Assembly (NCBI GenBank): GCA_947632135.1
Contig: CANRNZ010000002.1
Location: 1 to 48,055 of the forward strand
Reading direction: 5' to 3'
DNA length: 48,055 bases
DNA from: an uncultured Clostridia bacterium
Lineage (GTDB): Bacteria > Bacillota > Clostridia > Oscillospirales > CAG-272
The position numbers and the translations under genes are program-made. Each line of letters begins with the position of its first letter. Within the stretch, counting starts at the first letter, position 1. Below are positions 1 through 48,055 of this stretch, in pieces. The notes under the pieces were generated by a model, which made no database searches, was not told the origin of the DNA, and saw only the letters and a list, made by a program, of their open reading frames with translations.

Positions 1-24
1 TCCGCAGAGCGCGAAAGCTCCGAT

Positions 25-78
25 ACGCGTTCTTTTTGCAAAGCTTTTTCCTCGGCTTTTGAGTCAAGAAAAAGCGTC
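25..78. repeat. Dispersed repeat family B, copy 1 (54 nt)
   Basis: ACGCGTTCTTTTTGCAAAGCTTTTTCCTCGGCTTTTGAGTCAAGAAAAAGCGTC. It differs at 2 positions from 47783-47836 and has the same orientation. Confidence 0.95.
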
Positions 79-143
79 TGTCGGTTCGCACTGCATAAAG
101 GGGCGGGGCGCAAAACAGGGAGCTTGCAAAAAGGTCCTAACAG

Positions 144-220
144 AAACTAACTTTTCTGACGCTTTTCTTTGACGCAATCGGCCGGGAGAAAAGCTTCAAA
201 AGAAACGCCAAGCGTCGGGG
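144..220. repeat. Dispersed repeat family C, copy 1 (about 77 nt)
   Basis: AAACTAACTT..GACGCTTTTCTTTGACGCAATCGGC....AGAAAAGCT.CAAAAGAAACGCCA...TC.GGGG is shared with 47978-48055 in the same orientation. Confidence 0.9.
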
Positions 221-259
221 CGCCGCCCCGAACCCCGCAAGCTTTTGAAAAAGCTTGAC

Positions 260-333
260 CAAAACTTTTGTGTTGGGTAAGTGCGAACTTTGAAAAAGGC
301 GCGCGAAAACTTTTGTGTCGTGTCTGTGCGAAC
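260..333. repeat. Dispersed repeat family A, two tandem-ish copies (260-292 and 304-333)
   Basis: The core GAAAACTTTTGTG(T/C)(T/C)G(G/T)GT(A/C)(A/T)GTGCGAAC is also present at 36467-36500 and inverted at 47658-47694. A partial copy lies at 38511-38540. Confidence 0.9.
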
Positions 334-450
334 AACGTGCGAACACAGCAAAAAATAAAAATCCCCCGTTACAAAATAAATCTGCCGAGCTATTGAAAAT
401 GTCATAAATTTTTGATAAAATTAGACTGATAATCTGCCTTGTCTTATTTT

Positions 451-517
451 ATCGTATATTATCGTATATTATCGTATATTATCATATATTATCATATATC
501 ATCATATATCATATATT
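451..517. repeat. 10-bp tandem repeat ATC(G/A)TATAT(T/C), about 6.5 copies, 100 nt upstream of potB
   Basis: Read directly: atcgtatatt x3, atcatatatt, atcatatatc x2, atatatt. Confidence 0.95.
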
Positions 518-616
518 GCCGTTTTTGAAAAGTTATGACAAGTGGCGCGGCCTATGCCGCACTTCAATATCATAACATAATGTAACGACGGGGAAACGGA
601 GCAGAAGTCGAATAAA

Positions 617-1561
617 ATGAATAAAAAATCTAAAATACTTGCTTTTCCGTACTATATTTGGACAGCTCTGTTCGTTATTGTCCCTCTCCTTCTTATAGTA
701 TTTTTTGCCTGCACGACGACAGTTAAAATCGGCGCGGACGGAAATATTCTGAGCGATGAGGAAATCGAAGCCGTTACCGCGGAATATGAGGCAAATTACG
801 GCGACGACGCCGCCGAGATGATGAGCCGCGACGGCGCTCTGACCGAGAAAACGGTTTTTACATGGGACAACCTTTTTGCCGCCAGCAGCTATATGCCGAC
901 TCTCATTAACTCAATCTGGCTTTCCCTTATCGCTACGTTTATATGCCTGCTTATCGGATACCCGACGGCGTATCTTATATCGCGCATGAGCTTTTCAAAA
1001 CAGAAAATTATGCTGATGCTCGTTATGCTGCCGATGTGGATGAATTTCCTTCTGAGAACGTACGCCTGGATGACGATACTCGAAAACAACGGCCTTTTGA
1101 ACAGGCTTCTCGGCCTTGTGGGGCTCGGCCCGTTTCAGTTTATAAACACACCGGGCGCCGTTGTTCTCGGAATGGTTTACAATTATCTCCCGTTTATGAT
1201 ACTGCCGCTGTACTCAGTGATGACGAAAATAGACGAGCGGACGCTTGACGCCGCAAGGGACCTCGGCGCCGGTGCAGGGAGCGTTTTCTCGCGTATTGTT
1301 CTGCCGCTCTCCGTTCCCGGAATCACCTCGGGGATAACGATGGTTTTCGTTCCCGCGGTGAGCACCTTTATTATATCAAAGATGCTCGGCGGCGGAAAAA
1401 ACATGCTGATTGGCGACCTTATAGATTTGCAGTTCCTCGGGAACGCCTACAACCCTCACCTCGGCTCGGCGATTTCCCTTGTTCTGATGGTATTTATTTT
1501 ACTGTGCATGAGTATAACAAACTCCATGGATGATGAAAACTCGGAGGTGATGCCGCTGTGA
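617..1561 (+). CDS. potB: ABC transporter permease, spermidine/putrescine type (PotB-like)
   Basis: 314-aa multi-helix hydrophobic ORF with the binding-protein-dependent permease EAA loop (DERTLDAARDLGAGAGSVFSRIVLP). Its stop overlaps the next permease start (GTGA at 1558-1561). Confidence 0.85.
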   Translation: MNKKSKILAFPYYIWTALFVIVPLLLIVFFACTTTVKIGADGNILSDEEIEAVTAEYEANYGDDAAEMMSRDGALTEKTVFTWDNLFAASSYMPTLINSIWLSLIATFICLLIGYPTAYLISRMSFSKQKIMLMLVMLPMWMNFLLRTYAWMTILENNGLLNRLLGLVGLGPFQFINTPGAVVLGMVYNYLPFMILPLYSVMTKIDERTLDAARDLGAGAGSVFSRIVLPLSVPGITSGITMVFVPAVSTFIISKMLGGGKNMLIGDLIDLQFLGNAYNPHLGSAISLVLMVFILLCMSITNSMDDENSEVMPL

Positions 1562-2361
1562 AGAAAGTATTTTCAAGGCTTTGCCTCGCATTTGCCTTTC
1601 TCTTTCTCTACGCTCCGATTGGAGTTCTTATCGCCTATTCCTTCAACGCCTCCAAAAGCAGGACTGTGTGGACAGGCTTTACTCTTGACTGGTACTACAA
1701 GCTCTTTCACAACGAGACGATAATGCGCAGTCTTTTGAACACTCTTTTTGTTGCCCTCGTCGCCTCGGTGATTGCAACGGTTCTCGGTACTGCGGCGGCA
1801 ATGGGTATCTATAATCTGAAAAAAAGGACCCGCGCGCTCGTTATGAACATAACGTACATGCCGATAATGAATCCCGAGATCGTGACAGGCGTTTCGCTTA
1901 TGCTTCTTTTCGCCTTTGTCGGCCTCGACCCCGGATACACGACCCTTATTCTCGCCCATGTCTGCTTTTGCGTGCCTTACGTCATTCTCAACGTTCTGCC
2001 GAAGCTGCGGCAGATGGATATGAGTCTGTGCGAGGCGGCAATGGACCTCGGGTGCAGCGGGCGGCAGGTATACGGCAAGGTGATAATTCCCGAGATAATG
2101 CCGGGCATACTTACGGGCTTTCTTATGAGCGTTACCTATTCGATAGACGATTTCGTCATAAGCTATTTCACCTACGGTCCGCGCTCTCAGACCCTGTCGA
2201 TTACGATTTATTCGATGACCCGCAGAAAGGTCAGCCCCGAAATAAACGCGCTCTCCGCGATAATTTTTCTCGTTATTCTGAGCGTTCTTCTTATAATGAA
2301 TTTTTCGGACATAAGAAGCCACCGCAGAGAGGTGAGGAAAAAGAGGAGGTACGACGCATGA
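1558..2361 (+). CDS. potC: ABC transporter permease, spermidine/putrescine type (PotC-like)
   Basis: 267-aa ORF with about 6 hydrophobic helices and the EAA loop MDMSLCEAAMDLGCSGRQVYGKVIIPEI. Translationally coupled to its neighbours on both sides. Confidence 0.85.
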   Translation: MKKVFSRLCLAFAFLFLYAPIGVLIAYSFNASKSRTVWTGFTLDWYYKLFHNETIMRSLLNTLFVALVASVIATVLGTAAAMGIYNLKKRTRALVMNITYMPIMNPEIVTGVSLMLLFAFVGLDPGYTTLILAHVCFCVPYVILNVLPKLRQMDMSLCEAAMDLGCSGRQVYGKVIIPEIMPGILTGFLMSVTYSIDDFVISYFTYGPRSQTLSITIYSMTRRKVSPEINALSAIIFLVILSVLLIMNFSDIRSHRREVRKKRRYDA

Positions 2362-3734
2362 CGGGAAATATAACGCATACGACGCATATGAGAGGACTAC
2401 TGAAAAAAAGATTATTCTCCTTTTTTCTTGCCGCTCTTACAGTTTTTTTCGTCTCCTTTTCTCTATCCTCCTGCGGCGCGGGGTTTGGGTTTTCCGAGGA
2501 TATCGAGGATATCGAGGATACCGAGGATACCGAGGATACCGAGGACTTAGAAGATTCGGAAGATTCCTTTGACGCTCTCTCCTCCCTTTCCTATTCAAAC
2601 AGCGTCGACTGGGGGCGCTTCAGAGGTCAAAACGTCACGATAAACGTATACAACTGGGGCGAGTACATTTCGGTCGACGACGGTGTGGACAGCTTTTTTG
2701 ACACTGTAAAGGAGTTTGAAGAGCTCACGGGGATAAACGTCGAGTACACGACCTTTTCGACAAACGAGGAAATGTATGCGAAAATGAAGTCGGGCGGGAC
2801 GTCTTACGACATCGTGATACCCTCGGATTACATGATTTCAAGAATGATAAACGAGGGAATGCTTGAAAAGCTCGACTTTTCAAATATTCCGAACTTCGGC
2901 TATATTAGAGAGGACTTAAAGAACCCCGAGTACGATGCGAAAAACGAGTACTCCGTTCCGTACATGTGGGGGGTCGTCGGTATAATATACAACACGACCC
3001 TCGTCGACCCCGAGGACGACGTATTCTCATGGGACATACTGTGGAACGAAAAATACGAGGGCAATATTTTCATGTTCTCAAATTCAAGAGACACCTTCGG
3101 CATAGCCCTTAAACACCTCGGCTACTCATACAACACGACGGACGAGGAGCAGATAAGAAACGCGGCCGCCGCGCTGACAGAGCAAAAAAGGCTCGTTCAG
3201 GCTTATATCATGGACGAAATATTTGATAAAATGGGCGGCGGAGAGGCGGCGCTCGCGCCGTACTACGCGGGGGACGCTCTCGTTATGATGGAGGACAACC
3301 CCGACCTTGCCTTCGCTGTGCCGAGGGAGGGGACAAACCTCTACGTCGACGCAATGTGCGTGCCGAAAGGCTCCGAAAACAAAGAGGCCGCCGAGATGTT
3401 TATAAATTTCATGTGCGAGACGAAAACGGCTCTTGCCAACTGCGAGTACGTAATGTACTCTACTCCGCACACCGAGGCGTTCGGCTACCTTGACGAGGAA
3501 ATACAAAACTCCGTTTCATATCCGTCAAACGAGGTTCTCGAAAAGGCCGAGGCTTACGTCTCTCTTCCCGACGAGACGACAAAGCTCGTCGACGGGCTAT
3601 GGACTGACCTTATGTCGTCGGGCAGCGTCAGCCCTTACGCCGTTCCCGTATTCATCGCGGTCTGCCTTGCGCTCTCCGTTTCGATAAACATCGTGAAAAA
3701 CAGGAAAAAGAAAAGGGAAAAGGGAATAATTTAA
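2358..3734 (+). CDS. potD: Polyamine-type ABC substrate-binding lipoprotein (PotD-like) with an acidic repeat linker and a C-terminal TM anchor
   Basis: ATG 2358 overlaps the potC stop (ATGA), with AAGAGGAGG 8 nt upstream. The part of the track ORF upstream of 2358 overlaps potC and is not coding. Signal peptide has lipobox LSSC. PotD/PotF-like motifs YNWGEYI, YDIVIPSDYM and VPYMWG are present. The C-terminus YAVPVFIAVCLALSVSINIV followed by KNRKKKREK looks like a TM helix. Confidence 0.8.
   Translation: MTGNITHTTHMRGLLKKRLFSFFLAALTVFFVSFSLSSCGAGFGFSEDIEDIEDTEDTEDTEDLEDSEDSFDALSSLSYSNSVDWGRFRGQNVTINVYNWGEYISVDDGVDSFFDTVKEFEELTGINVEYTTFSTNEEMYAKMKSGGTSYDIVIPSDYMISRMINEGMLEKLDFSNIPNFGYIREDLKNPEYDAKNEYSVPYMWGVVGIIYNTTLVDPEDDVFSWDILWNEKYEGNIFMFSNSRDTFGIALKHLGYSYNTTDEEQIRNAAAALTEQKRLVQAYIMDEIFDKMGGGEAALAPYYAGDALVMMEDNPDLAFAVPREGTNLYVDAMCVPKGSENKEAAEMFINFMCETKTALANCEYVMYSTPHTEAFGYLDEEIQNSVSYPSNEVLEKAEAYVSLPDETTKLVDGLWTDLMSSGSVSPYAVPVFIAVCLALSVSINIVKNRKKKREKGII
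2496..2567 (+). repeat. In-frame 9-bp tandem repeat (GAGGATAYC-like, 8 copies) inside potD
   Basis: Encodes EDIEDIEDTEDTEDTEDLEDSEDS directly after the lipobox. Confidence 0.95.
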
Positions 3735-3750
3735 ATTTTAAAAATTTTTT

Positions 3751-3856
3751 GCGGGGGAAGCTTTTATAAAAGCTTCCCCCGCGCCCCTTTTAAAATTTTC
3801 GGATTTATTTATATTTTATATGACGGTATAACGGAGGCGGCGCATGGCGCCGCCTC
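3751..3856 (+). terminator. Two hairpins downstream of potD (3751-3782 and 3834-3856)
   Basis: The first is GCGGGGGAAGCTTTT-ata-AAAAGCTTCCCCCGC followed by GCCCCTTTTAAAATTTT. The second is GAGGCGGCGC-atg-GCGCCGCCTC followed by GATTTTCGTCTGATTTT. Confidence 0.55.
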
Positions 3857-3882
3857 GATTTTCGTCTGATTTTCGCCTTATT

Positions 3883-3911
3883 AAAAAATAAAAAAGCCCG
3901 ATGAGACGGGC
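3883..3911 (-). terminator. Candidate terminator of the purA/HAD transcription unit
   Basis: Minus strand reads GCCCG-tctcat-CGGGC followed by TTTTTTATTTTTT, about 110 nt beyond the HAD stop. The stem is short (5 bp). Confidence 0.5.
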
Positions 3912-4019
3912 AAAATTCACCCCCCGATTATATCTAATATAAATATTTTAAAAGTTTTGGGGGGCGCGGGGGACTTTTTCAAAAGTCCCCCGCAAAAAAC
4001 ATTACTTTTATTTAATTAT

Positions 4020-4796
4020 TTAATTATTCGGCACCTCTCCGACGCCGTCGAGGACGTATCCCGGACGGTACGGGAACATGTCTATTTCGTCTCTTGACGT
4101 ACAGCCCGAGAGGACGAGCACAGTATCAAGTCCCGTTTCCACACCGGCTATTATATCGGTGTCCATTCTGTCGCCTATCATAACCGCCTCGGCGGAGTGG
4201 ACGCCGAGCATTTTAAGTCCCGTTCTCATCATGAGGGGGTTCGGCTTTCCGATAAAGTACGCGCTTTTGCCCGTCGCAAGCTCTATCGGCGCAATGAGCG
4301 CGCGGCAGGCGGGAATTATCCCCTGCTCGGACGGACCGGTGAGGTCGGTATTTGTTCCTATGAGCTTTGCGCCGTTTCGGACAAAGGAGACAGCCTGAAC
4401 TATGCTCTCGTAGTTATAGTTTGCCGTCTCGCCGACTATGACGTAATCGGGGTTTATATCGTTCATCGTGACGCCGACGTCGTACAGAGCCTTCACAAGC
4501 CCCGGCGCGCCTATGACAAACGCGGTACAGCCCGGGGACTGACTGCTTATGAATTTGGCGGTTGCGAGCGCGCTCGTATAAAAATGGCTCTCGTCAACCT
4601 CAAGGCCCATTCGCGCGAGCTTTTGTCTCAGCTCCTGCGGCGAGCGCTCGCTTGAATTTGTGAGGAAGAGAAATCTCTTGTCCTCCCTGTAGAGCCAGTC
4701 GACAAACTCCCGAACTCCGGGAAGCAGCCTGTTCCCGTGATATATGACGCCGTCCATATCACATATAAACCCTTTTTTATCGCGCAGATGTTCCAT
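4020..4796 (-). CDS. HAD-IIA family sugar/nucleotide phosphatase (NagD-like)
   Basis: 258 aa. HAD motif I is DMDGVIYHG, motif II is LTNS and motif IV is GDRMDTDI. The overall layout is typical of the NagD/AraL subfamily. Confidence 0.8.
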   Translation of the reverse strand: MEHLRDKKGFICDMDGVIYHGNRLLPGVREFVDWLYREDKRFLFLTNSSERSPQELRQKLARMGLEVDESHFYTSALATAKFISSQSPGCTAFVIGAPGLVKALYDVGVTMNDINPDYVIVGETANYNYESIVQAVSFVRNGAKLIGTNTDLTGPSEQGIIPACRALIAPIELATGKSAYFIGKPNPLMMRTGLKMLGVHSAEAVMIGDRMDTDIIAGVETGLDTVLVLSGCTSRDEIDMFPYRPGYVLDGVGEVPNN

Positions 4797-4820
4797 ATTT
4801 TATATCACTACCTCCAAGTG

Positions 4821-4868
4821 TATACGAAACGTATACGAAACGCATACGAAACGTATACGAAAAATACG
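4821..4868. repeat. 11-bp tandem repeat TATACGAAACG, about 4 copies, between the purA stop and the HAD start
   Basis: Read directly: tatacgaaacg tatacgaaacg catacgaaacg tatacgaaaaatacg. Confidence 0.95.
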
Positions 4869-6143
4869 TTATTTTACCTCGATATACTGTTCCCTCGAGG
4901 GGCCGACGGAGATATATTTTATTTTGCAGTCGGTTTTCTTCTCTATATATCTTACGTACTCGAGCGCCTTTTCGGGCAGGTCGCCGATATCGCGGCAGTC
5001 GGAAATGTCGCTCATCCAGCCGTCAAGATATTCATACACAGGCTCTGCCTTTGCGAGAGCGTCTCCTGTCGGGAATTTTTCGGTCAGCGCGCCGTCGACC
5101 TTATATGCGACGCACACCGGTATCTTTTCAAGATATGAGAGAACGTCCATTTTTGTGAGGGCTATGCTGTCCGCGCCCTGAACTCTGACGCCGTAGCGGG
5201 ACGCGGGAATGTCAAAGCCGCCGACGCGGCGGGGTCTTCCCGTTGCTGCGCCATACTCGTTTCCCGCGGCGCGGAGCTTCTCTCCCTCTTTGCCGAATAG
5301 CTCGCAGGTGAAGGGCCCCTCTCCGACGCAGCTCGAATATGCCTTCATTATGCCGATACTCTCGTCAAGCTTTATCTGCGGTATACCGGCGCCAATCGGC
5401 GCGTATGCCGCAATCGTCGACGAGGACGAGGTGTAGGGGTATATGCCGTAGTCGATATCGCGAAGAGCACCGAGCTGAGCCTCGAACATTATGTTTTTCC
5501 CGTCTTTTGCCGCCTCGGTGAGGTATTCGCTCGTGTCGCATATATAGTCCGCAAACGGCGCGGCGTACGTGTTGAGCCAACTCAGCATATCCTCAGCCGT
5601 GACGGGCTCGGCGTGATATCCTCCGCATATAGTGAGATTTTTCCACTCGACAATGTCCGAGAGCTTCTCTTTCAGTCCGTCTTTGCTCAGAATATCTCCC
5701 ATGCGCAGTGTCTTTTTCATGAATTTGTCAGCGTAAACCGGAGCGATTCCGCGCCTTGTCGAGCCGAATTTTTTATCGGCGAGTCTGTCCTCCTCGAGGC
5801 AGTCGAGCAGCTTGTGATACGGCATACAGATCGTCGCTCTGTCGCTTATCTTTAAATGCTCGGGAGTTATTTCGATGCCCGCCTCTCTCAGCCTTGAGAC
5901 CTCGCCGTAAAGATGCTCGACGTCTATCACCATTCCGGGGCCCATAACGTTTACCGTGCCGGGGCGAAGTATACCCGAGGGAAGCAGATTGAGTATGAAT
6001 TTTCCTCTTTCGTTGACGACTGTGTGACCGGCATTGTTGCCTCCCTGATAGCGCACGACGATGTCATAATTTTCGGAGAGAAGGTCTACCATTCTTCCCT
6101 TTCCCTCGTCACCCCAGTTAATTCCCACTATAGCTGTAAGCAT
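4869..6143 (-). CDS. purA: Adenylosuccinate synthetase
   Basis: 424 aa with motifs GDEGKGRMVD (P-loop), QGGNNAGHTV, STRRGIAP and ATGRPRRVGGFD. Confidence 0.95.
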   Translation of the reverse strand: MLTAIVGINWGDEGKGRMVDLLSENYDIVVRYQGGNNAGHTVVNERGKFILNLLPSGILRPGTVNVMGPGMVIDVEHLYGEVSRLREAGIEITPEHLKISDRATICMPYHKLLDCLEEDRLADKKFGSTRRGIAPVYADKFMKKTLRMGDILSKDGLKEKLSDIVEWKNLTICGGYHAEPVTAEDMLSWLNTYAAPFADYICDTSEYLTEAAKDGKNIMFEAQLGALRDIDYGIYPYTSSSSTIAAYAPIGAGIPQIKLDESIGIMKAYSSCVGEGPFTCELFGKEGEKLRAAGNEYGAATGRPRRVGGFDIPASRYGVRVQGADSIALTKMDVLSYLEKIPVCVAYKVDGALTEKFPTGDALAKAEPVYEYLDGWMSDISDCRDIGDLPEKALEYVRYIEKKTDCKIKYISVGPSREQYIEVK

Positions 6144-6269
6144 ATTTTGTTTTCCTCTTTTTTCTTTTTTCTCTTTTGTTTATATACCTTTTATATTTAT
6201 TATCTTCGCTGTTTTGCGCCGCGAAAGCTTTCGGATAAGCTCAAAACAGCTTAAATAATATTTTTTTAT

Positions 6270-9200
6270 TTATATATTTACGGCGTCGTCCTCTTCGATA
6301 AGCTCACGGTTCTCATCAAGAACGGGACGTATGCAGTCCTTTATAAAGACTTCCGTCTGCCTCGGGGCAATGCCTATGAAATTTTTCACGTTTACTATTT
6401 TTTCAAGCTCCTCCTCGGTCACGCCGAAACGGCTGTCCGCGGCGATCCTCGAGAGAAGGTCGTTGTTTCCTCCGTGCAGCTTGATTCGCTTTGTCACGTC
6501 GACAGACAGCTCGCGGATAGCCTCGTGGAGCTCCTGACGGTTGCCGCCCTTTTTGACGCAGTACATCAGTATATTTTCCGTCGCGATATACGGAAGCTCT
6601 TCTCTCAGGTGCTTCTCCATGACTCCCGGATACACGCTGCCGCCTTTTACTATGTTTGTGTAAAGGGTGAGTATGCCGTCCGTCGCAAGGAACGCCTCGG
6701 GAAGGCTTATTCTCCTGTTCGCGCTGTCGTCAAGAGTTCTCTCGAGCCACTGCGTCGCGGCGGTAAAAGCGGGGTTGAGCGAATCGGTTATAACGTACCT
6801 CGCAAGGGAGGCTATCCTCTCCGCTCTCATCGGGTTCCTCTTGTACGCCATGGCGGAGGAGCCGACCTGCTTTTTCTCAAACGGCTCGTCAAATTCCTTG
6901 AGGTGAGACATAAGACGAATGTCCCCCGCGAATTTCGACGCGCTCTGCGCGATGCCCGACAGTACGGAGACGATGAAGTAGTCTATCTTTCGCGAATAAG
7001 TCTGACCGGAAACGGGAATGCACTTATCAAAGCCCATCTTCTTTGCTATCAGATTTTCAAGTCTGAACACCTTTTCCTCGTCCCCGCCGAAAAGGGAGAG
7101 AAAGCTCGCGCCGGTTCCCGTAGTACCCTTGCAGCCTGGGAACATGAGAGAGCCGAGAACGTCGTCAAGTCGCCAAAGGTCAAAGAGCAGCTCCTCAGCC
7201 CAGAGCGTCGCTCTCTTTCCAACAGTCGTCGGCTGAGCCGCCTGAAAATGGGTGTATGCGAGAGTGGGGACGTCCTTATGCGCCTCGGCAAAATCGGCGA
7301 GCGCCGAAAGGGTCGACAGGAGCTTTGACTTTATATGGAGAAGCGCTTCGCGCATTACTATCATGTCCCCGTTGTCGCCGACGTAGCAGGAGGTCGCGCC
7401 GAGATGGATTATAGGCGCGGCTTTGGGGCATACCTCGCCGAAGGTGCGGATATGAGCCATAACGTCATGGCGCAGGGATTTTTCGTACTCTCTCGCTCTG
7501 TCGTAATCTATATCGTATATATGTGCCTTCATTTCCTCTATCTGCTCATCGGAAATGTCAAGCCCGAGCTCCTTTTCGCTCTCGGCAAGAGCTATCCAAA
7601 GCTTTCTCCATGTGGAAAACTTATTGTCCGCCGAAAATATTCTCTGCATTTTTTCCCCGGCGTATCTTTCGCAAAGGGGACTCTCGTATCTGTCGGCTTT
7701 GACAAGCCCCAAAAACAGCGGGTGCGCTTTGTTCGGGCGGCTCTTGAACTCCGGGTGGAACTGGACGCCGACGTGGAAATCGTTTTCGGGTATCTCTACC
7801 GTCTCGACGATGTTTCCGTCCGGCGACGTTCCGCTTATTTTAAGACCTTTTGCGCTGAGAGCTTCTCTGAAATCGTTATTGAATTCATATCTGTGACGGT
7901 GGCGCTCATGTATCAGCTCCTTACCGTAGCATTCGTACATTTTGGTTCCGACAACGACGCGGCACGGATAAGCGCCGAGGCGAAGGGTCCCTCCCTTTTC
8001 GATGCCCGAATACTGGTCGGGGAGAAAATCTATCACCTTGTGAGAGGACATCTCGTTGAATTCACCGGAGTCGGCGTCCTCCATACCGCAGACGTGGCGC
8101 GCGAACTCTATGACCATTATCTGCATGCCGAGGCAGATCCCGAGATAGGGGACGTTGTTTTCCCTCGCGTATCTCTCGGTCGCGATTTTTCCCTCGATTC
8201 CGCGGTTGCCGAAGCCGCCCGGGACAAGGATTCCGTCGAGCGCGGAAAGCTTTTCCTTCGCGTTTTCCTCCGTCACGCTCTCGCTGTCGATCCACTCGAT
8301 ATGGACGCCGGCGCCGGTCTCATATCCCGCGTGGCGGAGCGCCTCGGCGACGGAGAGGTACGCGTCATGCAGCGCGACGTATTTTCCGACAATGCCTATC
8401 GTCACGTCCTCCTTCGGGCTCTTTATCCTTTCGAGCATCTCGCGCCAGCCGTCAAGGTCGGGCTCTCTGTTCTCAAGTCCGAGCTTGCGGCAGACCGCGG
8501 CGGAAAGGCCGTTTTTCTCGAGCATTATCGGCGCCTCGTAAAGGGTGTCGAGGGTGAGGTTTTCTATAACGGAGTCCTCTGTTACGTTGCAGAAGAGAGA
8601 TATCTTTTTGAATATGCTCTTTTCGAGTGGTCTGTCGCAGCGAAGGACTATGACGTCGGGCTTTATTCCCATTCCCTGAAGCTCCTTGACGGAGTGCTGG
8701 GTCGGCTTTGTCTTATGCTCGTCCGAGCCGCTGAGGAAAGGAACGAGGGTGACGTGTATGTACATCGCGTTCGAGGGGCCGACCTCAAGGCCGACCTGAC
8801 GGATTGCCTCGAGAAACGGCTGGCTCTCGATGTCACCCGTCGTGCCGCCTATCTCCGTTATGACGATATCAGCGCTCGTCTTTTTTCCGACGCTGTATAT
8901 GAAGTCCTTTATCTCGTTTGTTATATGCGGTATCACCTGAACCGTATGTCCGAGATACTCGCCGCGCCGCTCCTTGTTCAGCACGTTCCAGTATACTTTT
9001 CCCGTAGTCAGATTTGAAAATTTGTTAAGGTCCTCGTCGATAAATCTCTCATAGTGTCCAAGGTCAAGGTCAGTCTCCGCGCCGTCCTCCGTGACGTATA
9101 CCTCTCCGTGCTGGTAAGGACTCATCGTTCCGGGGTCGACGTTGATATAAGGGTCGAGCTTTTGAGAGGCGACCTTATATCCTCTCGCTTTAAGAAGTCT

Positions 9201-9275
9201 GCCGAGGGACGCCGCGGTTATGCCCTTTCCGAGCCCCGATACGACCCCTCCCGTAACAAAAATATACTTTGTCAA
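6270..9275 (-). CDS. pyrG/purB: Fusion protein: CTP synthase (N-terminal ~527 aa) joined directly to ADSL-type adenylosuccinate lyase (C-terminal ~474 aa)
   Basis: One open frame (track ORF 6270..9284). The likely start is TTG 9275, 6 nt after AAGAGGTG, giving the canonical PyrG N-terminus [18 protein letters not shown]. PyrG GATase motifs GICLGMQ and VQFHPEF are present. The junction reads [10 protein letters not shown]|[16 protein letters not shown] at nt ~7692-7697. PurB motifs HDVMAH and [15 protein letters not shown] are present. Confidence 0.85.
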
Positions 9276-9352
9276 TTTCCACACCTCTTTTGTTTGCAGA
9301 CGCCTGCAAAATTATTTACCTTTTATACTCAGGCTTCAGCATTGCTTTACGC

Positions 9353-9940
9353 TCAGTTTTCGTAAGCGCGGATTATGCTCCGCGCCACCTCCGCTTTTTT
9401 CACGCACCTGTCCATCGCCTGTTTTTCCACGTATCGGTGAGCCTCGGGCTCGCTCATTTTAAGTCTGTCCATAAGGAGCCACTTCGCGCGGTTCACGAGA
9501 CGTATCTCCTCCATTTTGGCTCTGAGGCTGACAGCCTCCCTTTCGTACGCCTCAAATCTGTGTCTTACGGCGCACAGCATTCTCACCGCCATATACAGCT
9601 CGTTTTTTGACAGAGGGCGCTTTAAGGTTACAATGCCGTACTTTTCCACCTTGGACGCCACCTGCTCGAATATATCCGCCTTTACGATAAGTATGACTCC
9701 TATCTCCCGTCTCGCGGCAATGCCGACGGCAAGCTCTATTCCGAAGTCGTCGGGAAGCGGAGTGTTTATCACCACTATGTCGACGTCGGACATTTCGGTC
9801 ATACGTCGACGCGCCTCGCCGCTCTCCGACGCCGAAACGACGCGGGAAAACAAATCCTTGGGGAGCGCGTCGCTCAGCATATTGCAAAGCTGCTCCGTTT
9901 TCGACACGGCAAGCACACTGTACGGACGCCGTTCAACCAC
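9353..9940 (-). CDS. ANTAR-domain RNA-binding antiterminator with a degenerate (pseudo-)receiver domain
   Basis: The C-terminus carries ANTAR (RAKWLLMDRLKMSEPEAHRYVEKQAMDRCVKKAEVARSII). The N-terminus is REC-like but reads SVLAVSKTEQ and DIVVINTPLPDD at the acidic-pocket and phospho-acceptor positions. The likely start is GTG 9940, 4 nt after AAGGGGGAAGG. The track ORF begins at TTG 9973, which has no RBS. Confidence 0.8.
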   Translation of the reverse strand: MVERRPYSVLAVSKTEQLCNMLSDALPKDLFSRVVSASESGEARRRMTEMSDVDIVVINTPLPDDFGIELAVGIAARREIGVILIVKADIFEQVASKVEKYGIVTLKRPLSKNELYMAVRMLCAVRHRFEAYEREAVSLRAKMEEIRLVNRAKWLLMDRLKMSEPEAHRYVEKQAMDRCVKKAEVARSIIRAYEN

Positions 9941-10055
9941 AGGACCTTCCCCCTTTCGGCAGAAATAAAGCAAAACGTTAAATAAGTTAAATAATCGGAT
10001 AATTAAAATAAAAGTAAATCGAAGATGTCATAAAATCAAAGCTCAAAATCAAAAA

Positions 10056-11264
10056 TTAAATCTCAAACGCCTCAAGGTAAGCCTTCGGCAGGCAATCCCT
10101 TACAAATCGGCTGTTCTTTGCCGCCTCGAGCGCCTCGCTCAGCGAGGAGGGCAGCTTTTCGAGGGAGCCCGTCACAAGAGAGTCCGCCGTATAGAGGTTC
10201 TCGTTTACGGGTGCGGAGGGCTTTTCCTTGTTTTTTATCCCCTCGAGTCCCGCGCGGATAATAAGCGCGTACGCAATGTACGGGTTGCACATCGGGTCGG
10301 GGCTTCTCAGCTCTATGCGCCGCCTGCCTTCCGACGCGGCGGGTATTCTTATGAGCTGCGAGCGGTTCTCGGGCGACCACGAAATGTAAAGCGGCGCCTT
10401 TTTCTCCCCGAGTCTCTTGTATGAATCCTCGGTGGGATTGAGAAACAGGGTCATATCCTTTATTCTGTTCATGACTCCCGCCATAAAGCTGTCGCTCGGG
10501 TCCGCCCCGCCGCGGCTTTCCACGGAAATATTTATGTGCATTCCGCTTCCCGCCTCGTTTTCGAGAGGCTTCGGCGAAAAGTCTGCTGTCAGTCCGTTTT
10601 CGACGGCGACGCTCTTTACGGCCCACTTAAAGGCGGAGGTGTTGTCGGCGGCGCTCAGCGCGTCGCTGTATCTGAAATCTATTTCGTTCTGCCCCGGGCC
10701 GACCTCATGGTGAGACGCCTCGGTGACAATACCCATTTCGTTAAGGGTGAGGCATATTTCGCGCCGTATGTTCTCGCCTCTGTCGTCGGGGGCTATATCC
10801 ATATATCCCGCTCTGTCGAGAGGCTCCCTCTCGGCGCCCTCTGTCTGAGAGTCCCCCTTGAAAAGGTAAAACTCCATTTCGGGCCCCACCGAGACTGTTA
10901 TACCCTCAAGCGCCGCGTCGGCTACCGCCTTTTTAAGTATATATCTCGAATCCTTTTCAAAGTGCGAGCCGTCCGGGCGGTACACGTCGCAGTACATTTT
11001 GACGACTCTGCCGTGGGACGGTCTCCAAGGGAGCACAGACAGAGTCGACGGGTCCGGGCGGAGGAACAAATCGCTTTGCTTCTCGTCGCCGAAGCCCGAC
11101 ACCGCGGACGCGTCAAAGGAGATGCCCTCCTCCATCGCGCGCCTCAGCTCGGACGGCGGAACGGACACGTTCTTCTGTTTTCCCCATATATCAAAATATG
11201 CGAGTCGTATAAATTTAACGTCCTCTTCCTCAACGTACGAAAGAACATCATCAAAAGTATACAT
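10056..11264 (-). CDS. glnA: Glutamine synthetase family protein, short GS-I-like (about 402 aa)
   Basis: GS beta-grasp N-terminus (VKFIRLAYFDIWGKQK). Catalytic-domain motifs GSGMHINIS, NPTEDSYKRLG and ENRSQLIRIP are present. The likely start is ATG 11264, preceded by GGGGG. The track start is 11285. Confidence 0.8.
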   Translation of the reverse strand: MYTFDDVLSYVEEEDVKFIRLAYFDIWGKQKNVSVPPSELRRAMEEGISFDASAVSGFGDEKQSDLFLRPDPSTLSVLPWRPSHGRVVKMYCDVYRPDGSHFEKDSRYILKKAVADAALEGITVSVGPEMEFYLFKGDSQTEGAEREPLDRAGYMDIAPDDRGENIRREICLTLNEMGIVTEASHHEVGPGQNEIDFRYSDALSAADNTSAFKWAVKSVAVENGLTADFSPKPLENEAGSGMHINISVESRGGADPSDSFMAGVMNRIKDMTLFLNPTEDSYKRLGEKKAPLYISWSPENRSQLIRIPAASEGRRRIELRSPDPMCNPYIAYALIIRAGLEGIKNKEKPSAPVNENLYTADSLVTGSLEKLPSSLSEALEAAKNSRFVRDCLPKAYLEAFEI

Positions 11265-11300
11265 GTCAGCCCCCAAATTCCTCATATTTAAAACAAAATA

Positions 11301-11370
11301 TTAAAGCAAAATTTTAAAGCAAAATTCGAAAAAGTTTCGGAACGGTTTCGGAAAATTTCGGATTGGTTTC
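11301..11370. repeat. Short tandem repeats in the glnA leader: TTAAAGCAAAAT x2 and GTTTCGG(A) x3-4
   Basis: Read directly in the 11301-11370 stretch. Confidence 0.85.
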
Positions 11371-11371
11371 A

Positions 11372-11406
11372 AACGGGAAAAACGCCGCGGCGGTAAAATG
11401 CCGCGG
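11372..11406 (-). terminator. Leader terminator/attenuator T2 of the glnA-like gene
   Basis: Minus strand reads CCGCGGC-auuuuacc-GCCGCGG followed by CGUUUUUCCCGUUU. An upstream GCGGAcgcUCCGC hairpin overlaps the 5' arm and is a possible antiterminator. Confidence 0.5.
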
Positions 11407-11473
11407 AGCGTCCGCTTTATTTTCCCCTCCCTAATAAGCCTTAATAATTAAAAGCTTAAAACATTAAAACCTT

Positions 11474-11527
11474 AAAAAATTATAAAAGCGCTCACCCGAA
11501 GGGGCAACCTCCCCCGTAGATGAACGC
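11474..11527 (-). terminator. Leader structure/terminator T1 of the glnA-like gene
   Basis: Minus strand reads GCGUUCA-ucuac-GGGG-gagguug-CCCC-uucggg-UGAGCGC followed by UUUUAUAAUUUUUU. It starts about 20 nt after the predicted TSS. Confidence 0.45.
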
Positions 11528-11549
11528 CATTGCTCGCTTCAGCGGCTAT

Positions 11550-11578
11550 AGTATACCAATTTTTACGCTTTTTGTCAA
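11550..11578 (-). promoter_or_regulatory. Near-consensus sigma-70-type promoter for the glnA-like gene
   Basis: Minus strand reads TTGACA (11578-11573), a 17-nt spacer, then TATACT (11555-11550). The predicted TSS is near 11543, giving a 5' leader of about 280 nt. Confidence 0.6.
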
Positions 11579-11865
11579 GTTACTTTTATAAGATTTATAA
11601 GTTTATAATGTTATTGAAATAAATTGCGAAACGGAATAACTCGGAAATAAAATTCAAAAAATCTTACCCGATTTTTTCCGAGCTATCGTAACTCATCCAA
11701 TAAATTTACAAGCTGAATTTACAGGCGGTTTATCCGCATCCCTTTTACCGTGATTTTGCATCCCGCTTTGTCATACAACTCGCACAAAAGTTTGCGGCGC
11801 AATATTTCGTTTGGTGGTGAAATCTCCGAAAAGACGCCGAGTTCCCTTTTTTTCGCCAAGAAGTA

Positions 11866-11894
11866 TTGACAAAGTTTTTTGCGGGTGATAAAAT
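11866..11894 (+). promoter_or_regulatory. Near-consensus sigma-70-type promoter for glnN-asnB-gltBD
   Basis: TTGACA (11866-11871), a 17-nt spacer, then TAAAAT (11889-11894). The predicted TSS is near 11901, giving a 5' leader of about 283 nt. Confidence 0.6.
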
Positions 11895-11907
11895 AGGCAC
11901 AACGGCA

Positions 11908-11948
11908 ACGGCGTCGCAGCAGTATCTGCGGCGCCGTTTTTTTGTTTT
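11908..11948 (+). terminator. Leader terminator/attenuator T1 of glnN
   Basis: ACGGCGTCGCAG-cagtat-CTGCGGCGCCGT forms a 12-bp stem with one G-U pair, followed by TTTTTTTGTTTT. It begins only about 8 nt after the predicted TSS. Confidence 0.7.
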
Positions 11949-12056
11949 AAACTTTTAAAGCTTATTATTTTTATGTTTCAAAGCTTTTTAGAGCTTTGAA
12001 AATTCGTTTTGCAAATTTTTTAAAAAATCAAAAAGTTTTAGATTTCGTATCCGAAT

Positions 12057-12111
12057 CGGCAAAGACGTCGTCGGCTCAAAGTCCGAACACCTTTGCCGTT
12101 TTTTATTTTTT
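12057..12111 (+). terminator. Leader terminator/attenuator T2 of glnN
   Basis: CGGCAAAG...CTTTGCCG forms an 8-bp stem around a 26-nt structured insert, followed by TTTTTTATTTTTT. It lies 73 nt before the glnN ATG. Confidence 0.5.
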
Positions 12112-12183
12112 AAACAGTATTCATTTTAAGTTTTTCTGTTAAATTAAATTATTCAATTTATTTTTTAAGGAGCAGCTTCCAAG

Positions 12184-14271
12184 ATGAAAAAAGTTACTGA
12201 AGAATTCGGTTCGATGGTCTTTGACGAAAGGACCATGAAGGAAAGGCTTCCCAAGGAGACCTTCAAGCGTCTTGAAAAAACGATGAAAAGCGGAAAGAGC
12301 CTTGACGTAAACGCCGCGACAATCGTTGCAAACGCGATGAAGGACTGGGCTATCGAAAAGGGCGCGACCCACTACACTCACTGGTTCCAGCCGATGACGG
12401 GAATTACCGCCGAAAAGCACGACAGCTTTATCGCCCCCACGGCCGACGGCAAGGTTATAATGGAGTTTTCCGGAAAAGAGCTTGTGCGCGGTGAGCCCGA
12501 CGCATCCTCGTTCCCCTCGGGAGGACTTCGCGCGACGTTTGAGGCGAGAGGCTACACCGCGTGGGATCCGACCTCCTTTGCGTTTATAAAGGACGGCGTC
12601 CTCTGCATACCGACGGCATTTTGCTCCTACGGCGGTCAGGCGCTTGACAAGAAAACGCCGCTGCTGCGCAGTATGGAGGCGATAAACCGTCAGGCAATGA
12701 GAATTCTTCGCCTTTTCGGCAACACGGACGCCACATGCGTAAAGACGACTGTCGGCCCCGAGCAGGAGTACTTTCTCATCGACGAGAAAATGTACGAAAA
12801 GCGCCGCGACCTCATATACACCGGAAGAACTCTTTTCGGCTCGAAGGCGCCGAAGGGTCAGGAGCTTGACGACCACTATTTCGGCTCGATAAAAACAAGA
12901 GTCCAGGAGTTTATGAAGGACCTCAACGACGAGCTCTGGCAGCTCGGGATACTCGCAAAGACGGAGCACAACGAGGTCGCTCCCGCTCAGCACGAGCTTG
13001 CGCCCATTTTTACAACGACAAACATCGCCGCCGACCACAACCAGCTTACAATGGAAATGATGCAGAAGGTCGCAAAGCGCCACGGAATGGTATGCCTGCT
13101 TTCGGAAAAGCCCTTCGCGGGTGTGAACGGCAGCGGCAAGCACAACAACTGGTCTATTTCTACCGACACGGGCGTGAACCTTCTTGAGCCCGGCGACACG
13201 CCGTTTGAAAACGCGCAGTTTCTTCTCTTCCTTTGCTCAGTCATCAAGGCGGTCGACGAATATCAGGATCTTATCAGAATATCCGCCGCCTCCGCCGGAA
13301 ACGACCACAGGCTCGGAGCCGCAGAGGCGCCGCCGGCAGTCGTTTCTATGTTCCTCGGAGACGAGCTCACAGAGATTCTTGAGGCGATAGAAAAAGAGGA
13401 GGCCTATGGTGCGCGCGAGAAGGAGCTTCTGAGGGTCGGCGTACACGTTCTGCCGAAATTCCCGAAGGACGCGACGGACCGCAACAGAACATCTCCCTTT
13501 GCCTTTACGGGCAACAAATTCGAGTTCAGAATGCTCGGTTCCTCGGCGTCGGTATCGGGCCCCAACACGATGCTGAACACCGCCGTCGCGGAGGAGCTTC
13601 GCCTCTTTGCCGACGAGCTTGAGGTCGCCGAGGACTTCGAAAAGACTCTCCACGATATAATAAGAAAGACGATAAAAGAGCACAAGAGGATTATATTCAA
13701 CGGAAACGGGTACGACGAATCGTGGCTGAAGGAGGCAAAAAAGCGCGGTCTTCTCAACCTCAAGACGACTCCCGACGCTCTCCCTTATCTCATAAGCAAA
13801 AAGAATATAGAGCTGTTCAAGACTCACAAGGTGTTCACCGAGGAGGAGCTTTACTCAAGATACGAAATCCTCATGGAAAACTATTCGAAGGTCCTCGGAA
13901 TCGAGGCTCTGACGATGGTAGACATGACACGCAAGGATATTCTGCCCTCCGCAATGCGCTACGGACGCGAGCTTTGCGACGCCGCGGCGGCAAAGAAGTC
14001 CCTCGGCGCGGACACGACATACGAGAGCGAGACGCTGAAAACCGTATCCTCGCTCACGACAGGCATTTTCTCAATGGTAGGTCAGCTTGAGCGCGATATC
14101 GAGGAGGCAAAGACGATGGGCGACGTCACAAAAGAGGCAAACTTCTGCAAAGACACCCTCTTCTCCCACATGGCTTGCCTCAGAGCGAGCGTCGACGAGC
14201 TTGAGGAGTGCATGCCGTCCGATACGTGGCCTTATCCCTCTTACGGCGATATTCTGTTCAGCGTGAAGTAA
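12184..14271 (+). CDS. glnN: Glutamine synthetase type III
   Basis: 695 aa, a length typical of GSIII. N-terminus [20 protein letters not shown]...[12 protein letters not shown]; motifs [15 protein letters not shown] and [15 protein letters not shown] lies upstream of the ATG. Confidence 0.9.
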
Positions 14272-14301
14272 AGCAAGGAAAAAATTCTCACGGAGGTTTC
14301 T

Positions 14302-15882
14302 ATGTGTTCCGTTATGGGTTATTTCGGGCAGAACCCGGATACCGAAAAATTTGAAAAAGGCTTTAACATGACAAAATCCCGAGGCCCCGACGACAGCAGG
14401 ACCCTCAAGGTGGAAAACGGTATTCTCGCCTTTCACAGGCTGTCGATTATGGGGCTTGACTCCTCGGGAATGCAGCCGTTTTCAAGAGACGGCGACTCTG
14501 TCGTCTGCAACGGGGAAATATACGGGTTCAGAAAAATAAAGAAGGCTCTCGAGGATGAGGGGTACGTTTTTAAAAGCGGCTCGGACTGCGAAATCCTTCT
14601 TCCCATGTACAGAAAATACGGCTGCGGCATGTTTAAAATGCTCGACGCCGAGTTCGCTCTTATAATCTACGACGGAAAAGAGAAAACCTTTGTCGCGGCG
14701 CGCGACCCAATCGGTATTCGCCCGCTGTACTACGGAGTCGACCGGGACGGCGGAACTGTTTTTGCGAGCGAGGCAAAAAACCTCGTCGGGCTGTGCGACG
14801 TTATAAAGCCCTTTCCGCCGGGGCACTACTGGAAAGACGGAAAATTTGTCTCATACAGAGATATGAGCCGCGTCGACTCCTTTCACTCGGAGGGGCTTGA
14901 CGTAATATGCGGGAACATAAGAGAAAAGCTGACGCGGGGAATCGAAAAAAGGCTTGACGCCGACGCGCCGCTCGGGTTCCTTCTCAGCGGCGGGCTTGAT
15001 TCCTCGCTCGTCTGCTCCGTCTCCTCCCGCATTCTGAAGAAAAAAATAAGGACGTTTTCGATTGGAATGGACACCGACGCCATCGACCTCAAATATGCGA
15101 GAGAGGTGGCGGAGTACATAGGCTCCGAGCACACGGAAATAATAATGACGAGGGACGATGTGATACAATGCCTTTGCGAGGTTGTCGCCGCTCTCGGAAC
15201 ATATGACATAACGACGATACGCGCGTCTGTCGGAATGTATCTTCTCTGCCGCGAGATACACAGAACCACCGACATAAGGGTAATTATGACAGGCGAGATA
15301 TCCGACGAGCTGTTCGGATACAAATACACCGACTTCGCGCCGTCCGCCGAGGAATTCCAAAAGGAGTCCGAAAAGAGGGTGCGCGAGCTGCATATGTACG
15401 ACGTGCTGAGGGCCGACAGATGCATTTCCGTAAACTCGATGGAGGCGAGAGTCCCGTTCGGGGATCTCGATTTCGCAGAGTACGTGATGTCAATAGAGCC
15501 GTCCGTTAAAATGAACGTCTACGGAAAGGGAAAATATCTTCTGCGCCGCGCATTTTCGGGGGACTATCTGCCGGAGAGCATTCTCATGCGCGAAAAAGCG
15601 GCCTTTTCCGACGCCGTCGGGCACTCGATGGTGGACTGCCTGAAGGAGTACGCCGAAGAGCTTTATACCGATGAGGAATTTAAGGAAAAGGCGTCTCACT
15701 ACAAAACGGCGGCGCCGTTTACGAAAGAATCTCTTCTCTACCGCGAGCTTTTTGAAAAATACTATCCGAATCAGGCGGGAATGATTGCAGGGTTCTGGAT
15801 GCCGAACAAGAGCTGGAAAGGGTGCGACGTCGACGACCCGTCGGCAAGAGTCCTTTCGAATTACGGAGCGAGCGGAATTTGA
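14302..15882 (+). CDS. asnB: Asparagine synthetase (glutamine-hydrolysing)
   Basis: 526 aa. Has the Ntn-amidotransferase Cys2 (MCSVMGY) and the PP-loop SGGLDSS. GGAGG RBS lies upstream; the gene starts 30 nt after glnN. Confidence 0.9.
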   Translation: MCSVMGYFGQNPDTEKFEKGFNMTKSRGPDDSRTLKVENGILAFHRLSIMGLDSSGMQPFSRDGDSVVCNGEIYGFRKIKKALEDEGYVFKSGSDCEILLPMYRKYGCGMFKMLDAEFALIIYDGKEKTFVAARDPIGIRPLYYGVDRDGGTVFASEAKNLVGLCDVIKPFPPGHYWKDGKFVSYRDMSRVDSFHSEGLDVICGNIREKLTRGIEKRLDADAPLGFLLSGGLDSSLVCSVSSRILKKKIRTFSIGMDTDAIDLKYAREVAEYIGSEHTEIIMTRDDVIQCLCEVVAALGTYDITTIRASVGMYLLCREIHRTTDIRVIMTGEISDELFGYKYTDFAPSAEEFQKESEKRVRELHMYDVLRADRCISVNSMEARVPFGDLDFAEYVMSIEPSVKMNVYGKGKYLLRRAFSGDYLPESILMREKAAFSDAVGHSMVDCLKEYAEELYTDEEFKEKASHYKTAAPFTKESLLYRELFEKYYPNQAGMIAGFWMPNKSWKGCDVDDPSARVLSNYGASGI

Positions 15883-15893
15883 GGGAATACCGC

Positions 15894-15960
15894 ATATGAG
15901 TCATATGAATGCATATGAAGTAATATGAAAACATATGAAGGAATATGAAGAAATATGAAT
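15894..15960. repeat. Seven exactly 10-bp-phased copies of ATATGA(A/G) between asnB and gltB
   Basis: ATATGA starts at 15894, 15904, 15914, 15924, 15934, 15944 and 15954. Confidence 0.95.
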
Positions 15961-16098
15961 AAAACGGAAAATTACAATAATTGTCATAATTGTCGGGAAT
16001 ACGATAATTCCGAAAATATAAACAGTATCGAAAAAGAAAATCCGCAAACGGGGAGCGGGGGATACCGCTTTGAGCCCGAAAGGAGGAGCGCTGCGAGC

Positions 16099-19000
16099 AT
16101 GATAAACGCCGCGCACGACTCCTGCGGAATAGGCGCCGTTGTAAACATTGACGGCAGAGCCGACAGGCGCACCGTCGACGACGCTCTTAAAATAGTCGAA
16201 AAGTTAGAGCACCGCGCGGGACGGGACGCCGACGGGAAAACCGGCGACGGCGTCGGCATTATGACACAGATACCGCACTCGTTTTTCCGCCGCGAGCTAA
16301 AGGACGCCCCTCTCTCTCTGACGAGGGGCGACTATGCCGTCGGAATGTTCTTTCTGCCGTCTGACACGGACACGAGGAAAAAGGAAAGACGGCTGTTTGA
16401 GACAATCGCCGAAAAAGAGGGGCTGCCCGTTGCGATGTGGCGGAAAGTGCCGATAAACCCCGACATTCTCGGAAATAAGGCAGTTGCCTGTATGCCGTAT
16501 ATAGCACAGTGCTTTATAGCGCGGCCCGAGAAATATAAGGCAGGGGTCGAATTTGACCGCAGGCTGTACGTCCTGCGCCGTCTTTTTGAGCAGAGCACGA
16601 AGGGGAGCTATGTCGTTTCCCTCTCGTCAAGAACAATAGTGTACAAGGGAATGTTTCTCGTCGGGCAGTTGAGGCGCTTTTACCGCGACCTTGAGTCGCC
16701 TTACTTCGAGAGCGCGATGGCGCTCGTCCATTCCCGTTTTTCGACGAATACGACGCCGAGCTGGGAGAGGGCGCACCCGAACAGGTTCATTCTTCACAAC
16801 GGCGAGATAAACACTATACGCGGAAATGTCGACCGTATGGCGGCAAGAGAGGAAACCCTCTCATCGCCGTATCTTGAGGACGATATGGAAAAAATTCTTC
16901 CGGTTATAGGCATCAAGGGCTCCGACTCTGCAATGCTCGACAACACGGTTGAATTTTTGTATATGAACGGAATGGAGCTTCCTCTGGCGCTTATGATAAC
17001 GATGCCCGAGCCGTGGAAGCACCGCGAATACATAAGCCGCGAAAAAAAGGACTTTTATCACTACTACGCGACGATGATGGAGCCGTGGGACGGCCCCGCG
17101 GCAGTTATCTTTTCGGACGGCGACGTCGTCGGAGCGACGCTCGACAGAAACGGGCTCAGACCTTGCAGATGGTACCTCACTGACGACGGCAGGGTAATTA
17201 TTTCCTCCGAGGTCGGAGTGCTCGACATTGAAAATAAGCACATAATAAAAAAGTCGAGGCTTGAGCCGGGGAAAATGATTCTCTGCGACATGAAGAACAA
17301 CGAATTTCTGGACGACGCGGAGTGCAAGGAGAAATACATAAACCGCTCGCCGTTCGGCGAATGGCTGAGCCGATATCTCACAAGGCTGAGAGAGCTGCCG
17401 ATACCGAACAAAAAGCCCGAGGACAGCGGCTCGCGCGAGGAGAGGCGAAAGCTGTACCACGCCTTCGGATACACCTATGAGGATGTGAGAGAGGTAATTC
17501 TCCCAATGGCAAAAAACGCGGGCGAGAAAATCTCCTCCATGGGTATAGACATTCCTCCCGCTTTTCTATCCAAAACACACCAGCCGCTGTTTTACTATTT
17601 CAAGCAGCTTTTCGCTCAGGTGACAAATCCGCCTATCGACTCGCTTCGCGAAAAGGCGGTGACCGATACGACTGTATACGTCGGCTCGGACGGGAATCTG
17701 CTGTGCGAAAAGGGTGAAAACTGCCGCGTTCTCGAAATCGAAAATCCTATTCTGACAGAGGTCGACCTTATTAAAATATGCGCGCTCGACAAGCCCGGGC
17801 TGCATACCAAAAAGGTCTCCCTTTTATACTATAAGAACACCTCTCTCGAAAAGGCGATGGAGGATTTGTTTATAAGGTGCGACAAGGCTTTCAGAAACGG
17901 AGCGAACATAATAATCCTCTCTGACCGCGGAGTTGACGAAAACCACCTCGCGATCCCCTCGCTGCTTGCGGTATCGGGCGTCGAGCAGCATCTTATAAGG
18001 ACGAAAAAACGCACCGCGGTATCTATAATCCTCGAAAGCGGGGAACCGCGGGACGTTCACCAGTTTGCCGCACTCCTCGGTTACGGCGCAAGAGCGGTAA
18101 ACCCGTATCTTGCCCACGAGTGCATAGCGGAGCTTATAAAGGACGGCATACTTGACAAGGACCTCCACACCGCAATAGAGGACTACAACAAGGCGGCAAT
18201 CGACGGTATAGTCAAGGTCGCATCGAAAATGGGAATCTCGACAATCCAGTCCTACCAGTCCGCGCAGATATTCGAGGCCGTCGGCATATCGAAGGAGGTC
18301 ATCGACCGCTACTTCACAAATACGCCGTTTGCCGCTCCCGGAGTTGGTCTTACGGAAATCGGTGAGGACGTCGAATGGCGGCACAACAAGGCGTTTTACT
18401 CCGCCGACGCGGCATGCAGCGTTCTGCCGAGCGTCGGTTATCACAAGCTGCGCCGAGGGGAGGAAAAAGAAGAGCATCTCTACTCTCCCGAGACTATAAC
18501 CGCTCTCAGAGAGGCGGCACAGAACGGAGACTACGCGCGCTTTAAGGAATACAGCGCGATGCTGACGCGCGACGGCGCGCGCTTCGGTATAAGAAGTCTG
18601 CTCGATTTCAACACCGAAGGGTGTACTCCCGTTCCGATCGAGGAGGTGGAGAGCGCCGCCGAAATCGTAAAGCGCTTCAAGACAGGCGCGATGTCATACG
18701 GCTCGATATCAAAGGAGGCGCACGAGTGCCTCGCGCTCGCGATGAACACTCTCGGCGGCAAGAGCAACTCGGGCGAGGGCGGCGAGTCCCCCGAAAGGCT
18801 CGGGACAAAAAAGAACAGCGCGATAAAACAGGTGGCGTCGGGGCGCTTCGGCGTGACGTCGGAATATCTTGTCAGCGCGAGGGAAATACAGATAAAAATG
18901 GCGCAGGGCGCAAAGCCCGGCGAAGGCGGGCACCTTCCCGGGCGGAAGGTTTACCCTTGGATTGCGAGGACCCGTCTTTCAACTCCCGGCGTCGCTCTGA

Positions 19001-20607
19001 TTTCCCCTCCGCCGCACCACGACATATACTCGATTGAAGATTTGGCGGAGCTTATATACGACCTCAAAAACGCAAATCCCGCCGCTGACATTTCCGTAAA
19101 GCTCGTCTCCGAGGCGGGAGTCGGGACGATTGCGTGCGGGGTCGCAAAGTCCGGCGCGTCCGTTGTTCTTATCTCGGGATACGAGGGCGGAACGGGAGCC
19201 GCTCCGACAAGCTCAATACACAACGCAGGTCTTCCTCTTGAGGTCGGTCTGTCCGAGGCGCACCGCGCTCTTTCGGAAAACGGACTGAGGGAAAAAGTGC
19301 GAATAGAGGCTGACGGAAAGCTCATGTGCGGAAGAGACGTCGCAATCGCGGCCCTTATGGGAGCCGAGGAGTTCGGCTTTGCGACCGCTCCCCTTGTAAC
19401 TCTCGGCTGTACAATGATGAGAGTGTGCAACCTTGACACTTGCCCCATGGGAATTGCGACTCAGGACGAGCGTCTGAGAGCACGCTTCTGTGGAAAGCCC
19501 GAGTACGTTATGAACTTTATGCTGTTTATCGCCGAGGAGCTGAGAGAGATCATGGCCTCGCTCGGAATCAGGCGCGTCGACGATATGGTGGGAAGGCGCG
19601 ACCTTATAAAGGTAAAGGAGTCCGAATCCTTATCGAGCCTTCCGCACGGCAAAATCAACGCCGATTTGTCGGAGATAATCGGAAAGCCCGACTCGAAGCC
19701 CGCGCGCTTTTCAAAGGACGCATCTTACGACTTCGAGCTTGAAAAGACGGCGGACGTCAGAATACTCATACCCGAGTTTGAGCCGTACGTGAAAAGCGGA
19801 AAGCCGCATAGCGTCGACTGCGCCGTGACGAGCACGGACCGCGCGTTCGCGACACACTTCGGCTCCGTTATAACGAAAAAATTCAAAAACACCTTAAAGG
19901 ACGACACCTACGTCGTAAACTGCCGCGGCGGCGCAGGGCAGTCCTTCGGAGCGTTTATACCGAAGGGGCTCAGCGTAAACCTTGAGGGGGACGCAAACGA
20001 CTACTTCGGAAAGGGACTGTCGGGAGGAAAGCTCTCGCTCAGAGCTCCGCGCGACTCAAGATTTAAGCCCTCCGAGAACGTCATTGTCGGAAACGCCGTG
20101 CTGTACGGCGCGACGTCAGGCGAAGCGTACATCTCGGGCATTGCCGGCGAGCGCTTCTGCGTCAGAAACTCGGGAGCAGTCGCCGTCGTCGAGGGAGTCG
20201 GAGAAAACGCTCTCGAATATATGACGGGCGGGAAGGTTCTTATCCTCGGCGACGTCGGAAACAACTTTGCCGCAGGAATGAGCGGCGGCACGGCTTACGT
20301 ATACGACGAGCGCCACACGCTTTACAAAAAGATAAACAAGTCCGGGCTCGATATGCTTGAGGTGAGCGAAAAAGAGGACGCCGACGCAATAGAGAGTATG
20401 CTGCGGCGTCACATTGAGGCGACCGATTCGGCGCTTGCGAAAAGTATTTTAAGCGACTTTGGCTCAAAGCTTGCATTTTTCAAAAAGATTCTGCCGCATG
20501 ACTACGGTGTGATAACGGGACTTATAAGGCAGAATATGTCAATGGGAATGAACCGTTACGACGCCGAGCTCGCGGCGTTTGATACAATGCGCAAAGGAGG
20601 CGTCTGA
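16099..20607 (+). CDS. gltB: Glutamate synthase (NADPH) large subunit
   Basis: Ntn Cys in HDSCGIGAV, FMN domain ISGYEGGTGAAP, 3Fe-4S Cys motif VCNLDTCPMGIATQ, and a C-terminal GXGXG beta-helix domain. ATG 16099 is preceded by AGGAGG at 11 nt. The track start 15955 lies inside a tandem repeat and has no RBS. Confidence 0.9.
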   Translation: MINAAHDSCGIGAVVNIDGRADRRTVDDALKIVEKLEHRAGRDADGKTGDGVGIMTQIPHSFFRRELKDAPLSLTRGDYAVGMFFLPSDTDTRKKERRLFETIAEKEGLPVAMWRKVPINPDILGNKAVACMPYIAQCFIARPEKYKAGVEFDRRLYVLRRLFEQSTKGSYVVSLSSRTIVYKGMFLVGQLRRFYRDLESPYFESAMALVHSRFSTNTTPSWERAHPNRFILHNGEINTIRGNVDRMAAREETLSSPYLEDDMEKILPVIGIKGSDSAMLDNTVEFLYMNGMELPLALMITMPEPWKHREYISREKKDFYHYYATMMEPWDGPAAVIFSDGDVVGATLDRNGLRPCRWYLTDDGRVIISSEVGVLDIENKHIIKKSRLEPGKMILCDMKNNEFLDDAECKEKYINRSPFGEWLSRYLTRLRELPIPNKKPEDSGSREERRKLYHAFGYTYEDVREVILPMAKNAGEKISSMGIDIPPAFLSKTHQPLFYYFKQLFAQVTNPPIDSLREKAVTDTTVYVGSDGNLLCEKGENCRVLEIENPILTEVDLIKICALDKPGLHTKKVSLLYYKNTSLEKAMEDLFIRCDKAFRNGANIIILSDRGVDENHLAIPSLLAVSGVEQHLIRTKKRTAVSIILESGEPRDVHQFAALLGYGARAVNPYLAHECIAELIKDGILDKDLHTAIEDYNKAAIDGIVKVASKMGISTIQSYQSAQIFEAVGISKEVIDRYFTNTPFAAPGVGLTEIGEDVEWRHNKAFYSADAACSVLPSVGYHKLRRGEEKEEHLYSPETITALREAAQNGDYARFKEYSAMLTRDGARFGIRSLLDFNTEGCTPVPIEEVESAAEIVKRFKTGAMSYGSISKEAHECLALAMNTLGGKSNSGEGGESPERLGTKKNSAIKQVASGRFGVTSEYLVSAREIQIKMAQGAKPGEGGHLPGRKVYPWIARTRLSTPGVALISPPPHHDIYSIEDLAELIYDLKNANPAADISVKLVSEAGVGTIACGVAKSGASVVLISGYEGGTGAAPTSSIHNAGLPLEVGLSEAHRALSENGLREKVRIEADGKLMCGRDVAIAALMGAEEFGFATAPLVTLGCTMMRVCNLDTCPMGIATQDERLRARFCGKPEYVMNFMLFIAEELREIMASLGIRRVDDMVGRRDLIKVKESESLSSLPHGKINADLSEIIGKPDSKPARFSKDASYDFELEKTADVRILIPEFEPYVKSGKPHSVDCAVTSTDRAFATHFGSVITKKFKNTLKDDTYVVNCRGGAGQSFGAFIPKGLSVNLEGDANDYFGKGLSGGKLSLRAPRDSRFKPSENVIVGNAVLYGATSGEAYISGIAGERFCVRNSGAVAVVEGVGENALEYMTGGKVLILGDVGNNFAAGMSGGTAYVYDERHTLYKKINKSGLDMLEVSEKEDADAIESMLRRHIEATDSALAKSILSDFGSKLAFFKKILPHDYGVITGLIRQNMSMGMNRYDAELAAFDTMRKGGV

Positions 20608-20608
20608 T

Positions 20609-22075
20609 ATGGGAAAAAGCAGCGGATTTCTCGAATATGAAAGAGTCGAGCGTCCATCTGTCCCCGAGTCCGAACGGATTTTGAATTTCAACGAGTTTCA
20701 CGTTGATACGTCAATAGACGAAAGGCGGCGTCAGGGAGCGAGATGTATGAACTGCGGAGTTCCGTTCTGTCAGTCGGCAATCGAGCTCGGCGGTATGGTG
20801 ACCGGCTGCCCTCTGCACAATCTTATACCCGAATGGAATGACGAGATATACATGGGAAACGAATGCGGCGCCTTAGAGCGTCTGCTCTCGACCTCCTCTT
20901 TTCCCGAGTTTACCGGCAGAGTCTGCCCCGCGCTTTGCGAGAAAGCGTGTGTCGCGGGACTGAACGGCGAGCCCGTTACAGTACGGGAGAACGAATTATA
21001 CATTATCGAGACTGCGTTCAAAAACGGAATGATGACGCCGAGAGCGCCGAAAAGACGGACAGGAAGAAGGGTCGCCGTGGTCGGCAGCGGGCCGAGCGGT
21101 CTTGCCGCCGCGGACAGGCTGAACAGATACGGACACACTGTCACGGTGTTTGAAAAGAGCGACCGCGCCGGCGGGCTTCTCATGTACGGGATACCTAATA
21201 TGAAGCTTGAAAAGCAAATAGTTGACAGGAGAGTTTCCCTTATGGAGAGCGAAGGGGTGCGCTTCGAGCTTAATTCTGACGTTGGGCGCGACGTTTCGGC
21301 AGACGGGCTTATGTCCGATTTTGACGCCGTAGTCCTCTGCTGCGGTTCAAAGGTCCCGCGCTCGCTTGACGCGGCTTCCTGCGATGTCGGCGGGGTGTAC
21401 TACGCGGTCGACTTTCTGACCTCGGTGACAAAGGCTCTTGACGGCGGGGTTTTGTCGGACAGAGAGCACATTTCGGCAAAGGACAAGAACGTCGTTATAG
21501 TCGGCGGAGGAGACACGGGAAACGACTGCGTTGCGACATGCATTCGTCTCGGCTGCCGCTCGGTAGTTCAGCTTGAGATGACAAAGGAGCCGCCGAAAGA
21601 CAGGAGCGAAAAGGATACATGGCCTCGCTGGCCGCGCGTTTTAAAGACCGACTACGGTCAGGAGGAAGCGTCGTACCTCAGCGGACACGACCCGAGAATT
21701 TACGAGACGACCGTAAAAGAGATAAAAGTAAACGACGACGGCGCGCTCTCAAAGGTCGTCACCGTAAACGTCTCCTTCGAAAGCGGAAAGCTCACCGAAA
21801 AGGCGGGCAGCGAGAAGGTCCTCGACGCGGACATGATGATAATTGCCGCAGGCTTTGTGGGCTGTGAGAGCTATGTCACGGACGCTTTCGGCGTCGAGAG
21901 AAGCTCCCGCGGGAGAGCCGTTACCGAAGATGGAAAATATCAGACGGCAAAGGAGGGAGTCTTTGCCGCGGGGGATATGCGCCGCGGGCAGTCCCTTGTC
22001 GTCTGGGCAATATCCGAGGGCAGACACTGCGCCGACGAGGTTAACGAGTACCTTTTGTCTCACCGTTTTGAGTAG
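20609..22075 (+). CDS. gltD: Glutamate synthase (NADPH) small subunit
   Basis: Fe-S Cys clusters CMNCGVPFC and [12 protein letters not shown], and Rossmann motif [17 protein letters not shown] 20609 follows AAAGGAGG and lies 2 nt after the gltB stop. Confidence 0.9.
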
Positions 22076-22084
22076 GCACTTACG

Positions 22085-22138
22085 GATATTGCAGATAGTG
22101 ACAGATATTGACGGATATTGACAGATATTGACAGATAA
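22085..22138. repeat. 10-bp tandem repeat ATATTGACAG, about 5.5 copies, in the gltD 3' region before the terminator
   Basis: Read directly: gatattgcag atagtgacag atattgacgg atattgacag atattgacag ataaa. Three units (the 3rd to 5th) contain an exact TTGAC(A/G). Confidence 0.95.
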
Positions 22139-22140
22139 AT

Positions 22141-22184
22141 ACGGCGCGGCGCCGAAATAGGCGCCGCGCCGTATAATTTTTTTT
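22141..22184 (+). terminator. Intrinsic terminator after gltD
   Basis: ACGGCGCGGCGCC-gaaata-GGCGCCGCGCCGT forms a 13-bp stem, followed by ATAATTTTTTTT. Confidence 0.75.
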
Positions 22185-22207
22185 GCGAATGTAATGCAAT
22201 TTAAAAT

Positions 22208-22852
22208 TCAACAGCTTAAAAACAGGTCGTACAGCTCGGCTGTTGTAAGAAATATATGATTTGCGTTTTCCTTTTTTAAAGATTCTGTATCGGCACAGCT
22301 TCCCCACGCCGCGGACAAACAAGTTACACCCGCGTCGCGCGATGATACAACGTCGGAAACAGCGTCTCCCACATAGTAAAATTCGTTCTTTTTCAGCTCG
22401 TATTTTTCAAGCAAATTAAGTATTGCGTCAGTCTTACTCGGTCTTTCTTCAAGACCCGTTTCCACATCGCAAAATCTGTTTGTTAAACCGAGCCTGCCGA
22501 GAGTAATTTCGGCGGCTCTTTTCCCCTTTCCCGTTATCAGCGCGGTTTTTATCCCCTTGCTGTCAAGCAAATCAAAAATACGGATTATGCCTTCGTAAGG
22601 CGCGGGGCATTTTTCATGCAGTTCTTCGTATATTTTATAAAAATCATTGAGGGCGTCTTCAAAACGGTCATTTACAACCGCTTTTATCATTCCGACTTCG
22701 TTAACACCAAACGTCTGCAATATTTCATAGTCACTCAACACACGCCCCGCGTAAGGTGATACAGCCCGTCGAAAGGCTTCTATACTGAAAGGGATTGTAT
22801 CGGCGATTGTACCGTCAAGGTCGAACGCGGCCATTTTTATTATTTTTGCCAT
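22208..22852 (-). CDS. HAD-IA family hydrolase (phosphoglycolate phosphatase-like)
   Basis: 214 aa with motif I FDLDGTIADT, a cap domain, and motif IV YVGDAVSD. Confidence 0.75.
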   Translation of the reverse strand: MAKIIKMAAFDLDGTIADTIPFSIEAFRRAVSPYAGRVLSDYEILQTFGVNEVGMIKAVVNDRFEDALNDFYKIYEELHEKCPAPYEGIIRIFDLLDSKGIKTALITGKGKRAAEITLGRLGLTNRFCDVETGLEERPSKTDAILNLLEKYELKKNEFYYVGDAVSDVVSSRDAGVTCLSAAWGSCADTESLKKENANHIFLTTAELYDLFLSC

Positions 22853-22897
22853 TTGGATTTTATCACCCGTTTTTTTTAAATCTTTTCAAAACTTCTC

Positions 22898-23497
22898 TTA
22901 AATTTTATCCCCGTTTATCTTTCGTATGACCCTGCACGGGTTCCCGACCGCGACGCAGTTATCGGGAATATCTTTTGTCACTACGCTGCCCGCGCCTATT
23001 ACGGTCCCGTTTCCTACGGTAACGCCGGGGAGAATAATGGCGCCTCCACCAATCCAACAGCCGTTTCCTATTTTGATTGGAAGAGCGTAGGTTCGACAGA
23101 AATACGTTCCGCTCTCTGGCCGCCAGCCCTCAATCACTCTTTCGGACAACTCGACGGGATGAGTCGCGGTATAGAGCTGCACGTTTGACGCAATTAAAAC
23201 GTTGTTTCCTATTTCTATTGTATTGCAATCCACAAATGTACAATTCATATTAACGGAGACATTGTCTCCGATAATAATATTTTTCCCGTAATCGCATAAA
23301 AACGGACTCCCGACCGATACGTTCTCTCCTATTTTGCCGAAAAGCTGTTGTAAAACGGCATACTTCTCCGTTTTTTGCTCATACGAAAAATGATTGTACT
23401 GTGTTAAAAGCTCCCTCGCTTTTCTTTTCAATTCCAAAAAGATTTCATCGTGACAATCGTAGTTTTCTCCCGCGAGACATTTTTCCCATTCGGTCAT
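22898..23497 (-). CDS. Sugar O-acetyltransferase, hexapeptide-repeat family (Maa/LacA-like)
   Basis: N-terminus MTEWEKCLAGENY is typical of the Maa N-terminal domain. Left-handed beta-helix hexapeptide repeats are present (IGNNVLIASNV, IGNGCWIGGGAIILPGVTVGNGTVIGAGSVV). The ATG 23497 start is preferred over the TTG track start 23560. Confidence 0.8.
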   Translation of the reverse strand: MTEWEKCLAGENYDCHDEIFLELKRKARELLTQYNHFSYEQKTEKYAVLQQLFGKIGENVSVGSPFLCDYGKNIIIGDNVSVNMNCTFVDCNTIEIGNNVLIASNVQLYTATHPVELSERVIEGWRPESGTYFCRTYALPIKIGNGCWIGGGAIILPGVTVGNGTVIGAGSVVTKDIPDNCVAVGNPCRVIRKINGDKI

Positions 23498-23639
23498 ATC
23501 GTTAAAGTCCCCTTTGCAATACTGAATAAAATAAATTTTGCTCCCCGCTTTGTCCGCCAAGAGAGCGCCTTTCGGGATTTTCGGGATTTTAAAATTTTCG
23601 CAATATTATGCGTTTTCGGTTTTCTTTTTGCCTCGGAAT

Positions 23640-23960
23640 TTATATATTCCAGCGATGTCCGCAATCGGAGCATACGCAGACTGTGGTGTATCGGATATTG
23701 TTTACAGTATTTGAAACGCTCTTTGACCTTCCTTTGTATTTCTTTTTTCTGAAAAGCTGAATACAGAGCCTCGGGATAAAAAAGAAAATCCAGAGACAGA
23801 GGTCGACAATCCACCACCACCAACCGATACAAAGCCACCAAATACAGCCGTGGCCCTCTTGCCTGTACTTCGAGCGCGTTTTTGTCACGGTCGTACTGCC
23901 GAGGTTTTCCTGAAAGGTTTGAGTTTTAACATTTTCGCTTTTGCATTCGGGACATGTCAT
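23640..23960 (-). CDS. Small membrane protein with CxxC pairs at both termini (split zinc ribbon) flanking a Trp-rich TM segment
   Basis: 106 aa: CPEC near the N-terminus, CSDC near the C-terminus, and central CIWWLCIGWWWWIVDLCLWIFFFIP. Strong RBS AAAAAGGAGGAAAGAGAA precedes the ATG. Confidence 0.6.
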   Translation of the reverse strand: MTCPECKSENVKTQTFQENLGSTTVTKTRSKYRQEGHGCIWWLCIGWWWWIVDLCLWIFFFIPRLCIQLFRKKKYKGRSKSVSNTVNNIRYTTVCVCSDCGHRWNI

Positions 23961-23978
23961 TTCTCTTTCCTCCTTTTT

Positions 23979-24034
23979 AGTGGGCAGTGATTAGTTATTA
24001 GTTGTCAGTGGGCAGTGATTAGTGGGCAGTGGGT
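23979..24034. repeat. Three copies of the 14-mer AGTGGGCAGTG(A/G)(T/G)T just upstream of the zinc-ribbon gene RBS
   Basis: Copies lie at 23979-23992, 24007-24020 and 24021-24034. Confidence 0.9.
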
Positions 24035-24035
24035 A

Positions 24036-24079
24036 GAGGCTCCCTGAAAGGGGAGGCGGCGCGAAGCGCCGGTGGGGTT
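24036..24079. repeat. Dispersed double-hairpin element, family D, copy 1
   Basis: GAGGCTCCCTGAAAGGGGAGGCGGCGCGAAGCGCCGGTGGGGTT holds two adjacent hairpins: CTCCCtgaaaGGGGAG and GGCGCgaaGCGCC. Confidence 0.9.
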
Positions 24080-24191
24080 GGCCGATGGGCAGCGGCAAGC
24101 TCTTTTGATTTGACAGCTTTCGCTTTTTGACGTCCGCATTCTTAAAAGAACTTTCCGCTTCCTCACTCTTCACTATTAGTTCTCACTTTTC

Positions 24192-24228
24192 AAAAAATGG
24201 CAAGCTCTAAAGAACTTGCCATTTTTTG
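24192..24228 (-). terminator. Hairpin terminator downstream of tRNA-Ala (potentially bidirectional)
   Basis: AAAAAATGGCAAG...CTTGCCATTTTTT lies 4 nt beyond the tRNA 3' end, with A and T runs on both flanks. Confidence 0.6.
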
Positions 24229-24231
24229 GTA

Positions 24232-24307
24232 TGGTGGAGCATACGGGACTTGAACCCGTGACCTTTGCACTGCCAGTGCAACGCGCTCCCAACTGCGCCA
24301 ATGCCCC
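24232..24307 (-). tRNA. tRNA-Ala (anticodon GGC)
   Basis: The reverse complement is a 76-nt cloverleaf: GGGGCATTGGCGCAGTTGGGAGCGCGTTGCACTGGCAGTGCAAAGGTCACGGGTTCAAGTCCCGTATGCTCCACCA. The anticodon loop CTGGCAG gives GGC. The G3:U70 Ala identity pair, a GTTCAAGTC T-loop and an encoded CCA are present. Confidence 0.93.
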
Positions 24308-24323
24308 TTCTATCTTCTATATT

Positions 24324-24351
24324 AGTATAGCATAAATTTTAAAAAAGTAAA
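24324..24351 (-). promoter_or_regulatory. Candidate promoter of tRNA-Ala
   Basis: Minus strand reads TTTACT, a 16-nt spacer, then TGC-TATACT. The -10 hexamer ends 16 nt upstream of tRNA position 1. Confidence 0.4.
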
Positions 24352-24802
24352 GTACTATTTTTATAAAAAACATAAGGTGTTGAATAAATACATCACAGCA
24401 TAGTTTTTGTATTTCGGAATGTCTTTTGAAAATTTTATTTAAATGCTCCGAAAATGCTCGGCGCGGCGGGAAGGCTTTGAAATCGGTAAATGCCTATATA
24501 TTTTATACACTTGCCTATAAAGCATTCAAAATATACATTTGCATAAAACCGCAAATCCCTGCCCCGCGGGCATTTCGAGGCGTGCTCGGCGCTTTTTCGT
24601 GCCTTATCATAAAGTGCATAAAATGGGAGAAAAATCATTTTAAAATCCTAATAAAGCACCTAAAAAGACGCGCAAGCTTTTAATAAAAAATTTTTTTAAA
24701 CCCCCAATGCTTTTCCTGTTTTTCAAAAGTTTTTGAGGGTTTCAGGGAACTTTTTTCAAAAAGTTCCCTGAAAAATCCAAACTGTCTCTAACAAATATAT
24801 CC

Positions 24803-26800
24803 TCAAACGTCGGCTTCGTCGGCGTAAAGGCTGCCGTAGGTGAAGATAAACTCTTTTCTCGCCGCGAGGTTCTCGCCGAGGAGGGTGTCGAATATTCTCT
24901 CCGTCGCCTCGGCGTCCGCCTTTGAGACGCGAACGAGACGTCTTGTCTCGGGGTTCATCGTAGTCTGCCACATCATCTCGGGCTCGTTTTCACCGAGTCC
25001 CTTTGAGCGCTGAATGGAGTACTTTTTGTTTCCGATTTTCTCGAGTATATCGCTCTTTTCCTTCTCGTCGTAGGCAAAAAATATATCGTCCTTACATGTT
25101 ATTTCATAGAGCGGGGTTTCCGCGATATATATTTTCCCCGCGGCAATAAGGGTGGGAAGGAGTCTGTAGAACATCGTGAGAAGAAGAGTTCGTATCTGAA
25201 AGCCGTCCTCGTCGGCGTCGGTGCAGATGATTATTTTCGACCACCTGAGCGCGTCAAGGTCAAACGGCGGCATATCGCCCTTTACCTTTTTTTGGCTTAT
25301 CTCGACCCCGCAGCCGATTACGCGCAGAAGGTCAAGTATTATATCGTTTTTGAATATCTTGTCGTATGAGGATTTAAGACAGTTGAGAGTTTTTCCGCGC
25401 ACGGGGATTATCGCCTGAAATTCGGCGTTTCGCCCGAGCTTGCAGCTCCCCATTGCGGAATCGCCCTCGACTATATAGAGCTCGCGGCGGGTCACGTCTT
25501 TTGTTCGGCAGGCTACAAATTTTTCGACCCTGCCCGTTATGTCGTTTGACATCGCGAGCGCTTTTTTTACGTCTATTCTCGTGTGCTCCGCCTTTTCGCG
25601 GGAGCGCTTGTTTATAAGAACCTGATTTAAAAATCTCTCGCCGTCGGCGGGATTTTCGATAAAGAAGAACTCGAGCTGTTCTCTGAAAAACGCCGTCATC
25701 GCGTCGGCGATAAACGTGTTGGTTATCGCCTTTTTCGTCTGATTGGCGTATGACGTTTCGGTGGAAAAGCTGTTTGAGATAAAGACGAGACAGTCCTCAA
25801 CGTCGCAGAATTTTATCTTGGACTCGTTTTTTGTGTATTTTCCGACTGCCCTGAGCCTCTTGTCTACTCCGTAAACGAAGGCCTTTTTTACCGCGTCGTC
25901 GGGGGAGCCGCCGTGTTCGAGGAAGCTCGAATTGTGAAAATATCTGAGAGCGCTGACCTTTGACGAGGCGCACCATACAAACTCTCCCTTGAGCTTGTAC
26001 TCCGCCATGTCCTCCCTGTCCTTTCCCGACGTTTCCATTGTCCAGTACACGGGCGAGGTGAGCGCGTCCTCTCCGACGATTTCCTTTATATAATCCCTTA
26101 TTCCGTTCTCGTAGTAGTAGCTTTCGGTGTCAAAGACCCCGTCTTCGCGCTCGAAGTTCAGAATAAACTTTATTCCCGCGTTGGCGGCGCTCTGAGTTCT
26201 TAAAACCTCCCTGTAATAGGATTCGGGTATCGCGGTGTCGGTAAACACCTCAAGGTCGGGCTTCCAGCGCTGGATTGTTCCGTGCTTTAAATCCTTTTTT
26301 TCGGCGGGGCGAGTGATAAATTCACCCGACGGCTCGCCCTTTTTGAAATTCATTTCCGAGACGACGCCGCCGCTTGACGACGTCACCCTGAAATATTCGG
26401 AGCTGCACTGCGTGGCGCAGGCGCCGAGACCGTTCAGCCCGAGCGAGTACGCATACGCGGAGTCGTCATCGTTGTTGGAATATTTTCCGCCGGCGTACAG
26501 CTCGCAGTAGATAAGCTCCCAGTTGTACCTGCCCTCGCTCTCGTTGTATCCGAGGGGAACTCCGCGCCCGTGGTCCTCAATTTGAATCGAGCCGTCAAGG
26601 AACACGGTGGTCACTATCTCGTCGCCGTAGCCCTCCCTCGCCTCGTCAACGGAGTTTGAGAGTATTTCAAAATACGAGTGCTCACACCCCTCGAGCCCGT
26701 CCGAGCCGAAGATTACCGCGGGGCGGAGCCTGACTCTTTCCGCTCCTTTCAGGAGCACGATGGAGCGGTCGTCGTACATCGGCGTTTTGTTTTTTGCCAT
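24803..26800 (-). CDS. Type IIA topoisomerase B subunit (ParE/GyrB-like), no adjacent A subunit
   Basis: 665 aa. GHKL ATPase motifs EILSNSVDEA and GLNGLG, QTK loop NQTKKAI, and Toprim motifs EGDSA and DADEDG are present. Confidence 0.85.
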   Translation of the reverse strand: MAKNKTPMYDDRSIVLLKGAERVRLRPAVIFGSDGLEGCEHSYFEILSNSVDEAREGYGDEIVTTVFLDGSIQIEDHGRGVPLGYNESEGRYNWELIYCELYAGGKYSNNDDDSAYAYSLGLNGLGACATQCSSEYFRVTSSSGGVVSEMNFKKGEPSGEFITRPAEKKDLKHGTIQRWKPDLEVFTDTAIPESYYREVLRTQSAANAGIKFILNFEREDGVFDTESYYYENGIRDYIKEIVGEDALTSPVYWTMETSGKDREDMAEYKLKGEFVWCASSKVSALRYFHNSSFLEHGGSPDDAVKKAFVYGVDKRLRAVGKYTKNESKIKFCDVEDCLVFISNSFSTETSYANQTKKAITNTFIADAMTAFFREQLEFFFIENPADGERFLNQVLINKRSREKAEHTRIDVKKALAMSNDITGRVEKFVACRTKDVTRRELYIVEGDSAMGSCKLGRNAEFQAIIPVRGKTLNCLKSSYDKIFKNDIILDLLRVIGCGVEISQKKVKGDMPPFDLDALRWSKIIICTDADEDGFQIRTLLLTMFYRLLPTLIAAGKIYIAETPLYEITCKDDIFFAYDEKEKSDILEKIGNKKYSIQRSKGLGENEPEMMWQTTMNPETRRLVRVSKADAEATERIFDTLLGENLAARKEFIFTYGSLYADEADV

Positions 26801-26897
26801 ACTTTGCTTTTCCTCGCTTTACTCAGAGCTTTTCTCCGTTTGGAAGTTTTAAGGTTTTAAGATTAAAAAATTAAACGAAAGGTGAGTTCTCACGCGC

Positions 26898-27581
26898 TTA
26901 TCTCAGCGCCTGCTCGCCATAGGAGTGCCCGTCGAGGGAAACGAGAAAATTCGTCTTGTATACGGAGTTTTCTCCCTCTCCGACATAGACCTCAAAATTG
27001 TAACAGTACGAGTCGATATTCATAACGAGCCCGACATACTCAACTCTGTATGGCCTTCCCTCCCCGTCCTTCTCGCCGTTTTTCTCGCAGAAGAGCTTTG
27101 AGGCTTCGGAAACGTTCGCATTGTTTTCCTCGAGAGACGTGTATATCGTGGCGTTTGTCGACACGTAATATGTAAGCTTTTCGGGCTCCCCGCCCTCCTC
27201 GGCGGGCTCTTTTTCGGCGGTGAATATATAGTACTCAGTTCCGTTTGACTGCGCCGTCATATCGGAGCCCGCGTCAACAGTTACGGTCTCCTTTTCTTCC
27301 TCGGTAAAGGAATCGAGGAGAAGGCTCCTTGCCTCCTTTTCGGTATAACGGACAGTCTCGTCCGAAGCGTCGGAGGATTCGGCGCCGTCCGGAAAATCGT
27401 CCGCGACGTTTTCCTCGTTTCGTTGCTCCTCCTCGGTCTCTGCCGCGTCTTGCTGCGGCGCCTCGTATTTTCTTATAATGTCGCACGAGGAGAGAAAAAG
27501 GCATAAAAGGACAGTCAAAACGACAGGCAGAAGAATTCTTTTCGTTTTACAATTACAGTTAGAATTACAGTTACAGCTCAT
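26898..27581 (-). CDS. Hypothetical lipoprotein
   Basis: 227 aa. The signal peptide ends in lipobox LSSC and is followed by an acidic low-complexity region. The N-terminal MSCNCNSNCNC is encoded by a TGTAAY 6-bp repeat. I recognise no family. Confidence 0.6.
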   Translation of the reverse strand: MSCNCNSNCNCKTKRILLPVVLTVLLCLFLSSCDIIRKYEAPQQDAAETEEEQRNEENVADDFPDGAESSDASDETVRYTEKEARSLLLDSFTEEEKETVTVDAGSDMTAQSNGTEYYIFTAEKEPAEEGGEPEKLTYYVSTNATIYTSLEENNANVSEASKLFCEKNGEKDGEGRPYRVEYVGLVMNIDSYCYNFEVYVGEGENSVYKTNFLVSLDGHSYGEQALR

Positions 27582-27702
27582 TTTAAAATTTGTCTCCTTA
27601 ATTTTCAGCTAAAGATTATTTTGACGTTTTTTATTTAAAAAACGGGTTTTAGTGCAAAAGACATATATAGGATACCACCACTCGAGCGTTTTGTCAAACG
27701 GT

Positions 27703-28950
27703 TCAGCTTGCGCCGAGTCCAGTTCTGAAGCGGCGGAAGCCCGCCTCGCTGCAAAGAGTGTCCATATTATACAGTATAATGACCTTATTTATTCCCTCGT
27801 CGCGGCAGAGATTTATAAGAGAGCCCGTGTAATATCTGAGGTCAATTAGGACAACGTCGTAATTTTTTGCGATAAACGGCGCGACGCTGTGGGCAAAGCT
27901 GTCTTTTACGACGAGTATCTTCTCTCTTTTCTCGCCGCCCTTCGACGTTATATCGACCCGCGCCGCATTCCCGCCGATAAACGCCGAGTATTTGTCCTTT
28001 GTGTCGAGAGCCTCTCGCTTGTATAGCCCGCTAAAGGACTCGCCGCCGTAAACCGACGTTGTAAGCATGTCGTCTCCGTCGTATCTGAAGAACTCAATCG
28101 TGTCGGGAGACGTCCACACTGTGCCGGCGCTCGACCACGTCGTGCCGTAAAAGGAGTCGCTTGCAGTCTCTTTTCTGAAATCATTTTCCGAAACGGCAGG
28201 GAGAAATGACGCCTCGGCTATCTCGTTGTACGCGTACATCGCGCCGAGAGTCGTCCAGTGGTGGTCTGTTCTGTAGTAGACGTATTCGCCGTTTTCATAG
28301 TGAGCCCTCAAGGGGGAGACAAGGTCGACGTATTCGACCCCGTGGCTGAGGCATATTTCGTCAAGAGCTTCAAGCTGACTGTCGGACGCCTCGCTGCCGT
28401 ATGTTCTCGGGAGAGACGAGGTCATAACGTCCATCGTCCTTCCCGCAAAGGCGCACGTGACCGATATACCGTCCGAGCTTGCCGCCTTTGCAAATTTCGA
28501 CACGCAGTCTATATTTGTATCGAGCGTTTCAAGGTCTATCGAGTCAAACCTTGAAATGAGCTGTCCGCCGCGCGCCGTTATTACTCCGTTGTTCTGACCC
28601 TTCAGCATCGCGCACTCCGACGCCGCTTTCACGCCGACAAAAAAATCTCTCGCGGGAAACTGATCCGCCATGTATTTTGCAAATTCCTCGGTGAATTTGC
28701 CGCTTGAAAGAGTTTGAAGAGAAAACTCGGGGAAGGTCTGGAGAGCGCGGTTTTCGTTCTCCGAGGACTCCCTGTCGGGAAGGAGCCAAAACAGAGCCGC
28801 GAATACGAATATAAACGCGAAAAACGACGCCGCAAGGGAAATATTCACAAAGCGGCACTTTTTTGCAAGAGAGTGCTCGAGCGCAAGATGCGCGCTTTGT
28901 TCTTCGTCTGCCGAAATATGTGAATGATTGTCTTTTTTCAGTGCTTTCAT
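27703..28950 (-). CDS. DHHW family protein (AlgJ/AlgX/DltD-like extracytoplasmic O-acyltransferase partner)
   Basis: 415 aa with an N-terminal TM anchor and the diagnostic motif YYRTDHHWT. Confidence 0.8.
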   Translation of the reverse strand: MKALKKDNHSHISADEEQSAHLALEHSLAKKCRFVNISLAASFFAFIFVFAALFWLLPDRESSENENRALQTFPEFSLQTLSSGKFTEEFAKYMADQFPARDFFVGVKAASECAMLKGQNNGVITARGGQLISRFDSIDLETLDTNIDCVSKFAKAASSDGISVTCAFAGRTMDVMTSSLPRTYGSEASDSQLEALDEICLSHGVEYVDLVSPLRAHYENGEYVYYRTDHHWTTLGAMYAYNEIAEASFLPAVSENDFRKETASDSFYGTTWSSAGTVWTSPDTIEFFRYDGDDMLTTSVYGGESFSGLYKREALDTKDKYSAFIGGNAARVDITSKGGEKREKILVVKDSFAHSVAPFIAKNYDVVLIDLRYYTGSLINLCRDEGINKVIILYNMDTLCSEAGFRRFRTGLGAS

Positions 28951-29024
28951 TTATTTTACCTGTATTTTACCTGCTCGGCTGTTTTGCCGCTTATCCGATA
29001 ATTCTTTTGTCCGTCCGACCGCCG

Positions 29025-30413
29025 TCAGAATCTGAAATACAGAAACGGGTTGTACGATGAGTCCACAAGATACGCCGTGCAGACTACAAGGACAATCACC
29101 GACAGCGCGGCGAAAACCCATCTTGCGGCGGCGTACTTTTCCCAAAGCCTGTAGTAAATTCTTCTCGGATACGGGGTCGACGAAACGATAAGGATACAGA
29201 GCAGAACGATGCTCGATATAAAGTCAAAGTTTACGGCGGCGCTCGTCAGCTGCGACGCGCCGAACATCGTCGAGAGATATGATATGCCCTCCGCCATATT
29301 GTCAAAGGCGAACAGCCACCAACAGAAGAATATAAGAATCAGCGTGTAGACGCGGGCGACAAGCGCCGGCGCTTTTTCAAGCTTTTTCAGAAGAAAGGCC
29401 TTTTCGATTACAAGAATTACAAAGAAGTACAGACCCCAAATTATGAAATTCCACGACGCTCCGTGCCAGAGCCCTGTGAGGAACCATACGACGAATAAAT
29501 TGAAGTATGTACGCGCCTTTCCCTTTCTGTTTCCGCCGAGCGGTATATACACATACTCGCGGAACCATGTGCCGAGGGAAATATGCCATCTGCGCCAGAA
29601 CTCTGTCACGCTCTTTGACATGTACGGGTAGTAGAAATTTTCCCGAAAGGTAAAGCCCATCATTTTTCCGAGCCCGATTGCCATATCGGAGTAGCCCGAA
29701 AAATCAAAGTATATCTGAAAAGAAAAGAAAAGTATCCCGAGCCACGAGCCGAGAACTGTCCCGCTTGAGCCGAAGGAATCCCAAAGAGCGCCCGCGGGAT
29801 TTGCGAGCAGGACCTTTTTCGCAAGACCGCATATAAAGGTGCGTATTCCCGACGAGAGCATCACTATATTGTGCTCACGGCGCCTCAGCTGTTCGTCGAC
29901 GTCCCTGTACCTTACAATAGGCCCCGCGATAAGCTGAGGGAAAAGGGTCACGTAGGCGCCGAAGGAGACGGGATTTTTTTGAACGCTCGCGTCCTCTCTG
30001 TAGACGTCGATGACGTATGAGAGCGCCTGGAAAGTGTAAAAGGATATGCCTATCGGCAAAGACAGGCCGAGAGGCTTTATATTCACAAACGGAAGCGCGC
30101 TCAGGTTTTCCGCGATAAAATCGTAGTACTTGAAAAAGCCGAGAAGCGCGAGGTTTATGACTATAGCCGCTATCATAAAGCCCCTCGCCTTTTTCCTTGA
30201 CGTCCCCTTGAATTTGTCGACAAGATACCCGCAGACGTAGTCTATGAGTATTGTCCCTATCATAAGAAAGACGTATACGGGCTCGCCCCAGCCGTAGAAC
30301 AAAAGGCTGACGGCAAGGAGAACGGCGTTTCTCAGCTTCAGCGGGACGGTGAAATATATAAGAACGGATACCGCAAAAAAGAGAAACAGAAATTCGAGAG
30401 ATGAAAAAACCAT
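29025..30413 (-). CDS. MBOAT family membrane O-acyltransferase (AlgI/DltB-like)
   Basis: Polytopic protein with MBOAT His regions WRRWHISLGTWFREYVYIPLGG and GLWHGASWNF. ATG 30413 is preceded by GGAGGA. The track start 30470 is an upstream extension. Confidence 0.85.
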   Translation of the reverse strand: MVFSSLEFLFLFFAVSVLIYFTVPLKLRNAVLLAVSLLFYGWGEPVYVFLMIGTILIDYVCGYLVDKFKGTSRKKARGFMIAAIVINLALLGFFKYYDFIAENLSALPFVNIKPLGLSLPIGISFYTFQALSYVIDVYREDASVQKNPVSFGAYVTLFPQLIAGPIVRYRDVDEQLRRREHNIVMLSSGIRTFICGLAKKVLLANPAGALWDSFGSSGTVLGSWLGILFFSFQIYFDFSGYSDMAIGLGKMMGFTFRENFYYPYMSKSVTEFWRRWHISLGTWFREYVYIPLGGNRKGKARTYFNLFVVWFLTGLWHGASWNFIIWGLYFFVILVIEKAFLLKKLEKAPALVARVYTLILIFFCWWLFAFDNMAEGISYLSTMFGASQLTSAAVNFDFISSIVLLCILIVSSTPYPRRIYYRLWEKYAAARWVFAALSVIVLVVCTAYLVDSSYNPFLYFRF

Positions 30414-30482
30414 TGATTCCTCCGTGGCGTGTCTTGCAGCAATAAAATGTCCCGAGACGCCGTCGGGCACGAAAATTTTTAT

Positions 30483-30785
30483 TTATAAGTTTTTGTTTTC
30501 GTTGTTTTCGTTGTTTTCGGCGTCGCGCGGCGCCTCGGCGGCCTTTGCACCGTCTGCGCTCGACGCAGGACCTGACGCGGGAGTCGATGCGGAATTCGGC
30601 AGAGGAATTTTTTCCGTATCCGACGTTTTGATTCTGCCGTGCACGCGCTCGTGATACGAGATGTTTGTCCGCGCGAGGTGCAGAATGTGATTGTTCAGAC
30701 TCCTGCCCTCAAACTCGGCGACGTACATAAGCTTTTTATAGACCTCGGGGTCAAGTCTGACCTCAAAAACTGCTTTGTTTTTCAT
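30483..30785 (-). CDS. Ribbon-helix-helix (Arc/CopG-like) DNA-binding protein with a disordered tail
   Basis: 100 aa. The N-terminus VFEVRLDPEVYKKLMYVAEFEGRSLNNHILHLART fits a beta-strand plus two helices. The tail is Ala/Ser/Pro-rich and ends ENNENNENKNL, encoded by a 9-bp repeat. Confidence 0.55.
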   Translation of the reverse strand: MKNKAVFEVRLDPEVYKKLMYVAEFEGRSLNNHILHLARTNISYHERVHGRIKTSDTEKIPLPNSASTPASGPASSADGAKAAEAPRDAENNENNENKNL

Positions 30786-30828
30786 TTACAGCCGTTTCCC
30801 CCTTTTTTCTTTTTTTCTTTTTTCGTTT

Positions 30829-31842
30829 TTATACGCTTCGGGATTTTTCGTTTTGTCCTTTTTCCCGTTTTTTCGACGGTCGGTGAAAGGATATCCTGAT
30901 TTGTTTTGACGGGCGCGAGAGTATAAAGATTGTCGCGATAATGGCGGCGATTCCCGCAAAATCGGGAATAACAAGTCTTGTGCCCATGGCAAGAGTGTAC
31001 AGCGTTGAGACGACAGGCTCGATGCTCGCGATTGTCCCCGCCTTTACGGAACCGATGTCGCTGACGCCCTGAGCGTATATCGTATATCCTATCGCGGTGC
31101 CGACGACTGTGACGGCGCACCATGCGAGAATGCCCTTAAAGTCAAGGGAGACGTCGTAGGTCCACGGACGCGCTATAAAAAGCTCGACGATGCCGCCCGC
31201 GAGCATTCCGATTCCCGACACCGTCACGCTGCCGTAGCGCGGCGCGACGTTTACGGGAAGAATCGAATAGAACACCATACCGAGCGCCGCAAGAAGCCCG
31301 AAAAGCAGAGCCTCCTTTGAGATTGCAAGCTCCGTTGGGTTCCCGTGCGTCGCAAGCAGGAAAACGCCGATAACCGCGAGCGCTATGGATATTGCCTCGG
31401 TAACTGTCGGCAGCTTCAGATTTTTTACGCAGACGAATATAACTATGAGAATCGGGCCGAGGTACTGAAGAACCGTAGCGGTAGCGGAATTGGACGCTTT
31501 TGTCGCCTTTAAAAAGGCGAACTGCGCCATCATAAGACCCGCCGTACCGTACATGAAAACGGTAAGAAGGTCCCGCGGCTTTTTGAAAAGCTCCCTTGCG
31601 GCGCCTCGGTTCTTTATCAATCCTATAACCGTAAGTATAGCCCCCGAGGCGAGTATCCTCGTTGAGGCGAGCCATTCGGCGGGAACTCCCCGTATGTTCA
31701 TAAGATATTGACCGCAGGCGCTCGATGTTGCCCAAAAGACCGCGCTCAGCACAACGAGTACAGTGCCGCGTATCATTGTCCTTCTCACTATCTTACGGGC
31801 AAGGCGCTCCTGAATGTGCATAGTGTTAATGTTGTTTGCCAT
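30829..31842 (-). CDS. EamA/DMT superfamily transporter
   Basis: 337 aa with about 10 hydrophobic helices arranged as two similar halves and a basic C-terminal tail. Confidence 0.7.
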   Translation of the reverse strand: MANNINTMHIQERLARKIVRRTMIRGTVLVVLSAVFWATSSACGQYLMNIRGVPAEWLASTRILASGAILTVIGLIKNRGAARELFKKPRDLLTVFMYGTAGLMMAQFAFLKATKASNSATATVLQYLGPILIVIFVCVKNLKLPTVTEAISIALAVIGVFLLATHGNPTELAISKEALLFGLLAALGMVFYSILPVNVAPRYGSVTVSGIGMLAGGIVELFIARPWTYDVSLDFKGILAWCAVTVVGTAIGYTIYAQGVSDIGSVKAGTIASIEPVVSTLYTLAMGTRLVIPDFAGIAAIIATIFILSRPSKQIRISFHRPSKKREKGQNEKSRSV

Positions 31843-31885
31843 TTGTTCCCCTGAAAGACTCGGAACTTTATTTCCGTATACTTTT

Positions 31886-31909
31886 ATATTTTAATATTTT
31901 AATATTTTA
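31886..31909. repeat. 8-bp tandem repeat ATATTTTA x3 upstream of the EamA gene
   Basis: Read directly. Confidence 0.9.
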
Positions 31910-31995
31910 AAGGTTTTGCGTTTTATGTATTAAAAATTAACCGATTTCTTTCCGCCCCGTAAAGTATTCATGCGGTAAGCGAGGCGCCTTTTTTG

Positions 31996-32910
31996 TCAAA
32001 GGACGAAAAGCTTTATTGGTTTCAGCGCCGAGCCGTCGGCGAATTTCTGCTCCCTTGCGAGGGCTATAAACTCCCCTTTGTGTCTTATCCGGACCGTCGC
32101 GCCGTCGGGAAACGAGGTGTTCAGCTTTGACTGGTAAAGCTCCGTTCCGCCTTTTACGAGCTTTGCGTAAAAGTCGTTTACGTCAATCGACGCAAGCTCC
32201 TCAAACAGGCTCTCCACCGGACGAACAAGCCGAAGGCGCTCTGCGAAGTCCATTTTTTCTATCTCCTCGACAGTCACCGCGTCGCAAAGCTCAAAGCGCC
32301 CCGACCTTGTCCTGCAAAGGCTCTCCATTACGGCGCCGCAGCCGAGCTCCTTTCCGATATCGGCGCAGAGAGTTCTTATGTACGTACCCTTCGAGCAGGA
32401 TACGTCAAGCCTGTATAAATCATCCGATATTTTTTCCGCGTCTGCCGAATAAACCGTGACCTTTCTCGGCGCGCGCTCGACCTCCTTTTTCTCCCTCGCA
32501 AGGTCGCACAGCTTTCTTCCGCCTACCTTTATCGCGCTGTACATAGGAGGCGTCTGATAAATTTCCCCGACAAATTTCCCGACGGCGGACATGACCTCCC
32601 TCTCGTCGGGAAGCGCGCCGCAGCGCTCCAGCACCTCGCCGGTTATATCCTCCGTGTCGGTCGTGACGCCGAGTCTCATCTCGGCGGTATATCTCTTGTC
32701 CTCGCAGAGAAGAAAGTCGGCGGCTTTGACGGCGCGCCCGAAAAGCACGGGAAGCACTCCTGTCGCAAGCGGGTCAAGAGTTCCCGTGTGCCCTATCGCG
32801 CTCATATCGTAAAGGCGGCGCAGGGACGACACTATTTTGTGAGAGGTGACGCCCGAGTGTTTATTTATAACAAGCACCCCCGTTACGGTAGAGGGCTTTT
32901 TTTTGCTCAC
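31996..32910 (-). CDS. truB: tRNA pseudouridine(55) synthase
   Basis: 304 aa with GHTGTLDPLATGVLPV (catalytic Asp) and a PUA-like C-terminus. The GTG start overlaps the nrnA stop (GTGA). Confidence 0.9.
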   Translation of the reverse strand: MSKKKPSTVTGVLVINKHSGVTSHKIVSSLRRLYDMSAIGHTGTLDPLATGVLPVLFGRAVKAADFLLCEDKRYTAEMRLGVTTDTEDITGEVLERCGALPDEREVMSAVGKFVGEIYQTPPMYSAIKVGGRKLCDLAREKKEVERAPRKVTVYSADAEKISDDLYRLDVSCSKGTYIRTLCADIGKELGCGAVMESLCRTRSGRFELCDAVTVEEIEKMDFAERLRLVRPVESLFEELASIDVNDFYAKLVKGGTELYQSKLNTSFPDGATVRIRHKGEFIALAREQKFADGSALKPIKLFVL

Positions 32911-34001
32911 TGAAATACTCCTTTGTCTTTATTTTTAATAAGATATTCTCTGACGGCGGAAAAAAACTCGCGCGCCGCATAAAGCGCCGCGTCGGCGCCG
33001 CACTCGCATGACATCTCGCCGCCGGCGGCTCTAACGTGCCCGCCTCCCGAAAAGCTGTCGCGGCACACATTTGCAACGTTTATATCGCAGTTCGCTCTTA
33101 CGGACACCCTGTATTTCGAGCCGTCGTCCTTACTTTGCTTCAGCGCGACGGCGACAAGGACTCCTTTTATCTTTCTCGGAACGTCGACCGCCGCGGACGT
33201 GTCGCCGTCGGATATGCCGTTTTTTTCCATGATTTCTCTCGTAAGAGTGCAAACCGCAATCGTCCCGTTTTCAAAAAATCTGACGTTTTCGGTAAGAAGC
33301 GCGCGGGCTTTCATTTCGTTGTAGCTCACGCAGTCGTGAAGATATCTCGATATTTCGTCCGTTTTCATGCCGCCGTCACACGATGAATTTATCTCTCGGC
33401 AGAGCTTTGAGGCGACAAGAAAGGTGTCGGGCGTTGTATTGCTGTATTTAAAGCTGCCCGTATCCCCCGACAGCGCGGCGTAGAGATACCTTGCGATATT
33501 CGGGCTTTGTGGTATTTTATTTCTTTCTTTTAAAATTTCGTATATTTTAAAAATTATCTCGCCTGCCGCGGCGGCGGAGGGCTCTGTCAGGTTGTCGGCA
33601 AAAGGCTCTCCCGAACCGTGGTGGTCGACGGACATGGCGATTTTACCGACGAGAAACGAGAGCGAGCCGAGCTGCGAGGGCGAGGCGACGTCAACGGATA
33701 TCGGACTTGAATATTTCTCCTCGTCCCCCTCGGCGTACTCAAAGCTCTCGCCCGAGGTGATAAAGTCGAGATACTCGCCCGGCGCCGAGTCGCACACTAT
33801 CTTCGATTTTTTATTCAGAAGCGAAAAAATCTCACGCAGCGCCATTGCCGAACCGACCGTATCGCTGTCGGGATTTTTGTGGCATATTATAAGGACGCTC
33901 TCTGCCTTTTCGATAAAATCACAGACTTCCTCCGCCGTGATTTTTTTGTAAGGAGCTTTATTTAAATTATTTGAATTATTTAAATTATTTATCTGATTCA
34001 T
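32907..34001 (-). CDS. nrnA: DHH/DHHA1 phosphoesterase (NrnA-like oligoribonuclease/pAp phosphatase)
   Basis: DHH motifs HKNPDSDTVGS and VDHH, and DHHA1 motif GGGH. The start is uncertain: ATG 34001 or GTG 34016. The N-terminus NQINNLNNSNNLNK is encoded by a tandem repeat. Confidence 0.8.
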   Translation of the reverse strand: MNQINNLNNSNNLNKAPYKKITAEEVCDFIEKAESVLIICHKNPDSDTVGSAMALREIFSLLNKKSKIVCDSAPGEYLDFITSGESFEYAEGDEEKYSSPISVDVASPSQLGSLSFLVGKIAMSVDHHGSGEPFADNLTEPSAAAAGEIIFKIYEILKERNKIPQSPNIARYLYAALSGDTGSFKYSNTTPDTFLVASKLCREINSSCDGGMKTDEISRYLHDCVSYNEMKARALLTENVRFFENGTIAVCTLTREIMEKNGISDGDTSAAVDVPRKIKGVLVAVALKQSKDDGSKYRVSVRANCDINVANVCRDSFSGGGHVRAAGGEMSCECGADAALYAAREFFSAVREYLIKNKDKGVFQ

Positions 34002-34377
34002 CTGCCAAGCTCTCACCGTCGTCCGACGCGTCCTCTTTTGTAATATTCAAGCCGTTCAGTATACTCGCTATCTTCACCCCGTGCTCGGCCGAGTCGTCAT
34101 ATATAAACGTTATCTCGGGCGTTATTCTGAGGTTCAGCTCCTTTGCAAGGCGGCATCGAACAAAGCCCGCGGCGGAGGTGAGCCCGCGCTTTAGCTCGGG
34201 GTCTTCTCCGGTAATAGCGGAATAGTATACCTTTGCATATTTGAGGTCGGGTGAAACGTCGGCGGCGTTTATTGTTATAAGAGAGCCCGAAACGCGCGGG
34301 TCCTTTATATCGCGCACTATCTGCGATATCTCCGACGCCACTTGCTCGTTTATTCTGTCCTGTCTGTATTTCGACAT
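33985..34377 (-). CDS. rbfA: Ribosome-binding factor A
   Basis: 130 aa. RINEQVASEISQIVRDIKDPRV and AKVYYS are typical RbfA KH-like core motifs. It has an acidic C-terminal tail. Confidence 0.88.
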   Translation of the reverse strand: MSKYRQDRINEQVASEISQIVRDIKDPRVSGSLITINAADVSPDLKYAKVYYSAITGEDPELKRGLTSAAGFVRCRLAKELNLRITPEITFIYDDSAEHGVKIASILNGLNITKEDASDDGESLADESDK

Positions 34378-34395
34378 AAATACGCCTTTCTCTCA

Positions 34396-34443
34396 ATATA
34401 TAAAAAATATAAAGAATATAAAAAAGATTAAAAAGATTAAAAA
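34396..34443. repeat. 9-bp tandem repeats (ATATAAAAA / AGATTAAAA), about 5 copies, upstream of rbfA
   Basis: Read directly: atataaaaa atataaaga atataaaaa agattaaaa agattaaaa. Confidence 0.9.
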
Positions 34444-34623
34444 CATCAAGATATAAGAAAATCGGTACTGATAATACAATAGTTATTGTATATTTTATCA
34501 CAAAAAATATAAAAAATAAATAGTATGAGCAAAATAATCAAAGTTTTCATCTCAAAAGAGCATAACAGGCGGCGCTGAAGCCGAAAAATCGCCGAAATGC
34601 GCCGCGCGGGGCGGCGCGGGCTG

Positions 34624-35106
34624 TTACGTTAAAACAAGCTTTCCGATATTTATAATTTGTTTCCCTTTACTTTTTGCGTATTTTACCGCCTCGAACGCTC
34701 CGCCGTAATCGCGCTCCACATACGCTATAATCAAATCGGAATTATCGACAATCCAACGGTTGCGTACGCTTATCGCTTTTTTGAAAAATACTCCTTCGAC
34801 GGTGTCGGGTACTATCACGCCGTCATACATTTCCTCAAGGTAATCCTTGTTTGTGTTTAATTTGTTCGAAAAATAGGGAACGACAAGAAACAGTTTAATT
34901 TCCTTATGTCTGAGTTTAGCCTTGCGTACCGCCGATTCGAACTTTTCATCAAACTTTCCCATGCCTCCCGACATAAACACCGTATACCCGTCGGAATAAG
35001 ACTCTTCAATAAGTTTATACAGTTTATCCAATTTATCAAGCTTTTCCCCCGCGCTTTGACAACCGTTTCTGTGCCCGAAGCATGAACACACCTTTGCGTT
35101 TTCCAT
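34624..35106 (-). CDS. SLOG-fold protein, DUF1273/YpsA-like
   Basis: CSCFGHRN near the N-terminus, SGGMGKFD, VVPYF, and RNRWIVDNSDLIIAY match the YpsA-family pattern. ATG 35106 follows GAGGT. Confidence 0.65.
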   Translation of the reverse strand: MENAKVCSCFGHRNGCQSAGEKLDKLDKLYKLIEESYSDGYTVFMSGGMGKFDEKFESAVRKAKLRHKEIKLFLVVPYFSNKLNTNKDYLEEMYDGVIVPDTVEGVFFKKAISVRNRWIVDNSDLIIAYVERDYGGAFEAVKYAKSKGKQIINIGKLVLT

Positions 35107-35305
35107 TTCAAACCTCAAATACTCATAAAGTTTTCCAAAAGTAAACAAATATATTATATAGTTTTCTGCTATAGAACGCAAGTATAATAAAATATTTACT
35201 ATACGGAAACCTTTTTTTGTATTTTACAAATTCGGGCAATAATTTTTTATCAAAAATACTTAAAAGATTGAGCAAAGGACAAAATCTCATGCGGGAGGTG
35301 GCAAA

Positions 35306-35671
35306 TTGTTCGATTTCGGACTCAGATTGAAGGAGCTGCGCAAAAAGTACTCCATGTCTCAAAGCAGTCTCGGGAAAAGGATAGGGCGAAGCAAATCGGT
35401 AATAAGCAATTACGAAAACAACATAAAAATTCCGCCTACGGACGTCATAGCGGACATCGCCTCCGTTTTTAACGTATCGACTGATTATCTTCTCGGGTTT
35501 GACAAGGCGGAAATGATTTCGGTCGACGGACTGAGTGAAAATCAAAAGCAGCTCGTACAGGCTGTGGTGTTTGAGCTGAGGGACAAAACAAAAACTCAAA
35601 AAGGTCTGAGCGAAAGGCAGCAAAGTATTCTCAGCGCTCTTATGAGAGAATTTTTCGAAAAGCAGCGGTAA
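35306..35671 (+). CDS. XRE-family helix-turn-helix transcriptional regulator
   Basis: LKELRKKYSMSQSSLGKRIGRSKSVISNYENNIKIPPTDVIADIASVFNVSTDYLLG is a classic Cro/C1 HTH. The TTG start follows GGGAGGTGG. The gene is divergent from the SLOG gene. Confidence 0.8.
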   Translation: MFDFGLRLKELRKKYSMSQSSLGKRIGRSKSVISNYENNIKIPPTDVIADIASVFNVSTDYLLGFDKAEMISVDGLSENQKQLVQAVVFELRDKTKTQKGLSERQQSILSALMREFFEKQR

Positions 35672-35894
35672 AACATAAGCGCGGCGGGCTTTTTTAAAAG
35701 CGTGCCGTACGCTTTTGCATTGCCTTGGCATTTTAAGTTTTTAAGGTCTTTTATTCGAATTATTCGAATTTCTTTTTTTAATTATTTCAAATTTTCTTTT
35801 TCCGTTTATTTCTCTTGTTTTTCTCTTGTTTTTTAGAATGCGTTGTGTTAAAATACGCAGAGTAAAACGGGAGACGGAGGGTAATAAAAAAGCT

Positions 35895-36395
35895 ATGTAC
35901 GATGAGCTTACCGAAGTGGATATAAAGAAAATGCAGGATGAAATAGACGAGCGCAAGGCGAAAAACGCCGCTCTGAGAGAAAACATCAGAGCGGCAAGAG
36001 AGCTCGGAGATTTGAGCGAAAACGACGAGTACAGGAGCGCAAAACGTGAATTCGGCAGAAACAACAGCCGTATACGGTATCTCGAAAATATGATACGCAC
36101 CGCAGTTGTTATAAAAGCCGACTCCCCGAGCGGCGTCGTGGGGCTTTTTGACACGGTGGAGCTTTACTATGAGGACGACGACGAGACGTCCGAAATAAGG
36201 CTTGTGACGACTCTCAGAAACGACGTTCTGAGCGGCAACATTTCAAAGGAGTCCCCTCTCGGCAAAGCGATAATGGGGCGGCGTGTCGGCGAGCGCGTGT
36301 TTGTCAAGGTAAGCGACAGAGTCGGATATTACGTCGTTATAAAATCAATAAAAAAAGGCGAGGACGACAGCTCGCTTCCTATTTCCGCATTTTAA
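35895..36395 (+). CDS. greA: Transcription elongation factor GreA
   Basis: Coiled-coil tip ELGDLSENDEYRSAK followed by a C-terminal globular domain. ATG 35895 gives the usual length of about 166 aa. Confidence 0.88.
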   Translation: MYDELTEVDIKKMQDEIDERKAKNAALRENIRAARELGDLSENDEYRSAKREFGRNNSRIRYLENMIRTAVVIKADSPSGVVGLFDTVELYYEDDDETSEIRLVTTLRNDVLSGNISKESPLGKAIMGRRVGERVFVKVSDRVGYYVVIKSIKKGEDDSSLPISAF

Positions 36396-36432
36396 ATAGG
36401 GATAAAATGCGCGATTTAAAATGATATGCGCC

Positions 36433-36480
36433 ACAAAAGTTTTCGCCCGCCTTTTTCAAAAGGCGGGCGAAAACTTTTGT
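36433..36480. terminator. Long perfect hairpin between convergent greA and thrS (probable bidirectional terminator, built from repeat family A)
   Basis: ACAAAAGTTTTCGCCCGCCTTTT-tc-AAAAGGCGGGCGAAAACTTTTGT has arms of about 23 bp. Confidence 0.6.
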
Positions 36481-36515
36481 GTTGGGTCTGTGCGGAGTTT
36501 GATATTTATGCAAAA

Positions 36516-38450
36516 TTACAGCTTCCTTGTCGCGGTCTCGAAAAGCACCTTGTTCGCAAAATCCTCAACGGACATCGCGCCGCCGTCAGCGCCGCCTCTC
36601 TCGCGAACAGCTACGCTCCCCTCTTCTTCCTCTCTCGCTCCGACAGTGAGCATGTAGGGTATCTTTTGCAGCTGCGCCTCGCGGACGCGGTAGCCGAGCT
36701 TCTCGTTTCTGTTATCGAGACTTACGCGTATGCCCGCCTCGTCAAGCTGTTTTGTAACCTTTTTTGCGTAGTCCTCAAAGAGCGGCGACACGGGGAGCAC
36801 CACCGCCTGAACGGGGGAAAGCCACACGGGAAACGCGCCCGCGAAATGCTCGGTGATAACTCCTATAAATCTCTCTATTGAACCGAGCACCACGCGGTGT
36901 ATCATTACCGGACGGTGCTTTTCGTTATCGGCTCCGGTATATTCAAGCTCAAAGCGCTCCGGCAGCTGCATATCAAGCTGTATCGTACCGCACTGCCATG
37001 TTCTTCCGAGAGAGTCTGACAGGTGGAAATCGAGCTTCGGCCCGTAAAACGCGCCGTCGCCCTCGTTTACTGTATAGCTCTTGCCAAGCTCGCCGATTGC
37101 CTCCTTCAGCGTTGCCTCCGCAAAATCCCAGTCCTTCTCGTCGCCCATATGGTCCTCGGGCATCGTGGACACCTCTATCTGATATGTCAGACCGAACGTG
37201 GAATAGACCTCGTCAAAGAGCTTTACGACGTTCTTTATCTCGTCTTTCATCTGCTCCCACGTCATGAAGATGTGGGCGTCGTCCTGAGTGAAGCAGCGAA
37301 CGCGGAAGAGCCCGTGCAGCGTGCCGGACAGCTCATGACGGTGTACGAGCCCAAGCTCTCCCATACGGAGAGGAAGGTCGCGGTACGAGCGCATTTCGGA
37401 CTTATAAACGAGCATGCCGCCGGGGCAGTTCATCGGTTTTATCGCAAAATCCGTGCCGTCGATGACTGTCGTATACATATTTTCCTTATAGTGCGCCCAA
37501 TGCCCCGAGCGCTCCCAAAGGCTGCGGTTGAGCATCATCGGAGTTGATATTTCAACATAGCCGTAGCGCTTGTGTACCTCGCGCCAATAGTCGATAAGGG
37601 TGTTTCGCAAAACCATTCCTTTCGGCAGGAAGAACGGAAATCCCGGGCCCTCGTCGGTGAGCATGAAAAGGCCGAGGTCGCGTCCGAGTTTTCGGTGGTC
37701 GCGCTTTTTCGCTTCCTCGATTCGCTCAAGGTGCGCGGAAAGGGAGGCCTTGTCGGGATAGGCGGTGCCGTAGACGCGCTGGAGCATTTTGTTTTTGGAG
37801 TCCCCCTCCCAATATGCGCCGGTACACTGGAGAAGCTTCAGCGCCTTCACAGCCCCCGTTGAGAAAAGGTGCGGCCCCGCGCAAAGGTCGACAAACTCCC
37901 CCTGGCGGTAAAAAGATATTTCCTCGCCTTCGGGAACGCGCGCGATAAGCGCGACCTTATAGTCCTCGCCTTTTTCCTCCATAAAGCGAACCGCCTCGTC
38001 GCGCGGGAGTGTAAAGCGCTCAATTTTCAGGTTTTCCTTTACTATTTTTTTCATCTCCGACTCTATTTTTTCGGTCATCTCCGTTGTAAAGGGGGTATCG
38101 GAGTCAAAATCGTAATAGAATCCGTCGTCGATTGCGGGGCCTATTGTCAGCTTTGTTTCGGGGTAGAGTCTTTTCACCGCCTGCGCCAGTATATGGGACG
38201 CGGTGTGCCTGAAGGCGCGGCGCCCGCCGTCGTCGTTTGTGTCGATGCCGTTTTCGGTCAGCGCGCCGTCGAAGGTGAGGAGCGCGATATCGGCGTCGTT
38301 TTCGAGGGTATGTGTCAAATCGACGGTTTCACCGTTCACTCTTGCGGCGATGACCTCTCTTGAGATAAGTCCCGCATTTTTTGCGGCGTCGTAGACAGTT
38401 GTCGGAGCGGAGAGTTCGACACTGACTCCCTGCAAAAATTTAATTTTCAT
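36516..38450 (-). CDS. thrS: Threonine--tRNA ligase
   Basis: 644 aa with an N-terminal TGS domain, a second additional domain, class II motif 2 (HRHELSGTLHGLFRVRCFTQDDAHIF) and an anticodon-binding C-terminus. Confidence 0.95.
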   Translation of the reverse strand: MKIKFLQGVSVELSAPTTVYDAAKNAGLISREVIAARVNGETVDLTHTLENDADIALLTFDGALTENGIDTNDDGGRRAFRHTASHILAQAVKRLYPETKLTIGPAIDDGFYYDFDSDTPFTTEMTEKIESEMKKIVKENLKIERFTLPRDEAVRFMEEKGEDYKVALIARVPEGEEISFYRQGEFVDLCAGPHLFSTGAVKALKLLQCTGAYWEGDSKNKMLQRVYGTAYPDKASLSAHLERIEEAKKRDHRKLGRDLGLFMLTDEGPGFPFFLPKGMVLRNTLIDYWREVHKRYGYVEISTPMMLNRSLWERSGHWAHYKENMYTTVIDGTDFAIKPMNCPGGMLVYKSEMRSYRDLPLRMGELGLVHRHELSGTLHGLFRVRCFTQDDAHIFMTWEQMKDEIKNVVKLFDEVYSTFGLTYQIEVSTMPEDHMGDEKDWDFAEATLKEAIGELGKSYTVNEGDGAFYGPKLDFHLSDSLGRTWQCGTIQLDMQLPERFELEYTGADNEKHRPVMIHRVVLGSIERFIGVITEHFAGAFPVWLSPVQAVVLPVSPLFEDYAKKVTKQLDEAGIRVSLDNRNEKLGYRVREAQLQKIPYMLTVGAREEEEGSVAVRERGGADGGAMSVEDFANKVLFETATRKL

Positions 38451-38600
38451 ATATGATTACCTCCGTATTGTATTTTACGATTGAGTTTTGAAGTTAGCGC
38501 AGACCCATCGGAAAGTTTTCGCGCGAACAATGTGCGAAGATTTAAAAACACCCCGATGACAATTACCGATATCGCTCCGTCAAAAATCCCTTTTGTCCCG

Positions 38601-39443
38601 TCACGACTTGCGCCCGATTCTCTGACCCATTCTGACGGGGGTCTCGCGGCCTTTTTCGGTATTTTGAAAATATTCGGCGTCAGCCTCCGCTCTTCCGTTT
38701 TCAAGAAGTACTATGACAGTGCTCCCTCCGTACAGAAACATTCCCTTCTCCTCGCCGCGGCGCACGCGCTTTTTTTCGTGGTGATTTTTTATTCTTCCGA
38801 CGAGCATCGCTCCGACCTCCATTTGGAGCGTGTCGCCGAAGTTGTCCGTATGTATAACCGTATACTCCCTGCAATTCCGAACGAACACGGGCTCCCGCTC
38901 AAGCGCTATTGGTCTTACTGTATGGAGCTTTCCCGAAATAAACACGTTATCCTCTTTTTCCCCGCCGTCGACATAGCAGTACCTGTGATAGTTGTCGACG
39001 CAGAGCCTGTAAACAAGGCATAAGCAGTTTTCGTATTTTTCGGAGAGCTCCTCGGATTCAAGAAGAGACTTTAAAGTATACGTACTCCCCTTTACGGGTA
39101 TTATACTGTCCTTTTTTGCGCGGTATGCCGAAAGGAGCCCGTCGCAAGGGGATATCAGAGCGTCGGGGGCAAAATCGACGGGGCGTCTTTCGTCCTTTAT
39201 TTTTCTCGTGAAAAAGTCATTAAAGCTTTTAAAGCTGTCCGACACGTAATCGTCAAGCTCTATGCCGTTCTTTTTCACAAATCCTTTTATAAGAAAGCGC
39301 GACGCGGCGCTGCTCATAAAAAGCCCGCATGCGCGAGATACAAAGCGTGATGTGAGCGGCTTTAAAATCGCTCTGCCGAAAGCCGTGCCGTACAGGAAAC
39401 GGAGAGCGGCGCTCTCGCCGTCGTTTCGTGCTATTTTAAACAC
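38601..39443 (-). CDS. psd: Phosphatidylserine decarboxylase proenzyme
   Basis: 280 aa with a Psd fold and the self-cleavage motif GGST (FLYGGSTVIV) near the C-terminus. GTG start. Confidence 0.85.
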   Translation of the reverse strand: MFKIARNDGESAALRFLYGTAFGRAILKPLTSRFVSRACGLFMSSAASRFLIKGFVKKNGIELDDYVSDSFKSFNDFFTRKIKDERRPVDFAPDALISPCDGLLSAYRAKKDSIIPVKGSTYTLKSLLESEELSEKYENCLCLVYRLCVDNYHRYCYVDGGEKEDNVFISGKLHTVRPIALEREPVFVRNCREYTVIHTDNFGDTLQMEVGAMLVGRIKNHHEKKRVRRGEEKGMFLYGGSTVIVLLENGRAEADAEYFQNTEKGRETPVRMGQRIGRKS

Positions 39444-39559
39444 CGTCCTTTATTATTTTCGGTTATTTCTCTTTATTTGCTGTTTCCGATATATAATTTT
39501 CGAAAAAGCTTTCGCCGGGTCGTTATCTCGTCATTTCGTCATTTCGCTATTCCAATATT

Positions 39560-40252
39560 TCAGCATTTGAAAAGTCTTGCCAGGAGAATCAAAAAGAATT
39601 CGACGGCGCCGATGCCGACCATTATAAGAGTCCCTCTGAAGCTCGGCTTTACTACTTTGATTTTCGATATAAACGCGACGGCGCATATCAGTATCGTACC
39701 GAAATACATCGGCATTATATCGGAGGGGATTATGTACTGGAGAAGAAGAATCAGCGGGAAAATAAGCGACGCCGAGGTCACCGGAAGCCCCGTGTAAAAT
39801 TTTCTCACTCCGCACTCGTTCTTTTGCCTTTCATACTCGCTGACGTTATAGTAGGCGAGCCGTATCATTGCGCAAAGAACGTAGAATATAAGAATAGCGC
39901 AGAAAAGCACCGTTATTCCCCTTTTTGCACCGCTGCCCCACGACTCTCCAATCTTTCTCATAATCGGGGAAACGCGGACCATGGCGCACCCTATCGATGC
40001 GGGAAGAACTCCGAACGCCACAAGGTCGGACAGAGAGTCTATTTGTATGCCGTAGCTGCACTCCGAGGGGGTGCGGTCCTTCTTCGTTCTTGCGACCTTG
40101 CCGTCGAACGCGTCGCAAAGTCCGCAGAACAGCAGGAAAAACACTCCGATATACGGGTGCCCTCCGCCGCTCAGCGAGATGATTATGCCGCAGCAGGACG
40201 ATATAAGAGACAAGTATGTGAGAATTACGGTGTAATTGTAAAATCCTATCAT
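39560..40252 (-). CDS. pssA: CDP-diacylglycerol--serine O-phosphatidyltransferase
   Basis: CDP-alcohol phosphatidyltransferase motif DAFDGKVAR...GIQIDSLSD in a polytopic membrane protein of 230 aa. Confidence 0.85.
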   Translation of the reverse strand: MIGFYNYTVILTYLSLISSCCGIIISLSGGGHPYIGVFFLLFCGLCDAFDGKVARTKKDRTPSECSYGIQIDSLSDLVAFGVLPASIGCAMVRVSPIMRKIGESWGSGAKRGITVLFCAILIFYVLCAMIRLAYYNVSEYERQKNECGVRKFYTGLPVTSASLIFPLILLLQYIIPSDIMPMYFGTILICAVAFISKIKVVKPSFRGTLIMVGIGAVEFFLILLARLFKC

Positions 40253-40337
40253 TATTGGTGGCTCCGTTTATGACTTCGTTTGTTATTTGAGAGTCGGGAA
40301 TTTATTTTATGATTTTAATATTCAGTATTCTTATATT

Positions 40338-41516
40338 TTATATATTCGACGCGCCCCGACGTTTTCTCTGAACGGCGTATTTTATAAGTGTTGCGGCGCC
40401 GCAAATCACAACGCATATATAAAACGACAGCGAGCGGCTGAGCAGCTCGAGGTTCACCGCCGTCTCGCGCGGCATGAGATTTGCAAAGCCGTCGAGCATT
40501 ATATAATCCGCCACTCCCATAGCGCCCGGTATCGGAATCGAATTCGAGCCGATGACCGAAAAGCACTGCACGCTCCATATCCTACAGGCGCCCGAATACG
40601 CGCCGCCGCAGGCGAGAAACGTAAGCGCCGACACGGAAATAACGGAAATACGCTGAAAAATATTTAATATAAACGTGCTGAAAAGAGTTTTTTTCCGTCC
40701 GTTTATAAGCTTCACGCACTCCGAATACTCCGTGATATATTCATCGAGGCGGCGCAGCTTTTTATCACCGTTTTTGAGTATCTTTATTTTACACAAAAAG
40801 CGTATGCAGCCGGCGCAAATATTTCTCAGAAGCTTTGCATTCAGAAGAAGTACAATAAAGAAAAGAGCGAGCAGGCTTTGAATCACAAAGCCTATGACTA
40901 TAAGCGCGCGCGACAGTCTGCCGAATGAGGAAAATACTTGCAGGTTTGTTATAAGCACGATTGCCGATATCACAAGTATTGACAGCGTGTACATGACAAG
41001 ATTCAAAAGCAGAGCGACCGTGACGACTGTTCCCGGTATTTTATCCTTTATCATGAAATACGCGCAGGCGGGCTGTCCGCCCGTTGCCGACGGGGTTATC
41101 GCGGAAAAATAAATGTCCGAGGCGGAATAGGAAAAGCTTCGCCCGAAATTCACATGATAACCGAACGCGCGGCACACAGAGGCTATGGCCAAGCCCTCAA
41201 AAACTATAAAGCCGAGGGCGGAGGCACACGCGGCAAGCAGCCATGGCTTTGACGATGTTCCGATATACGTCATAAAAGAGCCGAGGGAAAAGCTCCTGCT
41301 CCGAGACACCACAGCCCACACCGTGGCGGCGGCTATAACGACAAAAAGAAGCGACCAGAGAAGCTTACGCCTTTTTTTAAGCGGTGAGGAGTGCGGCGAG
41401 CCGCCTGTGTTTTGCGCGTTTGATTTATTTGAACCCTTTGAAGTATTTATATCGGAAGTATTTAAATCATTTAAATCATTTGAAGTATTTAAAATATTCG
41501 AATCATTTTTCTTCAT
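40338..41516 (-). CDS. Lysyl-PG synthase TM-region-like (MprF flippase-domain / UPF0104) membrane protein
   Basis: About 392 aa and polytopic, with a composition and layout like flippase-like-domain proteins. ATG 41516 follows GGAGA. The N-terminal Asn/Ser-rich segment is encoded by tandem repeats. Confidence 0.6.
   Translation of the reverse strand: MKKNDSNILNTSNDLNDLNTSDINTSKGSNKSNAQNTGGSPHSSPLKKRRKLLWSLLFVVIAAATVWAVVSRSRSFSLGSFMTYIGTSSKPWLLAACASALGFIVFEGLAIASVCRAFGYHVNFGRSFSYSASDIYFSAITPSATGGQPACAYFMIKDKIPGTVVTVALLLNLVMYTLSILVISAIVLITNLQVFSSFGRLSRALIVIGFVIQSLLALFFIVLLLNAKLLRNICAGCIRFLCKIKILKNGDKKLRRLDEYITEYSECVKLINGRKKTLFSTFILNIFQRISVISVSALTFLACGGAYSGACRIWSVQCFSVIGSNSIPIPGAMGVADYIMLDGFANLMPRETAVNLELLSRSLSFYICVVICGAATLIKYAVQRKRRGASNI
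41421..41510. repeat. Imperfect tandem repeats (GAAGTATTTA / AATCATTTA units) encoding the N-terminus of the MprF-TM-like protein
   Basis: Read directly. They translate on the minus strand to NDSNILNTSNDLNDLNTSDINTSKGSNKSN. Confidence 0.85.
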
Positions 41517-42249
41517 CGGAATGTCTCCGGCTTTGAATTTTCTTTTTCGGGCGCATTTCACTCCTGCTCCCCTTTTTTATATTTTTAAGATTTTCTGCTT
41601 TTTCAAACACCGACGCGGCGCCGCTCTTTTCGGAAATGAAAAGTCCGAGCTCGGCGACGGCGACCCCGCCGACAATGTCCGCGACAAGATGCTGTTTTAT
41701 AAGCACTGTCGAAGCGAAAACAAGCAGTGTAAAAACAAGGCTTGAATACATATATATTTTCCCCGTCTTTTTCATTTTCATTGACGCGCGAAAACATATC
41801 CAGCTTTCAAGGCAGTGCAGAGACGGGAACAAATTGTCCGGGGTGTCGAGCGTATAAATAAAACCCGTGAGCCTTGAAAAGATATCGCGCGGCGCCACCG
41901 TCGGACGTACCATCGCGGTCGGAAGCGCTATGAATATAACAGTACTTATAAGCTTCGCGATTATCTCCCCCGAAATGACGCCATAGCAAAGACTCCGGCT
42001 GTCTCTTGCAATCAAAATAAAACCAAGGAGCCATTGGACAAACGCCAAAACGTATATTACAATAAACGGCGGGACAAACGGAATTTTGCCGTCAATCGGC
42101 AGTGACAAATCGTAATGTGTAAAGCCGCCCGTTATGAGCCTCGTCGCATAAAAAGCAATAATATTTATAACGACGCAGGCCGCAAGAGGTATGTATGAAT
42201 AAGACGGTAAAATTCCCGATACTTTTTTTTTAAAGCTTTTAAAACTCAT
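41503..42249 (-). CDS. PAP2 superfamily membrane phosphotransferase/phosphatase (PAP2_C, sphingomyelin-synthase/Aur1-like)
   Basis: 248 aa and polytopic. The motifs PSLH and KQHLVADIVGG correspond to PAP2 motifs C2 and C3. Confidence 0.65.
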   Translation of the reverse strand: MSFKSFKKKVSGILPSYSYIPLAACVVINIIAFYATRLITGGFTHYDLSLPIDGKIPFVPPFIVIYVLAFVQWLLGFILIARDSRSLCYGVISGEIIAKLISTVIFIALPTAMVRPTVAPRDIFSRLTGFIYTLDTPDNLFPSLHCLESWICFRASMKMKKTGKIYMYSSLVFTLLVFASTVLIKQHLVADIVGGVAVAELGLFISEKSGAASVFEKAENLKNIKKGSRSEMRPKKKIQSRRHSDEEK

Positions 42250-42356
42250 AACCCTCCCGTTTCACAATGAGGCTCTATGATATCGGCGATTTTGATAGAA
42301 TTCGAAGAAATGGGGCAAAGACTCCATGCGGCGTCGTTTTTGCATTCGCCGTTTAA

Positions 42357-42385
42357 CAGTATATCATAATTTATCGAAATAAGCA
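42357..42385 (-). promoter_or_regulatory. Candidate promoter of the PAP2-MprF-like-pssA-psd cluster
   Basis: Minus strand reads TTGCTT, a 17-nt spacer, then an extended -10 TGA-TATACT, about 100 nt upstream of the PAP2 ATG. Confidence 0.5.
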
Positions 42386-42502
42386 ATATAAACAGACATG
42401 TAAAAATGTCTTAAAGAAACATTTATAATTTTATTTGGCAATTATTCGGTAAATCAGACGGCGCGGGGACGATACAGAAGTTGTTATGTGCCTTTTTCAA
42501 AT

Positions 42503-42538
42503 CTCAAAAAGATACCGCATATCCTTTGATATGCGGTA
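42503..42538 (-). terminator. Intrinsic terminator of the epimerase-kinase-aldolase operon
   Basis: Minus strand reads TACCGCATATC-aaagg-GATATGCGGTA followed by TCTTTTTGAG, about 140 nt beyond the aldolase stop. Confidence 0.6.
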
Positions 42539-42679
42539 GCGGTGTCCTTCAAAGTCGGGGCTTTTAGATTTTTTCGAATTTTTCGGTTTTTTGATTTTTT
42601 GATTTCTTGAAAAACTAAATTCTCCATATGCCGAAAGTCCCGCGCGGCTCGGCATTCGTTATATTTTATATTATTTATA

Positions 42680-43522
42680 TTATGCCTTGCCGTTTGAGCC
42701 GCAGAGCTTTATTTTATGAATACAGAGCTCCTTTACGGCGTTTCGTCCCTTGCCCATAAACTTTTTGGGGTCTATAATCTTTTCGTCCCTCAGAGCCTCG
42801 CGAACAGCCGACGTACACGCGGCGCGAAGCTCAGTCGCAAAGTTCACCTTTGAAATTCCGAGCTCTATCGTGCGGCGTATCATCTCGTCGGGAATGCCCG
42901 AGCCGCCGTGGAGAACAAGCGGCACGTCGATTGTCGCGCGGAGCTTTTCGAGAAGCTCAAAATTGAGCTTCGGCTCTCCTTTGTAAAAGCCGTGAGAGGT
43001 GCCTATCGCGACGGCGAAAATATCTATTCCCGTGCGTGTCGCAAAATCGAGGGCCTCGTCGGGGTCGGTGTAAATGACGCCCGCGGATTTGAGCGAATCC
43101 TCCTTGCCTCCGACTGTTCCGAGCTCGGATTCGACTGTTACCCCGTAATTTTTCGCGCTCTCGACGACCCTCCTTGTCACCTCGACGTTTTCCTCGTACG
43201 GAAGCTTCGACGCGTCTATCATGACGGAGCTGTAGCCCGCCTCCATAGCCTTTACGACGTCGTCATACTTCTCGCAATGGTCAAGGTGCAAAGCCACGGG
43301 CACCGTCGCTCTTTCCGACGCCGCCCTTACCATCGCGCACGCCATCTCCCGCGTTATGTAGTCCACGGTAGTCGGGGTGGTCTGTATCATGACGGGGCTT
43401 TTCATTTCCTCCGCGGCGTCGACTATCGCCTGCACCATTTCCATATTCTCTGCGTTGAACGCGGGGACGGCGTATCCGCCCTCGCGCGCGCGGCGTATCA
43501 TTTCTTTACTTGTTGTGTACAT
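42680..43522 (-). CDS. Class II ketose-bisphosphate aldolase family protein (tagatose/fructose-bisphosphate aldolase or related epimerase)
   Basis: 280 aa with motifs YAVPAFN, LHLDH, ESELG, AIGTSHG and LHGGSG. Confidence 0.85.
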   Translation of the reverse strand: MYTTSKEMIRRAREGGYAVPAFNAENMEMVQAIVDAAEEMKSPVMIQTTPTTVDYITREMACAMVRAASERATVPVALHLDHCEKYDDVVKAMEAGYSSVMIDASKLPYEENVEVTRRVVESAKNYGVTVESELGTVGGKEDSLKSAGVIYTDPDEALDFATRTGIDIFAVAIGTSHGFYKGEPKLNFELLEKLRATIDVPLVLHGGSGIPDEMIRRTIELGISKVNFATELRAACTSAVREALRDEKIIDPKKFMGKGRNAVKELCIHKIKLCGSNGKA

Positions 43523-43574
43523 TCCGATTATTCTCCGTTTTAACTTTTCCGGTATTTAATTTTGCAAAAATGTC

Positions 43575-44522
43575 TTATTGGACATTGTTTTCCTTTATTA
43601 TCGCGTTTACGTTTTCGCGGTTTATCTTACCCTCCATCGGGCCGAACGCCGCGATATTGAGCGTTGCGGCGGCGGTGGCAAGCTTTGCCGCGCCCTCGAC
43701 GCTCTCGCCCTCGATAAGTCCGCAAAGGAACGCCGCGTCAAAGCTGTCGCCCGCTCCCGTTGCGTCGACGGGTTTTGCCTTATATACTCCGAAGCTGAAA
43801 GCCTTTCCGTTTCTGTCATATATATGACAGCCGCGCGAGCCGTCCTTCAGGACTATCAGCTCGAGCTTTTCGTTTTTAAAGCAGTGCTCGACCGCGCTGT
43901 CTATGTCGTCCTTGCCGCTGAACTGAAGCAGCTCGCCGACTCCGGGCATGAACACGTTTACGTTATCCATTACCTCGGCGACAAGGTCGGACGCCTCGGG
44001 ATCCTTCATAAGCTCGGGGCGGATATTCGGGTCAAAGGAGACCTTCGCTCCCATTTTGACGGCGTTTTTCATAGTCTCGACGATGCGCCGTCCGAACGAC
44101 AGCTCAGCCGTCATGGAGCAGCCCATAATGTGGAAGAATTTCGCGCCGGCGAGCTTCTCCGGCTCGGGCGCCGGCGCCATTACGGCGGGGGTGTTTCCGA
44201 GATGGAAAATAAACTTGCGCGAGCCGTCCGCAAAATACGTCACGAAAGCGCAGCCTGTGGATATTCTGTCGTTCTTTATAACGTCGGACACATCGACCCC
44301 GTCACCCGACAGTCTGTCAAGAAGGCATTTACCGAAGTCGTCGTCTCCGACTCCGCCTATTATCTTCGCGCTGTGACCGAGACGCGCCGCGGTGTCGATA
44401 AATATAGCGGGAGCGCCGCTGGGGTACGGGCCCTTAAACGTTCCGGCTCTGTCGAGAGGCTCGTCGACGGACGCTCTCATTATCTCGACTATCATCTCGC
44501 CCATTGTGATTATTTCAGCCAT
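43575..44522 (-). CDS. PfkB-family sugar kinase (ketohexokinase/tagatose kinase-like)
   Basis: 315 aa with an N-terminal GE..VE motif region and the C-terminal PfkB signature DATGAGDSFDAAF. Confidence 0.85.
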   Translation of the reverse strand: MAEIITMGEMIVEIMRASVDEPLDRAGTFKGPYPSGAPAIFIDTAARLGHSAKIIGGVGDDDFGKCLLDRLSGDGVDVSDVIKNDRISTGCAFVTYFADGSRKFIFHLGNTPAVMAPAPEPEKLAGAKFFHIMGCSMTAELSFGRRIVETMKNAVKMGAKVSFDPNIRPELMKDPEASDLVAEVMDNVNVFMPGVGELLQFSGKDDIDSAVEHCFKNEKLELIVLKDGSRGCHIYDRNGKAFSFGVYKAKPVDATGAGDSFDAAFLCGLIEGESVEGAAKLATAAATLNIAAFGPMEGKINRENVNAIIKENNVQ

Positions 44523-44600
44523 ACTGTCACCTCACCTCTTATTTGCTTTGCCGCAGGGTGCCGCCGACATACAAAGGCGGCGGCGCCCCGCGCCTTATTT

Positions 44601-44628
44601 GATTTTGGAATTTTGGAATTTTGGAATT
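44601..44628. repeat. 8-bp tandem repeat GGAATTTT x3 between the epimerase stop and the kinase start
   Basis: Read directly: gattttggaattttggaattttggaatt. Confidence 0.9.
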
Positions 44629-44691
44629 ATTATAGAATACTCGAATAACTTAATGCCGAATGCGGCGCGTAAGATTTTATTGCGTCTCTTA

Positions 44692-45561
44692 TTATGCCTC
44701 GAATTTGCTCTTCAGGAAAACAAGGCTGTCCGCAATGTATTTGTCCATTGTCTCCTCGTCGGCGTTGCCTGACAGGTCACGGTAAACCTTTATGTCCGCG
44801 GCGACAGCCCCGCCGGGCTTCATGAACGGCTCCATAACGACGTATCCGTCGTATCCGATATCGCGCAGCGCCTCGCCAATACCGTCCCACGGGATATTGT
44901 GTCCCATGCCGGGCAGCTTTCTGTTGCACTCGCCGACATGCACGTGTCCGAGCAGGCTTCCCGCCTTGCGGAACGCCTCGGGCAAATCGTCCTCCTCTAT
45001 ATTCATATGGAAGGTATCGAGCAGCAGCTTACAGCTCTTATGACCGACCTCGCGGCAGTACTTTATCCCCTCGTCGCAGTCGTTGATAAGAGGGGTTTCA
45101 AAGCGGTTGAGAACCTCAAGGCACAAATCTATGCCGAGCTCATCCGCGACGGCGGCGACCCTTTTCATCGACTCGACGGACAGCTTCCACCTGACCTCCT
45201 TGTCGACGTCGACAAAATCGGAGGGCCATGAGTTATAGTAAGCGCCGATAAGCACCTTCGAGCCGAGCTTGTCCATTTTGTGAAGAATGTCGATGAGGAA
45301 TTTGATTCCCGCCTCTCTTACCGCGGGGTCCTTTGAGGATATGTCCTTCGACTTCGGAGGGCCGAGGTTGCAGGATATCTCAAGTCCCAGCTCCTTGCAG
45401 TAATCGCGGAGCTTTTCTATCTCGGCGTCGCTCATGTCGAGCGTGTGAGAGGCACCTATCTCCATCACGTCAAAGCCCGCCTTTTTGCACTTGTCGGCTA
45501 TCTCGTAATAGTCGCATGCCCACTCATGGGTCCAATAAGCGTAAAGTGTTCCGTATTTCAT
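44692..45561 (-). CDS. Ketohexose 3-epimerase (D-psicose/D-tagatose 3-epimerase family)
   Basis: 289 aa and collinear by eye with characterised DPEases. Motifs: MKYGTLYAYW, LEVLNRFE, DTFHMNIEE, GHVHVGECNR and VVMEPF, carrying the E/D/H/E metal ligands. Confidence 0.8.
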   Translation of the reverse strand: MKYGTLYAYWTHEWACDYYEIADKCKKAGFDVMEIGASHTLDMSDAEIEKLRDYCKELGLEISCNLGPPKSKDISSKDPAVREAGIKFLIDILHKMDKLGSKVLIGAYYNSWPSDFVDVDKEVRWKLSVESMKRVAAVADELGIDLCLEVLNRFETPLINDCDEGIKYCREVGHKSCKLLLDTFHMNIEEDDLPEAFRKAGSLLGHVHVGECNRKLPGMGHNIPWDGIGEALRDIGYDGYVVMEPFMKPGGAVAADIKVYRDLSGNADEETMDKYIADSLVFLKSKFEA

Positions 45562-45618
45562 GTTGAGCCACCTCTTTTTAAAATTTTATTTATTTTAAGC
45601 GCCTCGGCGCATTGTTTC

Positions 45619-45675
45619 GAATTTTTTGGATTTTTGAATTTTTGAATTTTTTGGATTTTTTAATTTTTTAAATTG
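45619..45675. repeat. 8-9-bp tandem repeat (G/A)(G/A)ATTTTT(T), about 6 copies, upstream of the epimerase gene
   Basis: Read directly: gaatttttt ggattttt gaattttt gaatttttt ggatttttt aatttttt. Confidence 0.9.
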
Positions 45676-45876
45676 TTTTAAACACGGGAAAATCCGTCGG
45701 GGACATTTTAAATATAAAAACCGTTCTGTAATAATTATACAATACAATAATTAAAAATGCCATAGTAATTTGTTGCAAAATTGATGTTTATATGTTGCAT
45801 TTTTACACAAAAAGCGGTATAATGTATATAAAGGTAAAAATATGTAATTTTGTTTCGTAATTTAATTTCGTATATA

Positions 45877-45904
45877 ATAATTTCGAGGATAATTTCGAGG
45901 ATAA
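45877..45904. repeat. 12-bp tandem repeat ATAATTTCGAGG x2.3 immediately upstream of the araC-like ATG
   Basis: Read directly. Confidence 0.9.
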
Positions 45905-45908
45905 GAAA

Positions 45909-46766
45909 ATGAAACAGGAGTTTATCAACGACGCGCGCGCGACGAGCGGGCTTTCGCTTTATTCGTGCGGACGCCGTGATTCGGAGGAGCCTCTCTGTTT
46001 TTCGGAGCGCGCCGCCGCGCATTACATGCTCTGCCTCATATCGGACGGCGCGGGAGAGGTCACCGCGGACGGGCGAACCTTTCTTGCCGCGAAGGGAGAG
46101 GTCTTTCTGGTAAGACCCGGCGTGAGGGTGAGCTGCGAGCCCGATTCCGATACTCCGTGGACCGTTTTATATATGGAGTTTGACGGCGGAGACGCCGAGA
46201 TATACCTTGACGAGGCGGGATTTCCCGAGGGCGAGATTGTAAAGAGGGCGAGCGGGAAAGGAATCGCGTCGGCTGTCATGAGCTGCCTTGACTTCAACGG
46301 GGAAAACGTCCCGACGCAGTCAAAGCTCACCTCGCTGCTTCTCGGCGCAATAGGCTCCCTCGGGGCAAAAAGCGGTGAAAAACGGCGCGCCGACCCCGAT
46401 ATTCAGGTCAAAAAAGCCTTGTCGTTCATTGAGCACAACTATATGCGCGGGATTACGGCAGGGGACGCGGCGCTGCACCTTAATATCGACAGGACTCATT
46501 TTTTCCGCATATTCAAGGCGCGCACAGGTCTGTCGCCCGAAAAATATATAATGAAATGCAGGGTCGACAACGCGCGGCGCATGCTCGGCGAGGGAGACAG
46601 CAGCGTGACCGAGACGGCGCTTGCGGTCGGCATCAGAGACGTTTACTACTTTTCAAAGTTCTTTAAGAAAAACACGGGAATGAGCCCGTCGGAGTATAGA
46701 AAAAGATGCAAAAACGGCGTCTTAAACTCCGAAGCAATGCAGGACGCCGAGAATAATACGCCGTAA
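45909..46766 (+). CDS. AraC-family transcriptional regulator
   Basis: Cupin-like N-terminal domain plus a double HTH C-terminus (YFSKFFKKNTGMSPSEYRK). Divergent from the epimerase operon. Confidence 0.85.
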   Translation: MKQEFINDARATSGLSLYSCGRRDSEEPLCFSERAAAHYMLCLISDGAGEVTADGRTFLAAKGEVFLVRPGVRVSCEPDSDTPWTVLYMEFDGGDAEIYLDEAGFPEGEIVKRASGKGIASAVMSCLDFNGENVPTQSKLTSLLLGAIGSLGAKSGEKRRADPDIQVKKALSFIEHNYMRGITAGDAALHLNIDRTHFFRIFKARTGLSPEKYIMKCRVDNARRMLGEGDSSVTETALAVGIRDVYYFSKFFKKNTGMSPSEYRKRCKNGVLNSEAMQDAENNTP

Positions 46767-46887
46767 AATATAAGGAGTACTCTTTACAGAAAACAGACAG
46801 AAGGACGGACATAAAGACGGATTAAGAGACAGACAAAAGCTCAAAAGCCCGAGCGAAAATAAGCTGAAAGAAGAAACGGAGGAGAAT

Positions 46888-47649
46888 ATGGAGGACAAAA
46901 AAGAAAACAAAGCGGAGAGCAAAACCGAAAAAAACGCTTTTTCGCCGCTGACGTGTTCGCCCGTAATACTGTGCCCGCCGATAAACGCCTCCGCGCTTCT
47001 GAGAGAAAATTACACGCTTGTGTGCCTTATCCGCCACGGTCAGACGGACTGGAACGCGGTAATGCGCCTCCAGGGACGCGAGTGCGTGCCGCTGAACGAC
47101 ATCGGGCGGTGTCAGGCGAAAAACTGCGCCGAAACGCTGCGCGACGCGAAAGAGAGCGGCTTTTGCCCGACGAAGGTATTCTCCTCGCCGCTGTCGAGGG
47201 CAAAGGAAACTGCGGACTTAATAGCGGAGCGGCTCGGTCTCGGCGACACGCTGACCGAGGAAATGCTGATAGAGAGAAACTACGGAGAGCTGTCGGGGCT
47301 TACTCTTGAGGAAAGAAGGCTTAAATTCCCGCGCGGCGAAAGGCAGGCGAGCGGGGTCGAGTCCGTGTCCGAGGCGGCATTCAGAATGAAAAGGGCGATG
47401 AGGAAGCTTGCGATTTCGAGCCGAAGGGAGACAGTTATCGCGGTCACGCACGGCGGTGTGCTCAACGCCTTGTTTATAAGGATAACGCGCGGCAAGGTCG
47501 GCACGGGGAAAAACATATCGCCGAACTGCGGCATATCTCTTGTCGCCGCGAGCAGAATAGCGACTGTTCCGCTGGCGTACGGGCTGAAGGACGAGGCGTT
47601 TCTTGAATACATACGCGAAATGGGGATACAGGGGAAAGAGCATAGCTGA
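46888..47649 (+). CDS. Histidine phosphatase family protein (phosphoglycerate mutase-like)
   Basis: Has the RHGQTDWN catalytic motif and a downstream H (VTHGGV). GGAGGAG RBS lies upstream. It has an unusual N-terminal extension of about 45 aa. Confidence 0.75.
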   Translation: MEDKKENKAESKTEKNAFSPLTCSPVILCPPINASALLRENYTLVCLIRHGQTDWNAVMRLQGRECVPLNDIGRCQAKNCAETLRDAKESGFCPTKVFSSPLSRAKETADLIAERLGLGDTLTEEMLIERNYGELSGLTLEERRLKFPRGERQASGVESVSEAAFRMKRAMRKLAISSRRETVIAVTHGGVLNALFIRITRGKVGTGKNISPNCGISLVAASRIATVPLAYGLKDEAFLEYIREMGIQGKEHS

Positions 47650-47657
47650 AAGACGTT

Positions 47658-47694
47658 AAAGTTCGCACAGACCAAGCACAAAAAGTTTTCGCCC
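47658..47694. repeat. Dispersed repeat family A, inverted copy
   Basis: AAAGTTCGCACAGACCAAGCACAAAAAGTTTTCGCCC is the reverse complement of the family A core. Confidence 0.9.
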
Positions 47695-47782
47695 ACCTTG
47701 CCCTTGGGGTCCCCGCAAAAGCTTTGCTTTTGTGGGGAGTGGCTCAAAAAGGTGGCGGGGGCCGAGGCGGCGCCCCGACTTT

Positions 47783-47836
47783 ACGCGTTCTTTTTGCAAA
47801 GCTTTTTCCTCGGCTTCTGAGTCAAGAAAAAACGTC
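47783..47836. repeat. Dispersed repeat family B, copy 2
   Basis: Matches 25-78 at 52 of 54 positions by eye. Confidence 0.95.
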
Positions 47837-47888
47837 AGGCGGTGCGCGCTGTGTAAAAACTCGGGGCAGTGCCTTCAAGAGCCTCCCC

Positions 47889-47933
47889 TGAAAGGGGAGG
47901 TGGCGCGAAGCGCCGGTGGGGTTTATAAAGTTT
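47889..47933. repeat. Dispersed double-hairpin element, family D, copy 2
   Basis: GAGCCTCCCCTGAAAGGGGAGGTGGCGCGAAGCGCCGGTGGGGTT is near-identical to 24036-24079 and in the same orientation. Confidence 0.9.
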
Positions 47934-47977
47934 TAAAGATAAAAATTTCGGGGGCTTTTCAGCCCCCGAGTTTTTAT

Positions 47978-48055
47978 AAAACTAACTTCACCGACGCTTT
48001 TCTTTGACGCAATCGGCGCAAAGAAAAGCTGCAAAAGAAACGCCATGTCTCGGGG
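47978..48055. repeat. Dispersed repeat family C, copy 2 (runs to the window end)
   Basis: See copy 1. The window ends inside or just after this element. Confidence 0.9.

Follow-up and report, generated by a model that had tools for sequence, protein, structure and literature searches.

CTP synthase (PyrG) and adenylosuccinate lyase (PurB) are both homotetramers of D2 symmetry, and in PurB the tetramer is obligate, each active site being built from three subunits. Stand-alone PyrG, as in Thermus thermophilus (1VCO) and E. coli (1S1M), carries a synthetase and a class-I GATase domain. Stand-alone PurB of the ADSL type is represented by human ADSL (5NX8/2J91) and by the clostridial enzyme of 476 aa. 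Fusion of adjacent operon genes is a well-known process, and eukaryotic CAD, GART, and PAICS are multifunctional nucleotide-biosynthesis fusions. Sporadic PurB fusions also occur in protein catalogues, namely a singleton PurB+AIRS protein (P0148) and a STAS+PurB protein (P0162). The PyrG·PurB chain described here resembles all of these in placing neighbouring or pathway-related enzymes on one polypeptide, but the others have partners from a single pathway or are conserved, whereas PyrG and PurB belong to different pathways and their join is not conserved. The literature yielded no paper describing a fusion of pyrG with purB or of CTPS with ADSL. Together with the protein searches given below, in which no characterised or catalogued case appeared, this agrees with an earlier note on this DNA, whose author knew of no characterised PyrG-PurB fusion.

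Reading frame, domains, and operon

The window is the whole stretch of 48,055 nt that was analysed, from an uncultured Clostridia bacterium. The fusion and its surroundings comprise the following features:

4020..4796, minus strand: HAD-family hydrolase gene, closing the conserved purB-purA-HAD block
4869..6143, minus strand: purA, adenylosuccinate synthetase, 424 aa, next operon gene after the fusion
6198..6260, minus strand: predicted stable hairpin in the purB-purA spacer
6270..9275, minus strand: pyrG·purB fusion ORF, TTG start 9275-9273, stop 6272-6270, product identical to database protein P0394
6270..7694, minus strand: PurB (ADSL-type adenylosuccinate lyase) half, residues 528-1001 and stop, from motifs and Pfam/NCBIfam
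7692..7697, minus strand: junction codons GCC (7697-7695) and GAC (7694-7692), Ala527 and Asp528, inferred site of a 35-nt deletion relative to L173/L174
7695..9275, minus strand: PyrG (CTP synthase) half, residues 1-527, from motifs and Pfam/NCBIfam matches
9282..9289, minus strand: Shine-Dalgarno AAGAGGTG, 6 nt 5' of the TTG start of the fusion ORF
9353..9973, minus strand: response-regulator gene with ANTAR domain, next upstream of pyrG; annotated at 195 aa in relatives
10056..11285, minus strand: glnA, glutamine synthetase, opening the operon; annotated in conspecific strains as 402 aa from 11264
11474..11586, minus strand: promoter (TTGACA-17-TATACT) and terminator-hairpin leader, heading the operon

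Counted from the TTG, the fusion ORF is 1001 aa long and uninterrupted. The ORF listing gives a single ORF at 6270..9284 (-), of 1004 aa if a GTG is taken as start; this GTG is part of the Shine-Dalgarno. The 1001-aa product matches a public-collection entry (P0394, NCBI source) exactly. There is no stop or frameshift at the junction and no N anywhere in the window. Pfam detected CTP_synth_N (6-270), GATase (305-529), Lyase_1 (561-831), and ADSL_C (898-978), and the catalytic motifs of both halves are all intact.

For the PyrG half we looked for the GGVVSxLGKG loop and a class-I GATase with the GxCLGxQ Cys and the HPE His/Glu. The nucleotide-binding loop lies at 9, the GATase Cys motif GICLGMQ at 379, RHRHRYE at 458, and FHPEF at 506. 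NCBIfam PyrG TIGR00337 scored 807.8 bits (cut-off 462.75) over profile positions 2-526 of 526, and NF003792 scored 831.3 bits (cut-off 308), so that the equivalog cut-offs are exceeded and the domains and motifs of a CTP synthase (EC 6.3.4.2) are present. Residues 3-527 align collinearly with 13-542 of the 550 residues of 1VCO (E = 1e-192), and the domains and motifs are those of stand-alone PyrG. Unlike stand-alone PyrG, the PyrG half has no free C-terminus; its last conserved helix leads straight into a lyase of 474 residues.

The PurB half was assigned by the fumarase/aspartase signature loop SSxMxxKxNP with its catalytic Ser, the His motifs, and an N-terminal Arg-Tyr. PLCERYA is at 533, RHDVMAH at 602, THFQAAQ at 675, and the signature loop at 805. 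NCBIfam purB TIGR00928 gave 377.4 bits (cut-off 326.2) over profile positions 2-433 of 436, and with Lyase_1, ADSL_C, and these motifs the half has the sequence features of adenylosuccinate lyase, ADSL subtype (EC 4.3.2.2). Its best solved homologue is human ADSL (E 4.5e-158), collinear from residue 13 to 474 and sharing the signature loop, His motifs, and ADSL_C; the description of this half as eukaryote-like ADSL type is therefore correct. Compared with stand-alone ADSL, it lacks its own start codon and ribosome-binding site, and a covalent bond to PyrG replaces the free N-terminus, with the conserved Arg-Tyr about 9 residues further on. Free PurB by internal re-initiation was considered and rejected: the only nearby in-frame Met (EKM) follows the Arg-Tyr, so that, judged from the sequence, a truncated enzyme would result.

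Other claims of the earlier note held as well: one frame that encodes PyrG and an ADSL-type PurB, both complete (by ORF listing, Pfam, and NCBIfam), the TTG start at 9275 (with its Shine-Dalgarno and a product equal to P0394), and purA directly downstream. The purB-purA spacer, at 126 nt, is unusually long against 31-36 nt in the sisters. The operon leader and promoter are conserved, with 87-88% identity in L171 and L173, and Rfam gave no known RNA family in the leader.

The junction against split relatives

The nearest relative of the same synteny is represented by loci L173 and L174, in which the order is glnA-ANTAR-pyrG-purB-purA with pyrG and purB as separate genes. Their PyrG and PurB show 89.8% and 90.1% aa identity to the fusion. 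L173 shares the whole order of the window, including the same conserved leader ahead of glnA, and both loci share with it the PurB N-terminal sequence (DRYESPLC…) and the PyrG end. In L173/L174, a PyrG of 533 aa is followed by a stop, 8 nt, and a PurB of 476 aa. At the junction the window shows one clean gap against them, being exactly 35 nt shorter, which places purB in the pyrG frame. The missing 35 nt run from the last 6 PyrG codons, where the purB Shine-Dalgarno lies, through stop and spacer to ATG-AAC, so that 6 residues are lost from PyrG (AIKKGE) and 2 from PurB (MN). A split allele would carry between the genes a segment of the type GCAATAAAAAAAGGAGAATAAAAAAGCGGATGAAC, about 35 nt with stop and ATG. 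In the window the join is flanked by …CTTGTCAAAGC and CGACAGATACGAG and reads GTCAAAGCCGACAGATAC, also given as …CTTGTCAAAGCCGACAGATACGAG…; nucleotide homology to the stand-alone purB of the sisters starts at 7695/7694.

L173/L174, like L007, L090, L091, and L101-106, have a split, translationally coupled pyrG-purB-purA operon. In such relatives a PyrG tail of 6-14 residues, containing the Shine-Dalgarno, is followed by a stop and a separate purB ATG, none of which the window has, and the distance between the genes ranges from a small overlap to 8 nt, whereas the window reads through. The stop is kept at 15 of 15 other loci with adjacent pyrG and purB, 13-29 codons after HPLF. As far as public data go, the join is unique to this assembly and its sisters are split with normal termini (533 and 476 aa in L173/L174, besides the 15 further relatives that keep the stop), a pattern which the earlier note had named as counting against the fusion. 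Two of its points on the junction stand: no linker was added, GCC and GAC adjoining directly, and more than a stop codon was lost, 35 nt being gone relative to L173/L174. Its count of about 10 PyrG C-terminal residues and the first few of PurB was too high, and the significance that it implied is reduced to a one-step event, a single 35-nt deletion between neighbouring, translationally coupled genes.

Searches for further fusions and for conspecific sequence

Besides the window, 0 of the 174 related loci fetched carry an end-to-end PyrG-PurB fusion, and the closest relatives are split; the check proposed earlier, for the same four-domain architecture in related genomes, thus came back negative. 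Among 5.8 billion clusters, neither a full-length nor a junction-centred query retrieved a fused representative, and exhaustive HMMER over 1.84 billion 50% representatives found none either. A scan of species-representative genomes gave no match above 77% identity and a metagenome scan none above 72%, with no fusion in either. The fusion of the window itself sits in a 90% cluster whose representative is an unfused PurB, and further fusions could therefore be hidden in the same way. In loci with purB alone, tblastn matches extending into query residues 481-530 suggested PyrG remnants ahead of purB, but these were rejected as alignment run-on through stop-containing non-coding DNA.

One related metagenome contig (L001, protein P0001) has a similar join, likewise in frame and in the same synteny, ANTAR-pyrG·purB-purA. 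Its breakpoints are internal, PyrG 1-366 being joined to PurB from about residue 70, so that, unlike in the window, the GATase active site (Cys) and the PurB N-terminal domain are deleted. This join arose either independently, as a destructive event, or as an artefact; no intact conspecific of P0001 showing the native junction was among the retrieved proteins.

An exact look-up of the window's PurA matched no record, but conspecifics of the window were located through the GlnA cluster, and besides run SRR29273038 the Logan runs behind P0400 and P0402 contain conspecific contigs. Contig L172 (run SRR29273038) shows 98.3% nt identity to the window over 4081 nt, with every indel intergenic and 0 in coding sequence, so the window contig is clean. 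However, L172 ends at window position 8344, inside pyrG and before the junction, and therefore gives no independent confirmation of the join. No conspecific fragment covering fusion residues 448-607 was found in the protein collection with a junction-centred query. The fusion is thus a singleton, on one contig with no second assembly across the junction.

The join shows no break in GC3 or codon usage and is thus no inter-genome chimera. A chimeric misjoin of distant loci was ruled out by this homogeneous codon usage and by flanking synteny identical to L173 and L001.

Origin of the join and its consequences

The pyrG-purB join is most likely a genuine, recent, lineage-restricted fusion of operon genes, and we put at about 65% the reading that it is restricted to this species or strain and arose by a single 35-nt deletion leaving both halves complete. 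The ancestral locus would have been leader-glnA-ANTAR-pyrG-(8 nt)-purB-purA-HAD. As the ribosome-binding site of purB would have lain within the last pyrG codons, the two genes were presumably translationally coupled. One deletion, …AAG GC[A GCA ATA AAA AAA GGA GAA TAA AAAAGCGG ATG AA]C GAC…, would then have taken the dispensable 6-residue tail of PyrG, the stop, the spacer, and the purB Shine-Dalgarno and start codon, with purB moved by -2 nt and so brought into frame with pyrG. In the resulting chain of 1001 aa the halves would be linked by native terminal residues alone, about 7-10 of them non-helical, and PurB would be obtainable solely within the fused chain, 1:1 with PyrG. From its motifs and domains the fusion is probably bifunctional, and we infer both the survival of the two activities and the presence of the fusion in a living genome.

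It is rather unlikely that the join is an artefact or a minority allele, with the dominant genome split as in L173 and the gap in the window due to faulty sequencing or assembly, to a chimeric read, or to the assembler's choice of a rare variant path. The confinement of the fusion to one contig fits such an origin, as do the A-rich, low-complexity nature of the deleted stretch (GCAATAAAAAAAGGAGAATAAAAAAGCGG) and the many assembly artefacts catalogued in this gene family, among them P0002, P0005, and P0008 with their internal duplications and P0001 with its destructive join; there is also an ascertainment effect, since the initial screen singles out exactly such clean ORFs. Yet a 35-nt deletion is an unusual type of error, and its flanks have no long repeat in common that could collapse, so an assembler would need reads carrying the join. 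The join is in frame, and between two conserved domains it touches nothing but the one 35-nt stretch that is dispensable. The coding regions are free of indels against the conspecific contig, and the public collection lists the product as an ordinary protein of 1001 aa. A real deletion whose allele is functionally compromised or neutral, with a second pyrG or purB copy or gut nucleoside/purine salvage compensating, is likewise unlikely. It might be argued that a deletion could persist only if in frame and viable, but two findings weaken this: the sister lineage L170/L171 has lost glnA-ANTAR-pyrG from the locus and keeps a pyrG 3' remnant of about 40 nt, and L001 tolerates its destructive join. 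Second copies or salvage may thus render these genes dispensable in this organism. The very short connector points the same way: it could impair assembly between two D2 homotetramers, and the Arg-Tyr of PLCERYA, which we take to be the substrate-binding pair of human ADSL, lies about 9 residues past the join. Against a compromised allele, all motifs are intact, only non-conserved terminal residues were removed, and the PyrG C-terminal tail varies in length and sequence among relatives. In the comparison with the sister, the PurB half has a dN/dS of 0.04-0.06, matching that of purA next to it (0.04), although at a dS of about 1.2-1.8 to the nearest relative this ratio is uninformative on the post-fusion period.

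It is very improbable that the fusion belongs to an older family of bifunctional PyrG-PurB enzymes that is conserved and adaptive. Adjacency of pyrG and purB is widespread in related Clostridia and members may hide under unfused representatives, but the architecture was found in no second genome, neither among the 174 loci nor among the cluster representatives, and the same-synteny relatives L173/L174 are split. We also consider it improbable that the fusion is fixed in the species, fully active, and drawn by a connector of about 8 residues into a higher-order lattice or filament co-assembling and co-regulating CTP synthase and adenylosuccinate lyase. If true, this would be a natural super-assembly of metabolic enzymes through which pyrimidine and purine synthesis are linked, with nitrogen (glnA/ANTAR) control over both. 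The AF2 monomer model of the fusion is of moderate quality (pLDDT 69.7, pTM 0.48) and for this reason too weak for claims on quaternary structure. It shows a helix at 519-525 and the next at 533-538, with 527-536 at low confidence, so that the connector is a non-helical, low-confidence stretch of 7-10 residues and no rigid helix crosses the join. The unusual assembly and purine/pyrimidine coupling suggested earlier are speculation.

The genuine, recent fusion that we favour adds no new biological principle, and there is no evidence of conservation, adaptation, or selective advantage. As the fused protein was hidden in a 90% cluster under an unfused PurB, architecture surveys on cluster representatives can miss fusions. 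If real and active, the PyrG-PurB chain would be a natural gene fusion caught soon after its birth, one whose ancestral split state, precise 35-nt event, and conspecific population can all be identified. With two obligate homotetramers joined almost end to end, it would be a test case for how far oligomeric enzymes tolerate fusion.

The fused reading frame and its two halves

The window is an entire NCBI contig of 48,055 nt. The ORF listing, the window sequence, and Pfam gave the following features for the CTP synthase (PyrG)–adenylosuccinate lyase (PurB) frame.

6270..9284, minus strand: open frame, 1004 aa from GTG
7697-7695, then 7694-7692, minus strand: junction codons GCC, then GAC
Residues 6-270: CTP_synth_N
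Residues 305-529: GATase
Residues 561-831: Lyase_1
Residues 898-978: ADSL_C

The GTG of the 1004-aa reading sits inside the Shine-Dalgarno sequence AAGAGGTG. The TTG at 9275, 6 nt downstream of this Shine-Dalgarno, yields a 1001-aa product that is exactly P0394 of the public protein collection, in agreement with the start proposed in the earlier note. No stop, frameshift, or N was found at the join in the window sequence, and the ORF, domains, and junction codons bear out the single uninterrupted frame claimed there.

Both halves had also been described as complete, and this was upheld. They passed the curated equivalog models end to end, with 807.8 bits for PyrG (TIGR00337, profile 2-526/526) and 377.4 bits for PurB (TIGR00928, profile 2-433/436). 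Solved CTP synthases were collinear with the PyrG half (1VCO, E 1e-192). Human ADSL was the best structural match of the PurB half (E 4.5e-158), so the label ‘eukaryote-like’ is right. All motifs examined were found: the nucleotide-binding loop, the GATase Cys in GICLGMQ, and FHPEF in the PyrG half, and PLCERYA, RHDVMAH, THFQAAQ, and the signature loop in the PurB half. Taken singly, PyrG and PurB are both ordinary members of their families.

The AlphaFold model of the fusion was moderate (mean pLDDT 69.7, pTM 0.48). The last PyrG helix spans 519-525, the first PurB helix 533-538, and residues 527-536 were low-confidence and non-regular. These helix ends and the irregular stretch suggest that the native termini would form a short flexible connector and no rigid continuous helix.

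The 35-nt segment and the split relatives

Pyr­G-PurB gene adjacency was common in both genome scans and in look-ups of close PyrG homologues. The pyrG stop was kept 13-29 codons past the conserved HPLF in 15/15 adjacent loci. In a ‘tight’ class, pyrG and purB either overlap or are separated by 2-8 nt, with the purB Shine-Dalgarno inside the PyrG tail. The window's species was not found among 185,579 species-representative genomes (best match 77 %) or in a metagenome-contig collection (best match 72 %).

With the PurB half as query, stand-alone 476-aa PurBs were retrieved at 90 % identity, and the relative contigs L170, L171, L173, and L174 were reached via their cluster members. L173 and L174, from two independent samples, show the window's exact synteny, leader-glnA-ANTAR-pyrG (533 aa)-8 nt-purB (476 aa)-purA, with identities of 89.8 % and 90.1 % to the PyrG and PurB halves, respectively. 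Their alignment with the window contains a single clean gap, exactly 35 nt long: GCAATAAAAAAAGGAGAATAAAAAAGCGGATGAAC. In L173/L174 this segment codes the final six PyrG residues (AIKKGE) and carries the purB Shine-Dalgarno (AAGGAG), the TAA stop, the 8-nt spacer, and the purB ATG-AAC. Because 35 ≡ 2 (mod 3), its loss puts purB in the pyrG frame. From this alignment, the fusion appears to be a single-step joining of two neighbouring, translationally coupled genes. The earlier view that more than a stop codon was lost is correct for the 35 nt, but the event is still a single-step fusion of neighbours.

The L170/L171 PurB is 97 % identical to that of L173. There the same leader lies directly before purB and a ~40-nt 3' remnant of pyrG persists; adjacency was therefore ancestral there too. 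The sister species has two structural states, the full operon (L173/L174) and the leader straight before purB, each found in two independent samples. Comparison of L170:1-113 and L171:255-360 with L173:3800-3895 showed the equivalent of a ~3.6-kb deletion of glnA-ANTAR-pyrG.

Operon context

The fusion belongs to a minus-strand operon of promoter/leader, glnA, ANTAR response regulator, pyrG·purB, purA, and HAD hydrolase, divergent from a GS-III/asnB/gltBD cluster. purA adjoins the fusion, as previously noted. No second pyrG or purB was found within the window.

4869..6143, minus strand: purA, downstream of the fusion
11586-11474, minus strand: promoter TTGACA-17-TATACT and terminator-hairpin leader, heading the glnA-ANTAR-pyrG·purB-purA operon

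The leader hairpin is a strong terminator (GCGUUCAUCUACGGGGGAGGUUGCCCCUUCGGGUGAGCGC and U-run) after the promoter (11474-11586, minus). The leader is 87-88 % identical in L171:174-285 and L173:278-392, versus only ~80 % for coding DNA, and has no match in Rfam. As a candidate attenuator, it would be under control of the operon-encoded ANTAR protein. Between leader and glnA (11300-11350, minus), indels of 11 and 13 nt against the conspecific contig L172 fall in a repetitive stretch rich in TTCCGAAA/TTTTGCTTTAA and are strain-level repeat-number variation.

In the window the purB-purA spacer (6144-6269) measures 126 nt; the sisters' spacers are 31-36 nt long. The additional ~91 nt form a stable hairpin at 6198-6260 (minus; dG −23.2 kcal/mol, z −4.35 vs shuffles) with no U-run behind it, which may be an inserted element for RNA stability or processing, or else a small repeat. 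In the spacer separating purA from the HAD hydrolase gene (4830-4859, minus), the terminator scan showed two overlapping short hairpins made of a repeated CGTATxCGTTTCGTATxCG motif. A palindromic terminator-like element at 36443-36478 (AAAAGTxTTCGCCCGCCTTTTGAAAAAGGCGGGCGA) is 89 % identical to L171:59-95, which precedes the purB promoter of the sister; it is either a bidirectional terminator that both have or a small dispersed repeat.

Singularity, rival readings, and meaning

The window's fusion had no end-to-end counterpart in 174 fetched loci, among 5.8 billion 90 % cluster representatives (full-length query), or among 1.84 billion 50 % representatives by exhaustive HMMER, where top scores were PyrG-only (673 bits) and PurB-only (645 bits). 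A 160-aa junction-centred query of the same 5.8 billion gave no fusion, its best matches covering only ~50 % (149 bits), and nothing was found in the literature. P0394 itself is filed under the unfused representative P0271, so representative-based searches can hide sporadic or multi-domain fusions. Even so, a clade with the fusion fixed should have surfaced, and a conserved adaptive PyrG-PurB family is highly improbable.

The P0271 cluster (90 %, 476-aa stand-alone PurB as representative) also holds several PyrG N-terminal fragments. The representatives include singleton PurB fusions (P0148, P0162, P0130: PurB+AIRS (PurM-like), STAS+PurB, and PurB with a His_kinase fragment). Several catalogued PyrG proteins (P0002, P0005, P0008) have internal tandem duplications, probably assembly artefacts.

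The only other ‘fusion’, P0001 (L001:8989-11307), is an in-frame pyrG-purB join in a relative whose synteny is like the window's. PyrG 1-366 runs into PurB at ~residue 70, at GCGGCGCGCGAG, and the GATase active site including the catalytic Cys is deleted; this join arose independently by a destructive deletion, or else it is an assembly artefact. Deletions seem to strike the pyrG-purB pair readily.

The most likely reading, at a probability of about 0.65, is a genuine ORF whose product is a bifunctional chain. An artefact or minority allele is unlikely. In its favour, the fusion is a singleton; L172, from a different sample, ends at 8344, short of the junction, and no conspecific fragment spanning it was found in the protein collection. 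Against it, GC3 and codon usage are equal on both sides of the join, and there is no hint of a chimera in composition or synteny. No repeat that could collapse in assembly is common to the two flanks of the deletion, and 35 nt is atypical as a sequencing error. L172 is 98.3 % identical over 4081 nt, with every indel intergenic and 0 in coding sequence. The join is also in frame, within the sole 35 dispensable nucleotides separating two conserved domains.

Slightly less likely still is an allele that is real but compromised or neutral, with other copies or salvage making up for it. The argument that only viable deletions survive, which would speak for a real fusion, is weakened because L170/L171 lost pyrG from the locus and L001 carries a destructive join; both suggest that these organisms can survive damage to the locus. 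dN/dS against the sister was 0.04-0.06 for the PurB half, equal to purA (0.04), but is uninformative on time after fusion because dS is ~1.2-1.8.

For the bifunctional chain, the PurB Shine-Dalgarno and start are lost and the next in-frame Met lies past the conserved Arg-Tyr; PurB can therefore be made only as the C-terminal half. PurB and PyrG would be produced in a 1:1 ratio. The earlier observation was confirmed and its interpretation partly supported. The fusion is a one-off from a trivial event, with no sign of conservation. The PyrG-PurB architecture is undescribed, and the kind of event, operon-gene fusion, is already known.

Follow-up and report, generated by a model that had tools for sequence, protein, structure and literature searches.

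Putative one-hairpin ANTAR attenuators in tandem before the glnN-asnB-gltBD operon of an uncultured Clostridia bacterium, and their recurrence in related genomes

The stretch of 48,055 nucleotides analysed here (the window) belongs to a Clostridia MAG of 2.05 Mb in 187 contigs, which is an incomplete assembly. It carries two divergent operons separated by an AT-rich intergenic gap of 900 bp. On the forward strand, the gene for a type III GS (glnN) is followed by asnB, gltB and gltD, whereas on the reverse strand a short gene for a type I-like GS heads an operon that also encodes an ANTAR regulator. A GS gene followed directly by a co-directional ANTAR gene, with GOGAT genes adjoining, is the layout of NitR-type clusters. 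The glnN relatives are at most 74% identical and carry names of the Oscillospirales, Christensenellales and Lachnospiraceae type. Two consensus sigma-70 promoters point outward, with 290 bp between them. The one that faces glnN had been recognised in the initial annotation and stands as described; with the predicted transcription start near 11901, the glnN leader is 283 nt long. No DNA box of the GlnR/TnrA type (TGTNAN7TNACA) was found in the 900-bp intergenic region. The positions of the genes, promoters and RNA structures are collected in Table 1.

Table 1. Features of the two divergent operons and their leaders (positions refer to the window)
Feature	Position	Strand	Basis and details
ANTAR RNA-binding regulator with non-phosphorylatable pseudo-receiver; proposed trans-acting antiterminator	9353..9940	-	PF03861, 63.6 bits
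GS type I-like gene, short (409 aa), heads the regulator operon	10056..11285	-	Pfam Gln-synt_N + Gln-synt_C
Intrinsic terminator overlapping the GS-like/ANTAR leader hairpin	11474..11528	-	GGCGUUCAUCU...GGGUGAGCGCU, then UUUAUAAUUUUUU
Antiterminator hairpin of the GS-like/ANTAR leader	11535-11522	-	Predicted; GAGC[AAUGGC]GUUC, 4 bp, A1/A2/G4; loop 11531-11526
Consensus promoter of the GS-I-like/ANTAR operon	11550..11578	-	TTGACA-17-TATACT, TG-extended; predicted TSS ~11543
Sigma-70-type promoter of glnN-asnB-gltBD	11866..11894	+	TTGACA-17-TAAAAT, TG-extended; 11/12 matches; predicted TSS ~11900-11902
Antiterminator hairpin 1	11903..11916	+	Predicted; CGGC[AACGGC]GUCG, 4 bp, hexaloop A1/A2/G4; begins at ~+3 of the transcript; loop 11907-11912
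Intrinsic terminator 1	11907..11945	+	13-bp stem 11907-11938 with 9 G-C pairs; U7 at 11939-11945
AT-rich 11-bp palindromic hairpin, spacer between both attenuators	11976..12001	+	Fold of the sequence
Antiterminator hairpin 2	12057..12070	+	Predicted; CGGC[AAAGAC]GUCG, 4 bp, hexaloop A1/A2/G4; loop 12061-12066
Intrinsic terminator 2	12057..12111	+	CGGCAAAG (12057-12064) pairs with CUUUGCCG (12091-12098); U6-A-U6 tail 12099-12111
Regulated operon glnN-asnB-gltB-gltD	12184..22075	+	Pfam, ORFs
glnN (GS type III)	12184-14271	+	Pfam, ORF; ATG at 12184
asnB	14302-15882	+	Pfam, ORF
gltB	15955-20607	+	Pfam, ORF
gltD	20579-22075	+	Pfam, ORF

The region between the two operons is rich in structures of the terminator type: seven such sites lie in positions 11200-12300, compared with 1.7 ± 1.4 in shuffled sequences. 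The glnN leader folds with a z-score of -5.56, and none of 200 shuffles folded equally well. Of the three hairpins that had been annotated in this leader, the first terminator was recovered as a stem followed directly by a tract of seven U residues. The second lies where it had been placed, but its tail is interrupted (U6-A-U6) and is not the continuous U13 that had been read; it consists of an 8-bp base plus an inner stem. The middle hairpin was also recovered, yet any role for it finds no backing, being neither conserved nor repeated: the hairpin and the spacers around it gave no significant matches elsewhere in the genome, and related leaders showed neither matches nor conservation. In the leader of the GS-like gene, a second terminator-like hairpin (11406-11385) was observed, which has no hexaloop hairpin.

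Each of the three terminators listed in Table 1 is mutually exclusive with one hexaloop hairpin of the ANTAR type, as seen from the shared columns and from the energies of the enforced and free folds. The 5' strand of terminator 1 forms the loop and the 3' strand of antiterminator hairpin 1, and the 5' strand of terminator 2 is common to antiterminator hairpin 2. For the first glnN unit, the free fold has an energy of -24.6 kcal/mol, as opposed to -7.2 kcal/mol when hairpin 1 is enforced; the corresponding values are -17.9 and -8.2 kcal/mol for the second glnN unit and -28.9 and -16.1 kcal/mol for the unit in the GS-like/ANTAR leader. The hairpin alone averages -3.4 kcal/mol and the terminator state -22.5 kcal/mol. 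Since the hairpin is far weaker than the terminator state, termination is expected to be the default, and read-through would need a factor that stabilises the hairpin.

The combination of hairpin and terminator is not confined to the window. Comparison of the intergenic gap with the glnN loci of relatives by blastn returned only short matches, several of them on the same 16-19 nt (window positions 11901-11919), and these pointed to a conserved ACGGCAAnGGCGTCG core just 5' of glnN in other genomes. In the leaders of relatives, the common core (A)CGGCAAnGGCGTCG directly follows a consensus promoter and is fused to a terminator. It folds as a hairpin of at least 4 bp with a C-G closing pair and the loop AAnGGC. 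A strict scan (C-AAnGnn-G, a stem of at least 4 bp, at least seven of eight terminator pairs counted from loop G4, and a U-rich tail) found 92 units in 110 glnN loci (847 kb, both strands), compared with one to seven, on average 2.5, in ten dinucleotide shuffles. When one loop base of the pattern was replaced by any other base, which admits three times as many sequences as the original base, the 92 matches fell to three for A2, seven for A1 and seven for G4, indicating that A2 is no less specific than A1 or G4.

An alignment of 77 units was used to examine the two alternative helices, a check that the initial annotation had suggested for orthologous leaders, and both helices covary. In the hairpin, the pair types are CG24/GC24/AU23, AU42/GC25/CG10 and GU30/AU28/GC19, and shifting the pairing partner by one to three columns lowers pairing from 86% to 31-51%. 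In the terminator helix, 94.5% of the cells are paired, with double changes at eight of ten pairs. The 77 units had been selected for pairing, so part of this pairing is a product of the selection. More can be learned from the pair types, and from hairpin pairs five and six, which were not selected for (65% and 52% paired), than from the totals.

A covariance model built from this alignment (R1) found three copies in the window, and these were the only matches with E < 0.01. The first glnN unit (11899-11943) scored 40.4 bits and was part of the training set. The second (12053-12108) was outside the training set and scored 25.3 bits, with E = 0.0012 in the window. The copy in the GS-like/ANTAR leader (11539-11479, reverse strand) scored 27.2 bits.

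The position of the unit is also constrained. In 52 units with consensus -35 and -10 boxes, the hairpin stem starts 5-15 nt past the -10 box. Where a glnN leader carries a unit, a tandem of two, like that of the window, is seen in about one quarter of cases. Cultured carriers include Claveliimonas monacensis DSM 108991, which has such a tandem ahead of glnN together with a divergent ANTAR gene (locus L031), Herbinix hemicellulosilytica T3/55 and Pseudoflavonifractor phocaeensis. In many loci of relatives, a hairpin of the GAGC/GAAC type also lies 5' of the divergent gene for the GS-like protein. In relatives, further units lie 5' of gdhA, of a gene for a GltB-like amidotransferase, of an amtB-glnB fusion and of asnB, either behind a consensus promoter or in leader position. 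The regulon of the unit is nitrogen assimilation. In the genome studied here, the units are confined to the two divergent operons of the window; gdhA (contig C182) and a second glnN paralogue (contig C29) lack them, and in this incomplete assembly we found neither an amtB-glnB fusion nor a GltB-like amidotransferase gene. Whole-genome searches with R1 were not used to call absence, as they are lossy: only 130 preliminary candidates were scored in each genome, and the copies in the window itself went unrecovered. Some of their matches are ordinary terminators, among them a strong match in a genome that lacks ANTAR genes (G037), which was rejected as a gene-end terminator with a 2-bp pseudo-stem.

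The occurrence of the unit was compared with that of ANTAR genes, scored by PF03861 searches of the genomes behind 109 related glnN loci. In ANTAR-positive genomes, 48 of 82 glnN loci had the strict unit, as opposed to none of 27 in ANTAR-negative ones (Fisher p = 8e-9, a value that overstates independence since the genomes are related). At the sampled glnN locus of the other 34 ANTAR-positive genomes, no strict element was found. Separately, a looser candidate with a 3-bp stem (locus L041) was observed in a 1.7-Mb MAG in which no ANTAR gene was detected.

The ANTAR domain encoded in the window is intact, and the best solved relatives of the regulator are Rv1626 and EutV. The roles of the RNA-contact residues are known from the EutV-RNA structure, in which Tyr164 stacks on G4 (PMC8934654). 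Compared with EutV, the window protein keeps Lys149 and Glu160 and has His at the place of Tyr164; Rv1626 has Phe at this position. The N-terminal part of the regulator is a pseudo-receiver, similar to that of AmiR. It scores 25.7 bits with Response_reg, as opposed to a cut-off of 30.2 bits, and has no acidic pair (SVLAVSKTEQ at this site) and Asn in place of the phospho-acceptor Asp (DIVVINTP). No kinase gene was found in the window.

The GS-like protein encoded upstream of the regulator falls below the cut-off of TIGR00653, the GlnA equivalog model (369 vs 429 bits). It retains the catalytic, metal-binding and substrate-binding motifs (alignment to solved GS structures; 8s59, E = 5e-109) and thus cannot be called a dead enzyme. 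Hypothetically, it might act as a sensor.

Based on these observations, we think it probable that the glnN operon is controlled by antitermination of the NitR/ANTAR type, with one hairpin per terminator and two protein-dependent attenuators in tandem. By default, transcripts from the consensus promoter would stop at terminator 1 (about +45), and those that escape would stop at terminator 2 (about +210). Alternatively, the 5' strand of each terminator could fold into the weak 4-bp hairpin, closed by a C-G pair and with the hexaloop AAnGnC. The NitR-like ANTAR protein, encoded 2 kb away, would bind and stabilise this hairpin as the RNA exits the polymerase. The stabilised hairpin would withhold the 5' strand from the terminator, and the polymerase would read through into glnN. 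As the unit is also present in the leader of the GS-like/ANTAR operon, the regulator would control its own synthesis. The initial annotation had named conditional antitermination, with the adjacent ANTAR protein as the candidate, and this remains the best reading: the conserved hairpins exclude the terminators, and among the 109 loci the unit occurs only in ANTAR-carrying genomes. What has been observed is that there are two alternative structures which covary, that the loop is specific, that the unit lies just behind the promoter and that it co-occurs with ANTAR genes. That the ANTAR protein binds the hairpin, that nitrogen limitation induces read-through (by analogy with NitR of Clostridium saccharobutylicum) and how the pseudo-receiver is controlled are inferences.

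The hairpin might instead be bound by another factor, either the GS-like protein or another RNA-binding protein, the ANTAR gene only travelling along. In relatives, a GS-I-like gene lies directly upstream of 17 of 20 ANTAR genes (matches about 1.1 kb apart), so the two genes are inseparable by co-occurrence. However, the loop fits the A1/G4 rule, which was established as the mode of recognition for three ANTAR proteins (PMC3369936), the ANTAR domain retains RNA-contact residues, and no RNA-binding domain was detected in the GS-like protein. We therefore regard another binder as unlikely.

It had also been suggested that terminator 1 could be a separate small RNA or a 5' stabilising hairpin. 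On such a reading, glnN would be transcribed from elsewhere. The off state would indeed yield a terminated RNA of about 45 nt from the consensus promoter. Against a separate RNA, no further promoter with at least 9 of 12 matches was found downstream of terminator 1, and in many genomes the unit is the sole element between the promoter and glnN, while elsewhere it occurs as a second or internal unit that has no promoter. Against a stabiliser, the U-tract abuts the stem. The recurrence of the unit, often in tandem, before nitrogen-assimilation genes in dozens of genomes makes both suggestions very unlikely.

Elements that work without any protein, such as constitutive partial terminators, insulators between the divergent promoters, or sensors of a ligand or of temperature, are slightly less likely again. 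Strong hairpins with U-runs do terminate unaided, and homology alone leaves room for an undescribed class, since no Rfam family matches. In the Rfam search that had been recommended, no riboswitch (the glutamine riboswitch included), T-box or leader family of Rfam 15 was found, either at permissive settings in positions 10900-12500 or at the gathering score in the whole window, where only one tRNA passes. The best matches reached at most 27.6 bits, compared with cut-offs of 39.8-113 bits, and all were to unrelated sRNA families. Yet a hairpin of 14 nt is too small for a ligand pocket, and termination does not need a strict A1, A2, G4 and C-G closing pair. Moreover, the units co-occur only with ANTAR genes and are restricted to nitrogen-assimilation genes, which also speaks against protein-free elements.

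Least credible is that the element is a canonical ANTAR target of the dual-hexaloop kind with a second hairpin that escaped notice, even though the matches of Ramesh et al. before Firmicutes GS/ANTAR genes, 45-60 nt long, may include this class, since neither leader has paired hexaloops, none of the 77 apical loops is of the A1/G4 type, and the first hairpin starts only a few nucleotides from the predicted transcription start.

One-hairpin antitermination by the ANTAR protein thus has to be set against the accepted definition of an ANTAR target. In all three copies of the window, a short stem bears a hexaloop with A1 and G4, the hairpins are mutually exclusive with intrinsic terminators, and the genome encodes an ANTAR-domain protein. 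What differs is the tandem of P1 and P2 hexaloops with constrained spacing, which is absent. The initial annotation had seen no dual hexaloop by eye. It was right that none is paired, as a scan of the window on both strands found no pair of A..G.. hexaloop hairpins in either leader, but it missed the single A1/G4 hexaloop that accompanies each terminator. In none of the 77 units is the apical loop of the terminator itself an A1/G4 hexaloop. The stem starts 5-15 nt past the -10 box, within the first nucleotides of the RNA, which leaves no room for an upstream P1; the earlier statement that two upstream hairpins cannot fit before the first terminator, and that the layout is non-canonical, was correct. 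From the sequence, we propose that the single hairpin may directly take the role of P2. A weak pair of TATG-stem hairpins (15904-15947) was considered and rejected as an attenuator, as it is part of an array of 10-bp repeats.

The element is a one-hairpin variant of a known ANTAR nitrogen switch and not a new mechanism. According to the account given in PMC6316151, NitR of C. saccharobutylicum induces the GS/GOGAT genes by antitermination (Stutz 2007). The window resembles the glnA-nitR-gltAB cluster of strain NCP262 in having an ANTAR gene behind a GS gene, with GOGAT genes alongside, and in the antitermination that controls GS/GOGAT expression there (PMC6316151) and probably here. In contrast to that cluster, the target operon in the window is divergent and headed by a type III GS plus asnB, and the GS gene next to the regulator encodes a short GS-I-like paralogue.

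The targets of EutV (eutP/G/S/A), NasR (nasF) and AmiR (amiE) share with the units described here the A1/G4 hexaloop, the short stem, the exclusion of a terminator, an ANTAR gene nearby and the presence of several attenuators per locus (PMC3369931, PMC3369936). In contrast to these targets, there is one hairpin per terminator here and not P1 plus P2, the first unit is placed right where the RNA begins, and conservation extends beyond A1 and G4 to A2, G5, C6 and the closing C-G pair. The register is also different, since the 5' strand of the terminator coincides with the loop and 3' strand of the hairpin (in unit 2, with its 5' strand and loop).

AmiR of Pseudomonas aeruginosa is also an ANTAR protein with a non-phosphorylated pseudo-receiver. 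The same applies to the regulator of the window, so in both cases a partner protein, not a kinase, must set the activity. Unlike the AmiR/AmiC system, the window has no AmiC-like binding protein; the conserved neighbour is GS-like, and it can be named as a partner only by hypothesis.

Multiple and sometimes tandem attenuators before genes for glutamine synthetase, glutamate synthase, PII and amtB are known from the predicted regulons of Desulfotomaculum and other Firmicutes (Ramesh 2012, Fig. 9 and Table S2) and from GnfK/GnfR of Geobacter sulfurreducens (PMC2995071). Ramesh et al. predicted ANTAR targets before Firmicutes GS/ANTAR and glutamate synthase genes (PMC3369931, Table S2), with up to 13 elements per genome, described as dual hairpins. 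The Desulfotomaculum/Firmicutes and Gnf targets were found with dual-hairpin motifs and described as such, whereas the units reported here are single. Moreover, GnfR is phosphorylatable and has a cognate kinase (PMC2995071), in contrast to the pseudo-receiver protein of the window.

On the basis of the crystal structure of EutV with RNA, the minimal ANTAR motif was redefined to comprise one hexaloop (Walshe et al. 2022, PMC8934654). According to the same study, one ANTAR dimer contacts one hexaloop; targets with a single hexaloop were predicted, and a bioinformatic search for them was urged. It also reported that antitermination by EutV requires both hairpins and their spacing, so a single hairpin may not suffice. 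Single hexaloops were expected there where polymerase imposes no time constraint, as in sequestration by EutX, whereas those described here lie in co-transcriptional attenuators. In a review from 2025, dual hairpins are the sole targets given for ANTAR proteins.

ANTAR antitermination of nitrogen genes is thus already known, and has been predicted for Firmicutes since 2012, with a pair of hexaloops as the accepted target. The recurrence of the single-hairpin layout in dozens of Clostridia genomes provides a concrete and testable case for the question of single hexaloops raised by the EutV study of 2022. It also provides a rule for annotation, namely a consensus promoter, followed by C-AAnGGC-G on a stem of at least 4 bp and by an overlapping terminator, a class absent from Rfam. 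More tentatively, the single 5'-terminal AAnGGC attenuator might be a distinct, P1-free class of ANTAR target. Together with the pseudo-receiver ANTAR protein and an adjacent GS-like metabolite sensor, which would gate the ANTAR protein by contact as AmiC gates AmiR, it could then form the main nitrogen control of many gut and rumen Clostridia; we consider this extended proposal possible, but rather doubtful. The units mark out a compact nitrogen regulon in abundant, little-studied anaerobes of the gut and rumen.

The leader of the short GS-I-like gene, which heads the operon shared with the ANTAR regulator gene, contains a second terminator-like hairpin, and GCGGACGCUCCGC stands 5' of it. The A1/G4 hexaloop hairpin is absent at this position, and R1, the covariance model built from 77 aligned hexaloop-terminator elements, gave no match to it. 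Between this hairpin and the start codon (11287-11370, minus strand), the distal leader is made of phased short repeats, namely four copies of UCCGAAA followed by approximately three of GCUUUAAAAUUUU.

Short repeats were also observed within and after the glnN operon. The asnB-gltB gap (15892-15959) is filled by approximately seven copies of (G)CATATGAAG with 10-bp phasing that reach the gltB start, and no terminator is present there; the copies resemble an array that binds protein on one face, or else a repeat prone to slippage. Immediately 3' of gltD (22085-22190), five copies of the 10-bp GATATTGACA are followed by a strong G+C-rich terminator, ACGGCGCGGCGCC...GGCGCCGCGCCGU plus a U-run. 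A different terminator-like unit, composed of AAAAUUUU[AAAGAU]AAAAUUUU, then CGGGGGCU...AGCCCCCGAG and a U-run, is present in at least five places in the genome.

Terminator-like features in the window and on other contigs (C6, C59, C137) of the same genome
Feature	Location	Positions	Strand
Second hairpin of the GS-like/ANTAR leader, CCGCGGC...GCCGCGG, then CGUUUUU	window	11385-11406	-
Copy of AAAAUUUU[AAAGAU]AAAAUUUU unit	window	47931-47970	
Copies of the same unit	C6	5004-5044 and 7001-7044	
Copy of the same unit	C59	8556-8599	
Copy of the same unit	C137	1863-1905	

Elsewhere in the window, a single 1004-aa ORF (6270-9284, minus strand) unites, by Pfam assignment, domains of CTP synthase with those of adenylosuccinate lyase.

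Among the relatives, the glnN closest to that of the window (12184-14271) is found in genome G028, with 71% identity. At an L028-type glnN locus of this genome (G028:C5:64497-64658), a second ANTAR gene lies immediately 5' of glnN and is not adjacent to a GS-like gene.

A second glnN paralogue, 61% identical to the window gene, is encoded on another contig of the same genome (C29:8588-10672, minus strand); its leader is short and lacks the hairpin-terminator element. Six of seven same-genus genomes carry only this C29-type glnN and no ANTAR gene, and therefore the regulated module of glnN and the GS-like/ANTAR operon is patchy in the genus, a distribution that is the result of gain or loss.
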